This document shows, piece after piece, positions 1-64,000 of a DNA stretch of 64,000 nucleotides. The notes under the pieces were generated by a model that saw nothing but the letters and a program-made list of their open reading frames with translations, made no database searches and had not been told where the DNA came from. The translations under genes were made by a program, and so were the position numbers. This DNA is from an uncultured archaeon (lineage in GTDB: Archaea > Asgardarchaeota > Thorarchaeia > Thorarchaeales > Thorarchaeaceae): positions 1 through 64,000 of the forward strand of contig CAZLEV010000005.1 of NCBI GenBank assembly GCA_964558645.1, written 5' to 3'. Positions within the stretch are counted from its first letter, which is position 1; every line of letters starts with the position of its first letter.

Positions 1-129
1 CAACGCCCCGTTCTTCCAGTGTGTGAAACGACGAAACCGTCTTGTGCCAAGGAGTCCTTTGCTGAAGAAATACTGCTGCACGTATACTGCGAAGACCGCC
101 AGGCTCATGGAAGCATGATTGCATCCGGT

Positions 130-636
130 TCAGTCATTCTGCCCTCGTGTGAACACAAGCGCCTTGATACAAGTTGAATCCGTATCAGCCGGGCGAACGA
201 CTTCCATTGTCACGCCATCACCGATACCTTCTCCTACTGCTCGAACATATGGAAGACAAACGGACTCACAGTACAACTTCCCAGCATCTTTGAATGCCTC
301 ATACTGAGGACAAAATGGATGGACAGTTTCGACACGATCAGCTGAAACCTTTCTTGCTTCCATCTTGGCCCCCATCACATGACCTACTATCTTCCATGCA
401 TCAACAGCATCCGACAAGGTGTCCCCGAGGCCCAGACGTTCTTTCATGTTCTTTGCATCTTCTATCCCGAGATTGTGAAATATCTCAGCGATTGCATCGA
501 GTCCGTCTTGACCGAATCGCTCCTCCAAAACCAATGCCATCTGAGTCATGAGCCTAGTCAAGTTGTCACGGAGCTCACTGACCTTGTTACCTGCAGGTAT
601 TAGACCCCTGGTAGCTGCGGCTTTCATTACTCCCAT
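130..636 (-). CDS. ATC-hydrolase/V4R-like small Cys-motif protein
   Basis: 168 aa; helical N-half, then 'PFCPQYEAFK...YCESVC...STC' Cys pattern typical of L-2-amino-thiazoline-4-carboxylate hydrolase/V4R-like ligand-binding proteins. Confidence 0.55.
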   Translation of the reverse strand: MGVMKAAATRGLIPAGNKVSELRDNLTRLMTQMALVLEERFGQDGLDAIAEIFHNLGIEDAKNMKERLGLGDTLSDAVDAWKIVGHVMGAKMEARKVSADRVETVHPFCPQYEAFKDAGKLYCESVCLPYVRAVGEGIGDGVTMEVVRPADTDSTCIKALVFTRGQND

Positions 637-835
637 GTTCCATCACATCTCTCGCTGTTTTTGTGTGAGAGCATGTACTGCAAAAGTGCCGTATTAGTCT
701 TCTCCTTCGCGGATACTTGCATGCATCGTTCAGAGTGGTGTGGGCTGTTTCAAGAATGTCTGAAGATGCGATCTCTGAGATGCACAGGGCTTTCGAAATC
801 GTGATAAGCTAGATATCACTGAGGATGGATTTGAA

Positions 836-1852
836 GTGGAATCTTTGAGAATAGCTGACATACCAGAGAATGACATGCGAGAAATGATTAGGTCGTTTCC
901 AGACCTTCTGCGTATCGTTCGCCCAGACAGAGAAATGATAGAAACTGCAGAAGAGGCTTCGAAGGAAGGGCTGAGAGGGGTCTGCTTCGTGGGCATGGGC
1001 GGTAGCTCAATTTCAGGAGAATACGTGAGAGCACTACTCTCTGATATCTCACCCGTTCCTATTGTGATTGCGAGAGACTACTCACTCCCCGCCTTTGTCG
1101 ACAAGAACTGGGTCGTTCTTGCAGTCAGCTACTCCGGCAACACTGAAGAAACCCTCTCTTCGTACCGAGAGGCAAAGAGGCGCTCTTGCAGAGTATTCTC
1201 CATAACAACAGGAGGACAGCTAGAAGCCATTTCAGTCACCAGATATACTCAGCGAATCCCTGCAGGGCTTCAGCCGAGGGCAGCTCTCCCCCTACTTCTA
1301 TCCTTGACTCTGGGTCTCACCCAGCGCCTTCTCAGTCTCACACATACCGACTTCAATGAAGTCTCCAGGCGAGTGGCGTTGAGCAAGAATAGGTGGGGAA
1401 AAGACATAGAACACCCAGAGGTACTAGCAGCCAAACTGGCCGACTCGGTCCCGATCTTCATTGCTCACGGACACCTGCGCCCCGTGGCATACAGAGCCAA
1501 GTGCCAAGTCAACGAGAACGCAAAGCATGTTGCCTTTTGCTTGGAAATGCCAGAAGCAAACCATAACGAGGTGGAGGCCTCGGCTTCGTACAAGCGCTTC
1601 TCAATTCGCTCCGTCTTCCTAGAGAGCACCTCTGAAGGCGAGCGTATGACACGGCGTTTCGATGCCACAAAGGCCGTGATGGCATCCCAAGAGCACAACA
1701 CGTTGAGCGTTCCAAACGAGAGTAAACTGGAGGAGATGCTTGCGCTCACCTTCTACCTCGACACCGTTTCGCTTGAGCTAGCTGAGATAGGGGGAGTCGA
1801 TGCGGCCAGTGTGGATAGAATATCCAAATTGAAGTCCCTTCTGGCTGAATGA
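836..1852 (+). CDS. Bifunctional phosphoglucose/phosphomannose isomerase (SIS domain)
   Basis: GMGGS, SYSGNTEET, TTGG, QPRAA, ENAK and EANHNE motifs. Confidence 0.9.
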   Translation: MESLRIADIPENDMREMIRSFPDLLRIVRPDREMIETAEEASKEGLRGVCFVGMGGSSISGEYVRALLSDISPVPIVIARDYSLPAFVDKNWVVLAVSYSGNTEETLSSYREAKRRSCRVFSITTGGQLEAISVTRYTQRIPAGLQPRAALPLLLSLTLGLTQRLLSLTHTDFNEVSRRVALSKNRWGKDIEHPEVLAAKLADSVPIFIAHGHLRPVAYRAKCQVNENAKHVAFCLEMPEANHNEVEASASYKRFSIRSVFLESTSEGERMTRRFDATKAVMASQEHNTLSVPNESKLEEMLALTFYLDTVSLELAEIGGVDAASVDRISKLKSLLAE

Positions 1853-1862
1853 GCTCGGTTGG

Positions 1863-2414
1863 TCAGAACTGGAAATCACCTGAGTAGACGAATGTCATGA
1901 CACGTAATGATTGGGCACGACTCTCGAAGGCAGTGTAGAATATCGACAATGTGACACTGAACGTCCAATCCTCAGCTACATAAGCGTCATAGATCAGCTG
2001 TTTGTCTTGGTCTGAATCCAGAGTAGAACCCACTGAGAACGTCTTATTGTACCCAGAGGTGATAAGCTTGTCTTCGGCAGGGATGTTCCTTCTGAAATTG
2101 GCATAGTTGAAAGACTCACCATTTAGGTAAATTGAGGCGGTCAGAGATTCCAAACGGGTCTTGCCACTTGCAATCTCAGGCGCCGTAAACTGAAAGAATG
2201 CTGACAGTGCGGGATCCACACTCATATTTTGCGGGTCGAAATTCCCAATGCGTATCTCTGTCAGTTCAACATCCAACCGCTGCACAAGCACATAACTACC
2301 ACCGTAGTATGATGCGGCAGAATAGAGGCTCGTCGCACCTACTATTCCTGCAATGATTGTAATAATGACAATTACATTCTGGGGTCTCGTATCGGATATC
2401 ATATCTATCCACAC
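1863..2414 (-). CDS. Hypothetical protein with N-terminal TM anchor (LEA_2-like beta domain possible)
   Basis: One hydrophobic N-terminal helix followed by a beta-rich domain. Confidence 0.5.
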   Translation of the reverse strand: MWIDMISDTRPQNVIVIITIIAGIVGATSLYSAASYYGGSYVLVQRLDVELTEIRIGNFDPQNMSVDPALSAFFQFTAPEIASGKTRLESLTASIYLNGESFNYANFRRNIPAEDKLITSGYNKTFSVGSTLDSDQDKQLIYDAYVAEDWTFSVTLSIFYTAFESRAQSLRVMTFVYSGDFQF

Positions 2415-2461
2415 CGGATTTCATCAGTCTTGTCAATATCTTGTTTTTGCTCTACGCACCA

Positions 2462-3331
2462 TTATGAAGAAAGAACTGAGAGTGTCACCAAGTGAACAAT
2501 CCAAGGAAAGACCGAAAGGATGGCAGGAAGTGGAATGGCAGGTAAGACCTCTTCAACTTTGGCAAAGACCACTGTATTGGTGAATATTCCCAACATTGCA
2601 AGAACAACTGAAAGCATCCAGACATATATTGGGAAAAAGACCATGGCATGTGCGCCAATCAGAGAGTACGCTACAAAATCACCCACGCCAATCATGACCT
2701 GTTCGGACTTTATTCGAGTGTAGTCGAACGGGTCAGAACCAATAGTATCTCTCATGAACTCATCGTCAGCCATTGGTGAGTGCGTAGTCAGGAGATAGTC
2801 CTCGATCACCAATGACACAATCAGAACAACCATGCTCGTGGTGACCATGGTCACACCTAGAAAGGTTCCAAAGATACTGCCGTAGAACGCCACGAACAGA
2901 TTCCTGAGCAGCGGGGGGATGGCATCAATGATCACGAGTGCCAGAGACAACATTGACACCCCGACAGAGACTGCGAGCAGGAATCCTTCAAGCACACTGG
3001 TACTACCCTTGAAGAGAATGAGCAGGAACGCCTGCCCTATGAAGATGGACACAAATCCCAGAATGGGCGAGACTACAAGGGCAACCACAAGCTTCCTGCC
3101 CCCTCGGCCCTTCTGCTTCATCAAATAGAAGAGTGCGTACACAACCAGCACCCCCAGCACTGTAGAGATGAGAGCCTGAACGGCAAAGTCGATTATTGTA
3201 AACCCGGAAGTATTCCCGATCACCTCTCCAATCAACGCCGTATTTTTCACGGCTCCAGCCACCAGAGAACCCACAATTATCGGGAGGGACGACATAGCAA
3301 CGACTGTGAGATGATCCCTGTGGATATTCAT
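2462..3331 (-). CDS. Presenilin-family GxGD intramembrane aspartyl protease
   Basis: About 9 TM segments; 'VIEDYLL' (YD-equivalent), 'IGVGDFVAYS' (GxGD) and 'LPAIP' (PAL motif) in the presenilin order. Confidence 0.75.
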   Translation of the reverse strand: MNIHRDHLTVVAMSSLPIIVGSLVAGAVKNTALIGEVIGNTSGFTIIDFAVQALISTVLGVLVVYALFYLMKQKGRGGRKLVVALVVSPILGFVSIFIGQAFLLILFKGSTSVLEGFLLAVSVGVSMLSLALVIIDAIPPLLRNLFVAFYGSIFGTFLGVTMVTTSMVVLIVSLVIEDYLLTTHSPMADDEFMRDTIGSDPFDYTRIKSEQVMIGVGDFVAYSLIGAHAMVFFPIYVWMLSVVLAMLGIFTNTVVFAKVEEVLPAIPLPAILSVFPWIVHLVTLSVLSS

Positions 3332-3399
3332 CGGCCCAACACTTTGTGTTCCAAGTATTCAACCGTTAAAGAAGATAGGTTCAATGCAATCTGCAATCA

Positions 3400-3431
3400 G
3401 AAAAGAAAGGAAAAAGGGGACCATGGTCCCC
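3400..3431 (-). terminator. Hairpin plus U-tract terminator after the peptide-binding protein gene
   Basis: Perfect palindrome GGGGACCATGGTCCCC (3416-3431) followed on the minus strand by TTTTTCCTTTCTTTT. Confidence 0.65.
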
Positions 3432-3441
3432 TGAGCTAAAA

Positions 3442-5313
3442 CTATCTCTGTCTCATGAGCACGTAGCCGCCAACCAGAATCACAACTGCTGCACCAACAG
3501 CACCAGCCACGATAGCCATGGTGAAGTCAACTTCAGTTGGCTCCTCCGTTGTTGTGGTAGTGGTGGTTGTAGTGGTGGTGGTATCTGTGGGCTCAGATGG
3601 AGCAAAGACGTAGTTGTCGAAGCGAGCCATCTCTGTGAACTCACCTGCAACATATTCGGATATGTTGAATGGGCCGGAGGTCACCATAGCCTCAGTCGGA
3701 GGGTTGGGATTCCATTGGGTCCACTCCTCAAGCGGAATCAACTCGAATACGTGCTTCGGGATGATCGGCTTGTACGCGATGTTGGTCAGGTGCCAGTATG
3801 ACAAAGTGTTGAACTCAACAACCAGTCTGTAGTCTGTCTGAGCGAAGGCCGCTGTAACGTCAACCAGATCGACACCGTAGGGGTTGCCTGGCGCATCACG
3901 ATAGAAGTTCAGCGAGAAGGCAGCATCAAAGGCCGTCAGAGGTCTTCCATCAGTCCAGGTTGCATTCTGGACCATGTCGAAGACGAACCTCGTATGACCT
4001 TCAGGAATCGCTTCGTTGTCCTCGTGGGTCTCTACAGTGTAGCTCTCAGCAAGCCATAGCAGGTCCTCACCATTCGGATCCAGGGTAAGGAGACCGTCGT
4101 ATAGCTGGGCCAAAACGTTCATGGTGTAAGCTGAAGAGCTTGCCATGAAGTTGAAGGTGTCAAGGTCGAGCGGATTGCTCCAACGGAATGATCCACCGAA
4201 CGGTCCACCCACATCATCCTTCAGATGAACTTTGTAGTTCGTCCACCATCCAGGTACACCACCGCTGACATCGTTGACATAGCCCTCGAACCGATCGGTC
4301 CTGTAGGCGGAGAGCAGCGTGTTCGAGTAACAGATGATCATTGGGCACTGATAGACCCAGATCTTCTGCATCTCAAAGGCTGCCTCGTAGACATCCTCGT
4401 ACTCAGTTGAATAGAGGAGCTGATCTCTCCAGCTGTCATACGTTTCATTCCTGAAGTTCGGGAAGTTCCAGTAGTCCTCATCTGCGTACTCTGACCAGTA
4501 CTCGTAGGCCAGCCAGTCAACATTGAAGCTGCTGAAGCTAGAACCCAGAAAGGTCATGTCGTAGTCGCCGTGGAAGTACAGCCGGGTGAGGTACTCGTAG
4601 AAGTCTGTCGGCTGAGAAACAGCCGGTATCCCGAGGTTATTGAGTGCCTCGGCAACAAGGGCTCCAACCTCTATAGCGATGTTGGATGACTGAGCACACT
4701 CGACGAGAATCTCGCCATTGGGACCTCTGTTCTCCCAGGGGCCGTTCGGACCTTCGTCATACCAGCCATCTTCATCGGTATCCACGAAGCCAGCAGCCTC
4801 GAGCAGTTCCTTTCCCAGCGCAACATTGGACTCGTAGTAGGTGTAGTCCAGGAGCCCCTCAGTTGACCAGGGGTTGACCCGTGGAACACAGGAGTCCTGT
4901 GGCAGGGATAGACCCTCCCAGACATCTTCAGAGATTGCATACTTGTCCAGAGCAAAGGCAAGAGCTCTTCTGAATCCAGTGATGTTCATGGGATACTTGG
5001 CAGTATTGATTGTCACGTATCCGTACCCGTTCCGCTGCACGTTCTCGACGGCGATATTCTCAGCTGCGTCTAGAGTCGGCAGGTGGACAGGATCGACCAT
5101 GTCACCTATCAGGTCAATCTCGTTGTTTTGCAGTGCGAGAACCTGCTGGTCGTCGCCCTCTATCACGTTGAACACAAGATTGTCGACAAACGGACCTTCT
5201 TTCAGTCCGTAGTCGAAAGTCTGTGCTTTGGCAAATATCGGTGACATTGCCATGAACGTGAAGGCAGCAACGAACGCAAGAGCAAGAATTCTCTTTGCAC
5301 GATTGCTTATCAT
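3442..5313 (-). CDS. Peptide/oligopeptide ABC transporter substrate-binding protein (family 5, DppA/OppA-like)
   Basis: Signal peptide, 'FRRALAFALD', 'ATWTDGRPLTAFD', 'VTSGPF', poly-Thr linker and C-terminal TM anchor. Confidence 0.9.
   Translation of the reverse strand: MISNRAKRILALAFVAAFTFMAMSPIFAKAQTFDYGLKEGPFVDNLVFNVIEGDDQQVLALQNNEIDLIGDMVDPVHLPTLDAAENIAVENVQRNGYGYVTINTAKYPMNITGFRRALAFALDKYAISEDVWEGLSLPQDSCVPRVNPWSTEGLLDYTYYESNVALGKELLEAAGFVDTDEDGWYDEGPNGPWENRGPNGEILVECAQSSNIAIEVGALVAEALNNLGIPAVSQPTDFYEYLTRLYFHGDYDMTFLGSSFSSFNVDWLAYEYWSEYADEDYWNFPNFRNETYDSWRDQLLYSTEYEDVYEAAFEMQKIWVYQCPMIICYSNTLLSAYRTDRFEGYVNDVSGGVPGWWTNYKVHLKDDVGGPFGGSFRWSNPLDLDTFNFMASSSAYTMNVLAQLYDGLLTLDPNGEDLLWLAESYTVETHEDNEAIPEGHTRFVFDMVQNATWTDGRPLTAFDAAFSLNFYRDAPGNPYGVDLVDVTAAFAQTDYRLVVEFNTLSYWHLTNIAYKPIIPKHVFELIPLEEWTQWNPNPPTEAMVTSGPFNISEYVAGEFTEMARFDNYVFAPSEPTDTTTTTTTTTTTTEEPTEVDFTMAIVAGAVGAAVVILVGGYVLMRQR
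3548..3582 (-). repeat. ACN-codon run encoding a poly-Thr linker
   Basis: Encodes TTTTTTTTTTTT before the membrane anchor. Confidence 0.85.
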
Positions 5314-5784
5314 TATTCTCTCTATCTCCTTCCGAGTCGAAATCGGATTGTTCTGATTTTGTCATGTGGATGATAAAAGCGTTATGCTGCGATTGGATAC
5401 ACATAGGAAATATCGGAATGTTGATGTTAGGAGTGCCTATCCGCTAACCGATAACTGGAAGTAGGACCAGAATTCACTTCTGAGGGAGACACGACCTCTC
5501 TCTCAAGGATACAGATCGTTCTCTGGCGCTATCATTAGATCCGAGCGGCTATACCTCGATTGCACGGCGACAACGCATCCATGCCATTCATAATGAAACC
5601 GATGCTCTCGGAAGGTCAGCGATGTGCTTCTAAGACTCTGCAATCTGCCGAATCTGTTAGACCTGCAAGACTGAGCATCAATGTCGTCATTCTGTGGCAG
5701 GAGTGAAACGCCTTTGACCCACCTGTCCTCTGACAGAAACACCGATTGATGCTCAGCACGAGCAGATCTCTCAGGAGTTGTTCA

Positions 5785-6852
5785 CTACCCGTACTTGATT
5801 CTGGGGTCAAGTACTCCGTAGAGCAAGTCCGCTACAAAGTTGGCCAGGATTGCGGTAATGGCAATGATCATGAAGATTGCTTGTACAACGGGGTAGTCCA
5901 GCCGGAAGAGACTTCGGAATATGTAACGACCCAAGCCATTCCAGTTGAATACCGTTTCTGTGAGTGTCGCCCCATTGATCAAGAATCCAAAGGTCATCGC
6001 GATAATCGTCACCATGGGCAGAAGAGCATTCTTCAGGCCATGCTTGTACAGCACTTGATTCTCATCAAGGCCCTTGGCACGTGCTGTAAGGATGTAGTCC
6101 TCTGTCATCACGTCGATGAGATTATTGCGCATATATAGGAAGTAGCCACCATATCCACCAACGCCTAGAGTAATCATCGGCAAGAAGAGATGATGAAGGA
6201 TATCAAAGGCCATGATTATCCCTCCGAAGGGATTGTTTGTGGCCTTTATCTCCAACCATAGGTAAGGATCTATTGTCCCTTTCAGAGGGAAGCCTAGTAA
6301 GCCACCACTGATGGTATTCAGATAGAATGAGAACACCATCAACAACATCATTCCCATCCAGAAGACGGGCAGCGCGTAGATGAACAACGCCACTGTAACA
6401 GCACTGACGTCCTTTCGAGAGCCGGGGTCAGCAGCAACCCTGACTCCAGTCCAGATGCCCAAGATGATAGCAACGATGGACGAGGTGCCCATGAGTAGGA
6501 GTGTATTTGGCAGCCTCTGCATTATTTCATCAATGACAGGTTTCTGACTGACAAATGAAACACCGAAGTTCCCGGTGAACATATTGACAAGATAGCGCCA
6601 AAACATGTAGATCCAATCAAACATATCAGGGTCAGGAACCAGACCAAATCGCAAGTAGAGCTCTTCCAGCGCCTGCCTTGTGAGATTGCGTCTGAGATTG
6701 TCATCGATCATGAGGTCTACAGGGCTGATGCCGAGTATGAATGTGGGGAGCCTGAAGAGGAAGAAGTTGAAGCACACCACAGCAACCACAAGCAGAAACA
6801 TGTAGATGGCCCGTCTGATTACATACTCTCTTAATCCCATGGTTCTAATCAC
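5785..6852 (-). CDS. Peptide ABC transporter permease (DppB/OppB-like)
   Basis: 'GNFGVSF', 'RLPNTLLL', 'EDYILTARAKGL', 'TETVFNWNGLG', 'LDPRIKY'. Confidence 0.93.
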   Translation of the reverse strand: MIRTMGLREYVIRRAIYMFLLVVAVVCFNFFLFRLPTFILGISPVDLMIDDNLRRNLTRQALEELYLRFGLVPDPDMFDWIYMFWRYLVNMFTGNFGVSFVSQKPVIDEIMQRLPNTLLLMGTSSIVAIILGIWTGVRVAADPGSRKDVSAVTVALFIYALPVFWMGMMLLMVFSFYLNTISGGLLGFPLKGTIDPYLWLEIKATNNPFGGIIMAFDILHHLFLPMITLGVGGYGGYFLYMRNNLIDVMTEDYILTARAKGLDENQVLYKHGLKNALLPMVTIIAMTFGFLINGATLTETVFNWNGLGRYIFRSLFRLDYPVVQAIFMIIAITAILANFVADLLYGVLDPRIKYG

Positions 6853-7102
6853 TTCACTAAAGTTGTATGAGTACCTAGTATCGCTAAGTACCGTATACTG
6901 ATTTAGTCACCACTCTTCCTCAATATAAGCCTAATGCTCTGGGCGATTGCTAGCTGCACTTGCACACAAACACCTTGGTACACAGACAGATTGGGATACT
7001 CGAAATCTATCAGTTCATTGTGAAATGCGGCTGAGAATGAGCGAACAACAAAAAGGAAGAAGGAAGACAGGTCAGTTTTTGACCTCTCTTCCATGGAGAG
7101 CC

Positions 7103-8677
7103 TTATCGCTCTCGAAGTCGTGGATTCAGAACCTGGTCCAGCGTATGCCCTACGAAAGTGAAAGCCAGTGACAACGCAGTGATCATCATTCCTGGGAAGA
7201 CGACAACCCACCATGCACCGGTGCTAAACCCTCCCGAGTCTCGGGCATCGGCCAGCATCCGTCCCCAGCTGGCCACACTGGGGTCAGTGAGACCCAGGAA
7301 TGAAAGGCCTGCTTCTGACAGGATTGCTCCGACGACACCGAGTGTGATGTTTGCAAAGAGTATTGGGGTCACGTTAGGTAAGATATGTCGGAATATTATG
7401 TACGTGTCCGACGCCCCTATTGCTCTCGCAGACTCGACGTACGCTTTGTTTTTCTCTGCAAGCACCTGCGAGCGTATCAACCTTGAGGTTCCTGTCCATC
7501 CCAAGATAGAGATCACCAGGATGATGTTCCCAATGCTTGGGCCCAGGAAGGCCGCAAGAACCATCATCAGGGGCAATCCTGGAATGACCAAGAGGAAGTC
7601 AACAACTCTCATCAAAGCCTCATCGACCTTTCCACCGAAGTATCCTGCAGTCATTCCAACAATGACACCAACAGCCGTGGAGAGACCGGTTGCGAGAACG
7701 CCTATGATAAGTGATATCTGTGCCCCGAAAATCAGCTGACTAAATGCGTCGGCGCCCTTGTCAGTAGTGCCGAGAATCCCGAAGTAGTTCCCATATATTA
7801 CTGCGCTTACCGTACGGACACGCACTTTCACAGACCCACTGTATTCTTGATACGGATACCTGCCACCAAAGAACCGGAAGTTCCTCGTGGGTGCAATACC
7901 CACAGCGAATCTGACAGTCCTGTCAGGATCTTCGATGTTCCCTTCTTCATCGGGGACCATTCCACCGAATACCTCAGCTATGTCGAAGTAGTTCATTCCA
8001 ATTCTTCGCTGAATCCAGTCCTCACGGTAGGGGGGCGATGAATCGTATACCAGTCTGAAGTCGCCAGAAGGATCAATAAACCAGACATATACCTTGAACA
8101 TCAGACCGCCGGATGATTCATTTGCGAAAGAACCCTCCAGTTTCACTGATAGTTCAAGAGTGAGGTTACCATCCGAAGGAAGCCCGTTGAACAGCCATTC
8201 AAACTCCTGGTAGAAGTAGATGAAATTTTCAGTATCAGGCATATCACTTTCAGGCATAGTGATGAACCCAGGATTGTCTCCGGCTTGATGGGTCCACGTG
8301 AGATTCATGTAGTTCTCTTCTGGATTGTGCGCTGCCTCAAAGGAGGACCCTGCGCCGTAAGTATCGTTCCCGAAGACTTCTACGAAGTTCTCATCCGGTG
8401 TTGTGACATTGGTATCCGGTAGAAACTCGCCCGACTGCACACCTGTGGGATCGAAGACTTGCATCCACCCAGGAGCAAGAAAACTTGGGGCTATCTTGTT
8501 GCTCGGGGATGGGTCGTATGGGGCAATCAAGGGAGCACCGACGGCAATCGCAACATAAAGGGCTATTATTGCAAGACCAACAATTCCCATGCGGTGTTTC
8601 CTATACTCCTTCCAGAAACCCGTCATGCTAACATACCAATTGCTGTCTTTCCAACTCTTTTCGGTTTTTTGGGACAA
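7103..8677 (-). CDS. Peptide ABC transporter permease (DppC/OppC-like) with large extracytoplasmic insertion
   Basis: 'LGTTDKGAD', 'YVESARAIGAS', 'RHILPN', 'EAGLSFLGL', 'LNPRL'; about 230 aa insertion after TM1. Confidence 0.92.
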   Translation of the reverse strand: MSQKTEKSWKDSNWYVSMTGFWKEYRKHRMGIVGLAIIALYVAIAVGAPLIAPYDPSPSNKIAPSFLAPGWMQVFDPTGVQSGEFLPDTNVTTPDENFVEVFGNDTYGAGSSFEAAHNPEENYMNLTWTHQAGDNPGFITMPESDMPDTENFIYFYQEFEWLFNGLPSDGNLTLELSVKLEGSFANESSGGLMFKVYVWFIDPSGDFRLVYDSSPPYREDWIQRRIGMNYFDIAEVFGGMVPDEEGNIEDPDRTVRFAVGIAPTRNFRFFGGRYPYQEYSGSVKVRVRTVSAVIYGNYFGILGTTDKGADAFSQLIFGAQISLIIGVLATGLSTAVGVIVGMTAGYFGGKVDEALMRVVDFLLVIPGLPLMMVLAAFLGPSIGNIILVISILGWTGTSRLIRSQVLAEKNKAYVESARAIGASDTYIIFRHILPNVTPILFANITLGVVGAILSEAGLSFLGLTDPSVASWGRMLADARDSGGFSTGAWWVVVFPGMMITALSLAFTFVGHTLDQVLNPRLRER

Positions 8678-8843
8678 ACACTGACCTCCGTTTTCAGGAA
8701 CGACAAACTCGAGTTCGGAATCTGCATCCCGATTCAGTGAGAATCGCTCCGTTGACTTATTCTTCCGATATCAGAACCCGCAAGAAAACCCTAAAAAAGG
8801 TCATGGTCTGCGTATATTTGATTAAACCATCGCCTATTGTACT

Positions 8844-9173
8844 TCATTCGTGCTCATCTTCAAGCTCGTCCCTGAAGGGGTCGTAGTCGTCCATTTCGTG
8901 GGACTCCGCCTCTTGAAACGAGGCCTGACGCTCTTTGACCATCTGCTTGGTCCTGCGATGCGCCACCCATAAATCGGCGTAGACCATGCCCACCAAGAAG
9001 ACTGACATGACCCCAGTAAGAGCAACAACGGCTCCGATGAATCCAGTTGATAGTACCGGGTGAAGCCACATCAACAGCCCGCCCCCAACCAGCAGTACCA
9101 CAGGTATAAGGAGGACCCACTTTCTTGGTTCATCTCGCCTCTCAGGAAACGACCTCACAGACATCGGAATCAC
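8844..9173 (-). CDS. Small 2-TM hypothetical membrane protein with acidic tail
   Basis: Two hydrophobic helices, acidic C-terminus. Confidence 0.6.
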   Translation of the reverse strand: MIPMSVRSFPERRDEPRKWVLLIPVVLLVGGGLLMWLHPVLSTGFIGAVVALTGVMSVFLVGMVYADLWVAHRRTKQMVKERQASFQEAESHEMDDYDPFRDELEDEHE

Positions 9174-9639
9174 TGTAATCCCTAGAAACCCTCTGAAGGC
9201 TTTTCATGTTTTCGACTTGTGCCATCACGCAATGCTCTGGTGGGCGGAATTGCTTGCTCATAGACGTATACGACCAGTATCAATCATATGAGTCAAACAG
9301 CCGCAAACTCAGCAAAGAAAAGCGATTCTGATGAAGAAACGGAATGCTTGAGCCTGTTCTAGGTCAGACAGAATCAGTGGACGCAAGGGAGGAAACTTGC
9401 AGTTATCTCAATGGTGATTCGGACAAAGAAGCACAGCACACCACACGAGTAACCAGTGGTTCTTTCTGTCCACCAACGGTTCGTTATGACACAATGACTC
9501 AGAATTCATTGAGGAGTCGTTCGTATGTGTCAAGATTCTCAGTACCACATCGCCATCATGAATCCCATACCTCAACACTATAAACAATAAAATCACAGGC
9601 CATTGCTTGAGCAGGTACCTCGATGTGGTTGCTCTCTTA

Positions 9640-9660
9640 GAAAGCAACATATTTAAGCCC
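9640..9660 (+). promoter_or_regulatory. Putative archaeal BRE/TATA upstream of the ABC ATPase genes
   Basis: GAAAGCAACATATTTAAG about 80 nt before ATG 9734; GGAGA SD-like sequence at 9721. Confidence 0.35.
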
Positions 9661-9733
9661 ACTCAAGAGGAACCTCAGCTCGAAGGGTAACGAACAGACC
9701 CGGACTACAGAAGCTCCGGCGGAGATCAGTATC

Positions 9734-10723
9734 ATGCCATTGTTAGATATTAGGAACCTGCGCATGTATTATCAGACCCAGAAGGGCCTGGTAAAAGCAG
9801 TAGACAACGTCTCCCTTCAGCTTGAATCAGGCGAGTCTCTTGGACTTGCAGGAGAGAGCGGGTGTGGAAAGAGCAGTCTTGCGTATTCAATTATGCAGCT
9901 GCTACCGCCGGCTGCCAACATTGTCGGTGGAAACGTCTACTTCAAGGGAGAAGATCTACTGCGTAAAAGTGCAAGAGAGATGCGAGACATCAGATGGAAA
10001 AATGTGGCTATAGTCTTCCAGGGCGCAATGAACGCACTCAACCCTGTGTTCGAGATTGGCGAGCAGATCGCCGAGGCCATTTTGATGCACGAGAATGTGA
10101 CAGAAGAAGAGGCACTTGACAGATGCGCCAAGCTCTTCGAAATGGTCGGTCTGGACCCAGGAAGGATACACAACTATCCACATGAGTTCTCAGGAGGAAT
10201 GCGTCAGCGTGCTATGATTGCCATGGCTCTAGCCTGCAACCCGGACCTTGTGATTGCGGACGAGCCAACAACTGCGCTTGACGTCACAATCCAAGCGCAG
10301 ATTCTGAAGCTAATGCAGAAACTACAGAAAGACCTTGGTCTCTCACTGATTCTGATTACTCACGACCTTAGCGTTATTGCAGAGACCTGTGATAAGACGG
10401 CAATTATGTATGCAGGACGTATCGCAGAACTCGCAGATGTCGTTTCAGTATACAAGGACCCAGTACACCCCTACGCAACTGGCCTTGTTGGTGCGATTCC
10501 AAGCATGGTGAAAGCGGAGAAAAAGACACTCACGTCTATACCGGGTATACCTCCCGATCTTATAGACCCTCCAACTGGTTGTAGATTCCATCCTAGGTGT
10601 CCGTATGCACAGGAAATCTGTACGCGTGAAGAGCCCTCATTTGATGAGGTTGACCCAGGCAGGTGGGTTTCATGCCACTTTGCTGAACAACTCAAGGGCC
10701 AGTTGACTGTAGATTTGGAGTGA
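9734..10723 (+). CDS. Peptide ABC transporter ATP-binding protein (DppD/OppD-like)
   Basis: [27 protein letters not shown]-terminal GCRFHPRC oligo_HPY domain. Confidence 0.95.
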
Positions 10724-10729
10724 TGAAAG

Positions 10730-11791
10730 ATGACATTGCAAGAAAGTAGACACCTCACAGGACTAGCAGATATTTCGGAAGGGGAGCCCCTCATCGAGAT
10801 ACGAAACCTGACAAAATGGTTCCCAGTCAACACAGGATTCCTGTCATCGCTGCTCTATAAACAGGAACTCTATGTACGCGCAGTCGACGGAGTAACGTTT
10901 GATATCAAGAAGGGAGAGATTCTGGTACTTGCAGGTGAGTCAGGATGCGGCAAGACCACAGCAGGACGCACCATTCTTTATCTTGAAGAACCAACTGATG
11001 GGCAGGTCATCTATGCAGGGCAAAGTCTAGACGAGCTTGACCGGAATGAGATGAAAGAGCTTCGCAAGAGGATGCAGATTACGTTCCAGGACCCATATGA
11101 GTCACTTAATCCAAAGCAGAGTATCTACAGCATAGTGGCAGAACCACTGTCCGTACACAAGCTCCCGCTTACTCCAAGTCAGCGAAGAGCAAGGGTGCTT
11201 GAGGCTCTCGAAAGTGTTGCACTAACACCGGCAGAGGACTACATCGATCGCTATCCCCACGAGCTTTCAGGGGGTCAGCGACAGAGGATTTCAACTGCAC
11301 GAGCACTCATTCTTCATCCGGAGTTCATGGTTGCAGATGAGCCGGTTTCGATGCTTGACGTATCCATTCGTGCAGAGATTCTGAACCTCCTGCTGGACCT
11401 CAGAAAGGAAATGGGTCTGACATACCTCTTCATCACCCACGACCTTGCGGTCGCAACATATATCGCCGATAGAATCGGAATCATGTATCTTGGGAAGATA
11501 ATGGAGTTGGGTCCAGCGCACGAAGTTGCCTTCAACGCATATCACCCGTATACTCGGGCGCTCATATCTGCAGTCCCGTCGGGTGATCCAACTGTGAAAC
11601 GCCGCGTGGAGTCTCTCAAGGGAGAACCACCAAGCCCAATCAACGTTCCATCAGGTTGCAGGTTCCATCCCAGGTGCCCCTACGCACAGGAGATCTGTGT
11701 GCGAGAGATGCCCGAGGACAGAGATATGGGCGACGGCCACTTTGTGTCTTGTCACTTCGCAGGTGAGCTTGAGGACGCCCCTCAGTTTTAG
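10730..11791 (+). CDS. Peptide ABC transporter ATP-binding protein (DppF/OppF-like)
   Basis: [38 protein letters not shown]. Confidence 0.95.
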   Translation: MTLQESRHLTGLADISEGEPLIEIRNLTKWFPVNTGFLSSLLYKQELYVRAVDGVTFDIKKGEILVLAGESGCGKTTAGRTILYLEEPTDGQVIYAGQSLDELDRNEMKELRKRMQITFQDPYESLNPKQSIYSIVAEPLSVHKLPLTPSQRRARVLEALESVALTPAEDYIDRYPHELSGGQRQRISTARALILHPEFMVADEPVSMLDVSIRAEILNLLLDLRKEMGLTYLFITHDLAVATYIADRIGIMYLGKIMELGPAHEVAFNAYHPYTRALISAVPSGDPTVKRRVESLKGEPPSPINVPSGCRFHPRCPYAQEICVREMPEDRDMGDGHFVSCHFAGELEDAPQF

Positions 11792-11806
11792 TCAGAGAAA
11801 TGAGAT

Positions 11807-11846
11807 GGTGACAGAGGCCACGCTGTCACCTCTATTCTTATTCTTC
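11807..11846 (+). terminator. Hairpin plus T-rich tract after the dppF-like gene
   Basis: GGTGACAG-N8-CTGTCACC, then TCTATTCTTATTCTT. Confidence 0.5.
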
Positions 11847-11860
11847 CGTGGTGCAACAAA

Positions 11861-12289
11861 ATGAGCGAACGTCAAAGAACCTTGAAGGCAATCAAGACCT
11901 GCCTCTCAGATGCCTACGATCACTTTCAGAATGCAATGGACGCCCTCGATGAGATAGGACGCGGTTCGGTCGGTACCGGAATGACACCACTTGTGGGAGG
12001 GTATGGTATGGATGATCCAGTTGAGAAATATCGCAAGGCCTTGATAGAGCTCGACTCCGCAGATAAATCACTCAAGCCGTTAGCTATTCGGGTTAGAGAT
12101 GGAAGAGTGAATGAAAGTCACTTCCAGAACCAAGATGCAATGAAGCTGCTTCGCGATCTAGTGAACTTCGAATACGAGATTTTGATCAAGAGAGTTTCGC
12201 GAAGGGAGGGACGCGAATCCGTCTGGTATCGGTTGAAAGAGACAAGCGGAAAATGCAAAGAGATCTACCAATCAGTGGCAACGGAATAG
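11861..12289 (+). CDS. Hypothetical all-helical protein
   Basis: 142-aa ORF with protein-like composition; fills the gap. Confidence 0.65.
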   Translation: MSERQRTLKAIKTCLSDAYDHFQNAMDALDEIGRGSVGTGMTPLVGGYGMDDPVEKYRKALIELDSADKSLKPLAIRVRDGRVNESHFQNQDAMKLLRDLVNFEYEILIKRVSRREGRESVWYRLKETSGKCKEIYQSVATE

Positions 12290-12380
12290 GACTGTTATCC
12301 AGGGGATGGCGCAGCAAGTATAATATCACTACGATGATGAGTAGTGACGGATGTGACAGCTACACCTAGTAGGACTTACG

Positions 12381-13073
12381 ATGAACTCCCCGAAGCCCAT
12401 AGACATCAGTGAGAAGATATCAGAGGTTATGCGCATCACACAGAATCTTACCCAGAGAGTCGCACGCATTCGCACAGTAGTTCGCACACTGGAAAGCCAG
12501 GCCCAAGCCAGGAAACTCAATGACGAGGGATCGTTCCGGACAGGCAAATCAAACTCGCTCATCTGCGTTCTTGCAAGAACCCAACCAGACCCACTCTGGG
12601 ATGCGCTAACACGAATTAGGGAAGCATCTACAGGATTTCCATCACTCATCCTTGTCGATCAGAGAGATGGAGTATCAAACAGCATCGCAAGAATTCCCTA
12701 CACTGCTAAGTCAGTCTTGGGACAAGCGAAGAATGGTAGGATTGTTGTTCTTACGTGGTCGCATATTATTCATCCAATCGGCGATGCGGAATCCATAGTT
12801 GTTGGCGAGAGGTACATTCACATCGCGGGCAGTTTGATGAAAGATATTACATCAAGGCTAGAGGAAATCGGAATCACAACCTACAGGGACTCGGGGCTCT
12901 ACGGAGGAGGTAGACTCACGCATAATCTAATCTCGATGATGAATATGTCAGACCTAGAGATGGTTTTGGAAATCACACTGCCTCTGCGTCATGCATACAA
13001 CGAAGAGATTCTTACGGGAATATTATCAGCGATGTTCAAACTCGAGGTGGGTAGATGGAATCATCCGCGGTGA
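12381..13073 (+). CDS. Hypothetical protein, possibly a degenerate N-formylglutamate amidohydrolase/poly-gamma-glutamate hydrolase-like fold
   Basis: C-terminal 'LYGGGRLT...VLEITLPLR' resembles the Y-x-GG...QxEI motif; overlaps the next gene. Confidence 0.4.
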   Translation: MNSPKPIDISEKISEVMRITQNLTQRVARIRTVVRTLESQAQARKLNDEGSFRTGKSNSLICVLARTQPDPLWDALTRIREASTGFPSLILVDQRDGVSNSIARIPYTAKSVLGQAKNGRIVVLTWSHIIHPIGDAESIVVGERYIHIAGSLMKDITSRLEEIGITTYRDSGLYGGGRLTHNLISMMNMSDLEMVLEITLPLRHAYNEEILTGILSAMFKLEVGRWNHPR

Positions 13074-16000
13074 AGGAAGAAACAGAACTTCCATTTTCCC
13101 ACGGAATTGAGGTCGAGCTACAGGTCATAAAACGCGATGGGAGCTGGATTCAGGGAGAAGAAATCCTTAGTGTTTTCGACAGAGTGGTGTCCCGAACAAA
13201 AGGGGCACTGGATAAACGAATACAGACAGCCCAGATTGCTTCGGTTAAGAGAAAGTACAAACAGTCTACCCAGACAGAGGAAGGTGAAAGGGGGTCTAGA
13301 ATTGTTGCTAGGTACGAAGCACCAGACGGAACAGTAAGAGAGTATACGCTCATAGGCCATGACCCCAATGTCACTTCAATCACGTGGATACTAGAGGTAG
13401 CCACACCGCCTTGCACCACCATCGAAGAACTCGCTTGGTGGGTACAGACGCTCATAGCGGTTTCCTACGATTCGATTCCACCTGACACTCAGGCAATAAT
13501 GGTTTCCACAGGCCTTAATCCCACTCAAGAGTATCTCAAGAATCTCTCATTCGGGGAACACCATCATATCCTTGGCTCAGAGGTTCCACCTGACGTGAGG
13601 ATAGGTGTGTACAATATGATCAGGAACTTCATCCCCCACCTGATTGCCCTGTCTGTGAACTCTCCATTCGAGAGCAAGATGCCCACAGATGTGGTTGAGT
13701 TAGATGATAAGGGTAACACGAGAGCTCCCAAATGCAAGAGATCAATTCGACTTCTGAAGAACACTACACAGTTGGGACCCACTAGTCAGTTCGAACTCAT
13801 ACCCTACATGAAAACGCCAGACAAAGATGCATTTGCAAAGCACGTGAACCGATCTTTTGCTCGCATGGTTGACATGTATCCGTTCACTGACTATAATACT
13901 ATTGAACTCCGAGTGTTTGATACCCAACTCTCAATTCCTCGGAGAGTGGGTATAGCGTTACTGTTGCAGGCCTTAGCGCTCAAGGCAAAAAAGATGGTGG
14001 AAAGAGGTGTAGATATCCCTGATGTGGGGTCTGACTGCCTCTCAGCCAATCGTGAGAATGCAGTTGTTGCTGGCATGTGGGGGCCCTTTCGCACTTCCAA
14101 ATCCAAGGACTCAAATGAGTTCATCGACGTCTATAACAGACAGATTGATGAATCAGGTTGCTTGCACTCTTCAAAGAGAAACCGTTTCATCGGTGATGCC
14201 GTGGTATCGATGCTCTATCTCATTAGAGATGAGATCGAAGAGCTCGGACTAATAGACAACCCATTCATGCAACCACTTTTTGTCACTGTCTTTGGAAGTG
14301 AAACAACTGCGAGCAAGACAACAGGTGCCGATTTCCAACTCGATATCTTCGCCAAGTCCAAAAACAACATGGTTGTTCTGCTCAAGAAACTGGCCGAGAT
14401 AACGAGAGAATGCTGTACAAACTGGCTATATGATCCATTAGAGGGAATGCCCAAGCTCCCTGCATGGCTGTGTTGGTGGAAAGGCATTGAACCTGAGATA
14501 GTGGTAGGCAGAGAGAGGGTGTTTGCAGGTCAAGAGGCGGAGTTCAAGATTACCGTGATGAACTCATCCGACCATGAGATTGTGGGGATCGGGGTGAACT
14601 ACTCTGTCGAAGACTCTGACAGGAACCTCGTGGCACAGAATGTACACCCCATAACGAGGATAGAGAGCGGAGAGGTCCACATCATCGATGTATCCTTCAA
14701 GACAAGGCCAGGAGTTACTGCGTACAATGTCATAGCCACTGTCGGGGTGGCAGGGAGAGAGATCCCAGTGTCAGCAACTCTCAACACGTACTGGGTGAAT
14801 GCAAGCCTTCGACCAACAACAACCACGCAATTCGCAGATGGAAAAGCTCCCGTCCTCTATGAGGGAGAGATCGAAACCAATTATCCTGCGCCTATTGAAA
14901 TTGATTCGACGGTTGAAGTTATCGCCCCTAGCAAGGAGATGAGTCTCACTCAGTCGCAGAAGAGGATGGTCCTGGGCGGAAATGGCATACTTCTGTTACA
15001 CAACAGCGATTTCTCGCCCCTGATAATACCCGCAGATGCGTTGGAGGGTGTGGAGAGATGCCGTCTTAGAATGACCATTAATGACCGAGAAGGAACGCGG
15101 ATATTTTCAAACATCTCAAAGCCGTTCTATGTAGGCTTCACAGGAAGACCAGTTCATATTTCACTCAGCAGCACCATTGACAGGGTAGTACATCCAGGAG
15201 ACACGGTTCCTATCGAGCTCAGCATATCAGGACAGGGAACGAAGAAGTTCGATGATGCGAAGGTTGATGTGAGTTTCGTAGCAGACTCGGGAAAAAATCA
15301 CAAAATCGAACTATCTTCTATGTCAGACATCCCAGAAAGACCGGTGGTAATTCACTGGCGAGTTCCTACGCTTGAAGGTACACCCCGGGACAGAAGCGGA
15401 GTCATCAGAGCGACTCTCTGGGAGGGCTTACGAAAAGCTTCTCTCACTGAATCAGAACGCTTCATGGTTAGTGATGAAGGAGTATTGATGAATATTGACT
15501 CGCTCCGTGTTCCAGACCGAGCCAGAATTGGCGAGGAGATTAGTGGATGGTTAAGGATTCGCAGAAACGTGGAAGAAGGTAAGCCCGCTACACTGAAGCT
15601 CTGGTTCAACTACAAGAAGTCTGAACCCATTCTCGCCATCGAGCAGCCAGTCAATCAAGCCAGAAACCTATCACTTGCCTTCGGTCCCCTTGAAATCCCG
15701 GAGCATGATGACTCGGAAAGCGACCAAGTCGAAATCATCGCGGAGATACTGTATGATGGAAGGCTTCTGGACCGACGAAGCGCGTTCATTATGCTCAAGG
15801 AGAGATCCTTAGCCAGAACACAAGTTTCCTTTAGCGGCATTCCGAATTTTGTGAAACCAGATGAGAAGGTATCATCTGTGATTCACTTGAATAACCAGAC
15901 AGAGAATCCAGAGCGGGCTGAGGTCAGTGTGAAGCTTGAAAGCATTGTGAGAACAGAGTCGTTGATGACCCGTGAGATTCTTCTGGAACCAGATCGATTC

Positions 16001-16483
16001 AGCCTATTGCCCGTGGAGTTCAGGGTACCAATATCGGCTGAAATGAGTACCGCCCATCTGATAGTTGACCTCAACTATGGAAACTCGAAGTCATCACATA
16101 AGAAACAGTTCAAAGTAAAGGCAATCGATAATCCAGTATTTGACATCAGATTTCAAATGAGGGATGAAAGGGGTAAGCCGATACTCTCGCTGGTTCCCCG
16201 TGTCACACCTGTGAAGATGGCCGTAGAAATCACCTCAAGAGGCCCTGGTCTTGAGAATCTTCACATGACCTTGAGAATTATGACTCGCCGAGATCTTTCT
16301 GCTGAGTTTCATATACCCTTTGACACGGTAGATAACGGAGTATTCCAGACAGAGATTGATTGGACGACCCCACCTGTTGATGTTATTACGAACTTCTACC
16401 TCGATGTTGTTATGTCACAGTATGGAAGACAGCTTCCATCAAGAGCCCTCGATGTTGAAAAGAAGCAATTCACAGTCTACTAA
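13055..16483 (+). CDS. GCS2/YbdK-type carboxylate-amine ligase fused to about 6 Ig-like beta-sandwich domains
   Basis: 'HGIEVELQVI', 'LEVATPPC', 'FGEHHHI', 'LIALSVNSPF', 'TIELRVFDTQ'; C-terminal ~660 aa of ~100-aa beta-strand repeats. Confidence 0.8.
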   Translation: MESSAVKEETELPFSHGIEVELQVIKRDGSWIQGEEILSVFDRVVSRTKGALDKRIQTAQIASVKRKYKQSTQTEEGERGSRIVARYEAPDGTVREYTLIGHDPNVTSITWILEVATPPCTTIEELAWWVQTLIAVSYDSIPPDTQAIMVSTGLNPTQEYLKNLSFGEHHHILGSEVPPDVRIGVYNMIRNFIPHLIALSVNSPFESKMPTDVVELDDKGNTRAPKCKRSIRLLKNTTQLGPTSQFELIPYMKTPDKDAFAKHVNRSFARMVDMYPFTDYNTIELRVFDTQLSIPRRVGIALLLQALALKAKKMVERGVDIPDVGSDCLSANRENAVVAGMWGPFRTSKSKDSNEFIDVYNRQIDESGCLHSSKRNRFIGDAVVSMLYLIRDEIEELGLIDNPFMQPLFVTVFGSETTASKTTGADFQLDIFAKSKNNMVVLLKKLAEITRECCTNWLYDPLEGMPKLPAWLCWWKGIEPEIVVGRERVFAGQEAEFKITVMNSSDHEIVGIGVNYSVEDSDRNLVAQNVHPITRIESGEVHIIDVSFKTRPGVTAYNVIATVGVAGREIPVSATLNTYWVNASLRPTTTTQFADGKAPVLYEGEIETNYPAPIEIDSTVEVIAPSKEMSLTQSQKRMVLGGNGILLLHNSDFSPLIIPADALEGVERCRLRMTINDREGTRIFSNISKPFYVGFTGRPVHISLSSTIDRVVHPGDTVPIELSISGQGTKKFDDAKVDVSFVADSGKNHKIELSSMSDIPERPVVIHWRVPTLEGTPRDRSGVIRATLWEGLRKASLTESERFMVSDEGVLMNIDSLRVPDRARIGEEISGWLRIRRNVEEGKPATLKLWFNYKKSEPILAIEQPVNQARNLSLAFGPLEIPEHDDSESDQVEIIAEILYDGRLLDRRSAFIMLKERSLARTQVSFSGIPNFVKPDEKVSSVIHLNNQTENPERAEVSVKLESIVRTESLMTREILLEPDRFSLLPVEFRVPISAEMSTAHLIVDLNYGNSKSSHKKQFKVKAIDNPVFDIRFQMRDERGKPILSLVPRVTPVKMAVEITSRGPGLENLHMTLRIMTRRDLSAEFHIPFDTVDNGVFQTEIDWTTPPVDVITNFYLDVVMSQYGRQLPSRALDVEKKQFTVY

Positions 16484-16840
16484 CAGATTCCGTGGCTCGT
16501 TAACAAAGATCCCGAGAGTTGTACACCGAGCAGACGAATGCATGAGAACCGACAAGACCGCTATTTGCTCCATGGCCGTTGTATTGACGTAAAACATCCT
16601 GGTGTGCGTACTGTGCTGCCTAGAGGAACCGTCTTTTTTTTATAGACAGATAGCCAAACAGCGAAAAGCAATTCGGCAGCCTTTGATGTCAATGGGAAAG
16701 GTATAAATTGAATGCAGCGAGCCCTAAGTGTAATAGAACACAACTACTAGCAAATGATATATGCTGATAGAATAGTCTGTGGTTAGACGAGGAGAGATTC
16801 TATTATATCCGCGGACTACTACCAAAGGATGTGAATACTG

Positions 16841-17770
16841 ATGATGCAAATACTCCTCCACCCAGCTGTTTCGGGGCTAATTGTCATGGGTATCATTGGT
16901 GCCCTTACCTACAAACTCGGATTTGTTGATATATCCGGGCTCATCAGCGCTTTCGTAGTCGGTTTTACAGTCTGGTATACTGGTGGCGCCGGCGCATTCA
17001 CGATTCTTCTTTTCTTCTTCGTTAGTGCAGGACTGGCAACGAAGTTCAAGTACAAGGCAAAGGCCAAGAGGAATTTGGCTCAAGAAGGAAAAGGCAAGAG
17101 ATCTTGGAAAAACGTCTTCGGTAGTGGACTGATACCCATGCTCTTCTCCATTGGTATCTACGTGAGTCAGTCATTCGCAGATCAAGGACTGGTTGATCCG
17201 TCGATTCCCTTCTGGATGTTTGGAGGTTTCATCGGAGCTGTAGCCACAACTTCAGCAGACACCCTTGCTAGTGAAGTTGGAGTATTCAGCAAGAGCAAGC
17301 CCAGGCTGATTACCAACCTCCGAAGGAAAGTTCCTGCAGGAACGATTGGCGGAGTTTCACTTCTGGGAGAGGCGGTTGCACTTTTTGCAGGATTTGCTAT
17401 TGGCCTGATTTCGCTGATATATGCGGTGTTTGCCCCGGGAATACTGCCCATCTCCAGTGCAGCACAGATGCTCTTCGTCCTGCCCCTATCAATACTGACT
17501 GCGTTCATTGGATGCAATCTTGATAGCCTCATCGGTGCAGTGGCTCAGAACAGATTCGTCTGTGATATTTGTGGCGCCATCACAGACAAAGAGTTTCACT
17601 GTGGTTATGAAACGAAGTACGTAGGCGGATTCAAGAGATTCACCAATATGCATGTGAATTTCGGATCTTCAGGAATGGGAGCGGCACTGGGAGTAGTGCT
17701 GGGAGCTGGGCTCTTTGTGTGGATACTGGGCGGGTTGTTCTTCTGGCTGCTTGCATCATCGAGCAATTAA
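16841..17770 (+). CDS. DUF92/TMEM19 family membrane protein
   Basis: 'KRSWKNVFGSG', 'ADTLASEVG', 'GTIGGVSLLG', 'DSLIGA..Q', C-terminal CxxC...HC. Confidence 0.88.
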   Translation: MMQILLHPAVSGLIVMGIIGALTYKLGFVDISGLISAFVVGFTVWYTGGAGAFTILLFFFVSAGLATKFKYKAKAKRNLAQEGKGKRSWKNVFGSGLIPMLFSIGIYVSQSFADQGLVDPSIPFWMFGGFIGAVATTSADTLASEVGVFSKSKPRLITNLRRKVPAGTIGGVSLLGEAVALFAGFAIGLISLIYAVFAPGILPISSAAQMLFVLPLSILTAFIGCNLDSLIGAVAQNRFVCDICGAITDKEFHCGYETKYVGGFKRFTNMHVNFGSSGMGAALGVVLGAGLFVWILGGLFFWLLASSSN

Positions 17771-17860
17771 TCCATCCATAATCCGCTCTAACTGATAGAC
17801 CACAGGTTCAGATAGAACTAAGAGGGACACATATCACCCGGATAGCTACGCTTCCGAGGT

Positions 17861-18601
17861 GTGAATATAACCTTGAAGAGATCAATCTCAGTCCACTGGG
17901 CATTAACTGGGGTATTTGCCGCATTCCATCTGGTGATATCTCTGATCCCCTACAGCATCGTTCTTGGCACTTCAGGGATTATATCTCTAGGGCTCATCAG
18001 CGGCCCATTGATAGGTTTTCTTCTCGGCCCGATTTATGGATCGATATCAGTTCTTATGGGGTCGTATCTTGCTATTCTTTTCAATCCGGCAGTCGCGGTC
18101 ATTGGCCCATTCACGCCGCTGGCAACTGGAGCAGGCGCATTAGCTGCGGGAGGGCTTAGAACCGGTCGAGTGCTTCCGGTCTTGACAGTCTACCTCGCGT
18201 CACTTGTTGCTTTTCTTGTAGGACCTCTCTGGGGCATCGCTTATCCGTTTCTTCTACCGCACATTGCGAGTCTCAGCATCACCGTAATCTTGCTACATCC
18301 GAATCCTACATCTCGAATGCCGTGGAAAATCGGAAACAATACGAACGGTCTATCCGAAGGTCTGAAGATCTATCCTCTCAGCTTCGTCGCGGTTATGGTT
18401 GACAATGCTGTAGGCAATTCGTTCGCGGCTATGTATTTCGTCTATATCATCGGTGCCGATGTTACAGCGATGGCAGGTGTATTCCTAGGGGTTCTCTTTC
18501 TATATCCTGTGGAGAGACTCATCGCTGCCTTCATAGTTGCGTCTCTCTATGTGGCCGTCACGGCCGCAATGATGCAGACCGATATTGACCTTCTAGGCTA
18601 G
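17861..18601 (+). CDS. Multi-TM protein, ECF transporter S-component-like
   Basis: 'FAAFHLV', 'PLIGFLLGPIYG', 'YPVERL'; about 7 TM segments. Confidence 0.55.
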   Translation: MNITLKRSISVHWALTGVFAAFHLVISLIPYSIVLGTSGIISLGLISGPLIGFLLGPIYGSISVLMGSYLAILFNPAVAVIGPFTPLATGAGALAAGGLRTGRVLPVLTVYLASLVAFLVGPLWGIAYPFLLPHIASLSITVILLHPNPTSRMPWKIGNNTNGLSEGLKIYPLSFVAVMVDNAVGNSFAAMYFVYIIGADVTAMAGVFLGVLFLYPVERLIAAFIVASLYVAVTAAMMQTDIDLLG

Positions 18602-18657
18602 ACTCCCGAAGACGAAGAGCCAAAATCATCCAGGTGTGACTCGGAAAACCGCGAGTT

Positions 18658-19521
18658 TCATACAAGACTTGTGTGAATCAGCCCCGTACTCTTCTCTCGA
18701 TGGAGTGCTCGCAGTAGAATGTAGACTATTCCTAGACCAACCAGAAATCCCATGATAGTAGTAATACCCCACTCGATTTGGAACAACTCAGGCATAGAAA
18801 CTGGCTCCAAGGGGTATGTTGGGAAGGAAACATATGCTACGACATTCCATGAGAAATGGAAAGCGACCGGAACCCATAGGCGCTCGCCGGAGAGATAGTA
18901 AGAGGTTCCAAGGACTACACCGCCCAAGAAGAGATTGAAGCTGAACAGCAATATGAGGTAGAGAGGAACACGACCGAGAGGGGTCCACCAGCTGAAGTGG
19001 AGAAGTGAGAAGATAACTGAGGACAATGCTATTCCTGTCCCTCTGCCCCAGAGGTCAGACATCCGAGTCATCATATAGCCACGGTAAGCCAGTTCTTCGA
19101 AAAAGGCTACAAGGGTGCCAATTAATGCTTGGCCGATAATTAGGTCCATTGATATCTGTGCTGGGCTCCGGAGATCTGCACCAAATGCGTAGCCTATGCC
19201 CCACACAGATGCGGCAGCTAGACCTCCTGCTATCCCGCCGAGCAGAAGTTCAAACGGAGCACCATCGTCTACATCTACGCCCACAGTTGATAGGTCTTTG
19301 CTTCCTTCCATCTCCAAGAATTTGACTACAAGGCCATACATCAGGAATAGAACACCAAAGAAAGCAAGAGTCATTGAGAGGGCAAGCAAGTCACCCGACA
19401 GAATTGCCCTGAGAAGTGGTTGAAGCTCAACAATGCCAGATACAAGTAACACGAAAAGCAAAACCCGAAATAGCTTGTCGCCTTGCTCATCACTCATGGA
19501 TATCGTTCTTGTGGGATGCAC
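18658..19521 (-). CDS. CPBP (CAAX/Abi) family intramembrane glutamic endopeptidase
   Basis: 'EELAYRG', 'FSLLH', 'AFHFSWN'. Confidence 0.9.
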   Translation of the reverse strand: MHPTRTISMSDEQGDKLFRVLLFVLLVSGIVELQPLLRAILSGDLLALSMTLAFFGVLFLMYGLVVKFLEMEGSKDLSTVGVDVDDGAPFELLLGGIAGGLAAASVWGIGYAFGADLRSPAQISMDLIIGQALIGTLVAFFEELAYRGYMMTRMSDLWGRGTGIALSSVIFSLLHFSWWTPLGRVPLYLILLFSFNLFLGGVVLGTSYYLSGERLWVPVAFHFSWNVVAYVSFPTYPLEPVSMPELFQIEWGITTIMGFLVGLGIVYILLRALHREKSTGLIHTSLV

Positions 19522-19744
19522 TCCCTCCTAAATCTTGTGCGGTGGGTAACACCAGGATTATATCGGCTGTTGATAGATACATTCAGCCAAGTGATTTAAG
19601 TATCTGTCAAGAATTCAATACGTTAGACTATAGACAGCCACTATGTATATTACCTATAGGAAGACAGAGTATCGTCAGGAGAGAGCTCGATTGTCGGAAA
19701 CACGTCGGTTGCTGCTGGAGTTTGAAACCGAAAAAGTGGGCAGA

Positions 19745-29177: not shown

Positions 29178-30343
29178 CAGTAAATCTTTACAGGATATGT
29201 TGCTGTTTCTATTGACCTAGAACCATAAAGGACTTCAACACGGATTGTCGCCTTTCCAGGGATGTCCACCATGGGGGTCAAACGCAGCTTGAGAATCCGA
29301 TCGCTTCGCGGTGCAATGTCATGGCTCTCATTTGTAACCTCGGAAACGCCTTCGGAGGTGACCAGAGATATGATTATCCGTATCCCCACGGTGGTCCTGC
29401 TAGGATTCTTCGCACGGACCTCATAATTGAAGGCCCTTCCTGGAAGAATGGCCGAAGGCATATCTCCAAGGTCCACCTCAACTCCAAGGCGATCATGGCT
29501 CAAAGGACGACCTCGTGGCCACCGTGAGATTTTACCTAGTTCCAGCAGACGCGACAATGAGGTCTTCATCTCTCTCAGTTCCATTCCGAGTTGAGCGGCC
29601 GCGTCACCGATATCAAAGGAACCATCATTAGCTCGGTAGATGCCAAGTACTCGTCTATCGCTCTCGATAAGATCACTCACCCCCTCAAGAATCTCAAGGA
29701 TGGCTGCGGGCAGCTGATGAGCCTCCACCAGAGAGTAGTATTTCCCGCCTTCAATGGCTTCTGCTATAGATCTGAATGACTCCTCAACCAACGGATTGCA
29801 TCCACAGGCAAACAGGAAGAAACTTGTTCCATGCTCTCGTTTCATCTTCCTGACCTCGTCCCTCGGATCCAAGCCTTCGGGACAACCATCCGGCCAATGG
29901 TCGTCCCCCAAGCTGTTGTAGTTTCTTCCGTGAGGAGGAGCATCACCGACCAGGAGCAAGATTTTGTATGCTTCACGCGTCCAGCTCAGCTCTCTTCTCG
30001 CATCGGCAAGCCCATCAGCAACAGCTTCAGGAGTATCGCCACCCTCGGACGGATTCAGTCGGCCAATTCGACGGTGAATGTCCTTCACATTGTCAGTGAA
30101 ATCGAAGACATCAGTCACATAGGTTCTATCCTCAGGAGGATGATCCCTGTACGATACTATAGCAAAGCGAATCTCCAGTTCTGAAGTCTTCTTCACGATA
30201 TCATCGACGATGTCGAACAGACTGTCGCGCACTGCGTTGATGTCGTCTTTCATGGACCCGGTCGTGTCAACAACAAATGCAACCTCTAGACGTGTTAGTG
30301 GCAGCCTCGAATCACTCCTACTAGTATACTCCATGAGCAGCAA
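29177..30343 (-). CDS. vWA (VwkA/hemicentin-like subtype) plus winged-helix plus Ig-like domain protein
   Basis: 'FVVDTTGSM', 'YRDH', 'GGDTPEAV', 'VGDAPPH'; wHTH 'IGDAAAQLGMELREMKTSLSRLLELGKI'; C-terminal beta-sandwich. Confidence 0.85.
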   Translation of the reverse strand: MLLMEYTSRSDSRLPLTRLEVAFVVDTTGSMKDDINAVRDSLFDIVDDIVKKTSELEIRFAIVSYRDHPPEDRTYVTDVFDFTDNVKDIHRRIGRLNPSEGGDTPEAVADGLADARRELSWTREAYKILLLVGDAPPHGRNYNSLGDDHWPDGCPEGLDPRDEVRKMKREHGTSFFLFACGCNPLVEESFRSIAEAIEGGKYYSLVEAHQLPAAILEILEGVSDLIESDRRVLGIYRANDGSFDIGDAAAQLGMELREMKTSLSRLLELGKISRWPRGRPLSHDRLGVEVDLGDMPSAILPGRAFNYEVRAKNPSRTTVGIRIIISLVTSEGVSEVTNESHDIAPRSDRILKLRLTPMVDIPGKATIRVEVLYGSRSIETATYPVKIY

Positions 30344-30412
30344 TTAAGCATTTGCAGATGAGAATGGAGAGAGTTTTAATAGCGGACTCCTGTTATCACC
30401 TTCGGTGGAATC

Positions 30413-30790
30413 ATGAGCGAGAGTGATGTTGATATCATACTTGAGTTTGAAGAGGGGCTTAAGCTCGATGTAGTACTCGACAGGGTTCTTGCCCCCCTGA
30501 TTATCGAGGAGATGAAGGCAAAGATGCCTATTCAAGGAAAGGCAGCCTTCATCAAGGGCGAGATGAAAATCACTCTGGGAATCGGGAAAGGTAATGTAAA
30601 GGCGACAAAGGAAGTCAAGAGGGGACAGGTAGCATACATGCCCCTCGGGGACTCGCTTTGCATTTATGTGAAGGACATGAAGACCTTCAGCCCCGTCAAC
30701 GTGCTTGGCTATGTAAAACCGCCCGATGATCTGTTAGATAATCTGGAAAGCGTTCGTCGGGGAAGTCAAGTCATAATCAAAATGCAATAG
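30413..30790 (+). CDS. Cyclophilin-like fold protein (DUF369/TM1367-like)
   Basis: 'APLIIE...MP', 'VKRGQVAYMPLGDSLCIY', 'SPVNVLG'. Confidence 0.8.
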   Translation: MSESDVDIILEFEEGLKLDVVLDRVLAPLIIEEMKAKMPIQGKAAFIKGEMKITLGIGKGNVKATKEVKRGQVAYMPLGDSLCIYVKDMKTFSPVNVLGYVKPPDDLLDNLESVRRGSQVIIKMQ

Positions 30791-31342
30791 TCACATCTTC
30801 TGTATGCTTCTCAGTATCTCACGACTGTCATCGCATTCCGTTTCAGTCGGATCCACAGTCATGCCCGGTTGCTCAGCCTCAATCAGTACCTCCATCCCTG
30901 AATCCACCACTCTCTTGAAACCAGATCCCGAATGGCATCGTACACGGAGCTGAGTGGTATTGAACTGTGTCTTGTCAGTCTTCTCGACAGGCACCCCATC
31001 ATGCTTGAAGCTGCTACGTATGTTTCTGAGTTGCTGTTTCTGTTCAGCCACCTGAACCTGGAGTTCTCGCTTCGCGGTAAGAACCTCATCGAGTTGCTCT
31101 CGAACGATATCATATTCACTTCGTGGAATGTAATCTTCGAAACGATCAATCCACGTGATAGTTGTGCCATCGAACTTGCGTGTCGTTGAGACGGTTCCCA
31201 ATGCTCTTAGCACAGCTACAACATCATAGATTCTTCTCTTGGGGACATCAAGAAACTCAGCGACCTCGTCGCTACGAATACCATCATCCCCACTCTCCTT
31301 CAGTATCCTAACTGCCTCCCGGGCGAGAGTCACAAGTTTCAC
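30791..31342 (-). CDS. E2F/DP-like winged-helix transcription factor with coiled coil
   Basis: 'EVAEFLDVPKRRIYDVVAVLRALG...ITWID', then a heptad coil and a DP-like 'DDSREILRSI' tail. Confidence 0.8.
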   Translation of the reverse strand: MKLVTLAREAVRILKESGDDGIRSDEVAEFLDVPKRRIYDVVAVLRALGTVSTTRKFDGTTITWIDRFEDYIPRSEYDIVREQLDEVLTAKRELQVQVAEQKQQLRNIRSSFKHDGVPVEKTDKTQFNTTQLRVRCHSGSGFKRVVDSGMEVLIEAEQPGMTVDPTETECDDSREILRSIQKM

Positions 31343-31436
31343 GGTTGCACCCCAGAATCCGCGCCTTTCTCAGACTAAGTCGAGCCGCGTCTAATCAGTA
31401 TCGCATATCTGAAACTTAAACCTTTGTGTTATATCC

Positions 31437-31510
31437 CGATTTTTCGAAGAGCTGCCCGCTAAATCCATTTGACGATTTATCGTAACATATTTCGATTATT
31501 CGATTTATTG
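31437..31510. promoter_or_regulatory. Four CGA-W4-T(C/T)G imperfect palindromes in a divergent promoter region
   Basis: CGATTTTTCG 31437, CGATTTATCG 31473, CGATTATTCG 31493, CGATTTATTG 31501. Confidence 0.5.
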
Positions 31511-31636
31511 AATATGAATCAGATTGATGCCCCTTAGATTGGAGACAATTTTAACTTCAATCTACTGTACCGCAAATTTATTAACGAGGCACCGGCGCAT
31601 GGTTATGTAGCATTAGCTGTTTTGGCGGCAATTACG

Positions 31637-32968
31637 ATGAGCAGAAAAAAAGTAATTATTATGGGCGCTGCAGGCCGTGATTTTCACAACTATTCCGTCT
31701 TTTTCCGAGATAATGAAGACTATGAAGTTGTGGCGTTTACTGCACAGCAGATTCCCGGGATTGGTGATAGGCACTATCCACCTGAACTCAGTGGAGACCT
31801 ATACCCAGACGGAATCAAGATCTACCCGGAGGAGAAGCTTCCGGAACTGGTGGAGAAACACAAGCCAGAGCAATGCATTCTTGCATATTCAGACCTTCCC
31901 TATGACTATGTTGGTCACAAGATTGCATGGGTCAACTCATTGGGACCAGACCTAAGGTTGATGGGTACAGAAACGACGATGCTTGAGAGCAAGAAGCCCG
32001 TTGTGGCAGTGTGTGCTGTTCGAACGGGATGCGGGAAGAGTCAGACTTCACGTCGTGTGAACCAGATTCTTGTTGACATGGGTCTGAAGCCGGTGAACAT
32101 CCGTCACCCGATGCCGTACGATCCCGACCTCACTACACAGATTGCCCAGCGCTACGAGAAGTTAGAGGACATGGACAAGTACAACTGCACAATCGAGGAG
32201 CGAGAAGAGTACGAGCCCATGATCAATATGGGAGTAATCCTCTACGCTGGCGTGGATTACGAGAAGATAATCAGACAGGCTGAAGAGGAGGCAGATATAA
32301 TCACATGGGATGGGGGAAACAATGACTTCCCATTCTACAAGCCGGATCTGTTGATAGTTCTTGTTGACCCACACAGACCAGGACACGAGACGTCATACTA
32401 TCCAGGCGAAACCAACCTAAGGATGGCAGATGTGGTCGTGATTAACAAGGTGGAGACAGCCGACTACGAGAACATAGAGAAGGTACGGGAGAACGTTCAG
32501 AGGGTCAATCCCGATGCTATCATTGTTGACGCGGCATCACCAGTGGGGGTCGAGGATATGTCGATCATACGAGGCAAGAGAGTTTTGGTAGTAGAAGATG
32601 GTCCAACTGTTACTCACGGCGACATGGCCTACGGGGCAGGATACATCGCAGCAAGGAAGGCTGGAGCCGAAATCGTCGACCCACGCCCCTTTGCAGTGGG
32701 CAGTATCAAGGACACCTTCGAGAAGTATACTCACCTTGAAAACGTTCTACCTGCCATGGGCTATGGCAAGGAACAGATGAAAGAGCTAGAGAAGACTATC
32801 GATAAGGCTGATGTAGATGCCGTTGTGATCGGAACTCCTATCGACTTGGCAAAACTGATTGATATCAAGAAGCCCAATACCAGAGTTCGGTATGACCTCC
32901 AAGAAATCGGAAAGCCGGACCTCGAAGACATTCTCAAGGAGTTCGTTGAGAAACACAATCTCAGATAA
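31637..32968 (+). CDS. COG2403 'predicted GTPase'/cyclic 2,3-diphosphoglycerate synthetase-like protein (arginine synthetase ArcE-type candidate)
   Basis: 'MGAAGRDFHN', 'AVRTGCGKSQ', 'RHPMPY', 'TIEEREEYE', 'WDGGNND', 'VEDGPT', 'LPAMGY'. Confidence 0.85.
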   Translation: MSRKKVIIMGAAGRDFHNYSVFFRDNEDYEVVAFTAQQIPGIGDRHYPPELSGDLYPDGIKIYPEEKLPELVEKHKPEQCILAYSDLPYDYVGHKIAWVNSLGPDLRLMGTETTMLESKKPVVAVCAVRTGCGKSQTSRRVNQILVDMGLKPVNIRHPMPYDPDLTTQIAQRYEKLEDMDKYNCTIEEREEYEPMINMGVILYAGVDYEKIIRQAEEEADIITWDGGNNDFPFYKPDLLIVLVDPHRPGHETSYYPGETNLRMADVVVINKVETADYENIEKVRENVQRVNPDAIIVDAASPVGVEDMSIIRGKRVLVVEDGPTVTHGDMAYGAGYIAARKAGAEIVDPRPFAVGSIKDTFEKYTHLENVLPAMGYGKEQMKELEKTIDKADVDAVVIGTPIDLAKLIDIKKPNTRVRYDLQEIGKPDLEDILKEFVEKHNLR

Positions 32969-32974
32969 TCAACT

Positions 32975-33012
32975 GCGATCCCGGGACAACTCCGGGATTG
33001 TTCTTTCTTTTC
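32975..33012 (+). terminator. Hairpin plus U-tract terminator
   Basis: ATCCCGG-N7-CCGGGAT followed by TGTTCTTTCTTTTC directly after the stop codon. Confidence 0.6.
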
Positions 33013-33090
33013 GGCGAGATGCATAAGAAGATGGTATATTAGCAACTGCATCACTATAACTCAACAGATAGTTATGAAGGAGACTGAAGA

Positions 33091-33474
33091 ATGACAGAGA
33101 TACCACTACCTGGAGATGCAACCAAACGGCCAGACAGAGAAAGACCTCTAGGTGTCAGCATTCTAGCCCTACTCCAATTCCTGCAGGCAATAACATTATT
33201 GCTGGTGGGTGTTGTTGTTCTGATTGGTGGAAGTATTATTCTACCGATTATTGGAACAGCTATAGGGGCGTTCATAGTGCTCATCGGCTTGTTCTCGTTC
33301 TATGTTGGTTTGGGCCTCTGGAACCTCCAATCTTGGGCCTGGATATGGGCAATGATAATGAATATCTTGGGAATCCTGATAGGTCTTATCACTGGCAGTA
33401 TCTGGGGCGTCTTGATCTCTTTGATCATCGTGATATATCTGAATACACCAGATACTAAGACCCTCTTCAGATAG
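33091..33474 (+). CDS. Small 4-TM membrane protein
   Basis: 'RPLGVSILA', 'GLWNLQSWAW', 'IYLNTP'; SD GAAGGAG upstream. Confidence 0.75.
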   Translation: MTEIPLPGDATKRPDRERPLGVSILALLQFLQAITLLLVGVVVLIGGSIILPIIGTAIGAFIVLIGLFSFYVGLGLWNLQSWAWIWAMIMNILGILIGLITGSIWGVLISLIIVIYLNTPDTKTLFR

Positions 33475-33544
33475 AAGCATAGGATTGCGCAATAGAGTGA
33501 GTGAGAAGCACCGCTCATGGTGCTCTCACTGACGGGTATTTTCT

Positions 33545-34516
33545 TTACCACCAATCTTGGGTCTGCTCGAGTTCAGTAGATTCTCTAGCTTCGAGATCTC
33601 GATATAGCACAGCCTGAAAGACAAAGTCGATCGGATTGAAGAACAAGGCTGCAACCAGAGAAGATGCTATGGAACTCCATTCTCCAAGGACTCCGGTTTC
33701 ATTGAGGAGGAAAGCAATTACGGCCCCTAGCATGCCGATAAGGATACCAAGGAGTACACGAGCACCCACAATGTGCCAGAAGTTGCCGCCTGTGAGACCC
33801 CAAGCCCTCTTGACTGAGTCTATTGCCCCACTATTCTCCGCAACACAGACAGCTAGTGCTGGAGACAATCGGACATTCACATAGACGACGACTATCAATG
33901 ATCCGATAATTGCCACCAAAGCTACCAGAAGAAGCTCGATAGATACTTGCTGCCCGACAATGACCAAGAACAAGATACCGAAGGTGAAGAGAATCCCCGG
34001 TAAGAAAATAGCCAGGGAGATAAGTCCGACTACGAGCTGTACACCAATCAATGGAGCTATTCGAGACATGGAATACGATAAACCATCGCTTACTGAGCTA
34101 GAACCAGGATCTGCGTAATCGGATAGAGTGAGGCGAATTGCTGCCCCTGCAGAAGCAGCAAAGATGATCATACCTGCAACCATCAGGATAAGCAAGATGG
34201 CTGCGCTCTGCTCGGGGTCTACAGCAAAGAGCAATAGGTTCAGTACCACGCTGAGTGGGTCCGTTGCCACCAGATCGATTAGATCGAGCGCCTGAGATGG
34301 GAATGTAATCCACAGAACTGCATAACTCAGCAGCGTATACATTATTCCAAGCAATCCTATCAGGAGGATATATTCTAAGATCCGTCGTCCGTACATAGAA
34401 AGCGTCCTTGAAACAAGACCTATCGCGGAAAGCCTATACTCTCTTGGAGCGTAATCAACGGGTCTCGCACCCGGGCTCGGTTCTAGTGCCACTTTTGCTC
34501 GCCTCTCTGTATCCAA
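33545..34516 (-). CDS. Multi-TM membrane protein (GPDPase membrane-anchor-like)
   Basis: 'AIDSVKRAWGLTGGNFW', 'VLYRDL'; 6 TM segments. Confidence 0.65.
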   Translation of the reverse strand: MDTERRAKVALEPSPGARPVDYAPREYRLSAIGLVSRTLSMYGRRILEYILLIGLLGIMYTLLSYAVLWITFPSQALDLIDLVATDPLSVVLNLLLFAVDPEQSAAILLILMVAGMIIFAASAGAAIRLTLSDYADPGSSSVSDGLSYSMSRIAPLIGVQLVVGLISLAIFLPGILFTFGILFLVIVGQQVSIELLLVALVAIIGSLIVVVYVNVRLSPALAVCVAENSGAIDSVKRAWGLTGGNFWHIVGARVLLGILIGMLGAVIAFLLNETGVLGEWSSIASSLVAALFFNPIDFVFQAVLYRDLEARESTELEQTQDWW

Positions 34517-34560
34517 GTGTATTCCAGTTATATCATCTGCGAAGAGGGATGCGAGGGCTA

Positions 34561-36153
34561 TTAGGCCGGCTTAGGCCGGACATCCGATATCTCCATGAAC
34601 TTCATCCCACCAGCCTTCTCCATCAACTGCTCAAATGGCATGATGAAGACACTAGGAGTCACTTCTGTCGAGTTCTTGGTAATCCGCTTGATTTCGGAAA
34701 TCAAGGAATCGTAGTTGGCGTCAGCTGAACCCGTAGGCGCCACATATACATTGAGAACATCCATGCTGTATGGATCGTCCATGTCTTCCTTTGCAATCTC
34801 TACTTGGATCTCTTCTACCTCTCCTAGTTGGAGAAGATCGCTCCGCAATGCCGTAAGGTTGACGGTTGCACCCTTGACCTTCTTTTCGCTAAGGCCCATG
34901 ATTTCAATCTGAGCTTGGGCATCGTTCTGTCGACCGATGTCCCAGAAGAAGGGGCCATCCATACCACACATGGGGCACCTACCGTTCTCGTGTCGTGAAG
35001 CAACATCACCCAATAGGAACCCTTCGAAGATTGTACCGGTGCCATCGAGATGGAACAATGTGACATGACCAGACTCATCTTCATCCACGAACTCCCAGCT
35101 CCCGTCATCATTGACCCTGACAAACTCGAACGAGAGCATCAGAGGACTGACATTGTGGTATGGGCCATCGTAGCAACACTGAACTCCAAAGGATATCTTA
35201 CTCTCAGATGAGGCATAGCCACCGATGACGCGCACTTCCTTAGCACCTTTGCTCTCAAGAGTCTGTACCATATCATCAACCACCGGACCGTAAATCTTCT
35301 CGCCTGCAAGGAGAAGAACTACCTTCTCCGGAGCCTCATAGTCTGCCTCTTTCATCTCTCGGAAGAATCGATTTCGTAGATATGAAGGCATGCCCGCAAA
35401 ACCATTTACATGGAAACCCTTGGCTATCTCAACAAGCTTCGCGCTTGGAATAGCACCGCCTGCACTGGTGGCGACATAGAATTTCGACATCTGCTTCAGG
35501 CCAAGGTTCACAGCGTGCCATCCAAGATGCGGCGCGTATGGAAATAGATTCATGCTGATAAGCTCCCAACCGTCAGCAACCCACGGGTCAACAGCCATCT
35601 GCCCCACCTTGACACAGTTCTTGAACAACAAGTCATTATCATGACGTGTAAGGAACACAGGAGCAGGTAGACCTGATGCTCTACCCGAACTCAGCCAGAA
35701 CTGGAGAGGGGCATAGTTGTAGGTCAGACGTTCCTTAATTCGGCCCATCGCAGCCTCAGCACCAATCTTCAGTTTTGTCTTGATGCCATTGTTCCGTAGC
35801 ATCTTGTACTGCTCATCATAACCTGCAGCCTTGGAGTAAGCCATCACGTTTCTAACAATCTCGGCTGGAGAACGGTCCTGACCATCCACCTCCGAGGGAT
35901 TGAGCACAAACTCCCTGAGGTTGTCTTTATAGTCAACCTTCCTGACAAGTGGAATCTGGTATTTCTCCCAGTCTTCGATGCATGTGATACTGAATGGGTC
36001 AATATCATTCTCCTTGAAAAGACGCCGATAATAGGGATGATTAGGCCAGACCTGATAGCGAATGAAGGCCTTGAACTTCTTGTCTTGGAGTTCTTTTATC
36101 TCTCTATGATTCGTTCTCTTCAGTTCCTTGAACGTAAACGTGGTCTTGGTCAT
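34561..36153 (-). CDS. Phenylacetate-CoA ligase (PaaK)-like adenylate-forming enzyme
   Basis: 'HPYYRRLF', 'SSGRASGLP', 'GMPSY', 'YASSE', 'GD', 'KVKGATV'; SD GGAGG before ATG 36153. Confidence 0.7.
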   Translation of the reverse strand: MTKTTFTFKELKRTNHREIKELQDKKFKAFIRYQVWPNHPYYRRLFKENDIDPFSITCIEDWEKYQIPLVRKVDYKDNLREFVLNPSEVDGQDRSPAEIVRNVMAYSKAAGYDEQYKMLRNNGIKTKLKIGAEAAMGRIKERLTYNYAPLQFWLSSGRASGLPAPVFLTRHDNDLLFKNCVKVGQMAVDPWVADGWELISMNLFPYAPHLGWHAVNLGLKQMSKFYVATSAGGAIPSAKLVEIAKGFHVNGFAGMPSYLRNRFFREMKEADYEAPEKVVLLLAGEKIYGPVVDDMVQTLESKGAKEVRVIGGYASSESKISFGVQCCYDGPYHNVSPLMLSFEFVRVNDDGSWEFVDEDESGHVTLFHLDGTGTIFEGFLLGDVASRHENGRCPMCGMDGPFFWDIGRQNDAQAQIEIMGLSEKKVKGATVNLTALRSDLLQLGEVEEIQVEIAKEDMDDPYSMDVLNVYVAPTGSADANYDSLISEIKRITKNSTEVTPSVFIMPFEQLMEKAGGMKFMEISDVRPKPA

Positions 36154-36218
36154 TCGACAGCCTCCGAACTGATTTTCGACACTCTGAACGCTCGAATGAA
36201 ACGCCAATAATAAACGTT

Positions 36219-36767
36219 TTGAGTGATGTTGTCATGACCGTATTCGAAGGTAGTAAGCTCTTTACAGTAGAAAGTCATAATAATGCTGTAGACTTTCTCA
36301 ACAGGTTGAGGTTCGCCTTTAGGAGTGCAGCAGTGTTGAGTGAGACCGACGAGAAGCTACAGAAAGGCATCATCGAGTTGGATAAAGGGAATGAGAAGAA
36401 GGCTTTTGGTTACTTCAAAGAGGTTTTTGAGAGCAGACAGGACCGTCTAATCAGGAAGGTCCAGGAGAATCCTAAATCGCCCACGCTGATGCTGGACTCG
36501 CTCTACATGATCCACGCACTTGTCTGGCTAAGGGTAGCGGAGGCCGGAATGAAACCAAAAGACGCACTTGAACTGCTCGGGAAGGCTGTCGGAACAGTTG
36601 AGTCTGCGCGGACAGCACTCGCACCATTGGTCACTGGTCTTGCTCAATGGGCCAATGAGAAGAACATCACGGTTGTTCAGAACAAGGCACTGGGACTTCT
36701 TGCTGCAACCAAAGACCTTGAAGAAATGGCCAAAAAGGCCCTCGACGCGCAACGAAGAATGAAATAG
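36219..36767 (+). CDS. Hypothetical helical protein
   Basis: 182-aa ORF, alpha-helical and TPR-like character. Confidence 0.65.
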   Translation: MSDVVMTVFEGSKLFTVESHNNAVDFLNRLRFAFRSAAVLSETDEKLQKGIIELDKGNEKKAFGYFKEVFESRQDRLIRKVQENPKSPTLMLDSLYMIHALVWLRVAEAGMKPKDALELLGKAVGTVESARTALAPLVTGLAQWANEKNITVVQNKALGLLAATKDLEEMAKKALDAQRRMK

Positions 36768-36892
36768 AGCTACTTCGCTCTTCTTGTTGCTGGCCATGAG
36801 CTGATGTCTTGCCCTCAGGACAAGTTTAGTAAAGGTATGAAACAGCATTTAGAGCGTGCAGACTCTTTGCAAGAGAAGGGGTTTTGTGTATT

Positions 36893-37138
36893 ATGATCAC
36901 TGCGTTTGTGAGTATGTCAGTCACACCAGGTTCAGATGAGGAGATAGTCAAAGACTTCGTCAAGCACGACGTCGTGGATGAAGCGTGGCTGACCACAGGA
37001 GAGTTTGATGTGCTTCTGATTATGAAAAGCGAAGACGCAGAAACGATAAACGAGTTTGTGAACAACGAAGTCAGGGGCACAGAAGGAGTACTAAGAACTG
37101 TGGTGACATTTGGAATCCAATCACTCAGACATGATTAG
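36893..37138 (+). CDS. Stand-alone Lrp/AsnC ligand-binding (RAM) domain
   Basis: 'TTGEFDVLL', 'GVLRTVV'. Confidence 0.85.
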   Translation: MITAFVSMSVTPGSDEEIVKDFVKHDVVDEAWLTTGEFDVLLIMKSEDAETINEFVNNEVRGTEGVLRTVVTFGIQSLRHD

Positions 37139-37473
37139 CGCTTGTTCATCTCTTCTGCCCATTCCCTTGCCGGGAATCGATTCTCCATGATCTCAAGTTC
37201 GCGAAGAATACTGTCTTCTACGTCCACGTTGAAGTGATTGGCAAGCTGGGTGAACAACGAGAATACTTGAGCGAACTCTCGCGATATCGCCTCACTGTCC
37301 GGCGCCTCATGACCTAGGCCAATCACCTTGTATCCTTCTTCAACTGTGATGTGCCGAGATATCTCACCTAGCTCCTCGACCAGATGGGCGAAGACCTGCG
37401 AAGCAGGAAACTTCTGCCAACCCCGCTCTTCATTGAACTGTTGGATTCTCTCTTGAATCTCCTTGAGATGCAT
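37135..37473 (-). CDS. MazG-like nucleotide pyrophosphohydrolase
   Basis: 'ERGW', 'LVEELGEI', 'EFAQV', 'LANHFNVD', 'RFP'. Confidence 0.8.
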   Translation of the reverse strand: MHLKEIQERIQQFNEERGWQKFPASQVFAHLVEELGEISRHITVEEGYKVIGLGHEAPDSEAISREFAQVFSLFTQLANHFNVDVEDSILRELEIMENRFPAREWAEEMNKR

Positions 37474-38181
37474 TTACTTCATCCTCTTTATGATTTCCAT
37501 AACCTGAGCTCGAGCCTGAGCAAGGTGTTTCTCGGAAGGCTGGTCAAGCATTCCTAAGGGGGTAGACTCGGAGAGTGGTTCACCACCCAGAAACATTGCC
37601 TCACTTACACTATCCATCATCTCAACTGGAGGAAGAACTGCACATGCTAAAATGAACGATGTCTTGACTGTAGAGATGTTTGTGATAATACTCCAGATTC
37701 TCTTTCCGTCTGTACATCGGCACTCTGTCAGGTTAGATGCGCCAGCAACAGGTTTCACCTGACTTACCTCCACCGCCAAGATATCAACGGCATGCCCCGG
37801 ATCATCATCGTACTGTTTCAAACGTCTCTGAAACCCCTTGGCTACACGCATGCAGTAGTTCATCTCTGCATGGATAAGTCGGTCTCTTGTCGTCTTGGGT
37901 TTGAAACCTGTAGTTGAAGCCGCATCATCATATCGTTCCCCTATCTCCGTGACTGCACTGACCATCTGCTGTGTAGCATCCAAGTTAGCAAGCTCTGGCG
38001 CAGGAAGATAAGAATACTTCACCTCATAGAGGAAGCGACCTGCTCTGCTCAGAAGTTCAGCGAGATTGGAGTAGTCTATATGCATCTTCAGCTTCCTATT
38101 TCCAATTATGTCATTGAGCCTCGCAAGAGACTCCTCCAGAACTAGCACTCGCGCGTCCTTTGCAGTGTCCAAGGAAGTCAC
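37474..38181 (-). CDS. Archaeal RNA-binding protein with C-terminal EMAP/tRNA-binding OB fold (COG2517-like)
   Basis: 'YEVKYSYL', 'AVDIL', 'IITN', 'AVLPPVEMMDSVSEAMF'. Confidence 0.75.
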   Translation of the reverse strand: MTSLDTAKDARVLVLEESLARLNDIIGNRKLKMHIDYSNLAELLSRAGRFLYEVKYSYLPAPELANLDATQQMVSAVTEIGERYDDAASTTGFKPKTTRDRLIHAEMNYCMRVAKGFQRRLKQYDDDPGHAVDILAVEVSQVKPVAGASNLTECRCTDGKRIWSIITNISTVKTSFILACAVLPPVEMMDSVSEAMFLGGEPLSESTPLGMLDQPSEKHLAQARAQVMEIIKRMK

Positions 38182-38300
38182 CGCCCATAATCTTCTTGAT
38201 GGGATAATAAGGCTAGCTCTTCAAATCAATAGAGCACACGAACTGATATATACCAAAATGCGATAATCGTAAGACAAGCCAGTGAGCGGAGACTAACTCA

Positions 38301-38918
38301 TTGATTCAGGCAGTATACGTCCTAGTTGCAGAGAGCGGGTTGTGCGTTGTTGATCGAAAATATGGAGAAGCAACAATGGACCCAAATCTGATCAGCGGGT
38401 TTCTGACAGCCCTCATACAGTTCGGTCGTGAGCTGAGCTCAGGGAACAGGGTCCACGTGATAGATTTTGGAGCCTTCGATATCTGCCTCTCACTGAGAGA
38501 TGACGTGATTGTGGCCGGTTCTGTCGACAAGACAGACGACACCAATGCAGCTATGGCAATCTTGGCGGATGTCAACAACGCGTTTGTCCGTAAGTACGGC
38601 GAAGACCTCAAGAACTGGGACGGTAACCTTGAGCGTTTTGACTTGTTCACCGACAAGATTGATGAGATAACTAAGATGGGGAAAGCCTCCGAGAAAAAAG
38701 TGCTAGTTCCGGTTCTCAAGGGGCGGGTCTCACCCATGCTAGTCAGGCTTGGTCAGCTTGAGCAGTCCACTTTCGATGTGGCGCAGATGTGCAAGGGAAA
38801 ACTGACTTCTCGCGCCATTGCCGACCAGATTGGAAAGCATCTAAGAGATGTCCAGAAAGCCCTTCACGACCTGGAAGATATGCAGATGCTCGAATGGAAA
38901 GAAATTGGCTCTGAGTGA
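38301..38918 (+). CDS. Longin-like domain plus C-terminal winged helix
   Basis: 'MIQAVYVL..SGLC', 'DPNLISGFLTALIQFGREL', 'FVRKY...WDG...FDLF'; wHTH at the C-terminus. Confidence 0.75.
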   Translation: MIQAVYVLVAESGLCVVDRKYGEATMDPNLISGFLTALIQFGRELSSGNRVHVIDFGAFDICLSLRDDVIVAGSVDKTDDTNAAMAILADVNNAFVRKYGEDLKNWDGNLERFDLFTDKIDEITKMGKASEKKVLVPVLKGRVSPMLVRLGQLEQSTFDVAQMCKGKLTSRAIADQIGKHLRDVQKALHDLEDMQMLEWKEIGSE

Positions 38919-38998
38919 GTGCTTTCACCTGCCGTGTGGAAGTTCAGCCGCTCGGCCCCCTCCCAACTAACAACCGGGAGACTCAATTCTGCAGAGTC

Positions 38999-39718
38999 CT
39001 ATCCTTTTGTGGACCACTCGTTTCCCACTGCTATGAGAATCAGAGCAATGACTATCAGGCCCGGTGCAAGCACACCGGGAACTGTGTAGGAGCCGAATAT
39101 CATATCCGCAAGATAGTGTCGTCCTGCATGCACAACCCTCCCTGCGAAGAGCACCATGAATCCAAGACCCAACATGAAGTTCGATCTTCGAAGGAGGCCT
39201 CCAGAAACATATGATAAATACCAAAAGAGGCCTGGAATGAAGAGGGCGTAAACAAGTCCTGCACCCCCGGCTAGAGATGTTCTTGTCCAGTAATCAAGAG
39301 GTGCAACGGCAAGAACCACACCGATGAGAATCGCGGGAATGGCAAAAGCTATCTCCGCCCATCTCTTCCCGAATATCATGAATCCTGCTGTTGCAGACAG
39401 AGTTGCCAAGGCCATCCATTGGAGGAAGGCGCCCATAGCTAGCCATGGTGATGCATCAGGAAGTAGGACTGTGACACCAAGATCAGGAAGACTTCCATAA
39501 AGGGAAGTCGGGTCTGCATAGAAGTCACCCACAAAGTAGAAAGCACGTCCAAGGGCCAGGAGCAGGAAGAACAGGGCCATTGCGAATTGGAAGGGATTCC
39601 TTGTGTTTCGCCATCTAAAGAATAGCAGAAATATGAACAAGAAGAAATAGTAACCAACGACCAGAAACCAAAGCCCGATATGGACTTCTCGGATAGCCAT
39701 GTCAATTGTCTGCATCAT
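38999..39718 (-). CDS. 7-TM membrane protein
   Basis: Seven hydrophobic segments; GGTGAG SD before ATG 39718. Confidence 0.7.
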   Translation of the reverse strand: MMQTIDMAIREVHIGLWFLVVGYYFFLFIFLLFFRWRNTRNPFQFAMALFFLLLALGRAFYFVGDFYADPTSLYGSLPDLGVTVLLPDASPWLAMGAFLQWMALATLSATAGFMIFGKRWAEIAFAIPAILIGVVLAVAPLDYWTRTSLAGGAGLVYALFIPGLFWYLSYVSGGLLRRSNFMLGLGFMVLFAGRVVHAGRHYLADMIFGSYTVPGVLAPGLIVIALILIAVGNEWSTKG

Positions 39719-39800
39719 CTGACTCTCACCTAACAGGATACACCTGAAGAAACGAAGAGCTCCCAACAAATAAAGATATTCCGCGTAATAACAGACATAA

Positions 39801-40271
39801 GTGCAAGCAACTTCTATAACCTGTTCTGTCTATTCTCATCGATGTAATCACAGGATTGATGATTCCTTGACTAGAAAGACGTGGAGCTTAACGAGAGCAG
39901 ATGGTCAAGAAGAGACCTTCATTGATATCAGGAGAAAGGTGGGCAATCAAATTGTGAGAGCATACCTTCTTGAGCGCATAACAGCCAGTGGTGCCATCGA
40001 TAGAATGAAGGCAACTCTAAAGGGACCGAGGAACGAGTTCAAGGACTTCGATAGATATCTGATCTTGTCTGTCCAGAACGGAGTAGACTCGTATAGGATT
40101 CTTGCTCAAGCGAAAGTCTACGAAAACCTGAGAATAGTTGCGACAGACAGTGAAGCTGTCAGCGAGGGGAGTCCTGAAGACATCATTTCACTCTTTACTG
40201 AACCCCTAGAAGACCCCACTTCCTATGATGCAAGACTGGTCATCAGTGAAACCTCTGTGGTCGTTGAGTGA
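39801..40271 (+). CDS. Hypothetical protein (start uncertain)
   Basis: Long ORF filling the gap. Confidence 0.55.
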   Translation: MQATSITCSVYSHRCNHRIDDSLTRKTWSLTRADGQEETFIDIRRKVGNQIVRAYLLERITASGAIDRMKATLKGPRNEFKDFDRYLILSVQNGVDSYRILAQAKVYENLRIVATDSEAVSEGSPEDIISLFTEPLEDPTSYDARLVISETSVVVE

Positions 40272-40308
40272 GTTTGTCACTAGTGAGAAATGGATTGATG
40301 TGAACTGA

Positions 40309-40503
40309 ATGCCCGATAGATATGCTGACTGTCCTGTCTGTGGTGCCAAGACTGTATTGAGGATACCTGAGAATATCACAGAAAATGCAACTCGATTTCC
40401 GTTTACCGTGAAGGTAGTCCACAATGATCACTACTTCTATGTGAACCTCGATAGCAGAGCTTGGATAACGGACATACTCCATCCGGATTCGGTCGAGAGT
40501 TAG
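40309..40503 (+). CDS. Small C2H2-type zinc-ribbon protein
   Basis: 'CPVCG...HNDH', then 'YFYVNLD'. Confidence 0.7.
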   Translation: MPDRYADCPVCGAKTVLRIPENITENATRFPFTVKVVHNDHYFYVNLDSRAWITDILHPDSVES

Positions 40504-40504
40504 T

Positions 40505-41314
40505 CTAGCCGATATAACGGTCAGAGGGGCTTTCATCGGATTCCGAAACAGACTCTATGTTTTCCATTTCGCTCTTGGCCCAGTCGATGAACTTCTCTAC
40601 CTTGGCTTCCCCATCATCGAGAACACTGAGGTCAGCCTTGACTCCAAGATGAGAACACAAGGTCTCCAAGACCTTCTTGGCAGAGCGATAATCCATCTTG
40701 ATCATACCGATTGTTTCGCCAAGAAGACAGGCACTCTCCATATTGTACATAGTTGATGCCCATACTGGAACGATTCCGTTTGCACCTGTAATGATGCCGT
40801 TCTCTGTGCTCACAGTATCAGGTATCTCTAAGAGAGATGAAAGGAGCCCCTTCTCACTGGCAGAGAGGAAGATTCTAGGGTGAGAGGGGTATGAAGCAAA
40901 GAAACTCTTGTAGTCCTGTTCATACGCGGCTAAAGCGTACACCTGCTCCACACCCAAGAATGTGAATTGCTGTGCCATGAAATCAGCATATTCGAACACG
41001 CCTCTGCCACTTGCAGGCTGGAAATCGGCCATGACAATCAGCAGATCGTGCTCCTCATCAGGGGCGGATCTATAAAGATGGATGGAGGACCTGGGAAAAT
41101 GTGACAGACCATCCTTCACGAACACCTTCGGAGGATTGTCCGGACTGAATACTTCCATGAATAACTGTGCGTTGATGATTTGCCCAAGGGTCTCAACAGC
41201 AATCCTACCAACATTTCCGATGCCCGGAAGACCCATTACAGCTACAGGTTTCGATAGCGATGATGAGTCTATATCCAAGTACTTCCGTGAGTACAGATGA
41301 TTCCCGTTATTCAT
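40505..41314 (-). CDS. PAC2-family proteasome assembly chaperone
   Basis: 'GLPGIGNVGRIA', 'DFQP', 'ITGANG', 'CLLGET', 'DYRSAK', C-terminal 'YIG'. Confidence 0.85.
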   Translation of the reverse strand: MNNGNHLYSRKYLDIDSSSLSKPVAVMGLPGIGNVGRIAVETLGQIINAQLFMEVFSPDNPPKVFVKDGLSHFPRSSIHLYRSAPDEEHDLLIVMADFQPASGRGVFEYADFMAQQFTFLGVEQVYALAAYEQDYKSFFASYPSHPRIFLSASEKGLLSSLLEIPDTVSTENGIITGANGIVPVWASTMYNMESACLLGETIGMIKMDYRSAKKVLETLCSHLGVKADLSVLDDGEAKVEKFIDWAKSEMENIESVSESDESPSDRYIG

Positions 41315-41345
41315 AGGTTACCATATGAAGGCTCCAGTTATTGCA

Positions 41346-42113
41346 CTATCGGTTGTCCGATTTGACACCATAGAAAGAAAGAGCGTTGCGTGTGGTCTGT
41401 TCGGCGATAACGCTGATGTCTTGGTCTAGTATCTCAGCAAGACTCTCACAGCCATGTACTATGTTGGCAGGTTCGTTTCGCCCTTCGACAGGTGAGAGAT
41501 ACGGACCATCGGTTTCAAGCATGAGTTGTTCAATAGGAAGAATCCTGGCTGCTTCCGCTCGTTTTCTATACTTAGCAAAATTCGCTGGTAGAGTAATTGA
41601 CCAACCGTTGTCCCGGATGCGTCTGGCATCTTCTACTGAACCTTCGAAGCAATGCATGAGAACTGAACCATGAAACCGTTCTTCTATGAACTCAGTTGCC
41701 CGAGTCTCTGCTTTTCTAGAATGAACCACCAGTGGCAATTCTAACTCCCGAGCCAGATCGATGAACCTCTCGAAGAGCGGCTCCTGAAACCTCCGACCTG
41801 CGTCATCCTTCACCCAGTGATAGTCAAGACCGACCTCGCCCACTGCAACGATTTGATCCCGGTATCTCCTGGTGAGATGTATGATCTTATCGGTCTCTTC
41901 GGGAGTGAGCCTCGAAACAGAAGTCCCTGCAGTATGATAGACCAGACCGGGGTATTTCTCAACAATGCCAAGTGTGCGGCGAAAAGATCCGGGACCTATT
42001 GAACTCGTGACCATTCCGACCACTCCTGCATTGACAGCACGCTCAATGACCTGATTGAGATCGTGTTGGTAGTGCTTCATATCCAGGTGCGTATGTGAGT
42101 CAAATAGACGCAT
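41346..42113 (-). CDS. tatD: TatD family DNase
   Basis: 'DSHTHLD', 'VGEVGLDY', 'VHSR', 'MHCF', 'LETDGPYL', 'NEP'. Confidence 0.93.
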   Translation of the reverse strand: MRLFDSHTHLDMKHYQHDLNQVIERAVNAGVVGMVTSSIGPGSFRRTLGIVEKYPGLVYHTAGTSVSRLTPEETDKIIHLTRRYRDQIVAVGEVGLDYHWVKDDAGRRFQEPLFERFIDLARELELPLVVHSRKAETRATEFIEERFHGSVLMHCFEGSVEDARRIRDNGWSITLPANFAKYRKRAEAARILPIEQLMLETDGPYLSPVEGRNEPANIVHGCESLAEILDQDISVIAEQTTRNALSFYGVKSDNR

Positions 42114-42197
42114 TTCGATAACGCTCTCGAGGTCCTATGAATACACCCGCAATTTCCTTTTTATCGTCACTGGTGTGCTAAACACTGGGAAGGCCAA

Positions 42198-43097
42198 ATG
42201 TCAGATTCCAATGACCGACTAAAAGAAAAGACACTGCAGATTGCATCATTGAATCAGAAGCTTGAGGTATTGCAAGCACAACTCTCTGGAAGTCAGAAAC
42301 GAGCGCATAATCTTGGTCAGCAAGTGGAAGAGTTGGAGCGTACTATCGAGAGAAAGGACGATGAAATCCGAATCTTGCAGTCCGAACTAAGCCGGACAAA
42401 GGACGCTCTGGATAGTGTAGGTGAGCAGATGCGTGACCTAAGATCGAGTCAGACAGAGAGCTACTCCAAAAGAGGCCCAACAGAGAGCAATCAATCGCTG
42501 GAAGAAAGCCTGCAGGTGACCAAGAGAAAGGCGGACATGCTTGCGGAGGATCTCAAGAAGCTGTCTGGCGCTGCAATGGCCCTGCTCAATGATGAAGAGG
42601 GGGCAAGAGAGAAGCTCAGAGAAACGGTCATGGAGGTTGGAGACCCCAAGTACAAAGTCCTCAACCTCGTTCTCAACAAGAGGAAAGTCAGTATCGAAGA
42701 GACTGCTGCAGTCATAGTTGCAGATATGTCAGAAACTCTGAGCATAATTGACGAGTTACAGAATGCAGAGGAGATAGAAGTCCAGGATGGTCAGATGGTA
42801 GTCCCTAGCAAGAAGTATCGGGTAGCCCCGATTCCGTTGGACAAGTGGAAGACCGCAGAACCCGTGCAGATCTTTGATGAGCTTGGGGAGATAATTGGCA
42901 AGACCGAGGGGCATGAGAACATAGCAGAAGCGGTTGAAAAGGCAGTGGACATCCTAGAACAGAAACTTGCTCGAGGAGGTGCATTAATCTTTGAGATGCG
43001 TCGAACAGCCAATAAATGGAGATCCAAACAAGCGGACATTGAAGGGCTACAGTACAAAGTCAGGGAGTGGAAGCAAAGGGCAATTAACCTCGGTTAG
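42198..43097 (+). CDS. Long coiled-coil plus winged-helix-like protein
   Basis: N-terminal ~130-aa heptad coil; 'KYKVLNLV...SIEETA...IIDELQNAEEIEVQDG' wHTH-like segment. Confidence 0.7.
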   Translation: MSDSNDRLKEKTLQIASLNQKLEVLQAQLSGSQKRAHNLGQQVEELERTIERKDDEIRILQSELSRTKDALDSVGEQMRDLRSSQTESYSKRGPTESNQSLEESLQVTKRKADMLAEDLKKLSGAAMALLNDEEGAREKLRETVMEVGDPKYKVLNLVLNKRKVSIEETAAVIVADMSETLSIIDELQNAEEIEVQDGQMVVPSKKYRVAPIPLDKWKTAEPVQIFDELGEIIGKTEGHENIAEAVEKAVDILEQKLARGGALIFEMRRTANKWRSKQADIEGLQYKVREWKQRAINLG

Positions 43098-43510
43098 TGG
43101 TTGGAGTCTTTCTTGATTGCATCACGAACATACTCCCCGAAGTCTGAGGTCTCCCCATCCCTGTGAACACGAATCTTTGGTTCCTCCCCCTTTATCTGGC
43201 GTTCAATATACCTTACATCAATCTGTGAGAAGACCTGTCGAATCCCACGATAGACTATCAAATATAGAATGATCTCTTGAACTCGCGCCCCAACAGCAGG
43301 CTCACGTTCTTTTAGGGTCTTGAGGTATTCTTGTGCGTCTTGGGCAAGGAATTTCTTAAGGATTGCTTCTTGCCGCTCTGAGGCTTTCTCCTCCCGTTCT
43401 CTGTCGGCCTCCTGCTGCTCCTGTTTCCTCATCATCTGAGCCATCTTCCGCCTCCGAATCATCGAGAGTTCGTCATCATCGTTCAGGAGTATTCCCTCAG
43501 AACGAGGCAC
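43094..43510 (-). CDS. PDCD5-like double-stranded DNA-binding protein
   Basis: 'DDELSMIRRRKMAQM...EAILKKFLAQDAQEYL', 'EPKIRV'. Confidence 0.75.
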   Translation of the reverse strand: MPRSEGILLNDDDELSMIRRRKMAQMMRKQEQQEADREREEKASERQEAILKKFLAQDAQEYLKTLKEREPAVGARVQEIILYLIVYRGIRQVFSQIDVRYIERQIKGEEPKIRVHRDGETSDFGEYVRDAIKKDSNH

Positions 43511-43602
43511 ATTGCGTTTTCAGTTAAACATGTCGATACAGCGAGCATTGCTTTTTTAGGGACAACTGAGAGAGTCCAGATGAACATTGAATCCAGAAAC
43601 AC

Positions 43603-44556
43603 GTGGGAGGTTCTCTCTTGACACAAGAAGAAACATGTTCATGGCTGACATCGGCCGATTCGAGCAACTACTGTGAGATGAGGAAGCAAGAACTTCCACG
43701 TCCGGAGGTGGAAGCCAAGTGTACTAGATTCGACCGCTCACTAATCTGCATTGACGCTTATAGCTCGTTATACAAAGGAAAAGAGTTAGCAGACGATAAC
43801 AGCACAGATGCCATTCTCTGGTTCATTGAATCGGCCACTCAATTCGAGAACCTAGGGGAAACGGATAACGCCATCCTTGCCTGTATCCGTGCCATTGAAC
43901 TCGCCACAAAGAATGGCCTGGTTGAGAGGGCATATGAGGTGTTCCGCTACGGCCGATCAGTCTACGAAAAGGGGATTACCAGTGAAGACCCTGCTCTATC
44001 AGACTCCGCACTAAAACAGAAACTTGTGAAGGCGGGAGAGAAGATGGTGGCCAAGGCCAGAGAATCTGCTGAAGATGATGATGTGCGAGTGATGCAGGCG
44101 GAGCTGAAGGCGGCGGTACTGGGTGGAGCTGCCCTCAAGAGAGTTAAGAGAGATGAGATGAAGAAGGAGCTTGTCATTGTCGAGGGAAGGCAGCTATATA
44201 CTAAGAAAGCAAAGGAGTACAAAGAGGGGGCAGACACTTTCGTCGCCTCCGGAGTAATCCAGAATGCCGTTACTTTTGCATGTCTCGGAGCCCTAGCTGA
44301 CCTTATGCTTGGTAAACCAAAGGAGGGAATATCATACCTGACAGAAACAGCGGCAAATTCCGGCTTCAGAGACCGTTTCCAAGAGAGTGTTTGCTTCCAA
44401 TGGGCGAAATTGCTCTTCAGAGCACATGTGAGCAGAGATGAGGAAGCAATAAACAAAGCGAGGAAACTGTTTCTCAGAATCCCTTGGTCATTCAAAGATG
44501 ATAAGGAATTCGGCAGACGGGTCATGGATTTTGTGTACAGGCGTGTCAGCCGGTGA
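43603..44556 (+). CDS. TPR/SNAP-like helical-repeat protein (start uncertain)
   Basis: 'AILWFIESATQFENLG', 'AKEYKEGADTF', 'FQESVCFQWAKLLFRAH'. Confidence 0.55.
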   Translation: MGGSLLTQEETCSWLTSADSSNYCEMRKQELPRPEVEAKCTRFDRSLICIDAYSSLYKGKELADDNSTDAILWFIESATQFENLGETDNAILACIRAIELATKNGLVERAYEVFRYGRSVYEKGITSEDPALSDSALKQKLVKAGEKMVAKARESAEDDDVRVMQAELKAAVLGGAALKRVKRDEMKKELVIVEGRQLYTKKAKEYKEGADTFVASGVIQNAVTFACLGALADLMLGKPKEGISYLTETAANSGFRDRFQESVCFQWAKLLFRAHVSRDEEAINKARKLFLRIPWSFKDDKEFGRRVMDFVYRRVSR

Positions 44557-45895
44557 TTCGCAGTTTCGCAACAAAAAACCCATTGGTATCATGAAGATGG
44601 GGAAAGAACCGACACACCCAAGGAGAACACCTGAACCCTCGATAGCCCTTCTCACCAACAGGAGGTAGATCGACAAGCTCGACTGAGTGCCTAGTTAGTG
44701 CTGAGTCGATTTGGGATTCGCCTTCGTGAGGGAGCAGTGAGCATGTTGAATACACTATCTCCGTTCCAGGACGTTCGGAGTATGCAGAGAGTATAGCATC
44801 AAGGATCTTGTTCTGAATGGCCATTAGATCGAATAGGGTCTTTTTATTCAACCGCCACTTGAATGACGGGTTGTTTGATAGAATTCCAGTAGAAGTACAA
44901 GGCGCATCAATGAGTATCTTCTCTGCGGCAGATATGACTGGTCTTGTGGCATCAGCCCTCAAGAACGCCACCTTCTCATAACCGAGTTTCTGAGACCGCC
45001 TTACAGATACTCTCAGTCGGCTGGCACTGAGGTCGGTAGCCACAAGGCGGCCCTGTTCATTCATCTGTTCCCATATGAGCTGTGTCTTCATGCCAGGAGC
45101 GGCACAAGCATCCCAGACAATAGCCCCACTCTGAGGAGACAATGCTTGCACTGCGAACACGCTACTCTTGTCTTGTAGAAGCACATACCCCGACCTATAA
45201 GCATCAGATTTGATGACATTCACTACCGAATCGTTCAAACGGTACAGACCGGTCAAATCACTATCCTCGCGGAGAGAAACACCTTCATCGATGAGCTCAC
45301 GAGTTCCTTCACTTGCGGCGTCAAGGAGAAGGTTGGGCCGAACATAATTAGTTGGCGGCTCATTGTTCGCCTTCATCAAGTCGATGGTCGCGGATTCTCC
45401 AAGATGCTTCAGAAGAACTTCCACGAGAAAACTGGGATGAGAATATTCAATGCTCAACCGCTCAGAGATGGTCAAACCCTCCATGTATTCTTCGAGATGG
45501 GCCTGACCTATGCATGCAAGGGCTTCCTTTGCATCTGCATACTTGGACAGATACCCTTCAGCAATCTCGCTGCAGTCTTTATGTTTCCAGATGACCTCGA
45601 ATACGCCAAGCCGCAGCGCGTTTCGCTGCCTCTTTGTGAGTCGATTCAGGGGGACGCCGGTCAAGCACCGAGCAATGAGAAAGTCTATTGTGTTCAAGAA
45701 TCGGACAACTCCAAGACAGAGTGACTCAACGACCCCCATGCTCTGCTGCCCAATTTGCTGGGCAATTCTAGACCTGCGAAGGATATCTTTCAGTGAGGAG
45801 TCAGATTGATCATACTGAGTGAGTAGCTCTATGGCAAGTGCCCTTATCCGCCTCGAGTCAGAGGGTTTCTCAACCTTCTCTCTACTGGAACTCAT
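44546..45895 (-). CDS. RsmB/NOP2-family RNA m5C methyltransferase with NusB-like N-terminal domain
   Basis: 'QDKSS', 'DACAAPGMKT', 'DAPCTSTG', 'YSTCS', 'GFFVAK'; ATG 45895 overlaps the upstream stop (ATGA). Confidence 0.9.
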   Translation of the reverse strand: MSSSREKVEKPSDSRRIRALAIELLTQYDQSDSSLKDILRRSRIAQQIGQQSMGVVESLCLGVVRFLNTIDFLIARCLTGVPLNRLTKRQRNALRLGVFEVIWKHKDCSEIAEGYLSKYADAKEALACIGQAHLEEYMEGLTISERLSIEYSHPSFLVEVLLKHLGESATIDLMKANNEPPTNYVRPNLLLDAASEGTRELIDEGVSLREDSDLTGLYRLNDSVVNVIKSDAYRSGYVLLQDKSSVFAVQALSPQSGAIVWDACAAPGMKTQLIWEQMNEQGRLVATDLSASRLRVSVRRSQKLGYEKVAFLRADATRPVISAAEKILIDAPCTSTGILSNNPSFKWRLNKKTLFDLMAIQNKILDAILSAYSERPGTEIVYSTCSLLPHEGESQIDSALTRHSVELVDLPPVGEKGYRGFRCSPWVCRFFPHLHDTNGFFVAKLRITG

Positions 45896-47559
45896 GCAAG
45901 CTCTACATCCGGACCTACATGCACATATTTCATTCGTGTCAGCATCTCGGGGAAGTACTTGCCGCCGATTATGCCTGAGTCCTTGTATCCCCCTAGGTGC
46001 GGCATGTAGGGGTCGAAATAGAGATGGTCCTGTCCGACAGTAACGCCACCAGCCTTCACACCCTTGACCCATTTCATCCTCACATCAACATCATCAGTAA
46101 AGACTGAAGACCTTAGACCAAAACGTGACATATTGGCAATCTCAATGGCCTCCTCGACGCTTCGGACTCTTCGAACAGGAAGAGCTGGGGCGAAGACCTC
46201 TTCCTGCATTACCCTCATGTCAAGTGAAGCCTCGGTAATGACTGTGGGTTTGAAGAAGACTCCTGCAGGATCATGCTCGCCGAGGTGGTTGCAACGATAC
46301 CCGCCAGTTTCGATCTTGGCACCTTTGGCAAGTGCATCTGCCAATTGATCGATGAGAAGATATAGTGCTGTAAGCCCTATCGGCGGAAGACTCGTTTCCT
46401 TGTCAGACGGGCGACCCACTTTGAGTTTCTTGGCCTCCTCCACTACAAGACGCACAAGTTCATCATGAAGTTCCTCTTGCACAAGAAGTCTTTTCACGGC
46501 CATGCATGCTTGGCCGCTACCAAGGAATCTACCTTTCACAATCATCTTGGCTGCAAATGAGAGATCAACATCTCGTCCCCAGACAAGACAAGCATCGCTT
46601 CCAGCCAGTTCAGGAGCCATCTGGACCCTATTAGTAACTGCTTGGGCCCAGAGATTGATACCCGTATCGCTATCTCCGTACCAGACCAAGGCGCCTACTG
46701 CGGGGTCATTCATCAGACGGCGCATCATCTTCTTACCTCCGCCAGTTAGTGTTTGGATCATTGCAGCGGGTAATCCGAGTTCTACAAAGGTCTGAGAGAA
46801 TATCTTGGTGAGTAGAATAGTGCTGAGTGGGACCTTGCTGGGTGGCTTCAGAATGGTTGCGTTTCCTGCAAGTATTGATGATGTGATACTCAGAATGCCC
46901 AGGGCAAGAGGCGAATTGTAAGGAGTGAAGAGACATGCAATGCCAAATGGTTCTCTGAATCGATAGTTGCTTCCGCCATCACGACCAGGGTCAGCCACAA
47001 CATCCAGATGCTCTCCCCAGAGTTCGAACGTCTCTCGTTCCAGATACTCTGTGAACATACTCCAGGTCCATTCAAAGGTCTTGATTGGGACACCCTCCTT
47101 AACGGATATGTCTCTGACTTCCTTAAACCGGTCTTTGACAGCCAGACCTGCTTTGTAGAGAGCATCGACCCGTTCATCCAGTGTGGCGCCCATGCCCTCA
47201 ACGCGGAATGGATTGAAAAGCTTGTCATGATCTCTGAGACCTGACAGAAGGGCACGTTTGATGTCCTCTTCTCGGGCTAGAGAAACCTTTGCGTAGGTTA
47301 CGTCTTCCAGCTCATTGTTGGAATACTTGGGAACACCATGGGCGTTACGGTAGTCTCGAAGGTATCGCATCTCAGCGGACTTTGTGGGAATCAATCGGGG
47401 GAACCTTGCGAAAACCAAACGCTGTGTTCCTGAAGCCTCACGAAGCTGAAGGGCTATTGCCAAACCCGGATCAACCGAAACCTTGTCCATATCTGGAAAA
47501 GACACATAGTGTCCGGTATCGACCTCTTCACCATCTACAATAATCGGAAAGACTTCCAC
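45892..47559 (-). CDS. Aldehyde dehydrogenase family protein
   Basis: 'REPFG', 'TPYNSP', 'LKPPS', 'ELAGSD', 'GQAC', 'EEVFAP', 'GGYKDSG'. Confidence 0.88.
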   Translation of the reverse strand: MEVFPIIVDGEEVDTGHYVSFPDMDKVSVDPGLAIALQLREASGTQRLVFARFPRLIPTKSAEMRYLRDYRNAHGVPKYSNNELEDVTYAKVSLAREEDIKRALLSGLRDHDKLFNPFRVEGMGATLDERVDALYKAGLAVKDRFKEVRDISVKEGVPIKTFEWTWSMFTEYLERETFELWGEHLDVVADPGRDGGSNYRFREPFGIACLFTPYNSPLALGILSITSSILAGNATILKPPSKVPLSTILLTKIFSQTFVELGLPAAMIQTLTGGGKKMMRRLMNDPAVGALVWYGDSDTGINLWAQAVTNRVQMAPELAGSDACLVWGRDVDLSFAAKMIVKGRFLGSGQACMAVKRLLVQEELHDELVRLVVEEAKKLKVGRPSDKETSLPPIGLTALYLLIDQLADALAKGAKIETGGYRCNHLGEHDPAGVFFKPTVITEASLDMRVMQEEVFAPALPVRRVRSVEEAIEIANMSRFGLRSSVFTDDVDVRMKWVKGVKAGGVTVGQDHLYFDPYMPHLGGYKDSGIIGGKYFPEMLTRMKYVHVGPDVELA

Positions 47560-47628
47560 GTGGCTCCCTCGTTAAGGTGTTAATCGTTGAGGCCGTGCAG
47601 TCGGTCTAATAGTCTTTCGTTTGTGAGA

Positions 47629-48147
47629 TTATTCCAATGGTTTCTCATACATCTGGACAAGCATTCCCTCATCTTGCTCGTATGGCTTCCCCCATGGACG
47701 GAAACCAAACTTGTCCATCAAACGTAATGCAATATCTTGACCAACAAGAATGTTGCAGTAGTTCCGTTTGCATCCGTGAGCTCGACCATACTCTGAGAAC
47801 TGACGATACATTGCTGAGGCTAGACCAGTGCCTCTGCACCCTCGAACTACTGTCTGATGCTCTCCATATAGGCCCTTCTCTGTAATCTTGGCCTTGTAGA
47901 CACCCACAATTCGGCCTTCAAGTCGGGCGCCAAAATAGTGGTATCCGTTTCGCATATCTTCGATAATCTGTTCGGGTGAATACTGCCGCTTCTTCCTCCA
48001 AGATTCTGGGTAATCGATTGCTCCTGGCCACACTTCTCTGAAGAGCTCTGATATCTCCTCAGCATCCTCTTCTCGAAACTCTATAATCCTGATCTTCTCA
48101 GGTGGCCAGTCCGCCATTACTAAGCGCCTCTTTTGATACCAAGACAT
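47629..48147 (-). CDS. GNAT family N-acetyltransferase
   Basis: 'RGTGLASAM' acetyl-CoA motif, 'KFGF'. Confidence 0.8.
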   Translation of the reverse strand: MSWYQKRRLVMADWPPEKIRIIEFREEDAEEISELFREVWPGAIDYPESWRKKRQYSPEQIIEDMRNGYHYFGARLEGRIVGVYKAKITEKGLYGEHQTVVRGCRGTGLASAMYRQFSEYGRAHGCKRNYCNILVGQDIALRLMDKFGFRPWGKPYEQDEGMLVQMYEKPLE

Positions 48148-48189
48148 CTCTAAGGAGAAGCCCTTTCATAAATCTCTTCGTGGCGGCTA

Positions 48190-49323
48190 TCATATTGGCA
48201 TGGATGAGATATTCTGTGCCTTCGCCCAGTCATATGCCTCTTGATCAGGAGTGCAACCGCCACATCTGTGGCAACCAGCAGCCGTAGCCGCAGGATTGAG
48301 CTCATGCTCCAAGAGGATTCGTCCTACCTTCTTGTAGAATGCTATCGATTCCTCGAACGAACCTACGTATGACGGCACAAAGTCAGCCAACTGACTCTTC
48401 TCAGACGGACGAACAGGTGCAACGACAGGAAGAACACCCTCAGCTGCGAGCTCCTCTATGAAGGAGAGAGTCTTCGGTCGATCTTCACCAAGACCTTGCA
48501 GGATGAATGTGCTCACATTCCCTCGTCCGAAGTAATCAAGAGCAAATCTCCAACTCCGCCGGTACATATCGAGAGATGCATAGTCAGTCTTTCCAGGGCA
48601 GAAGACCTCTCGAATGTCTTCATCGGCGCTCTCGATGTGGAGTCCCACTGCGTCGGCTCCTGCTGCTGCAACCTCCGAGATGTATTTTTCATTGACAGGA
48701 GGCTCGAACTGAACTGCAACTGGGATATCTGAAATCTCCCGGATTGCCTCAATTATAGACACAAGCCTAGAGGATCCTGCATCGGCAGTGTCAGGGGTTC
48801 CAGTCGTTATGAGTACGTTCTCAACTACGCCCTCATCCAATGCGGCCTGCAGTACTTCTACAATCTGTCCGGGCGTCTTCTCAAGTATTGTTTCACCCGC
48901 TGAGCATGAATGGGGGATAGTACAGAACTTACACTGCGTTCCATCTGACCAGTATCTACAGGCCTGATATGCGGTAGTCGCAAGGGTATTCACACCGTGC
49001 AGAAGTGCAATCTGGCTGTAGCGAATGCCCTCGCCGGTGACTCGATCATAGAAGTGCGGTCTGGGCACCACTTGGAGTTCTACTTCACCATCATACAACC
49101 AGACTGAAGGATCCTCGGTGGGCACCAATGCTCTAGAACCATATCGCAGAGCTCTCTCATCTCTCCTGATTGGAATACCCACTGGATTTCCGTTCGGCAG
49201 AATGAAATACCTCCCCCCGACAGGTCCAGCGCCACCGCTCCGTCCAGACCATTCGCTCTCAGGTAAACGGGCGCCCTCAGTAAGTAGACGCACCTTCAAA
49301 CGGAGCATTTCTTCGGGGGTCAT
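48190..49323 (-). CDS. Radical SAM protein, MSMEG_0568-like family
   Basis: 'RSGGAGP', 'ALLHG', CX8CX2C (CRYWSDGTQCKFC), C-terminal 'AGCHRCGGC'. Confidence 0.75.
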   Translation of the reverse strand: MTPEEMLRLKVRLLTEGARLPESEWSGRSGGAGPVGGRYFILPNGNPVGIPIRRDERALRYGSRALVPTEDPSVWLYDGEVELQVVPRPHFYDRVTGEGIRYSQIALLHGVNTLATTAYQACRYWSDGTQCKFCTIPHSCSAGETILEKTPGQIVEVLQAALDEGVVENVLITTGTPDTADAGSSRLVSIIEAIREISDIPVAVQFEPPVNEKYISEVAAAGADAVGLHIESADEDIREVFCPGKTDYASLDMYRRSWRFALDYFGRGNVSTFILQGLGEDRPKTLSFIEELAAEGVLPVVAPVRPSEKSQLADFVPSYVGSFEESIAFYKKVGRILLEHELNPAATAAGCHRCGGCTPDQEAYDWAKAQNISSMPI

Positions 49324-49361
49324 CGCATTCTTTCCACATCAGCATATTGCAGGAAGCCTAT

Positions 49362-50483
49362 TCACTCTTCACCTTCATGCTGCCCCGCCATCTTCACAAG
49401 CTCGGGCAAGTCAAGTACCTCAATCCTGCCCATTGACTGTGCTTCAAGCAGGTTCTTACAGAACGGGCAGGCTGTGATTAGAAAGTCGGCCTCGGTTCGT
49501 ATTGCTTGTTCAACTCTCTCAGTTCCAATCTCTTTCGCCTTGTCTGGGAATAGTGTTCGAAGACCCGCACCATTACCGCAGCACATGGCATCATCTCGAT
49601 TGTGCTCCATCTCGACAAGACCACCATCGAGCAAGTGCTTAATGATGTTTCTCGGAGGGTCATAGATACTGCAATGCCTTCCGAGATGACATGGATCATG
49701 AAAGGTGGCAGTTCCATTTATTGTTCTGCCAGAGAGGACCTCAAGTCTGTCCTCAAGCACTTGGGAGATGTGGAATACTGGCTTGTTGAGTTCAAGCCCA
49801 TTCTCTGGATAGTCTTGAGTTAGGACACGCAGGCATCCGGGGCAGCTCACGATTATGCATTCGGCGTTCATGGAGTTAAGCAGGTCAACGTTATGACGAG
49901 CGGACTCTAGACCAATGTCATAGTGACCTGTTCGGAATAGCGGAGAGCCACAACACCACTCATCGTCACTGACCAGGACGTTATAGCCAAGGCCAGACGT
50001 TAGGACTGACAGTGTGCTCTCAGCAATGGACTGCTCCCTGTATGATGCTGTGCATCCTGCAAAGTAGATGACAGACTCTCCACTCGTGGTCTTGGTGTTA
50101 ATCCAGGAGTTCCGTTCAGAGTGGGACTCCTCAAAGGGGTTATGATTTGTCCGTACTGAAGTCGCCATTCTGAGAAGCTCTTCTGGTTGAGTACCTGATT
50201 CAACAATGCGTCGTCGAGTTGCCTCGACAATGCTGGCAATGTCAATCTCTGGAAGGCACCATGTAAGACAATGGCTACATTCAAGGCATTGATAGAGAAC
50301 CTCAATGCCTCTGGGATCGAGCTTCTGTGTACCGGTGCCGTCATAATGGATGAGAAGTGCACGGCCATGAGGAGTTGGGGAATCAGATCTCCAGACAAAG
50401 AATGTGGGGCATACATGACGACACATCTTGGGGCAGGCCGCACACATTCGAACCTGCTCTGGAATCCTGTCAGACTCTATCAT
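49362..50483 (-). CDS. Fe-S oxidoreductase with ferredoxin and two CCG domains (GlpC/HdrD-like)
   Basis: 'CAACPKMCRHVCP', 'CLECSHCLTWC', 'WCCG', 'HDPCHL', 'MCCG', 'ACPFC'. Confidence 0.88.
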   Translation of the reverse strand: MIESDRIPEQVRMCAACPKMCRHVCPTFFVWRSDSPTPHGRALLIHYDGTGTQKLDPRGIEVLYQCLECSHCLTWCLPEIDIASIVEATRRRIVESGTQPEELLRMATSVRTNHNPFEESHSERNSWINTKTTSGESVIYFAGCTASYREQSIAESTLSVLTSGLGYNVLVSDDEWCCGSPLFRTGHYDIGLESARHNVDLLNSMNAECIIVSCPGCLRVLTQDYPENGLELNKPVFHISQVLEDRLEVLSGRTINGTATFHDPCHLGRHCSIYDPPRNIIKHLLDGGLVEMEHNRDDAMCCGNGAGLRTLFPDKAKEIGTERVEQAIRTEADFLITACPFCKNLLEAQSMGRIEVLDLPELVKMAGQHEGEE

Positions 50484-51907
50484 TCTCGCACCCCCAATCC
50501 GACCTTTCCGGGATTCATGATACCATTGGGGTCAAGGACCTGTTTGATCTGCTCTATCACGCTGAAGGCTGAACCCCATTCCCCCTCCATATAGGTTGAC
50601 CGCGACAGCCCGACACCGTGTTGATGGCTCATGGCTCCGCCTGACTTCAAGCATGCCTCAATCCCATCATCCCAGATCTTTTTGTAGGTCACCCAGGCTT
50701 CTTCAGCAGTGGGCTGGGAAGTGAAGAAGATCATGTAGATGCTTCCCCCATTCGGATACATGTGGGAGAAATGGGACATGACTACGGCATCATGCGCTTC
50801 CATGGCCGTCTTCATAGAGTGATAGACATCTTCCAGTCTGTCATATGTAGCCACAATATCGATTGTGTCGCCTATGGAATAGCCAGCAGTTGTGAACTTG
50901 GTAGGATAGTACATATCGTAGCGATGCTCCCACCAGCGTTTAGCTGGCCCCTCACCGTAGTCCTTCGCTCCATGTTCGAGGCATATCTTGGAGGATATAC
51001 GTTCGTCTAGGGCGACCTTGTCAGGGATTCCATCAAATGCAAGCATCAGCATACAATCTCCCTCTTCCACATCAAAATGGACGCTTACACTCATGGCTGT
51101 ATCATTGGGGTCATAGAGCCGCACTACTGAGGGAAAGACACCGCTCTGGAGAATCTCCCTGATAGCACCAAGTCCGCTATGGATATCAGGAAAACACATA
51201 CTGCGAAAAGACCGTTTCTCAGGGATGGGGAAGAGCTTCATCGTTGCTTGTGTTATGACTCCCAGTGTTCCTTCGGAGCCGATGAACAGATTCTTGAGAT
51301 CCGGGCCAACAGAGTGTCTTGGAAGAGCCTTACATTGAATTACTCGTCCATCCGGTAAGACGGCTTCCAGGCCAAGAGTCAGGTCCTCAATCTTTCCGTA
51401 GAGGGAAGACATCGATCCCCCCGAACGAGTTGCAATGAAACCTCCAAGATTCGAGGCTCTCAGAGAGGTGGGTGTGTGACCTGTTGTATAGCCATGACGA
51501 TTTACAGCTTCTTCCAGCTCAATCCCGACAATACCAGCCTCAGCAGTGACAGTAAGAGATTCATGATCAATCCGCAGCACTTGGTCCATTCTCTTGATAT
51601 CCAGTTGAATACCACCATAGACAGGTAGAGTACCACCGCACGTCCCTGCACCACCCCCGACAGGAATGACGGGGATACGGGTCTCATTGGCTATCCTGAG
51701 GACCTCCGCAACCTCTTCGGTTGTTTCAGGAAAGACAATCATGTCCGCGGTTGGCAGCATCTCACCCGCTCGGATTCTCGCCTCGCTGAGCGGCCAAGCA
51801 TCATGCGCATTCAGAATCATATCCGAAGCTGACCTGCTGATGTTTGCCTTGCCCACAACATCTGAGAGGCGGGCTTCCAGTGTTGATAGAGTTTCAGTGT
51901 CCACCAT
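50480..51907 (-). CDS. FAD-linked oxidoreductase, alkyl-dihydroxyacetonephosphate synthase-like
   Basis: 'SNLGGFIATRSGG', 'YGKIEDL', 'PRHSVGPD', 'GSEGTLGVIT', 'RLYD', 'SHMYPNGGSIY', 'SHQHGVG', 'MNPGK'. Confidence 0.8.
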   Translation of the reverse strand: MVDTETLSTLEARLSDVVGKANISRSASDMILNAHDAWPLSEARIRAGEMLPTADMIVFPETTEEVAEVLRIANETRIPVIPVGGGAGTCGGTLPVYGGIQLDIKRMDQVLRIDHESLTVTAEAGIVGIELEEAVNRHGYTTGHTPTSLRASNLGGFIATRSGGSMSSLYGKIEDLTLGLEAVLPDGRVIQCKALPRHSVGPDLKNLFIGSEGTLGVITQATMKLFPIPEKRSFRSMCFPDIHSGLGAIREILQSGVFPSVVRLYDPNDTAMSVSVHFDVEEGDCMLMLAFDGIPDKVALDERISSKICLEHGAKDYGEGPAKRWWEHRYDMYYPTKFTTAGYSIGDTIDIVATYDRLEDVYHSMKTAMEAHDAVVMSHFSHMYPNGGSIYMIFFTSQPTAEEAWVTYKKIWDDGIEACLKSGGAMSHQHGVGLSRSTYMEGEWGSAFSVIEQIKQVLDPNGIMNPGKVGLGVRE

Positions 51908-51913
51908 CTCGAA

Positions 51914-53146
51914 TCACTCCTTAACCAGTCGTTGCGCAATAAAGACACTCAGATCATCGACTTCGATCGAGCTGCCGCCGCGAAACAGACTGGCTTCAAT
52001 CTGCGCCGTACACAGAGGGCAAGGCGTGACAATCCTTTCGGCATCCGAGGCGGTTATGCCCGTTACATTCTCTCTGGTGACTGCAGAGGCCACATCCTTA
52101 GAGTGGTACGCGACCAGTCCGCCACCACCGCAACATGAATCTGAAACACCAGATGATATGATTTCAACCCCAGGCACTGTATCGAGAAGGTCAAGTGCGT
52201 CTTGCATTGTCTGGCGTGATGTATGCCGAATGAGGTGACATGGATCGTGTACAGCCACCTTGAGACCGCTTCCATTCTCTGCCTGCATAGCAGAAACCAC
52301 TCGATCTAGACCTATCTCGTGTACGAGATACTCGACCATGTGATAAACAGGAATACCCCAATTATCACGTAGAGCAATGTCGTTGAGACTGGAAGTACAA
52401 CCTGCACAGGTTGTCACTATCTTTGATACTCCTCGTGACTTGACTTTCCTCTTCAGGTCTGCAACGAGGGCGCGTGCCGTATCATCATCGCCCATGAGTC
52501 GAGCAGGAAGACCGCAGCAATTGAATTCCTCGAGTAGCGTGTAGTCGACTTCGAAGTGCTCCAGAATCATTTTCCCAGCCTCTCTGACTTCTTGAGCCCG
52601 TTCTTCAGCCTGACAACCGGGATAGAATAAGACCTCGGCGCTGTCCTTGATTCGATTGGGAACAAACCTGAGACCAAGTCGTTCAGTTCGCATATCGCGA
52701 CTTGCCTCCTTCTCTTCAAGGTCATCCCAAGGCTCAAACGCGATATGGTGTTCTGTTAGAACCTCATGTACGCCGAAGAAACCCTTCGGCACAAGGTCGC
52801 GTCTGGTCTTGAATATCCGGGCCCTCACAATGTTCACTATCTCGGGCACATTCACGTTCTTGGGACAGACCTCTCGACAAGTTCCACAGCCCGTGCACAA
52901 GTAGATTGTGTCCGCTGTTGCCCAGTACTCAGGAGGCGCTCTTGTTAGTTGAACAGCAATACTCCTGGGTCCACTGAATCGATCAAGTCCAACCGAGGCG
53001 ACCACAGGACAGTGATTGATACAGAGGCCGCAGTTGATACAGTTCTCGATGGATTTCACCACCTCCAGCTCGTCACCGTGGAATGGAACAATTCCCTCTT
53101 CTTTCAGTGTGCCCTTGACAAATTCATAGGCTTCTTCTTCACTCAT
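51914..53146 (-). CDS. glpC: Fe-S/CCG subunit (GlpC-like)
   Basis: Two CxxCxxCxxxCP motifs, CCG domains, follows glpB. Confidence 0.75.
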   Translation of the reverse strand: MSEEEAYEFVKGTLKEEGIVPFHGDELEVVKSIENCINCGLCINHCPVVASVGLDRFSGPRSIAVQLTRAPPEYWATADTIYLCTGCGTCREVCPKNVNVPEIVNIVRARIFKTRRDLVPKGFFGVHEVLTEHHIAFEPWDDLEEKEASRDMRTERLGLRFVPNRIKDSAEVLFYPGCQAEERAQEVREAGKMILEHFEVDYTLLEEFNCCGLPARLMGDDDTARALVADLKRKVKSRGVSKIVTTCAGCTSSLNDIALRDNWGIPVYHMVEYLVHEIGLDRVVSAMQAENGSGLKVAVHDPCHLIRHTSRQTMQDALDLLDTVPGVEIISSGVSDSCCGGGGLVAYHSKDVASAVTRENVTGITASDAERIVTPCPLCTAQIEASLFRGGSSIEVDDLSVFIAQRLVKE

Positions 53147-53148
53147 TT

Positions 53149-54501
53149 CTAGCCCTCTTCCGAATTCTCAACTGCATTCATCCCTGCGGCAACACCGGTG
53201 GCCAAGGCCACACCTAGGCCGCTCTTCTCCACTGGATAGTTGTATCCAGCAAGAATACTACCAGCAGAGAAGAGATTCTCTGCAAATGGGCTTCCTGACT
53301 GGTCCAGTGGTCGCAGACAATCGTCGATAGCGATTCCACAGGCAAAGAGCCTGTGTCCTCTATTGTTGATTGATATGGGCCCTGTCAGCCTCTGGGGACG
53401 AAGACCACCTGTTGAAGCCCAGTCTTCTGAAACAACGGGTAGATCGAATATTGGTTCAGAGAGTCCATCCTCCGTACCAGAAATGCCTCCACCAACGAAC
53501 TTCCCGGTTGCCAAGACGACGGAACCCGGGAGAATGTCCAGTGAACGATGATGGGTCCTACATCGGACTCGCACCAGCTGATCATTTGACCTCTCATGGT
53601 CTATAGCTTCATGTGCCTCAAGAATGCGACCGCCACGACTCAAAAGATTGCTGTCAAGCGATTTCAATAGACGAAGGCCGGGTACAGAAGGTGGAAACGC
53701 CAGAAGCTCAAATACCTTCACGCTGAGCTGTTCCTCTAAATCACGATGAACCCGAGCTGGTGCCTTCAGACCCAAGACGGGCGGCAGAGCGACGTGTGTC
53801 ACTCCAATCCTCTCTACGTGAGGAAACAGCTCCTCTATGAGAGTATCAGGACCATTAGGATGATCCAGATGGCGGGCAATCTCAACGGATGATGCATTGT
53901 AGGGCTTCCCAAATGGAGCCACGCTCAACTCAACATCCGCAATCTTTCTGGGTGGATTGCCCAGTTGTAGTCTTTCTGCCACAAAACCCTTCGCAGCCAG
54001 GCAGGCATTGAAATCGGGATTGCCTGTGAATCCAGCAAAAAGAAGTGTGGAGTCATCATCCCAATCAGGAGGCACCATGGTCGTCTGAAGGAAACCTGTG
54101 GGTTTGGAAGACCCAAGCACTGTCACCGGCATGATATTTCGCTCCAATGACCCTGTAATCTCTGCAGGAGTCCCTAGGAGCCACTTCTTCAACATCGTGA
54201 CCGACTTCTCAACTCGTTCAAATGCTGAATCAGTACCAGCAGCCCCCCGGCCCAATACCGAATATGGATGATACGGGAACAGTCCAACTAATGCATGAAT
54301 GCCCTCACGTGCCGATTCAAAGGGCGTATTGCCTCCGGGCAGATAACCAGCAATATCAATGGCCCCCGACGAATCGGAGGTTGCGCCGTGTCCCTTACGA
54401 ACCACAGTAACGCTTGCCCCCGCTTCAGAAGCTACGCATGCCGCTGCAAGCCCAGCCATTCCTCCACCGATGACAAGAACATCGGTCTCAAGGTCCATCA
54501 T
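53149..54501 (-). CDS. glpB: Anaerobic glycerol-3-phosphate dehydrogenase subunit B
   Basis: 'IGGGMAG', 'SSGAID', 'PPSVPGLRL', 'LATGKFVGGG', 'EPIFDLP', 'NLFSAGSIL', 'SGLGVA'. Confidence 0.88.
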   Translation of the reverse strand: MMDLETDVLVIGGGMAGLAAACVASEAGASVTVVRKGHGATSDSSGAIDIAGYLPGGNTPFESAREGIHALVGLFPYHPYSVLGRGAAGTDSAFERVEKSVTMLKKWLLGTPAEITGSLERNIMPVTVLGSSKPTGFLQTTMVPPDWDDDSTLLFAGFTGNPDFNACLAAKGFVAERLQLGNPPRKIADVELSVAPFGKPYNASSVEIARHLDHPNGPDTLIEELFPHVERIGVTHVALPPVLGLKAPARVHRDLEEQLSVKVFELLAFPPSVPGLRLLKSLDSNLLSRGGRILEAHEAIDHERSNDQLVRVRCRTHHRSLDILPGSVVLATGKFVGGGISGTEDGLSEPIFDLPVVSEDWASTGGLRPQRLTGPISINNRGHRLFACGIAIDDCLRPLDQSGSPFAENLFSAGSILAGYNYPVEKSGLGVALATGVAAGMNAVENSEEG

Positions 54502-56156
54502 GCGTCCTCCTCCCACGGACTAGGCTCGTAGTCTGTTACTGTCCGATCCAAATTGGCCACACATGCATAGACACCTTGAACCAGCTCCTCCTGGGCAAGC
54601 TGTTCTCCCCGCATGGGCGGTCGCTTACCTTTCCATCGCTCAGCAAGGTAGTTCAGTATCTCAAGATAAGCAATCGGCGCATCCAAGTCATTCTCCTCTG
54701 CTAGAATCCCCGCAACCTTGAAGGTGCAGAAAGTTCCCTGACATGGTCCTGTTCCCACTCTCAGACGCCGCCTCAAGTCATTGATGGTCTGTGGAAACTC
54801 GTTGCGTATGCTGTAGCGGAGCTCAGCCTCGATAACCGGTTCACATGTGCAGATGGTGCTTTTCCATGAGGGGTGACCTCGTGTGAGTTCGAGGACTTCC
54901 TCTGTTTCGGTTCCTCGCCTTGCCCTCATTCTCTCAACGGTGTGTTGAGAAACACCGTACTTCTCGGCAAGGGCAAGAACGTCAACATCACCCTCATTCC
55001 CGGGCAGAGGCTCCTTGTGGGTTCGACAATCGGTCTCAATTCCGAGTTTTTGGCAGACCATATCGGTCACATCTTCGGCCATCTGGCGGCACATGACAAG
55101 CTTGCCCCCTGTAAAACTCAGCAGGCCCGAAACACCGTCTGTGCCATGATCCACAATCTCATATCCACGAGTCACATCATCTTCAGGAACCTTCCAGTCA
55201 GCAATGAGCGGCCGGACTCCTTCCATCGTCCGTATTATCCTGGCATCCCTGATAGAAGGTACTACCCACTCGATGCTCTTGAGCAGATACTCAATCTCAT
55301 CGTAAGACGTAGTCAACGTATCGGGGTCTTCCCATGTGTCAAGTGCAGTAGTTCCCAGCAACACTGTATTCTCATGAGGGAAGAGGTAGATCATACGCCC
55401 ATCAACGGCCTTGGTGACTACGCCAACATTGACCACTCTTCTATCGAGGATGACATGAGCACCTTTGTTCAACCGTAGTTCGAGTGGCACCTCTGCAAGA
55501 GCTGCAATCTTGTGCGCCCAGGGGCCTGCAGCATTCACGACAATGGCTGATGTGAACGAGGTGACCTCTCCAGTTGTTCTGTCGAATACCTTGACGCCTT
55601 GAATCTTCCCATCAGCCACCAGTATCTCCGTGACTTCGCAGTAGGTCTTGACATCGGCTCCACGTTGTCTTGCATCCAACGCCTGAAGCAGACACAGTCT
55701 GAAGGGGTCGATGAAGAACTCCTCGAAGTACATAGAAGCAATAATCTCTGGATTGAGCATCGGTTCGATCTCAAGAGAATCCTCCGGTGTCAGGAACAGG
55801 ACAGGTGGGACATCTCTCTCCGCAGCTCTCTTTGAGTATTCCTCTGCAAAGTTTCCCCCGGTTGAGAGGTCACTCATCTGAAGCATCGGTGTTAGAATCG
55901 GGTTCTTTGCGATGATGTGTCGTGCGATACGGTTCAAGTGAACCACTTCAGCAGAACACATGTCCACAATCTCAGGCTCCTCCATATACTTGAGACCCGA
56001 CGAAATCATACCAGCACAGGTTCCTACGGTAGCTGAGGCGATGTCATCACGCTCGAGTAACAAGGTCCTAAGACCTCGCATGGCGCAATCTCGGGCCACG
56101 GCTGTTCCTGTACTACCACCGCCAATGATGATAACATCATAGTCGTATTTGGTCAT
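54498..56156 (-). CDS. glpA: Anaerobic glycerol-3-phosphate dehydrogenase subunit A
   Basis: 'IGGGSTG', 'RDCAMRGL', 'VNAAGPWA', 'GVRPL', 'GGKL', C-terminal 'CTCE...RVGTGPCQGTFC'. Confidence 0.92.
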   Translation of the reverse strand: MTKYDYDVIIIGGGSTGTAVARDCAMRGLRTLLLERDDIASATVGTCAGMISSGLKYMEEPEIVDMCSAEVVHLNRIARHIIAKNPILTPMLQMSDLSTGGNFAEEYSKRAAERDVPPVLFLTPEDSLEIEPMLNPEIIASMYFEEFFIDPFRLCLLQALDARQRGADVKTYCEVTEILVADGKIQGVKVFDRTTGEVTSFTSAIVVNAAGPWAHKIAALAEVPLELRLNKGAHVILDRRVVNVGVVTKAVDGRMIYLFPHENTVLLGTTALDTWEDPDTLTTSYDEIEYLLKSIEWVVPSIRDARIIRTMEGVRPLIADWKVPEDDVTRGYEIVDHGTDGVSGLLSFTGGKLVMCRQMAEDVTDMVCQKLGIETDCRTHKEPLPGNEGDVDVLALAEKYGVSQHTVERMRARRGTETEEVLELTRGHPSWKSTICTCEPVIEAELRYSIRNEFPQTINDLRRRLRVGTGPCQGTFCTFKVAGILAEENDLDAPIAYLEILNYLAERWKGKRPPMRGEQLAQEELVQGVYACVANLDRTVTDYEPSPWEEDA

Positions 56157-56372
56157 AAATGGCTCATTCTCCGGTTGGCTTGAACTCGTTACCAGAACCT
56201 CTGTGAATCAGAATGAATCTCTCAACCAATACAACTCTTTCGGAATAGATACGTCAAACACCCATCGCATCTGAGTTGATAAGGAGAAACAAGATAGATT
56301 AAAAGAGCCAAGCCGTGGTTGCGGCTCTGAAAACCGGGGAAGAAACCGAGCCTTCTTGGAGGTAGATCACCA

Positions 56373-56618
56373 ATGCCAACGTACAATCTAGGCACGCTAA
56401 CCATAACCGAACATGATGCCGAGAAGCTGACTATCGCTTTAGGAATCCCAGAGGAGAGGTTCGGACAGCTTGTAGAAATCTCGCGCAGCGCCTGGGAGTT
56501 TGAGGACACCATCAGTAAACGCATCGAATGGCTTGCCGAAAGACTGACTGGCTCAGAACTGGTATTCGCTTTAGTTTTCCTCGGTCGATTCTGGGGAGAC
56601 ACAGCAGAAGAAGACTAG
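56373..56618 (+). CDS. Small hypothetical protein
   Basis: 81 aa with strong SD GGAGGT upstream. Confidence 0.65.
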   Translation: MPTYNLGTLTITEHDAEKLTIALGIPEERFGQLVEISRSAWEFEDTISKRIEWLAERLTGSELVFALVFLGRFWGDTAEED

Positions 56619-56665
56619 AGTGCTCTTCTTCTGAGAGCAGTCTCAGATCAGTGTTAGCACTATGA

Positions 56666-58132
56666 TCATGAGGTGAGAGCCAGTATGTCGGGCATCTCGG
56701 CAATCATGAGCTTGTTGAAGACCGTAAACAGATGGCTGTAGGTCTCAACGTTTTCGGGAATGGATTCGCGCTTCTCTTCAATCTTGAACATATTGGAGCT
56801 TGCCTCTGCAAAAGAACCGTATACTCCAGATCCAACGGCACCCAGTATCGCGGCCCCAATCACAGTAGAGTCCCGAGACCTTGGAAGAACCACCTTCTTA
56901 CCCGTACAGTCGGCCATGATTTGTCGCCACAATGTAGAGTTGGCCCCGCCCCCGTCAACACGGAGCTCATCATATTCAATCTCAAGCATGCCCTCCATCA
57001 TCTCCAGATACATCCGTATGCCGTAGCCGTTTGCCTCCATAATCGCTCGTGCCACATGTGCTTTTGTGTGACCAAAGCCAAGGTTGTAGATTATCCCCTT
57101 ATTATAGGCCATGAAAGGAAACACAACAAGACCGTCACTTCCTGCAGGTATCTGGCTTGCACTTGACTCGATAAGGTCGTAGACGTCCTGATTGCTTCTG
57201 GCGGCCAGATCCATCTCTCGCTGACAGTAGTTGTCTCGGTACCATTTGTATGCCAACCCTGTACCAGGAATGACGCCCTCAAGAATCCATTTGCCAGGAA
57301 TAGCAGAGGGATTGCTGAACATGACATAAGGATCTTCAATATGGTCGTCGGTATGCGTTATCACAAATGTGCCAGTTCCTGTGGTTGCTTTCACAATCCC
57401 AGGCTTGATAGTACCGGTGCCCAGTGCAGAACACTGCTGGTCCCCACTTCCCATGATGACTACTGTGCCCTTTCGAAGACCCGTGGCATCTGCCGCCGCC
57501 CCGGTCACATCCCCAATGACTCTTCCCGGGGAGGATATCTCAGCAAGCTTATCCATTGGAATTCCCGTCAACTCGCAGAGATCTTCGGACCATTCCAGCG
57601 ATGAGTGGTCAATGGGGCCAAATCTTGCGTTAGCAGGTTCCGTGAGCATCTGACCACATAGACGATGATTGATGAAGGCATCGAGTGTCACGAATTTGTG
57701 TGCCTTGCCAAAAATCTCTGGCCGGTTCTCTGCGAACCACATCATCTTATTGACGCTCTTTCGGGGCCCTATCTCTTCGGCCATCTGTTTGGCCTTCTCA
57801 GTTGACCTGTTGTCAACCCAAGTGACAGTTGGAGCAAGGGGGTCGCCGTTCTTGTCCACCGGCGTTATGCAGTCGCGCGTCGTTGCCACTACTACGCCCA
57901 CTACTGCATCAGCACCCGAATCATAGTCAGAGAGTGCTCTCTGCATCGTATTGCATGCTGCTCTCCAATATGTTTCAGTTAGCTGCTCGTGTGTCTTCAG
58001 AGTTCGCGGGATTGGAGGATATTCCTCATATTCCTTGGCCAACTCACGACCCTCTTCATCCACAAGGCAAGACCTTGTACCTGTGGTTCCAATGTCGAAA
58101 ACAGCAAAAACCCTCTGACTCATCATGTTCAC
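56666..58132 (-). CDS. FGGY-family carbohydrate kinase (xylulokinase/glycerol kinase superfamily)
   Basis: 'DIGTTGTR', 'TWVDNR', 'GDQQC', 'TGTGTF', 'DGGGANS..WRQIMAD', 'GAAIL'. Confidence 0.9.
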   Translation of the reverse strand: MNMMSQRVFAVFDIGTTGTRSCLVDEEGRELAKEYEEYPPIPRTLKTHEQLTETYWRAACNTMQRALSDYDSGADAVVGVVVATTRDCITPVDKNGDPLAPTVTWVDNRSTEKAKQMAEEIGPRKSVNKMMWFAENRPEIFGKAHKFVTLDAFINHRLCGQMLTEPANARFGPIDHSSLEWSEDLCELTGIPMDKLAEISSPGRVIGDVTGAAADATGLRKGTVVIMGSGDQQCSALGTGTIKPGIVKATTGTGTFVITHTDDHIEDPYVMFSNPSAIPGKWILEGVIPGTGLAYKWYRDNYCQREMDLAARSNQDVYDLIESSASQIPAGSDGLVVFPFMAYNKGIIYNLGFGHTKAHVARAIMEANGYGIRMYLEMMEGMLEIEYDELRVDGGGANSTLWRQIMADCTGKKVVLPRSRDSTVIGAAILGAVGSGVYGSFAEASSNMFKIEEKRESIPENVETYSHLFTVFNKLMIAEMPDILALTS

Positions 58133-58223
58133 CAGGCTATGTTATGGTATAGAATCAGTACGAGCCCCCAATATGAATCAACCGCCAGAGATATTATCAG
58201 CACATAGAGATGATACTCTCCCG

Positions 58224-59165
58224 ATGCCCCCATACGATATCCACAAAGAGGTTCTTAGCGGAGTACACTTGATACGAGGCGCGGATAGAGCCAGATTCCC
58301 GCAGGCAAACTCGCTATTGATCGATGACGAGGTTCTAACCCTCATAGACGCAGGAGCCGAATTACATCATATTGAAAAAACCCTGCATGCTCTGGGTCAC
58401 GAGTTGAGGGATATTGAACGGATAGTCCTGACCCACTTTCATATCGATCACAAGGGCCATGCAGAAGAAATCAGGCAGGTCGCTGATTGTGAAGTTATTT
58501 GTCATCCCAGCGGGGAGAAGGGAGTGACAACCTTCGAGGGAATGGTTGAGTTCTATGGCATCTCGGGGCACGAATACTTCGATGAGTGGGAGTCCTACCT
58601 GAAGAATCGGTTGCCACACGTGACTTCAGACTATGTAGTGACTGGCTTCTTTGAGGACGGAGACCGAATCAACTGTGGGGCCGTCGACCTTGTCGCAATG
58701 CATACTCCGGGTCACACCTTAGACCATACGTGTTTTGGCATAGGTGAAACCAAGACTGTCTTCCTTGTTGACATCGATTTGACCAAGTTCGGGGCGTGGT
58801 ATGGGAACATTGTGAGTGATATCGATGACTTCCGCAGGTCAATTCAAAGGATTATTGACCATAGGCCCGTGATGGGGATCAGTAGCCATTTGCTCGAACC
58901 CGTGACCGACGGCCTACTTGAACGCCTGTACGACTACTTGCTTGACCTCGACAGGCGAGAGAGGAGAATCTTGAAGGCAATAGACGATGGATATGATACC
59001 ATAGAGAAGCTGAAGAATCGTCCAACTATCTACCCGCGGATTCCTCACAAGCTCTTCTACATCTTTGAGGAGTTCATGTTGAAGAAACACATCTCGGAAC
59101 TCACTGCTAGAGGTCTTGTTGAGAAGGATAATGACAAGATCCTTCTGACACATAAAGAGAGATGA
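58224..59165 (+). CDS. Metallo-beta-lactamase fold hydrolase
   Basis: 'LIDAG', 'THFHIDH', 'TPGHT', 'SSH'; start uncertain (ORF from 58125). Confidence 0.85.
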   Translation: MPPYDIHKEVLSGVHLIRGADRARFPQANSLLIDDEVLTLIDAGAELHHIEKTLHALGHELRDIERIVLTHFHIDHKGHAEEIRQVADCEVICHPSGEKGVTTFEGMVEFYGISGHEYFDEWESYLKNRLPHVTSDYVVTGFFEDGDRINCGAVDLVAMHTPGHTLDHTCFGIGETKTVFLVDIDLTKFGAWYGNIVSDIDDFRRSIQRIIDHRPVMGISSHLLEPVTDGLLERLYDYLLDLDRRERRILKAIDDGYDTIEKLKNRPTIYPRIPHKLFYIFEEFMLKKHISELTARGLVEKDNDKILLTHKER

Positions 59166-59193
59166 GCTCAAGAAGAGCTCATCGTCTGAGCAG

Positions 59194-59979
59194 TCACTTG
59201 TGTTTGAACTCAGGCTTTCGCTTCTCCAAGAAAGCGTCCACGCCTTCTTCCATGTCCTCGGTATCGAATGTCTTGCAGAAGACATCCACTTCAAAGTCGA
59301 GGTTGTCGCCCAATGGCAGTGTCCACGCCCTGTTGAGTGATGCCTTAGCGAAGTCTAATGCGACACCCGCCTTCTGAGCTAGCTTCTTGGCAAGTGCCTC
59401 TGTGGCCTCGTACAGCGATTCACAATCATCAAAGACCTTGTTGACCAGGCCTATTCGATAAGCCTCTTGGGCATCTATCTGATCTCCGGTGTAGACCAGT
59501 TCCTTGGCCAGGCCTAGCCCGACCAGTCTCGGAAGCCTCACTGTTCCCCCGAATCCGGGTATGATTCCAAGGTTGATCTCAGGTTGCCCGAACTTGGCAT
59601 TAGCCGATGCATATCGGATATCGCACGACATTGCAATCTCACAGCCACCGCCCAAAGCAAAGCCATTGACTGCTGCAATGATTGGCTTGGACATGGACTC
59701 AATATACTTGCACAGATTCTGCCCATTCTCAGCCAAGGGTCGTACGCTGGCCGAGTCTTTGCCTTTGAATTCAGAGATGTCAGCACCAGCAGCAAAGGCC
59801 TTCTCCCCTGCTCCTGTCAAGACCACAACACGCACAGAATCGTCCGCTTCTGCATTCTTCATCAGATCGGTTATCTTTTTGACCACAGCAGAGTTCAATG
59901 CATTGTACTTCATCGGTCGGTTGATAGTGATAGTTGCGACTCCAGAATCTGCCTTGTATAGAACGTCATCCTCTGTCAT
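59194..59979 (-). CDS. Enoyl-CoA hydratase (crotonase)
   Basis: 'AFAAGADI', 'ALGGGCE', 'FGQPEINLGIIPGFGGT'. Confidence 0.93.
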   Translation of the reverse strand: MTEDDVLYKADSGVATITINRPMKYNALNSAVVKKITDLMKNAEADDSVRVVVLTGAGEKAFAAGADISEFKGKDSASVRPLAENGQNLCKYIESMSKPIIAAVNGFALGGGCEIAMSCDIRYASANAKFGQPEINLGIIPGFGGTVRLPRLVGLGLAKELVYTGDQIDAQEAYRIGLVNKVFDDCESLYEATEALAKKLAQKAGVALDFAKASLNRAWTLPLGDNLDFEVDVFCKTFDTEDMEEGVDAFLEKRKPEFKHK

Positions 59980-60136
59980 TTTCCACTCCTCTTCGAGATT
60001 ACAGGCAAGAACCCTGTTTTACCGGGTAATAAGGCTTCGCGACAAGTTCTTGGAACATGTGTTCTAACACCTATGGCCAGATTTATGTATCGGTTTGGAA
60101 CGAACGGAAGAATAAGAGAAAACAGGGTGATAAGAG

Positions 60137-60496
60137 ATGTACCAGACGAGAAGGCAACAGGTCTGGAAAGACTCGCTGCTCGCAATGAAGAAAGCCATTG
60201 AGTCAACATACAGGTTGCGGACATCGGCGTCTGAACAGGAGCTGTTCGTCGACGCCTGGCACCCGGAATGCGCCGGCCGAGAACAAGACATCGTCTTTTG
60301 TGGCTATCGGAGAAATGAAGGCTGGCGACGGATGCGGGATATTACTCAGATTATTGACGAAACAATCGGGGAGCTGGACTCTTGCGACGTTAGGAGTGGA
60401 ACCGCCCTCTACCTTCAGACCCTGCGTGATGTGGCTCTGTTCTCCAAGTGGTCGAAGATTCTTGAAACGTCAGCAATAGAGAAAAAGAGTGAGTGA
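60137..60496 (+). CDS. Hypothetical protein
   Basis: 119-aa ORF filling the gap. Confidence 0.6.
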   Translation: MYQTRRQQVWKDSLLAMKKAIESTYRLRTSASEQELFVDAWHPECAGREQDIVFCGYRRNEGWRRMRDITQIIDETIGELDSCDVRSGTALYLQTLRDVALFSKWSKILETSAIEKKSE

Positions 60497-60513
60497 AGGG
60501 GAAACCCCCTTCA
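60494..60513. terminator. Hairpin between convergent genes
   Basis: TGAAGGGG-AAAC-CCCCTTCA. Confidence 0.5.
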
Positions 60514-60518
60514 TTGAA

Positions 60519-60959
60519 CTAGACAAGCCACTTGTAGGTGATCTTTTTCGAGTCAACGGACTCTTCGATCGTTTCAAAGCCGAGTTTCAGGGCCATTCCA
60601 ACTTCTGGCTGACTCATGAGGTTCGTGATATGTGCTGTCAGACGTAGTCCAGAGGGAAACTCTCCTATGCCCACAACATAGGGGGCACGTGAAGACATGC
60701 TCTCTGGCGGGAAGTCTACTATCACATAGCTGTAGAGTGTCGCCTCTCGCTCGGTGAACTCCTTGAGCTCGGACTTAGTCATGCATTTCTGGCAATATTC
60801 GCGTGGGGGAAGATACTCAGTGTTACACTCCGGACACACGCTCTTCATGATCTTCTTGTCGTCCAGTGCCGACAAGAACTTCCGATAGAATGGTGTGACG
60901 GCTTTGTCAGTCGTATAACCCAGATAGATGTCTTTGTCTTTTTCAGTCATGCTTACCAA
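60519..60959 (-). CDS. DUF35 Zn-ribbon/OB-fold protein (thiolase partner)
   Basis: 'CPECNTEYLPPREYCQKC', 'APYVVG'; overlaps the thiolase stop. Confidence 0.9.
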   Translation of the reverse strand: MVSMTEKDKDIYLGYTTDKAVTPFYRKFLSALDDKKIMKSVCPECNTEYLPPREYCQKCMTKSELKEFTEREATLYSYVIVDFPPESMSSRAPYVVGIGEFPSGLRLTAHITNLMSQPEVGMALKLGFETIEESVDSKKITYKWLV

Positions 60960-62140
60960 CCCCTCTCAAAGATGAAGACATTGACGAACTGTCCGGATTG
61001 ACCCACATTGTGGGCCAGTCCCAGCTTAACATCGTCAATCTGCCGAGATGGCTCCTCAGATTCCCCTCTCATCTGCTTCATTATTTCATATGTCATGGAT
61101 ACGCCTGTCGCACCAAGCGGATGGCCTTTGCTCTTCAGACCTCCGTCGCAGTTGACCGGTATCTTGCCATCATGATAGACTTCCTTGTTCTCGATGAGCT
61201 CGCGACCTTTGCCGGGTTCTGCGAAACCAAGGTCTTCGTAGGCTATCAACTCGGCAATCGTGAAGCAGTCGTGCACTTCTGCCATATTAATATCCTTGGG
61301 CTCGACACCAGCCATCTTGTAAGCGGCCTTGGCTGCTCTCTTCGCTCCAGGTATCGATGTCAGACTCTCACGGCTCTGGATCATCATCGAGGAAGCTCCC
61401 GCACCAATGCCCTTAATCCACATGGGTTCGTCTGTGAATTCCTTCACTCTGTCTTCCGCCGCAATTACAACGGCCGCCGCACCATCACTAATGAGAGAAC
61501 AGTCGTAGAGATTGAGAGGTCTGCAGATTGGAATGGCATTGTTTGCCTCCTCAAGAGATACTTCTCGAGGAAGATGTGCCTTTGGGTTCTGGGCTCCATA
61601 GTGATGGGACTTAACTGCAATCTTCGACAGAACCTCATGAGGCAAGTCGTACTCCGCCATATATCTCGAGGCCATCAATGCATAGAAGGCGGGGAATGAG
61701 ATCCCATAGGGGTATTCCCAGCGCATGTCTCCGGCCTGACTCATATATTCCGTGGCAGTGGATGACGAAACACGATTCATCTGTTCGACACCAAGTACAA
61801 GCATCACATCATACAGGCCTGAAGCTACCATTCCCCACGCCGCCCGTAAGGAAGCGGTGCCGGTAGTGCACGCAGATTCCACTCTCAGATGCGGTTTGTC
61901 ATGAAGACCCAGATAGTCCGCAATCAGGGCAGAGCCTGCTCCCTGACCCGTGAATTGGGATGCCGCATAGGAGAGAACAGTCGCATCAATCATGTCTTGA
62001 GTTATTCCTGCATCATAGATCGGCTTGTAGGCCTCTGCAGTCAGTTCACGCATCGTTGCGTCTAGACGCTTACCGAACTTCGCATGGCCTCCAGCTACAA
62101 CAGCTACTTTTCTCGCCATTTTTTCTACCTCCATGGGCAA
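60953..62140 (-). CDS. Thiolase (archaeal SCP-x-like acetyl-CoA acyltransferase)
   Basis: 'ESACTTG', 'DCSLISDGAAA', 'EVHDCF', 'GHPLGATG'. Confidence 0.92.
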   Translation of the reverse strand: MPMEVEKMARKVAVVAGGHAKFGKRLDATMRELTAEAYKPIYDAGITQDMIDATVLSYAASQFTGQGAGSALIADYLGLHDKPHLRVESACTTGTASLRAAWGMVASGLYDVMLVLGVEQMNRVSSSTATEYMSQAGDMRWEYPYGISFPAFYALMASRYMAEYDLPHEVLSKIAVKSHHYGAQNPKAHLPREVSLEEANNAIPICRPLNLYDCSLISDGAAAVVIAAEDRVKEFTDEPMWIKGIGAGASSMMIQSRESLTSIPGAKRAAKAAYKMAGVEPKDINMAEVHDCFTIAELIAYEDLGFAEPGKGRELIENKEVYHDGKIPVNCDGGLKSKGHPLGATGVSMTYEIMKQMRGESEEPSRQIDDVKLGLAHNVGQSGQFVNVFIFERGW

Positions 62141-62356
62141 CTCAGCTCGTGCCCCGGATATGTGATTATAGAGTTACGCTAGGTTTGAAGGGGAGGTCTT
62201 AAGGTTGACGGAAGGTCATATGCGGCCAATCTACACAGTCCGTTCTCAGCACCTGCTGATGTCCCGATGCCACGTGTGGCCACACAGCATGGAAGAACAG
62301 TCACCATAGAAACGCAACAGTGAAGTACATAAGAATAATCTAGTTGGCCGAACATC

Positions 62357-62692
62357 ATGGTCAAACCACCTCGATACCAAGCAATGGACAATGCACGCCA
62401 GCACGAGATTCCAGCTGCATTTGAAAGACACAAAAGTGCGGAGTTCCGGATGAAGAAGATAGAACCAAGAGAACCAAAAGAGAGAATTCCAGGTCCTCTA
62501 CCTAGACCGACCTTCCAAGTTCTGGACACGAAGGGAAACTTGGCAGCGTTCTTTCATCCAAGCGGGCATGCAGAGTGCAGAGATGAGTCTTTCAGAGCAA
62601 TCTTTGACAGGATGCAAAGAAACATCGAAAGAGCCGCAAATAAAGCCCTAGATGATTTCGAAAAGAGCCAAAAGAGACTGAAGGAAAAATAG
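62357..62692 (+). CDS. Hypothetical protein
   Basis: 111-aa ORF filling the gap. Confidence 0.6.
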   Translation: MVKPPRYQAMDNARQHEIPAAFERHKSAEFRMKKIEPREPKERIPGPLPRPTFQVLDTKGNLAAFFHPSGHAECRDESFRAIFDRMQRNIERAANKALDDFEKSQKRLKEK

Positions 62693-62698
62693 TGGGAA

Positions 62699-62719
62699 GA
62701 CCCCGACCTCTGCGGGGTC
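62699..62719. terminator. Hairpin between convergent genes
   Basis: GACCCCG-N7-CGGGGTC. Confidence 0.45.
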
Positions 62720-62729
62720 CCGGAATTAT

Positions 62730-63551
62730 CTACTCGCCGGTGAACTTGCCGCGACGCTTCTCAAACACGGCTGAAATGCCTTCGGCCAGGTCTTTCGTCT
62801 TGAAGCATTCTACTGCAGCCTCAACCTCGAACTCGAGATTGTCATCATAGTCGTCCTCAAAGGCCATATGAGTGGCCTTCTTAGCATATTTCAGTGCAAT
62901 AGGTGCATTACCGCCTAGCTTGGCACCATACCACATGGCTTGGCTCATCAGCTCTTCAGGTGATGTGACCTTGCTCACAAGATTGAGCTCCAGTGCTTCT
63001 TGGGCCGTTATCTGACCGCCCGTCAGGATGAGTTCCATAGCCTTACCAAGACCGATGATTCGTGGCAAACGCACACAACCACCCCATGCGGGGATAAGAC
63101 CGAGGCTCACCTCAGGAGTACCAATCTTTGCCTCTTCGTCGGCTATTCTGATATCACATGCGAGGGCAATCTCTGTACCGCCTCCCAGACATAGACCATG
63201 GATTGCAGCAATAACCGGCTTGCTGAGGGTCGCAATCTTATCGATTGCCTTCTGTCCCTGTGCAACCAGATCCTTGACTTCGTCGGGCTTCCCGAGGAGA
63301 CCTTGCGCCATCTTAAGGTCTGCACCTGTACAGTACACTTTGTCGTGTGCAGAAGCAAGAACCACAGAACGAATCTCGGGATCCTTTTCGGCTTCATCGA
63401 GGGCTGCTACTAGGTCCTCAATGAATTGGTCATTGATTGCGTTCAACGCGTCAACACGATTGAACTTGATTACAGCGGTGTTCTTGGCAGGCGAAAGAAA
63501 AGAACCTGCCTTCTCGTATAGCATTGTCTCAAACTCTGGTATTGTAACCAC
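62730..63551 (-). CDS. Enoyl-CoA hydratase/isomerase
   Basis: 'YCTGADL', 'CLGGGTE', 'GTPEVSLGLIPAWGG'. Confidence 0.92.
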   Translation of the reverse strand: MVTIPEFETMLYEKAGSFLSPAKNTAVIKFNRVDALNAINDQFIEDLVAALDEAEKDPEIRSVVLASAHDKVYCTGADLKMAQGLLGKPDEVKDLVAQGQKAIDKIATLSKPVIAAIHGLCLGGGTEIALACDIRIADEEAKIGTPEVSLGLIPAWGGCVRLPRIIGLGKAMELILTGGQITAQEALELNLVSKVTSPEELMSQAMWYGAKLGGNAPIALKYAKKATHMAFEDDYDDNLEFEVEAAVECFKTKDLAEGISAVFEKRRGKFTGE

Positions 63552-63605
63552 CTTCCTGGAAACTGTATTATTGCATTTGAAACCGCCACTTATAAAGAGT
63601 TCACA

Positions 63606-63637
63606 GAAAAAGGGGGACGGTAGGGCGAAGCCCTACC
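63606..63637 (-). terminator. Hairpin plus U-tract after the 3-hydroxyacyl-CoA dehydrogenase gene
   Basis: GGTAGGGC-N3-GCCCTACC followed on the minus strand by GTCCCCCTTTTT. Confidence 0.55.
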
Positions 63638-63646
63638 TATAGAGGA

Positions 63647-64000
63647 TCACTGCAACATCTTGGGAACGCTGTAGCACTCGCCGTGCTTTTCCTCGAGTTC
63701 CGCAATCTTTTTCTTCACAGTGTCCAGCCCATATTCTTCAGCCATCTCAAAGGGCCCTTTGGGGAAGCTAGCGCCAAGTTTCATGGCCTTGTCGATGTCC
63801 TCCTTGGCGGCAATGCCCTCGTCAACGAGAATCATCGCCTCGCGGATGACAGGAATAGTGATTCTGTCCACCAACCAGTCAGGGTCCACACCTTTTGGTT
63901 CAGGGGGTTCAGTCTGTGTTCCACCATATTCGTAGAAACCCTTCTTTGACTTGGTACCGATGTGCCCATTGTCAACAAGCTCCTTCAGAGTATCAGGTGG
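63647..64000 (-). CDS. 3-hydroxyacyl-CoA dehydrogenase, C-terminal part (truncated by the window edge)
   Basis: Frame continues to the window edge: 'GHIGTKSKKGFYEY'; 'EAMILVDEGIA..EDIDKAMKLG...PKGPF'. Confidence 0.88.
   Translation of the reverse strand, partial: PPDTLKELVDNGHIGTKSKKGFYEYGGTQTEPPEPKGVDPDWLVDRITIPVIREAMILVDEGIAAKEDIDKAMKLGASFPKGPFEMAEEYGLDTVKKKIAELEEKHGECYSVPKMLQ

Follow-up and report, generated by a model that had tools for sequence, protein, structure and literature searches.

The window, a stretch of 64,000 nucleotides, carries on its minus strand a short gene of the E2F/DP type (Table 1). The preliminary description had proposed this open reading frame and quoted several peptides from it; its coordinates proved exact, and every quoted peptide, including PKRRIYDVVAVLRALGTVS, ITWID and DDSREILRSI, was present in the translation. 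The GTG start agrees with orthologs that begin with MKLV. A scan of the 3.63-Mb host genome, which is 92.8% complete, returned one PF02319 locus (41.5 bits), indicating that the gene is single-copy, in keeping with the single E2F/DP-like factor put forward earlier. Homology searches returned 165 proteins at E ≤ 1e-3, nearly all of them 180-200 aa long and already annotated with PF02319, the nearest belonging to Candidatus Thorarchaeota. No NCBIfam match was found for the protein, and no Rfam match in the locus.

The Thorarchaeota orthologs start mostly with GTG or TTG and not with ATG (31340-31342 here), and the GGGGTG element always precedes the start. The tail-to-tail pair formed with the cyclophilin-like gene recurs, with gaps of 0-130 nt, in Thorarchaeota, Helarchaeota, Jordarchaeia and one further Asgard locus; it was absent beside a short Heimdall form of the E2F-like gene. 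A vWA (VWA_4) gene lies near the locus in two lineages. One salt-lake metatranscriptome contained two 151-nt contigs (95-99% alike) that fall inside the ORF and come from a close relative. These two contigs, in which no transcript ends were found, give a weak hint of expression.

Table 1. Features of the E2F/DP-like locus in the window, and E2F-type palindromes elsewhere in the host genome (G000; C, contig).
Feature	Position	Strand	Remark
E2F/DP-like gene	30791..31342	minus	ORF of 183 aa, GTG start, stop 30791-30793
Winged-helix DNA-binding domain, residues 1-66	31145..31342	minus	Three helices and a two-strand wing
RRIYD motif (R36-D40), recognition helix	31223..31237	minus	Aligned to E2F RRIYD
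Coiled-coil helix, residues 74-115, about 4.5 heptads	30998..31123	minus	AlphaFold; collinear with E2F coiled coil
Four-strand beta module, residues 127-165, G-x-EV-x-IE motif	30848..30964	minus	Kept throughout the Asgard forms
C-terminal helix, residues 172-183 (DDSREILRSIQKM)	30794..30829	minus	Thorarchaeota-like subset only
GGGGTG Shine-Dalgarno-like element	31348..31353	minus	5 nt upstream of GTG; kept in Thorarchaeota orthologs
TATA-like TTTAAG, conserved ATAACACAAAGG before it	31415..31420	minus	Likely promoter, inferred from conservation
Proximal TCGAAAAATCG element	31437..31447	minus	26 nt upstream of TATA-like box
Two more CG-W6-CG copies (CGATAAATCG, CGAATAATCG)	31473..31503	minus	At 31473-31482 and 31493-31502
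Convergent cyclophilin-like neighbour (PF04126)	30413..30790	plus	Stop abuts E2F-like stop
Palindrome (TTTCGCGCCAAA or TTTGGCGCCAAA)	G000 C24:34360-34371		Upstream of C24:34624-35382 (P0234)
MCM-upstream palindrome	G000 C16:46965-46976		Within GINS-like gene 3' end

At its N-terminus the protein carries a genuine E2F_TDP winged helix, complete with the RRxYD recognition motif and the tryptophan of the wing. Pfam PF02319 matched residues 3-65 over profile positions 5-64 of 65, with an E-value of 3.7e-10 and 39.8 bits, where the cut-off is 25.7, bearing out the E2F/DP-type winged helix of the preliminary description. The AlphaFold model places helices at residues 3-17, 24-31 and 35-47, and strands at 51-56 and 59-64. 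The sequence is clearly under constraint, with 31 columns invariant across 24 Thorarchaeota sequences, among them P34, K35, R36, R37, Y39, D40, A43, V44, L45 and the wing residue W64. Downstream of RRIYD, the recognition helix reads VVAVL in the Asgard protein versus ITNVL in typical E2Fs. The best sequence matches to solved structures were E2F8 (4yo2_A, 2.7e-7) and E2F4 (2.3e-3), both aligned over the RRxYD helix, whereas the DBD chain of DP2 gave no match even at E ≤ 10. Structural alignment with E2F4 (1cf7_A) yielded an rmsd of 1.4 over 62 residues and 32% identity, the highest among the matches listed.

The same domain could be read as that of an ordinary archaeal regulator of the TrmB/MarR type, resembling E2F by convergence. 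Many other wHTH proteins score equal to E2F4 structurally, the DBD fold being that of a generic winged helix, and fold searches with the whole model returned generic winged helices only (MarR, ArsR, TrmBL2 and Z-alpha). TrmB (PF01978) is itself matched, at 0.0019 and 18.4 bits, below its curated cut-off of 25.6, and TrmB matches below the threshold also occur in eukaryotic E2Fs. As in the TrmB family, a long dimerising helix follows the wHTH; the difference is that the C-terminal sugar-binding domain of TrmB is not matched in the Asgard protein. However, E2F_TDP passes its own curated cut-off and leads TrmB by 21 bits, neither RRxYD nor the wing tryptophan varies, and NCBI labels some members of the family 'E2F family transcription factor'. 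TrmB sequences are not known to carry the RRxYD motif. Furthermore, a family profile built from the 24 Thorarchaeota sequences produced 74 matches among 1.84 billion (1.84e9) representative proteins. Those examined were Asgard-type short proteins, followed by eukaryotic E2F-domain proteins, and no TrmB- or MarR-type protein was found among them. All 20 long matches scanned carry E2F_TDP, and the 10 tested also give an E2F_CC-MB match, 7 above the Pfam cut-off; the short matches inspected carry the RRxYD motif. We therefore regard convergence from a TrmB/MarR-type regulator as very improbable.

It is scarcely credible that the gene is a eukaryotic contaminant of the metagenome bin or was recently transferred from a eukaryote. 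PF02319 turned up in 124 of the 301 Asgard genomes sampled, distributed over many families, and named members occur in the Thor, Hel, Loki, Odin, Baldr, Jord/Freya, Heimdall, Kari and Ran lineages. The spread is patchy by family: the domain is carried by 68/76 genomes from the family to which the window belongs and by 17/19 from family f12, and it was not found in the sampled genomes of f9 (0/68), f5 (0/28) and f22 (0/21). Archaeal synteny is kept, with cyclophilin-like and vWA genes nearby, the Shine-Dalgarno and TATA-like signals are archaeal, and the contig measures 20 kb or longer in an independent sediment run.

Odinarchaeia (L009; P0172 and P0180) contain a second, divergent E2F_TDP subfamily of 152 aa, with KKRRVYDVLDVL and a different C-terminal region. 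It co-occurs with the standard copy in some genomes, as in family f21, where there are two matches per genome. Another member of the family, P0125 (257 aa), has a hydrophobic N-terminal extension of ~90 residues before the E2F-like domain, and may be either a membrane-anchored variant or a protein with a mis-called start.

The Asgard E2F/DP family is already known. The section devoted to it by Eme et al. 2023 (Nature 618:992; PMC10307638), Suppl. 4.1.5, reports E2F/DP homologs across most Asgard groups, and the same article describes base-contacting residues as conserved and predicts similar DNA motifs. In its ESP table, the family is listed under PF02319 and arCOG02749, and a same-genus ortholog, P0003 (82% identical to the protein studied here), is given as E2F/DP PF02319 from Thorarchaeia TEKIR_12S; the exact sequence of the present protein was not found in the part of that table checked. 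Asgard E2F homologs are also presented as already reported in a review (PMC7617429). Both the occurrence across Asgard lineages and the conservation of the base-contact motif seen here match the published family. The DBD assignment is thus solid but published, and because the family has been published, the finding adds no new kind of thing.

Beyond the DBD, the AlphaFold model continues directly as a single amphipathic helix over residues 74-115, with a pLDDT of 94-95 over residues 81-100. In the best heptad register, 66% of a/d positions are occupied by LIVMF, compared with 11% elsewhere, in the 24 Thorarchaeota orthologs. Using hhalign, we compared the 23 archaeal proteins that possess the coil with 15 eukaryotic E2Fs, the latter covering the DBD through the marked box. 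This alignment reached a probability of 99.2% (E 3.7e-19) and comprised 109 gap-free columns spanning both DBD and coil. When the DBD was removed, the coil alone aligned at 73%, a value that is not diagnostic since any coiled coil might reach such a figure; the conserved wing-to-coil spacing appears more telling than the coil-only score. These results support a coil at the E2F position, as anticipated from the heptad pattern in the preliminary description. The coil is absent from short Asgard forms of 116-137 aa (about a third of the members, in Heimdall, Kari and other lineages), and it is therefore not essential to the family.

The C-terminal part of the protein had been described as beta-rich and marked-box-like. 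The first half of this description held: the model contains strands at residues 132-136, 142-147, 152-156 and 161-165, followed by a helix at 172-181, and when the module and helix were modelled alone from an alignment of 34 Asgard members, the mean pLDDT was 86. What these 34 members have in common is the winged helix and the four-strand module of about 40 residues, the module being the most widely conserved part of the family outside the DBD, from Heimdall to Thor. The terminal helix that contains DDSREILRSI occurs in Thorarchaeota-like members only, other Asgard members stopping right past the fourth strand. The earlier comparison of this peptide with the DDIEVLKRM of DP rests on a non-conserved element, because the helix is limited to these members, and it was abandoned.

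The marked-box-like layout fared less clearly. Neither PF16421 (at E ≤ 10) nor PF08781 matched the protein, no PF16421 match was found in the genome at E ≤ 1, and no PF08781 match there rose above noise. Pfam searches with the 34 Asgard tail segments likewise gave no PF16421 or PF08781 match, and nothing shared by the tails. A comparison of the beta module with the E2F CC-MB by hhalign gave a probability of 0.05%. A shape search of the ESM Atlas with the tail model returned the family of the protein itself, followed by beta pieces of no relation at TM about 0.4, and a profile search of the PDB with the tail yielded chance-level rows, headed by a KH segment of an archaeal CPSF (E 0.38). The pointers towards a marked box are sub-threshold. 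Using language-model features of residues 118-183 alone, E2F_CC-MB clusters ranked first and second (0.78 and 0.76, for a trust level of 0.9), and the identical two clusters led for a Helarchaeota tail that is 22% identical. In the Atlas model of the Helarchaeota member, the nearest structure beyond its own family was a eukaryotic DP-containing cluster (TM 0.49). With Foldseek, the E2F1 CC-MB chain (2aze_B) ranked 2 of 350,542 PDB chains, at E=2 and TMq 0.35 over 41 columns. When the full-length hhalign alignment was forced onward (mact 0.05), the module was collinear with the marked box strand for strand, without posterior support. Marked-box homology of the beta module is thus suggestive, not established. 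No mention of a marked box in archaeal E2Fs was found in the literature searched.

Comparison with the eukaryotic proteins places these features in context. Typical E2Fs (E2F1-6; PF02319 and PF16421) share with the Asgard protein the RRxYD winged helix, the wing tryptophan and a coiled coil directly after them. The Asgard protein differs in its size of 183 aa and in having no PF16421 match, no N-terminal extension, and no transactivation or pocket-protein tail. Typical E2Fs pair with DP, whereas the host genome of the Asgard protein has no DP match and one PF02319 locus. DP1 and DP2 (PF02319 and PF08781) have a winged helix of the same E2F_TDP type, and a eukaryotic DP-containing cluster is the closest structural neighbour of the Helarchaeota beta module outside its own family; however, PF08781 is unmatched, and a terminal helix like that of DP is not kept across the Asgard family. 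The atypical E2F7 and E2F8 resemble the Asgard protein in that E2F8 is its best solved-structure match and in that neither needs DP, but they have two tandem winged helices without a pairing domain, as opposed to one DBD, a coil and a beta module. The protein ends 18 residues past its last strand, leaving no pocket-protein (Rb) or transactivation tail, and Pfam searches of the whole genome gave no match to RB_A, DP or E2F_CC-MB, so the absence of an Rb-binding tail was rightly noted in the preliminary description. A search for longer or fused forms of the family found none, which is weak evidence.

Two readings of this architecture have to be weighed. According to the published view, as given in Suppl. 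4.1.5 of Eme et al. 2023 (PMC10307638), E2F/DP homology does not extend past the DNA-binding domain, a dimerisation domain being absent. The coil and the beta module would then be Asgard-specific, the eukaryotic CC-MB having been gained later by fusion. The unmatched PF16421 and PF08781 profiles, the negligible hhalign score of the beta module, the Atlas search that stayed within the protein's own family, the many Asgard members that lack the coil, and a coil-only alignment within reach of any coiled coil all agree with this view. The wing-to-coil distance, which is as in E2Fs, and the gap-free joint alignment argue against it, as do the leading E2F_CC-MB clusters for two members that are 22% identical, the rank of the E2F1 CC-MB chain in Foldseek, and the DP cluster found as the best non-family structural neighbour of the Helarchaeota member. 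On balance, we give the published view nearly even prospects of being correct. Compared with the published section, the E2F alignment obtained here runs on through the heptad coil, and the tail carries weak marked-box pointers. The statement that there is no dimerisation domain consequently looks too strong, given a coil in the E2F position and weak marked-box signals.

It is possible, and we propose it tentatively, that the whole E2F core, comprising winged helix, coiled coil and a marked-box-type module, was already in place in the Asgard protein, which would act as a homodimer on the palindromic TTTSGCGCSAAA. On this reading, the E2F-DP heterodimer of eukaryotes would stem from the duplication of an already complete ancestor, with no later fusion of a pairing domain, contrary to the published account, and the archaeal factor would have at least one deeply conserved, directly testable target gene. 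E2F/DP drives the eukaryotic G1/S transcription programme, and for this reason an archaeal forerunner bears on the wiring of the eukaryotic cell cycle. The outcome of our analysis is thus a known family, a point of architecture and a testable target.

The candidate target came from the distribution of the palindrome. In 41 Thorarchaeota genomes, TTTSGCGCSAAA was present in 61 copies, compared with 11 for a reversed control. A copy precedes the P0234 ortholog by 170-260 nt in 26 of 35 Thorarchaeota genomes, representing 13 of 16 genera, and an exact or near copy was found at 29 of 30 P0234-upstream loci. The palindrome there forms an island of conservation, with unconserved flanks and left-hand neighbours that differ between genomes; no Rfam match was found in the P0234 upstream gap. 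The P0234 ortholog itself is a protein of ~250 aa with a Lys-rich N-terminus and no Pfam match, encoded next to Alg14/Alg13-like genes in several genera. This E2F-type palindrome, kept upstream of P0234 family members, is the most useful new lead, and its occurrence across Thorarchaeota genera makes it a concrete candidate protein-DNA pair, testable in vitro without a cultured organism.

Roughly half of the palindrome's genome-wide excess has a different origin; some copies are coding, as in rpoB, where the recurrent copies encode F-G-A-K, and in a GINS-like gene. In a phylum-wide comparison, which is confounded, palindrome and control counts were 100:22 in Thorarchaeota and 19:7 in f12, two families with the factor, and about 30:18 in f9 and 11:6 in f22, two families without it; the ratio is higher where the factor is present, and the palindrome exceeds the control 1.7-1.8-fold even in families that lack it. 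The link between protein and palindrome is made by homology only, and TTTSGCGCSAAA is best regarded as a candidate site.

A link between E2F and MCM was considered on the basis of TTTCGCGCCAAA located 121 nt upstream of MCM. This site lies inside the 3' end of the GINS-like gene, and the link was withdrawn because the TGG-CGC found there encodes a conserved Trp-Arg, pointing to coding constraint. The MCM genes themselves have open frames of 1214-2403 aa in six genomes (G027, G299, G155, G116, G167 and G069), compared with about 700 aa elsewhere. In these long frames the match breaks off near residues 344-423, which suggests inteins or other insertions.

The protein could also be a nucleic-acid binder that is not promoter-specific, such as a component of the nucleoid or of chromatin, or a binder of unusual DNA or RNA akin to Z-alpha. 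However, the Z-alpha matches reach only 10-19% identity and the fold is generic; RRxYD, the motif that reads the bases, does not vary, and non-coding DNA preserves a palindrome that fits it. We consider binding of this kind unlikely. The protein is quite probably a small, sequence-specific DNA-binding transcription factor of the described Asgard E2F/DP family that would act as a homodimer on palindromes. In such a homodimer, the coil and the beta module would hold the two chains together, and each RRxYD helix would read one half of a palindrome with a GC core. The best candidate operator would be TTT[GC]GCGC[GC]AAA, the 12-mer upstream of the P0234 gene in most Thorarchaeota genera. As there is no pocket-protein tail, regulation of the factor would have to differ from the eukaryotic Rb/CDK circuit.

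The promoter of the E2F-like gene carries another type of element. No E2F-type site was found in it, and a GGCGCG in the leader of the gene is kept within the genus only. TTTSSCGC was not enriched in the window (6 vs 5 expected) or in intergenic DNA (16% vs 10-14% for controls). Instead, the upstream region contains three CG-W6-CG copies with the consensus TCGAAAAATCGA. In Thorarchaeota orthologs, the proximal copy precedes the conserved TATA-like box by 26-29 nt, and another lies ~36 nt further up. The host genome contains six exact copies of TCGRAAAATCG, all intergenic, one of which precedes an actin homolog by 71 nt; the actin-homolog copy of TCGAAAAATCGA is at G000 C4:182063-182074. An TCGAAAAATCGA element is present 27-28 nt upstream of the actin TATA-like box in 9 of 30 Thorarchaeota genomes, belonging to four genera, and 0.9% of upstream regions in the host genome carry one. 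TCGAAAAATCGA thus differs from the E2F-type site and marks both the gene's own promoter and the actin promoter.

At the actin loci of six Thorarchaeota genomes (G069, G167, G164, G182, G299 and G075), the match spans 1167 nt instead of 1137 nt. Each of these matches has one in-frame stop, TGA or TAA, in a gene that is otherwise 93-97% identical, which points to a 30-nt insertion.
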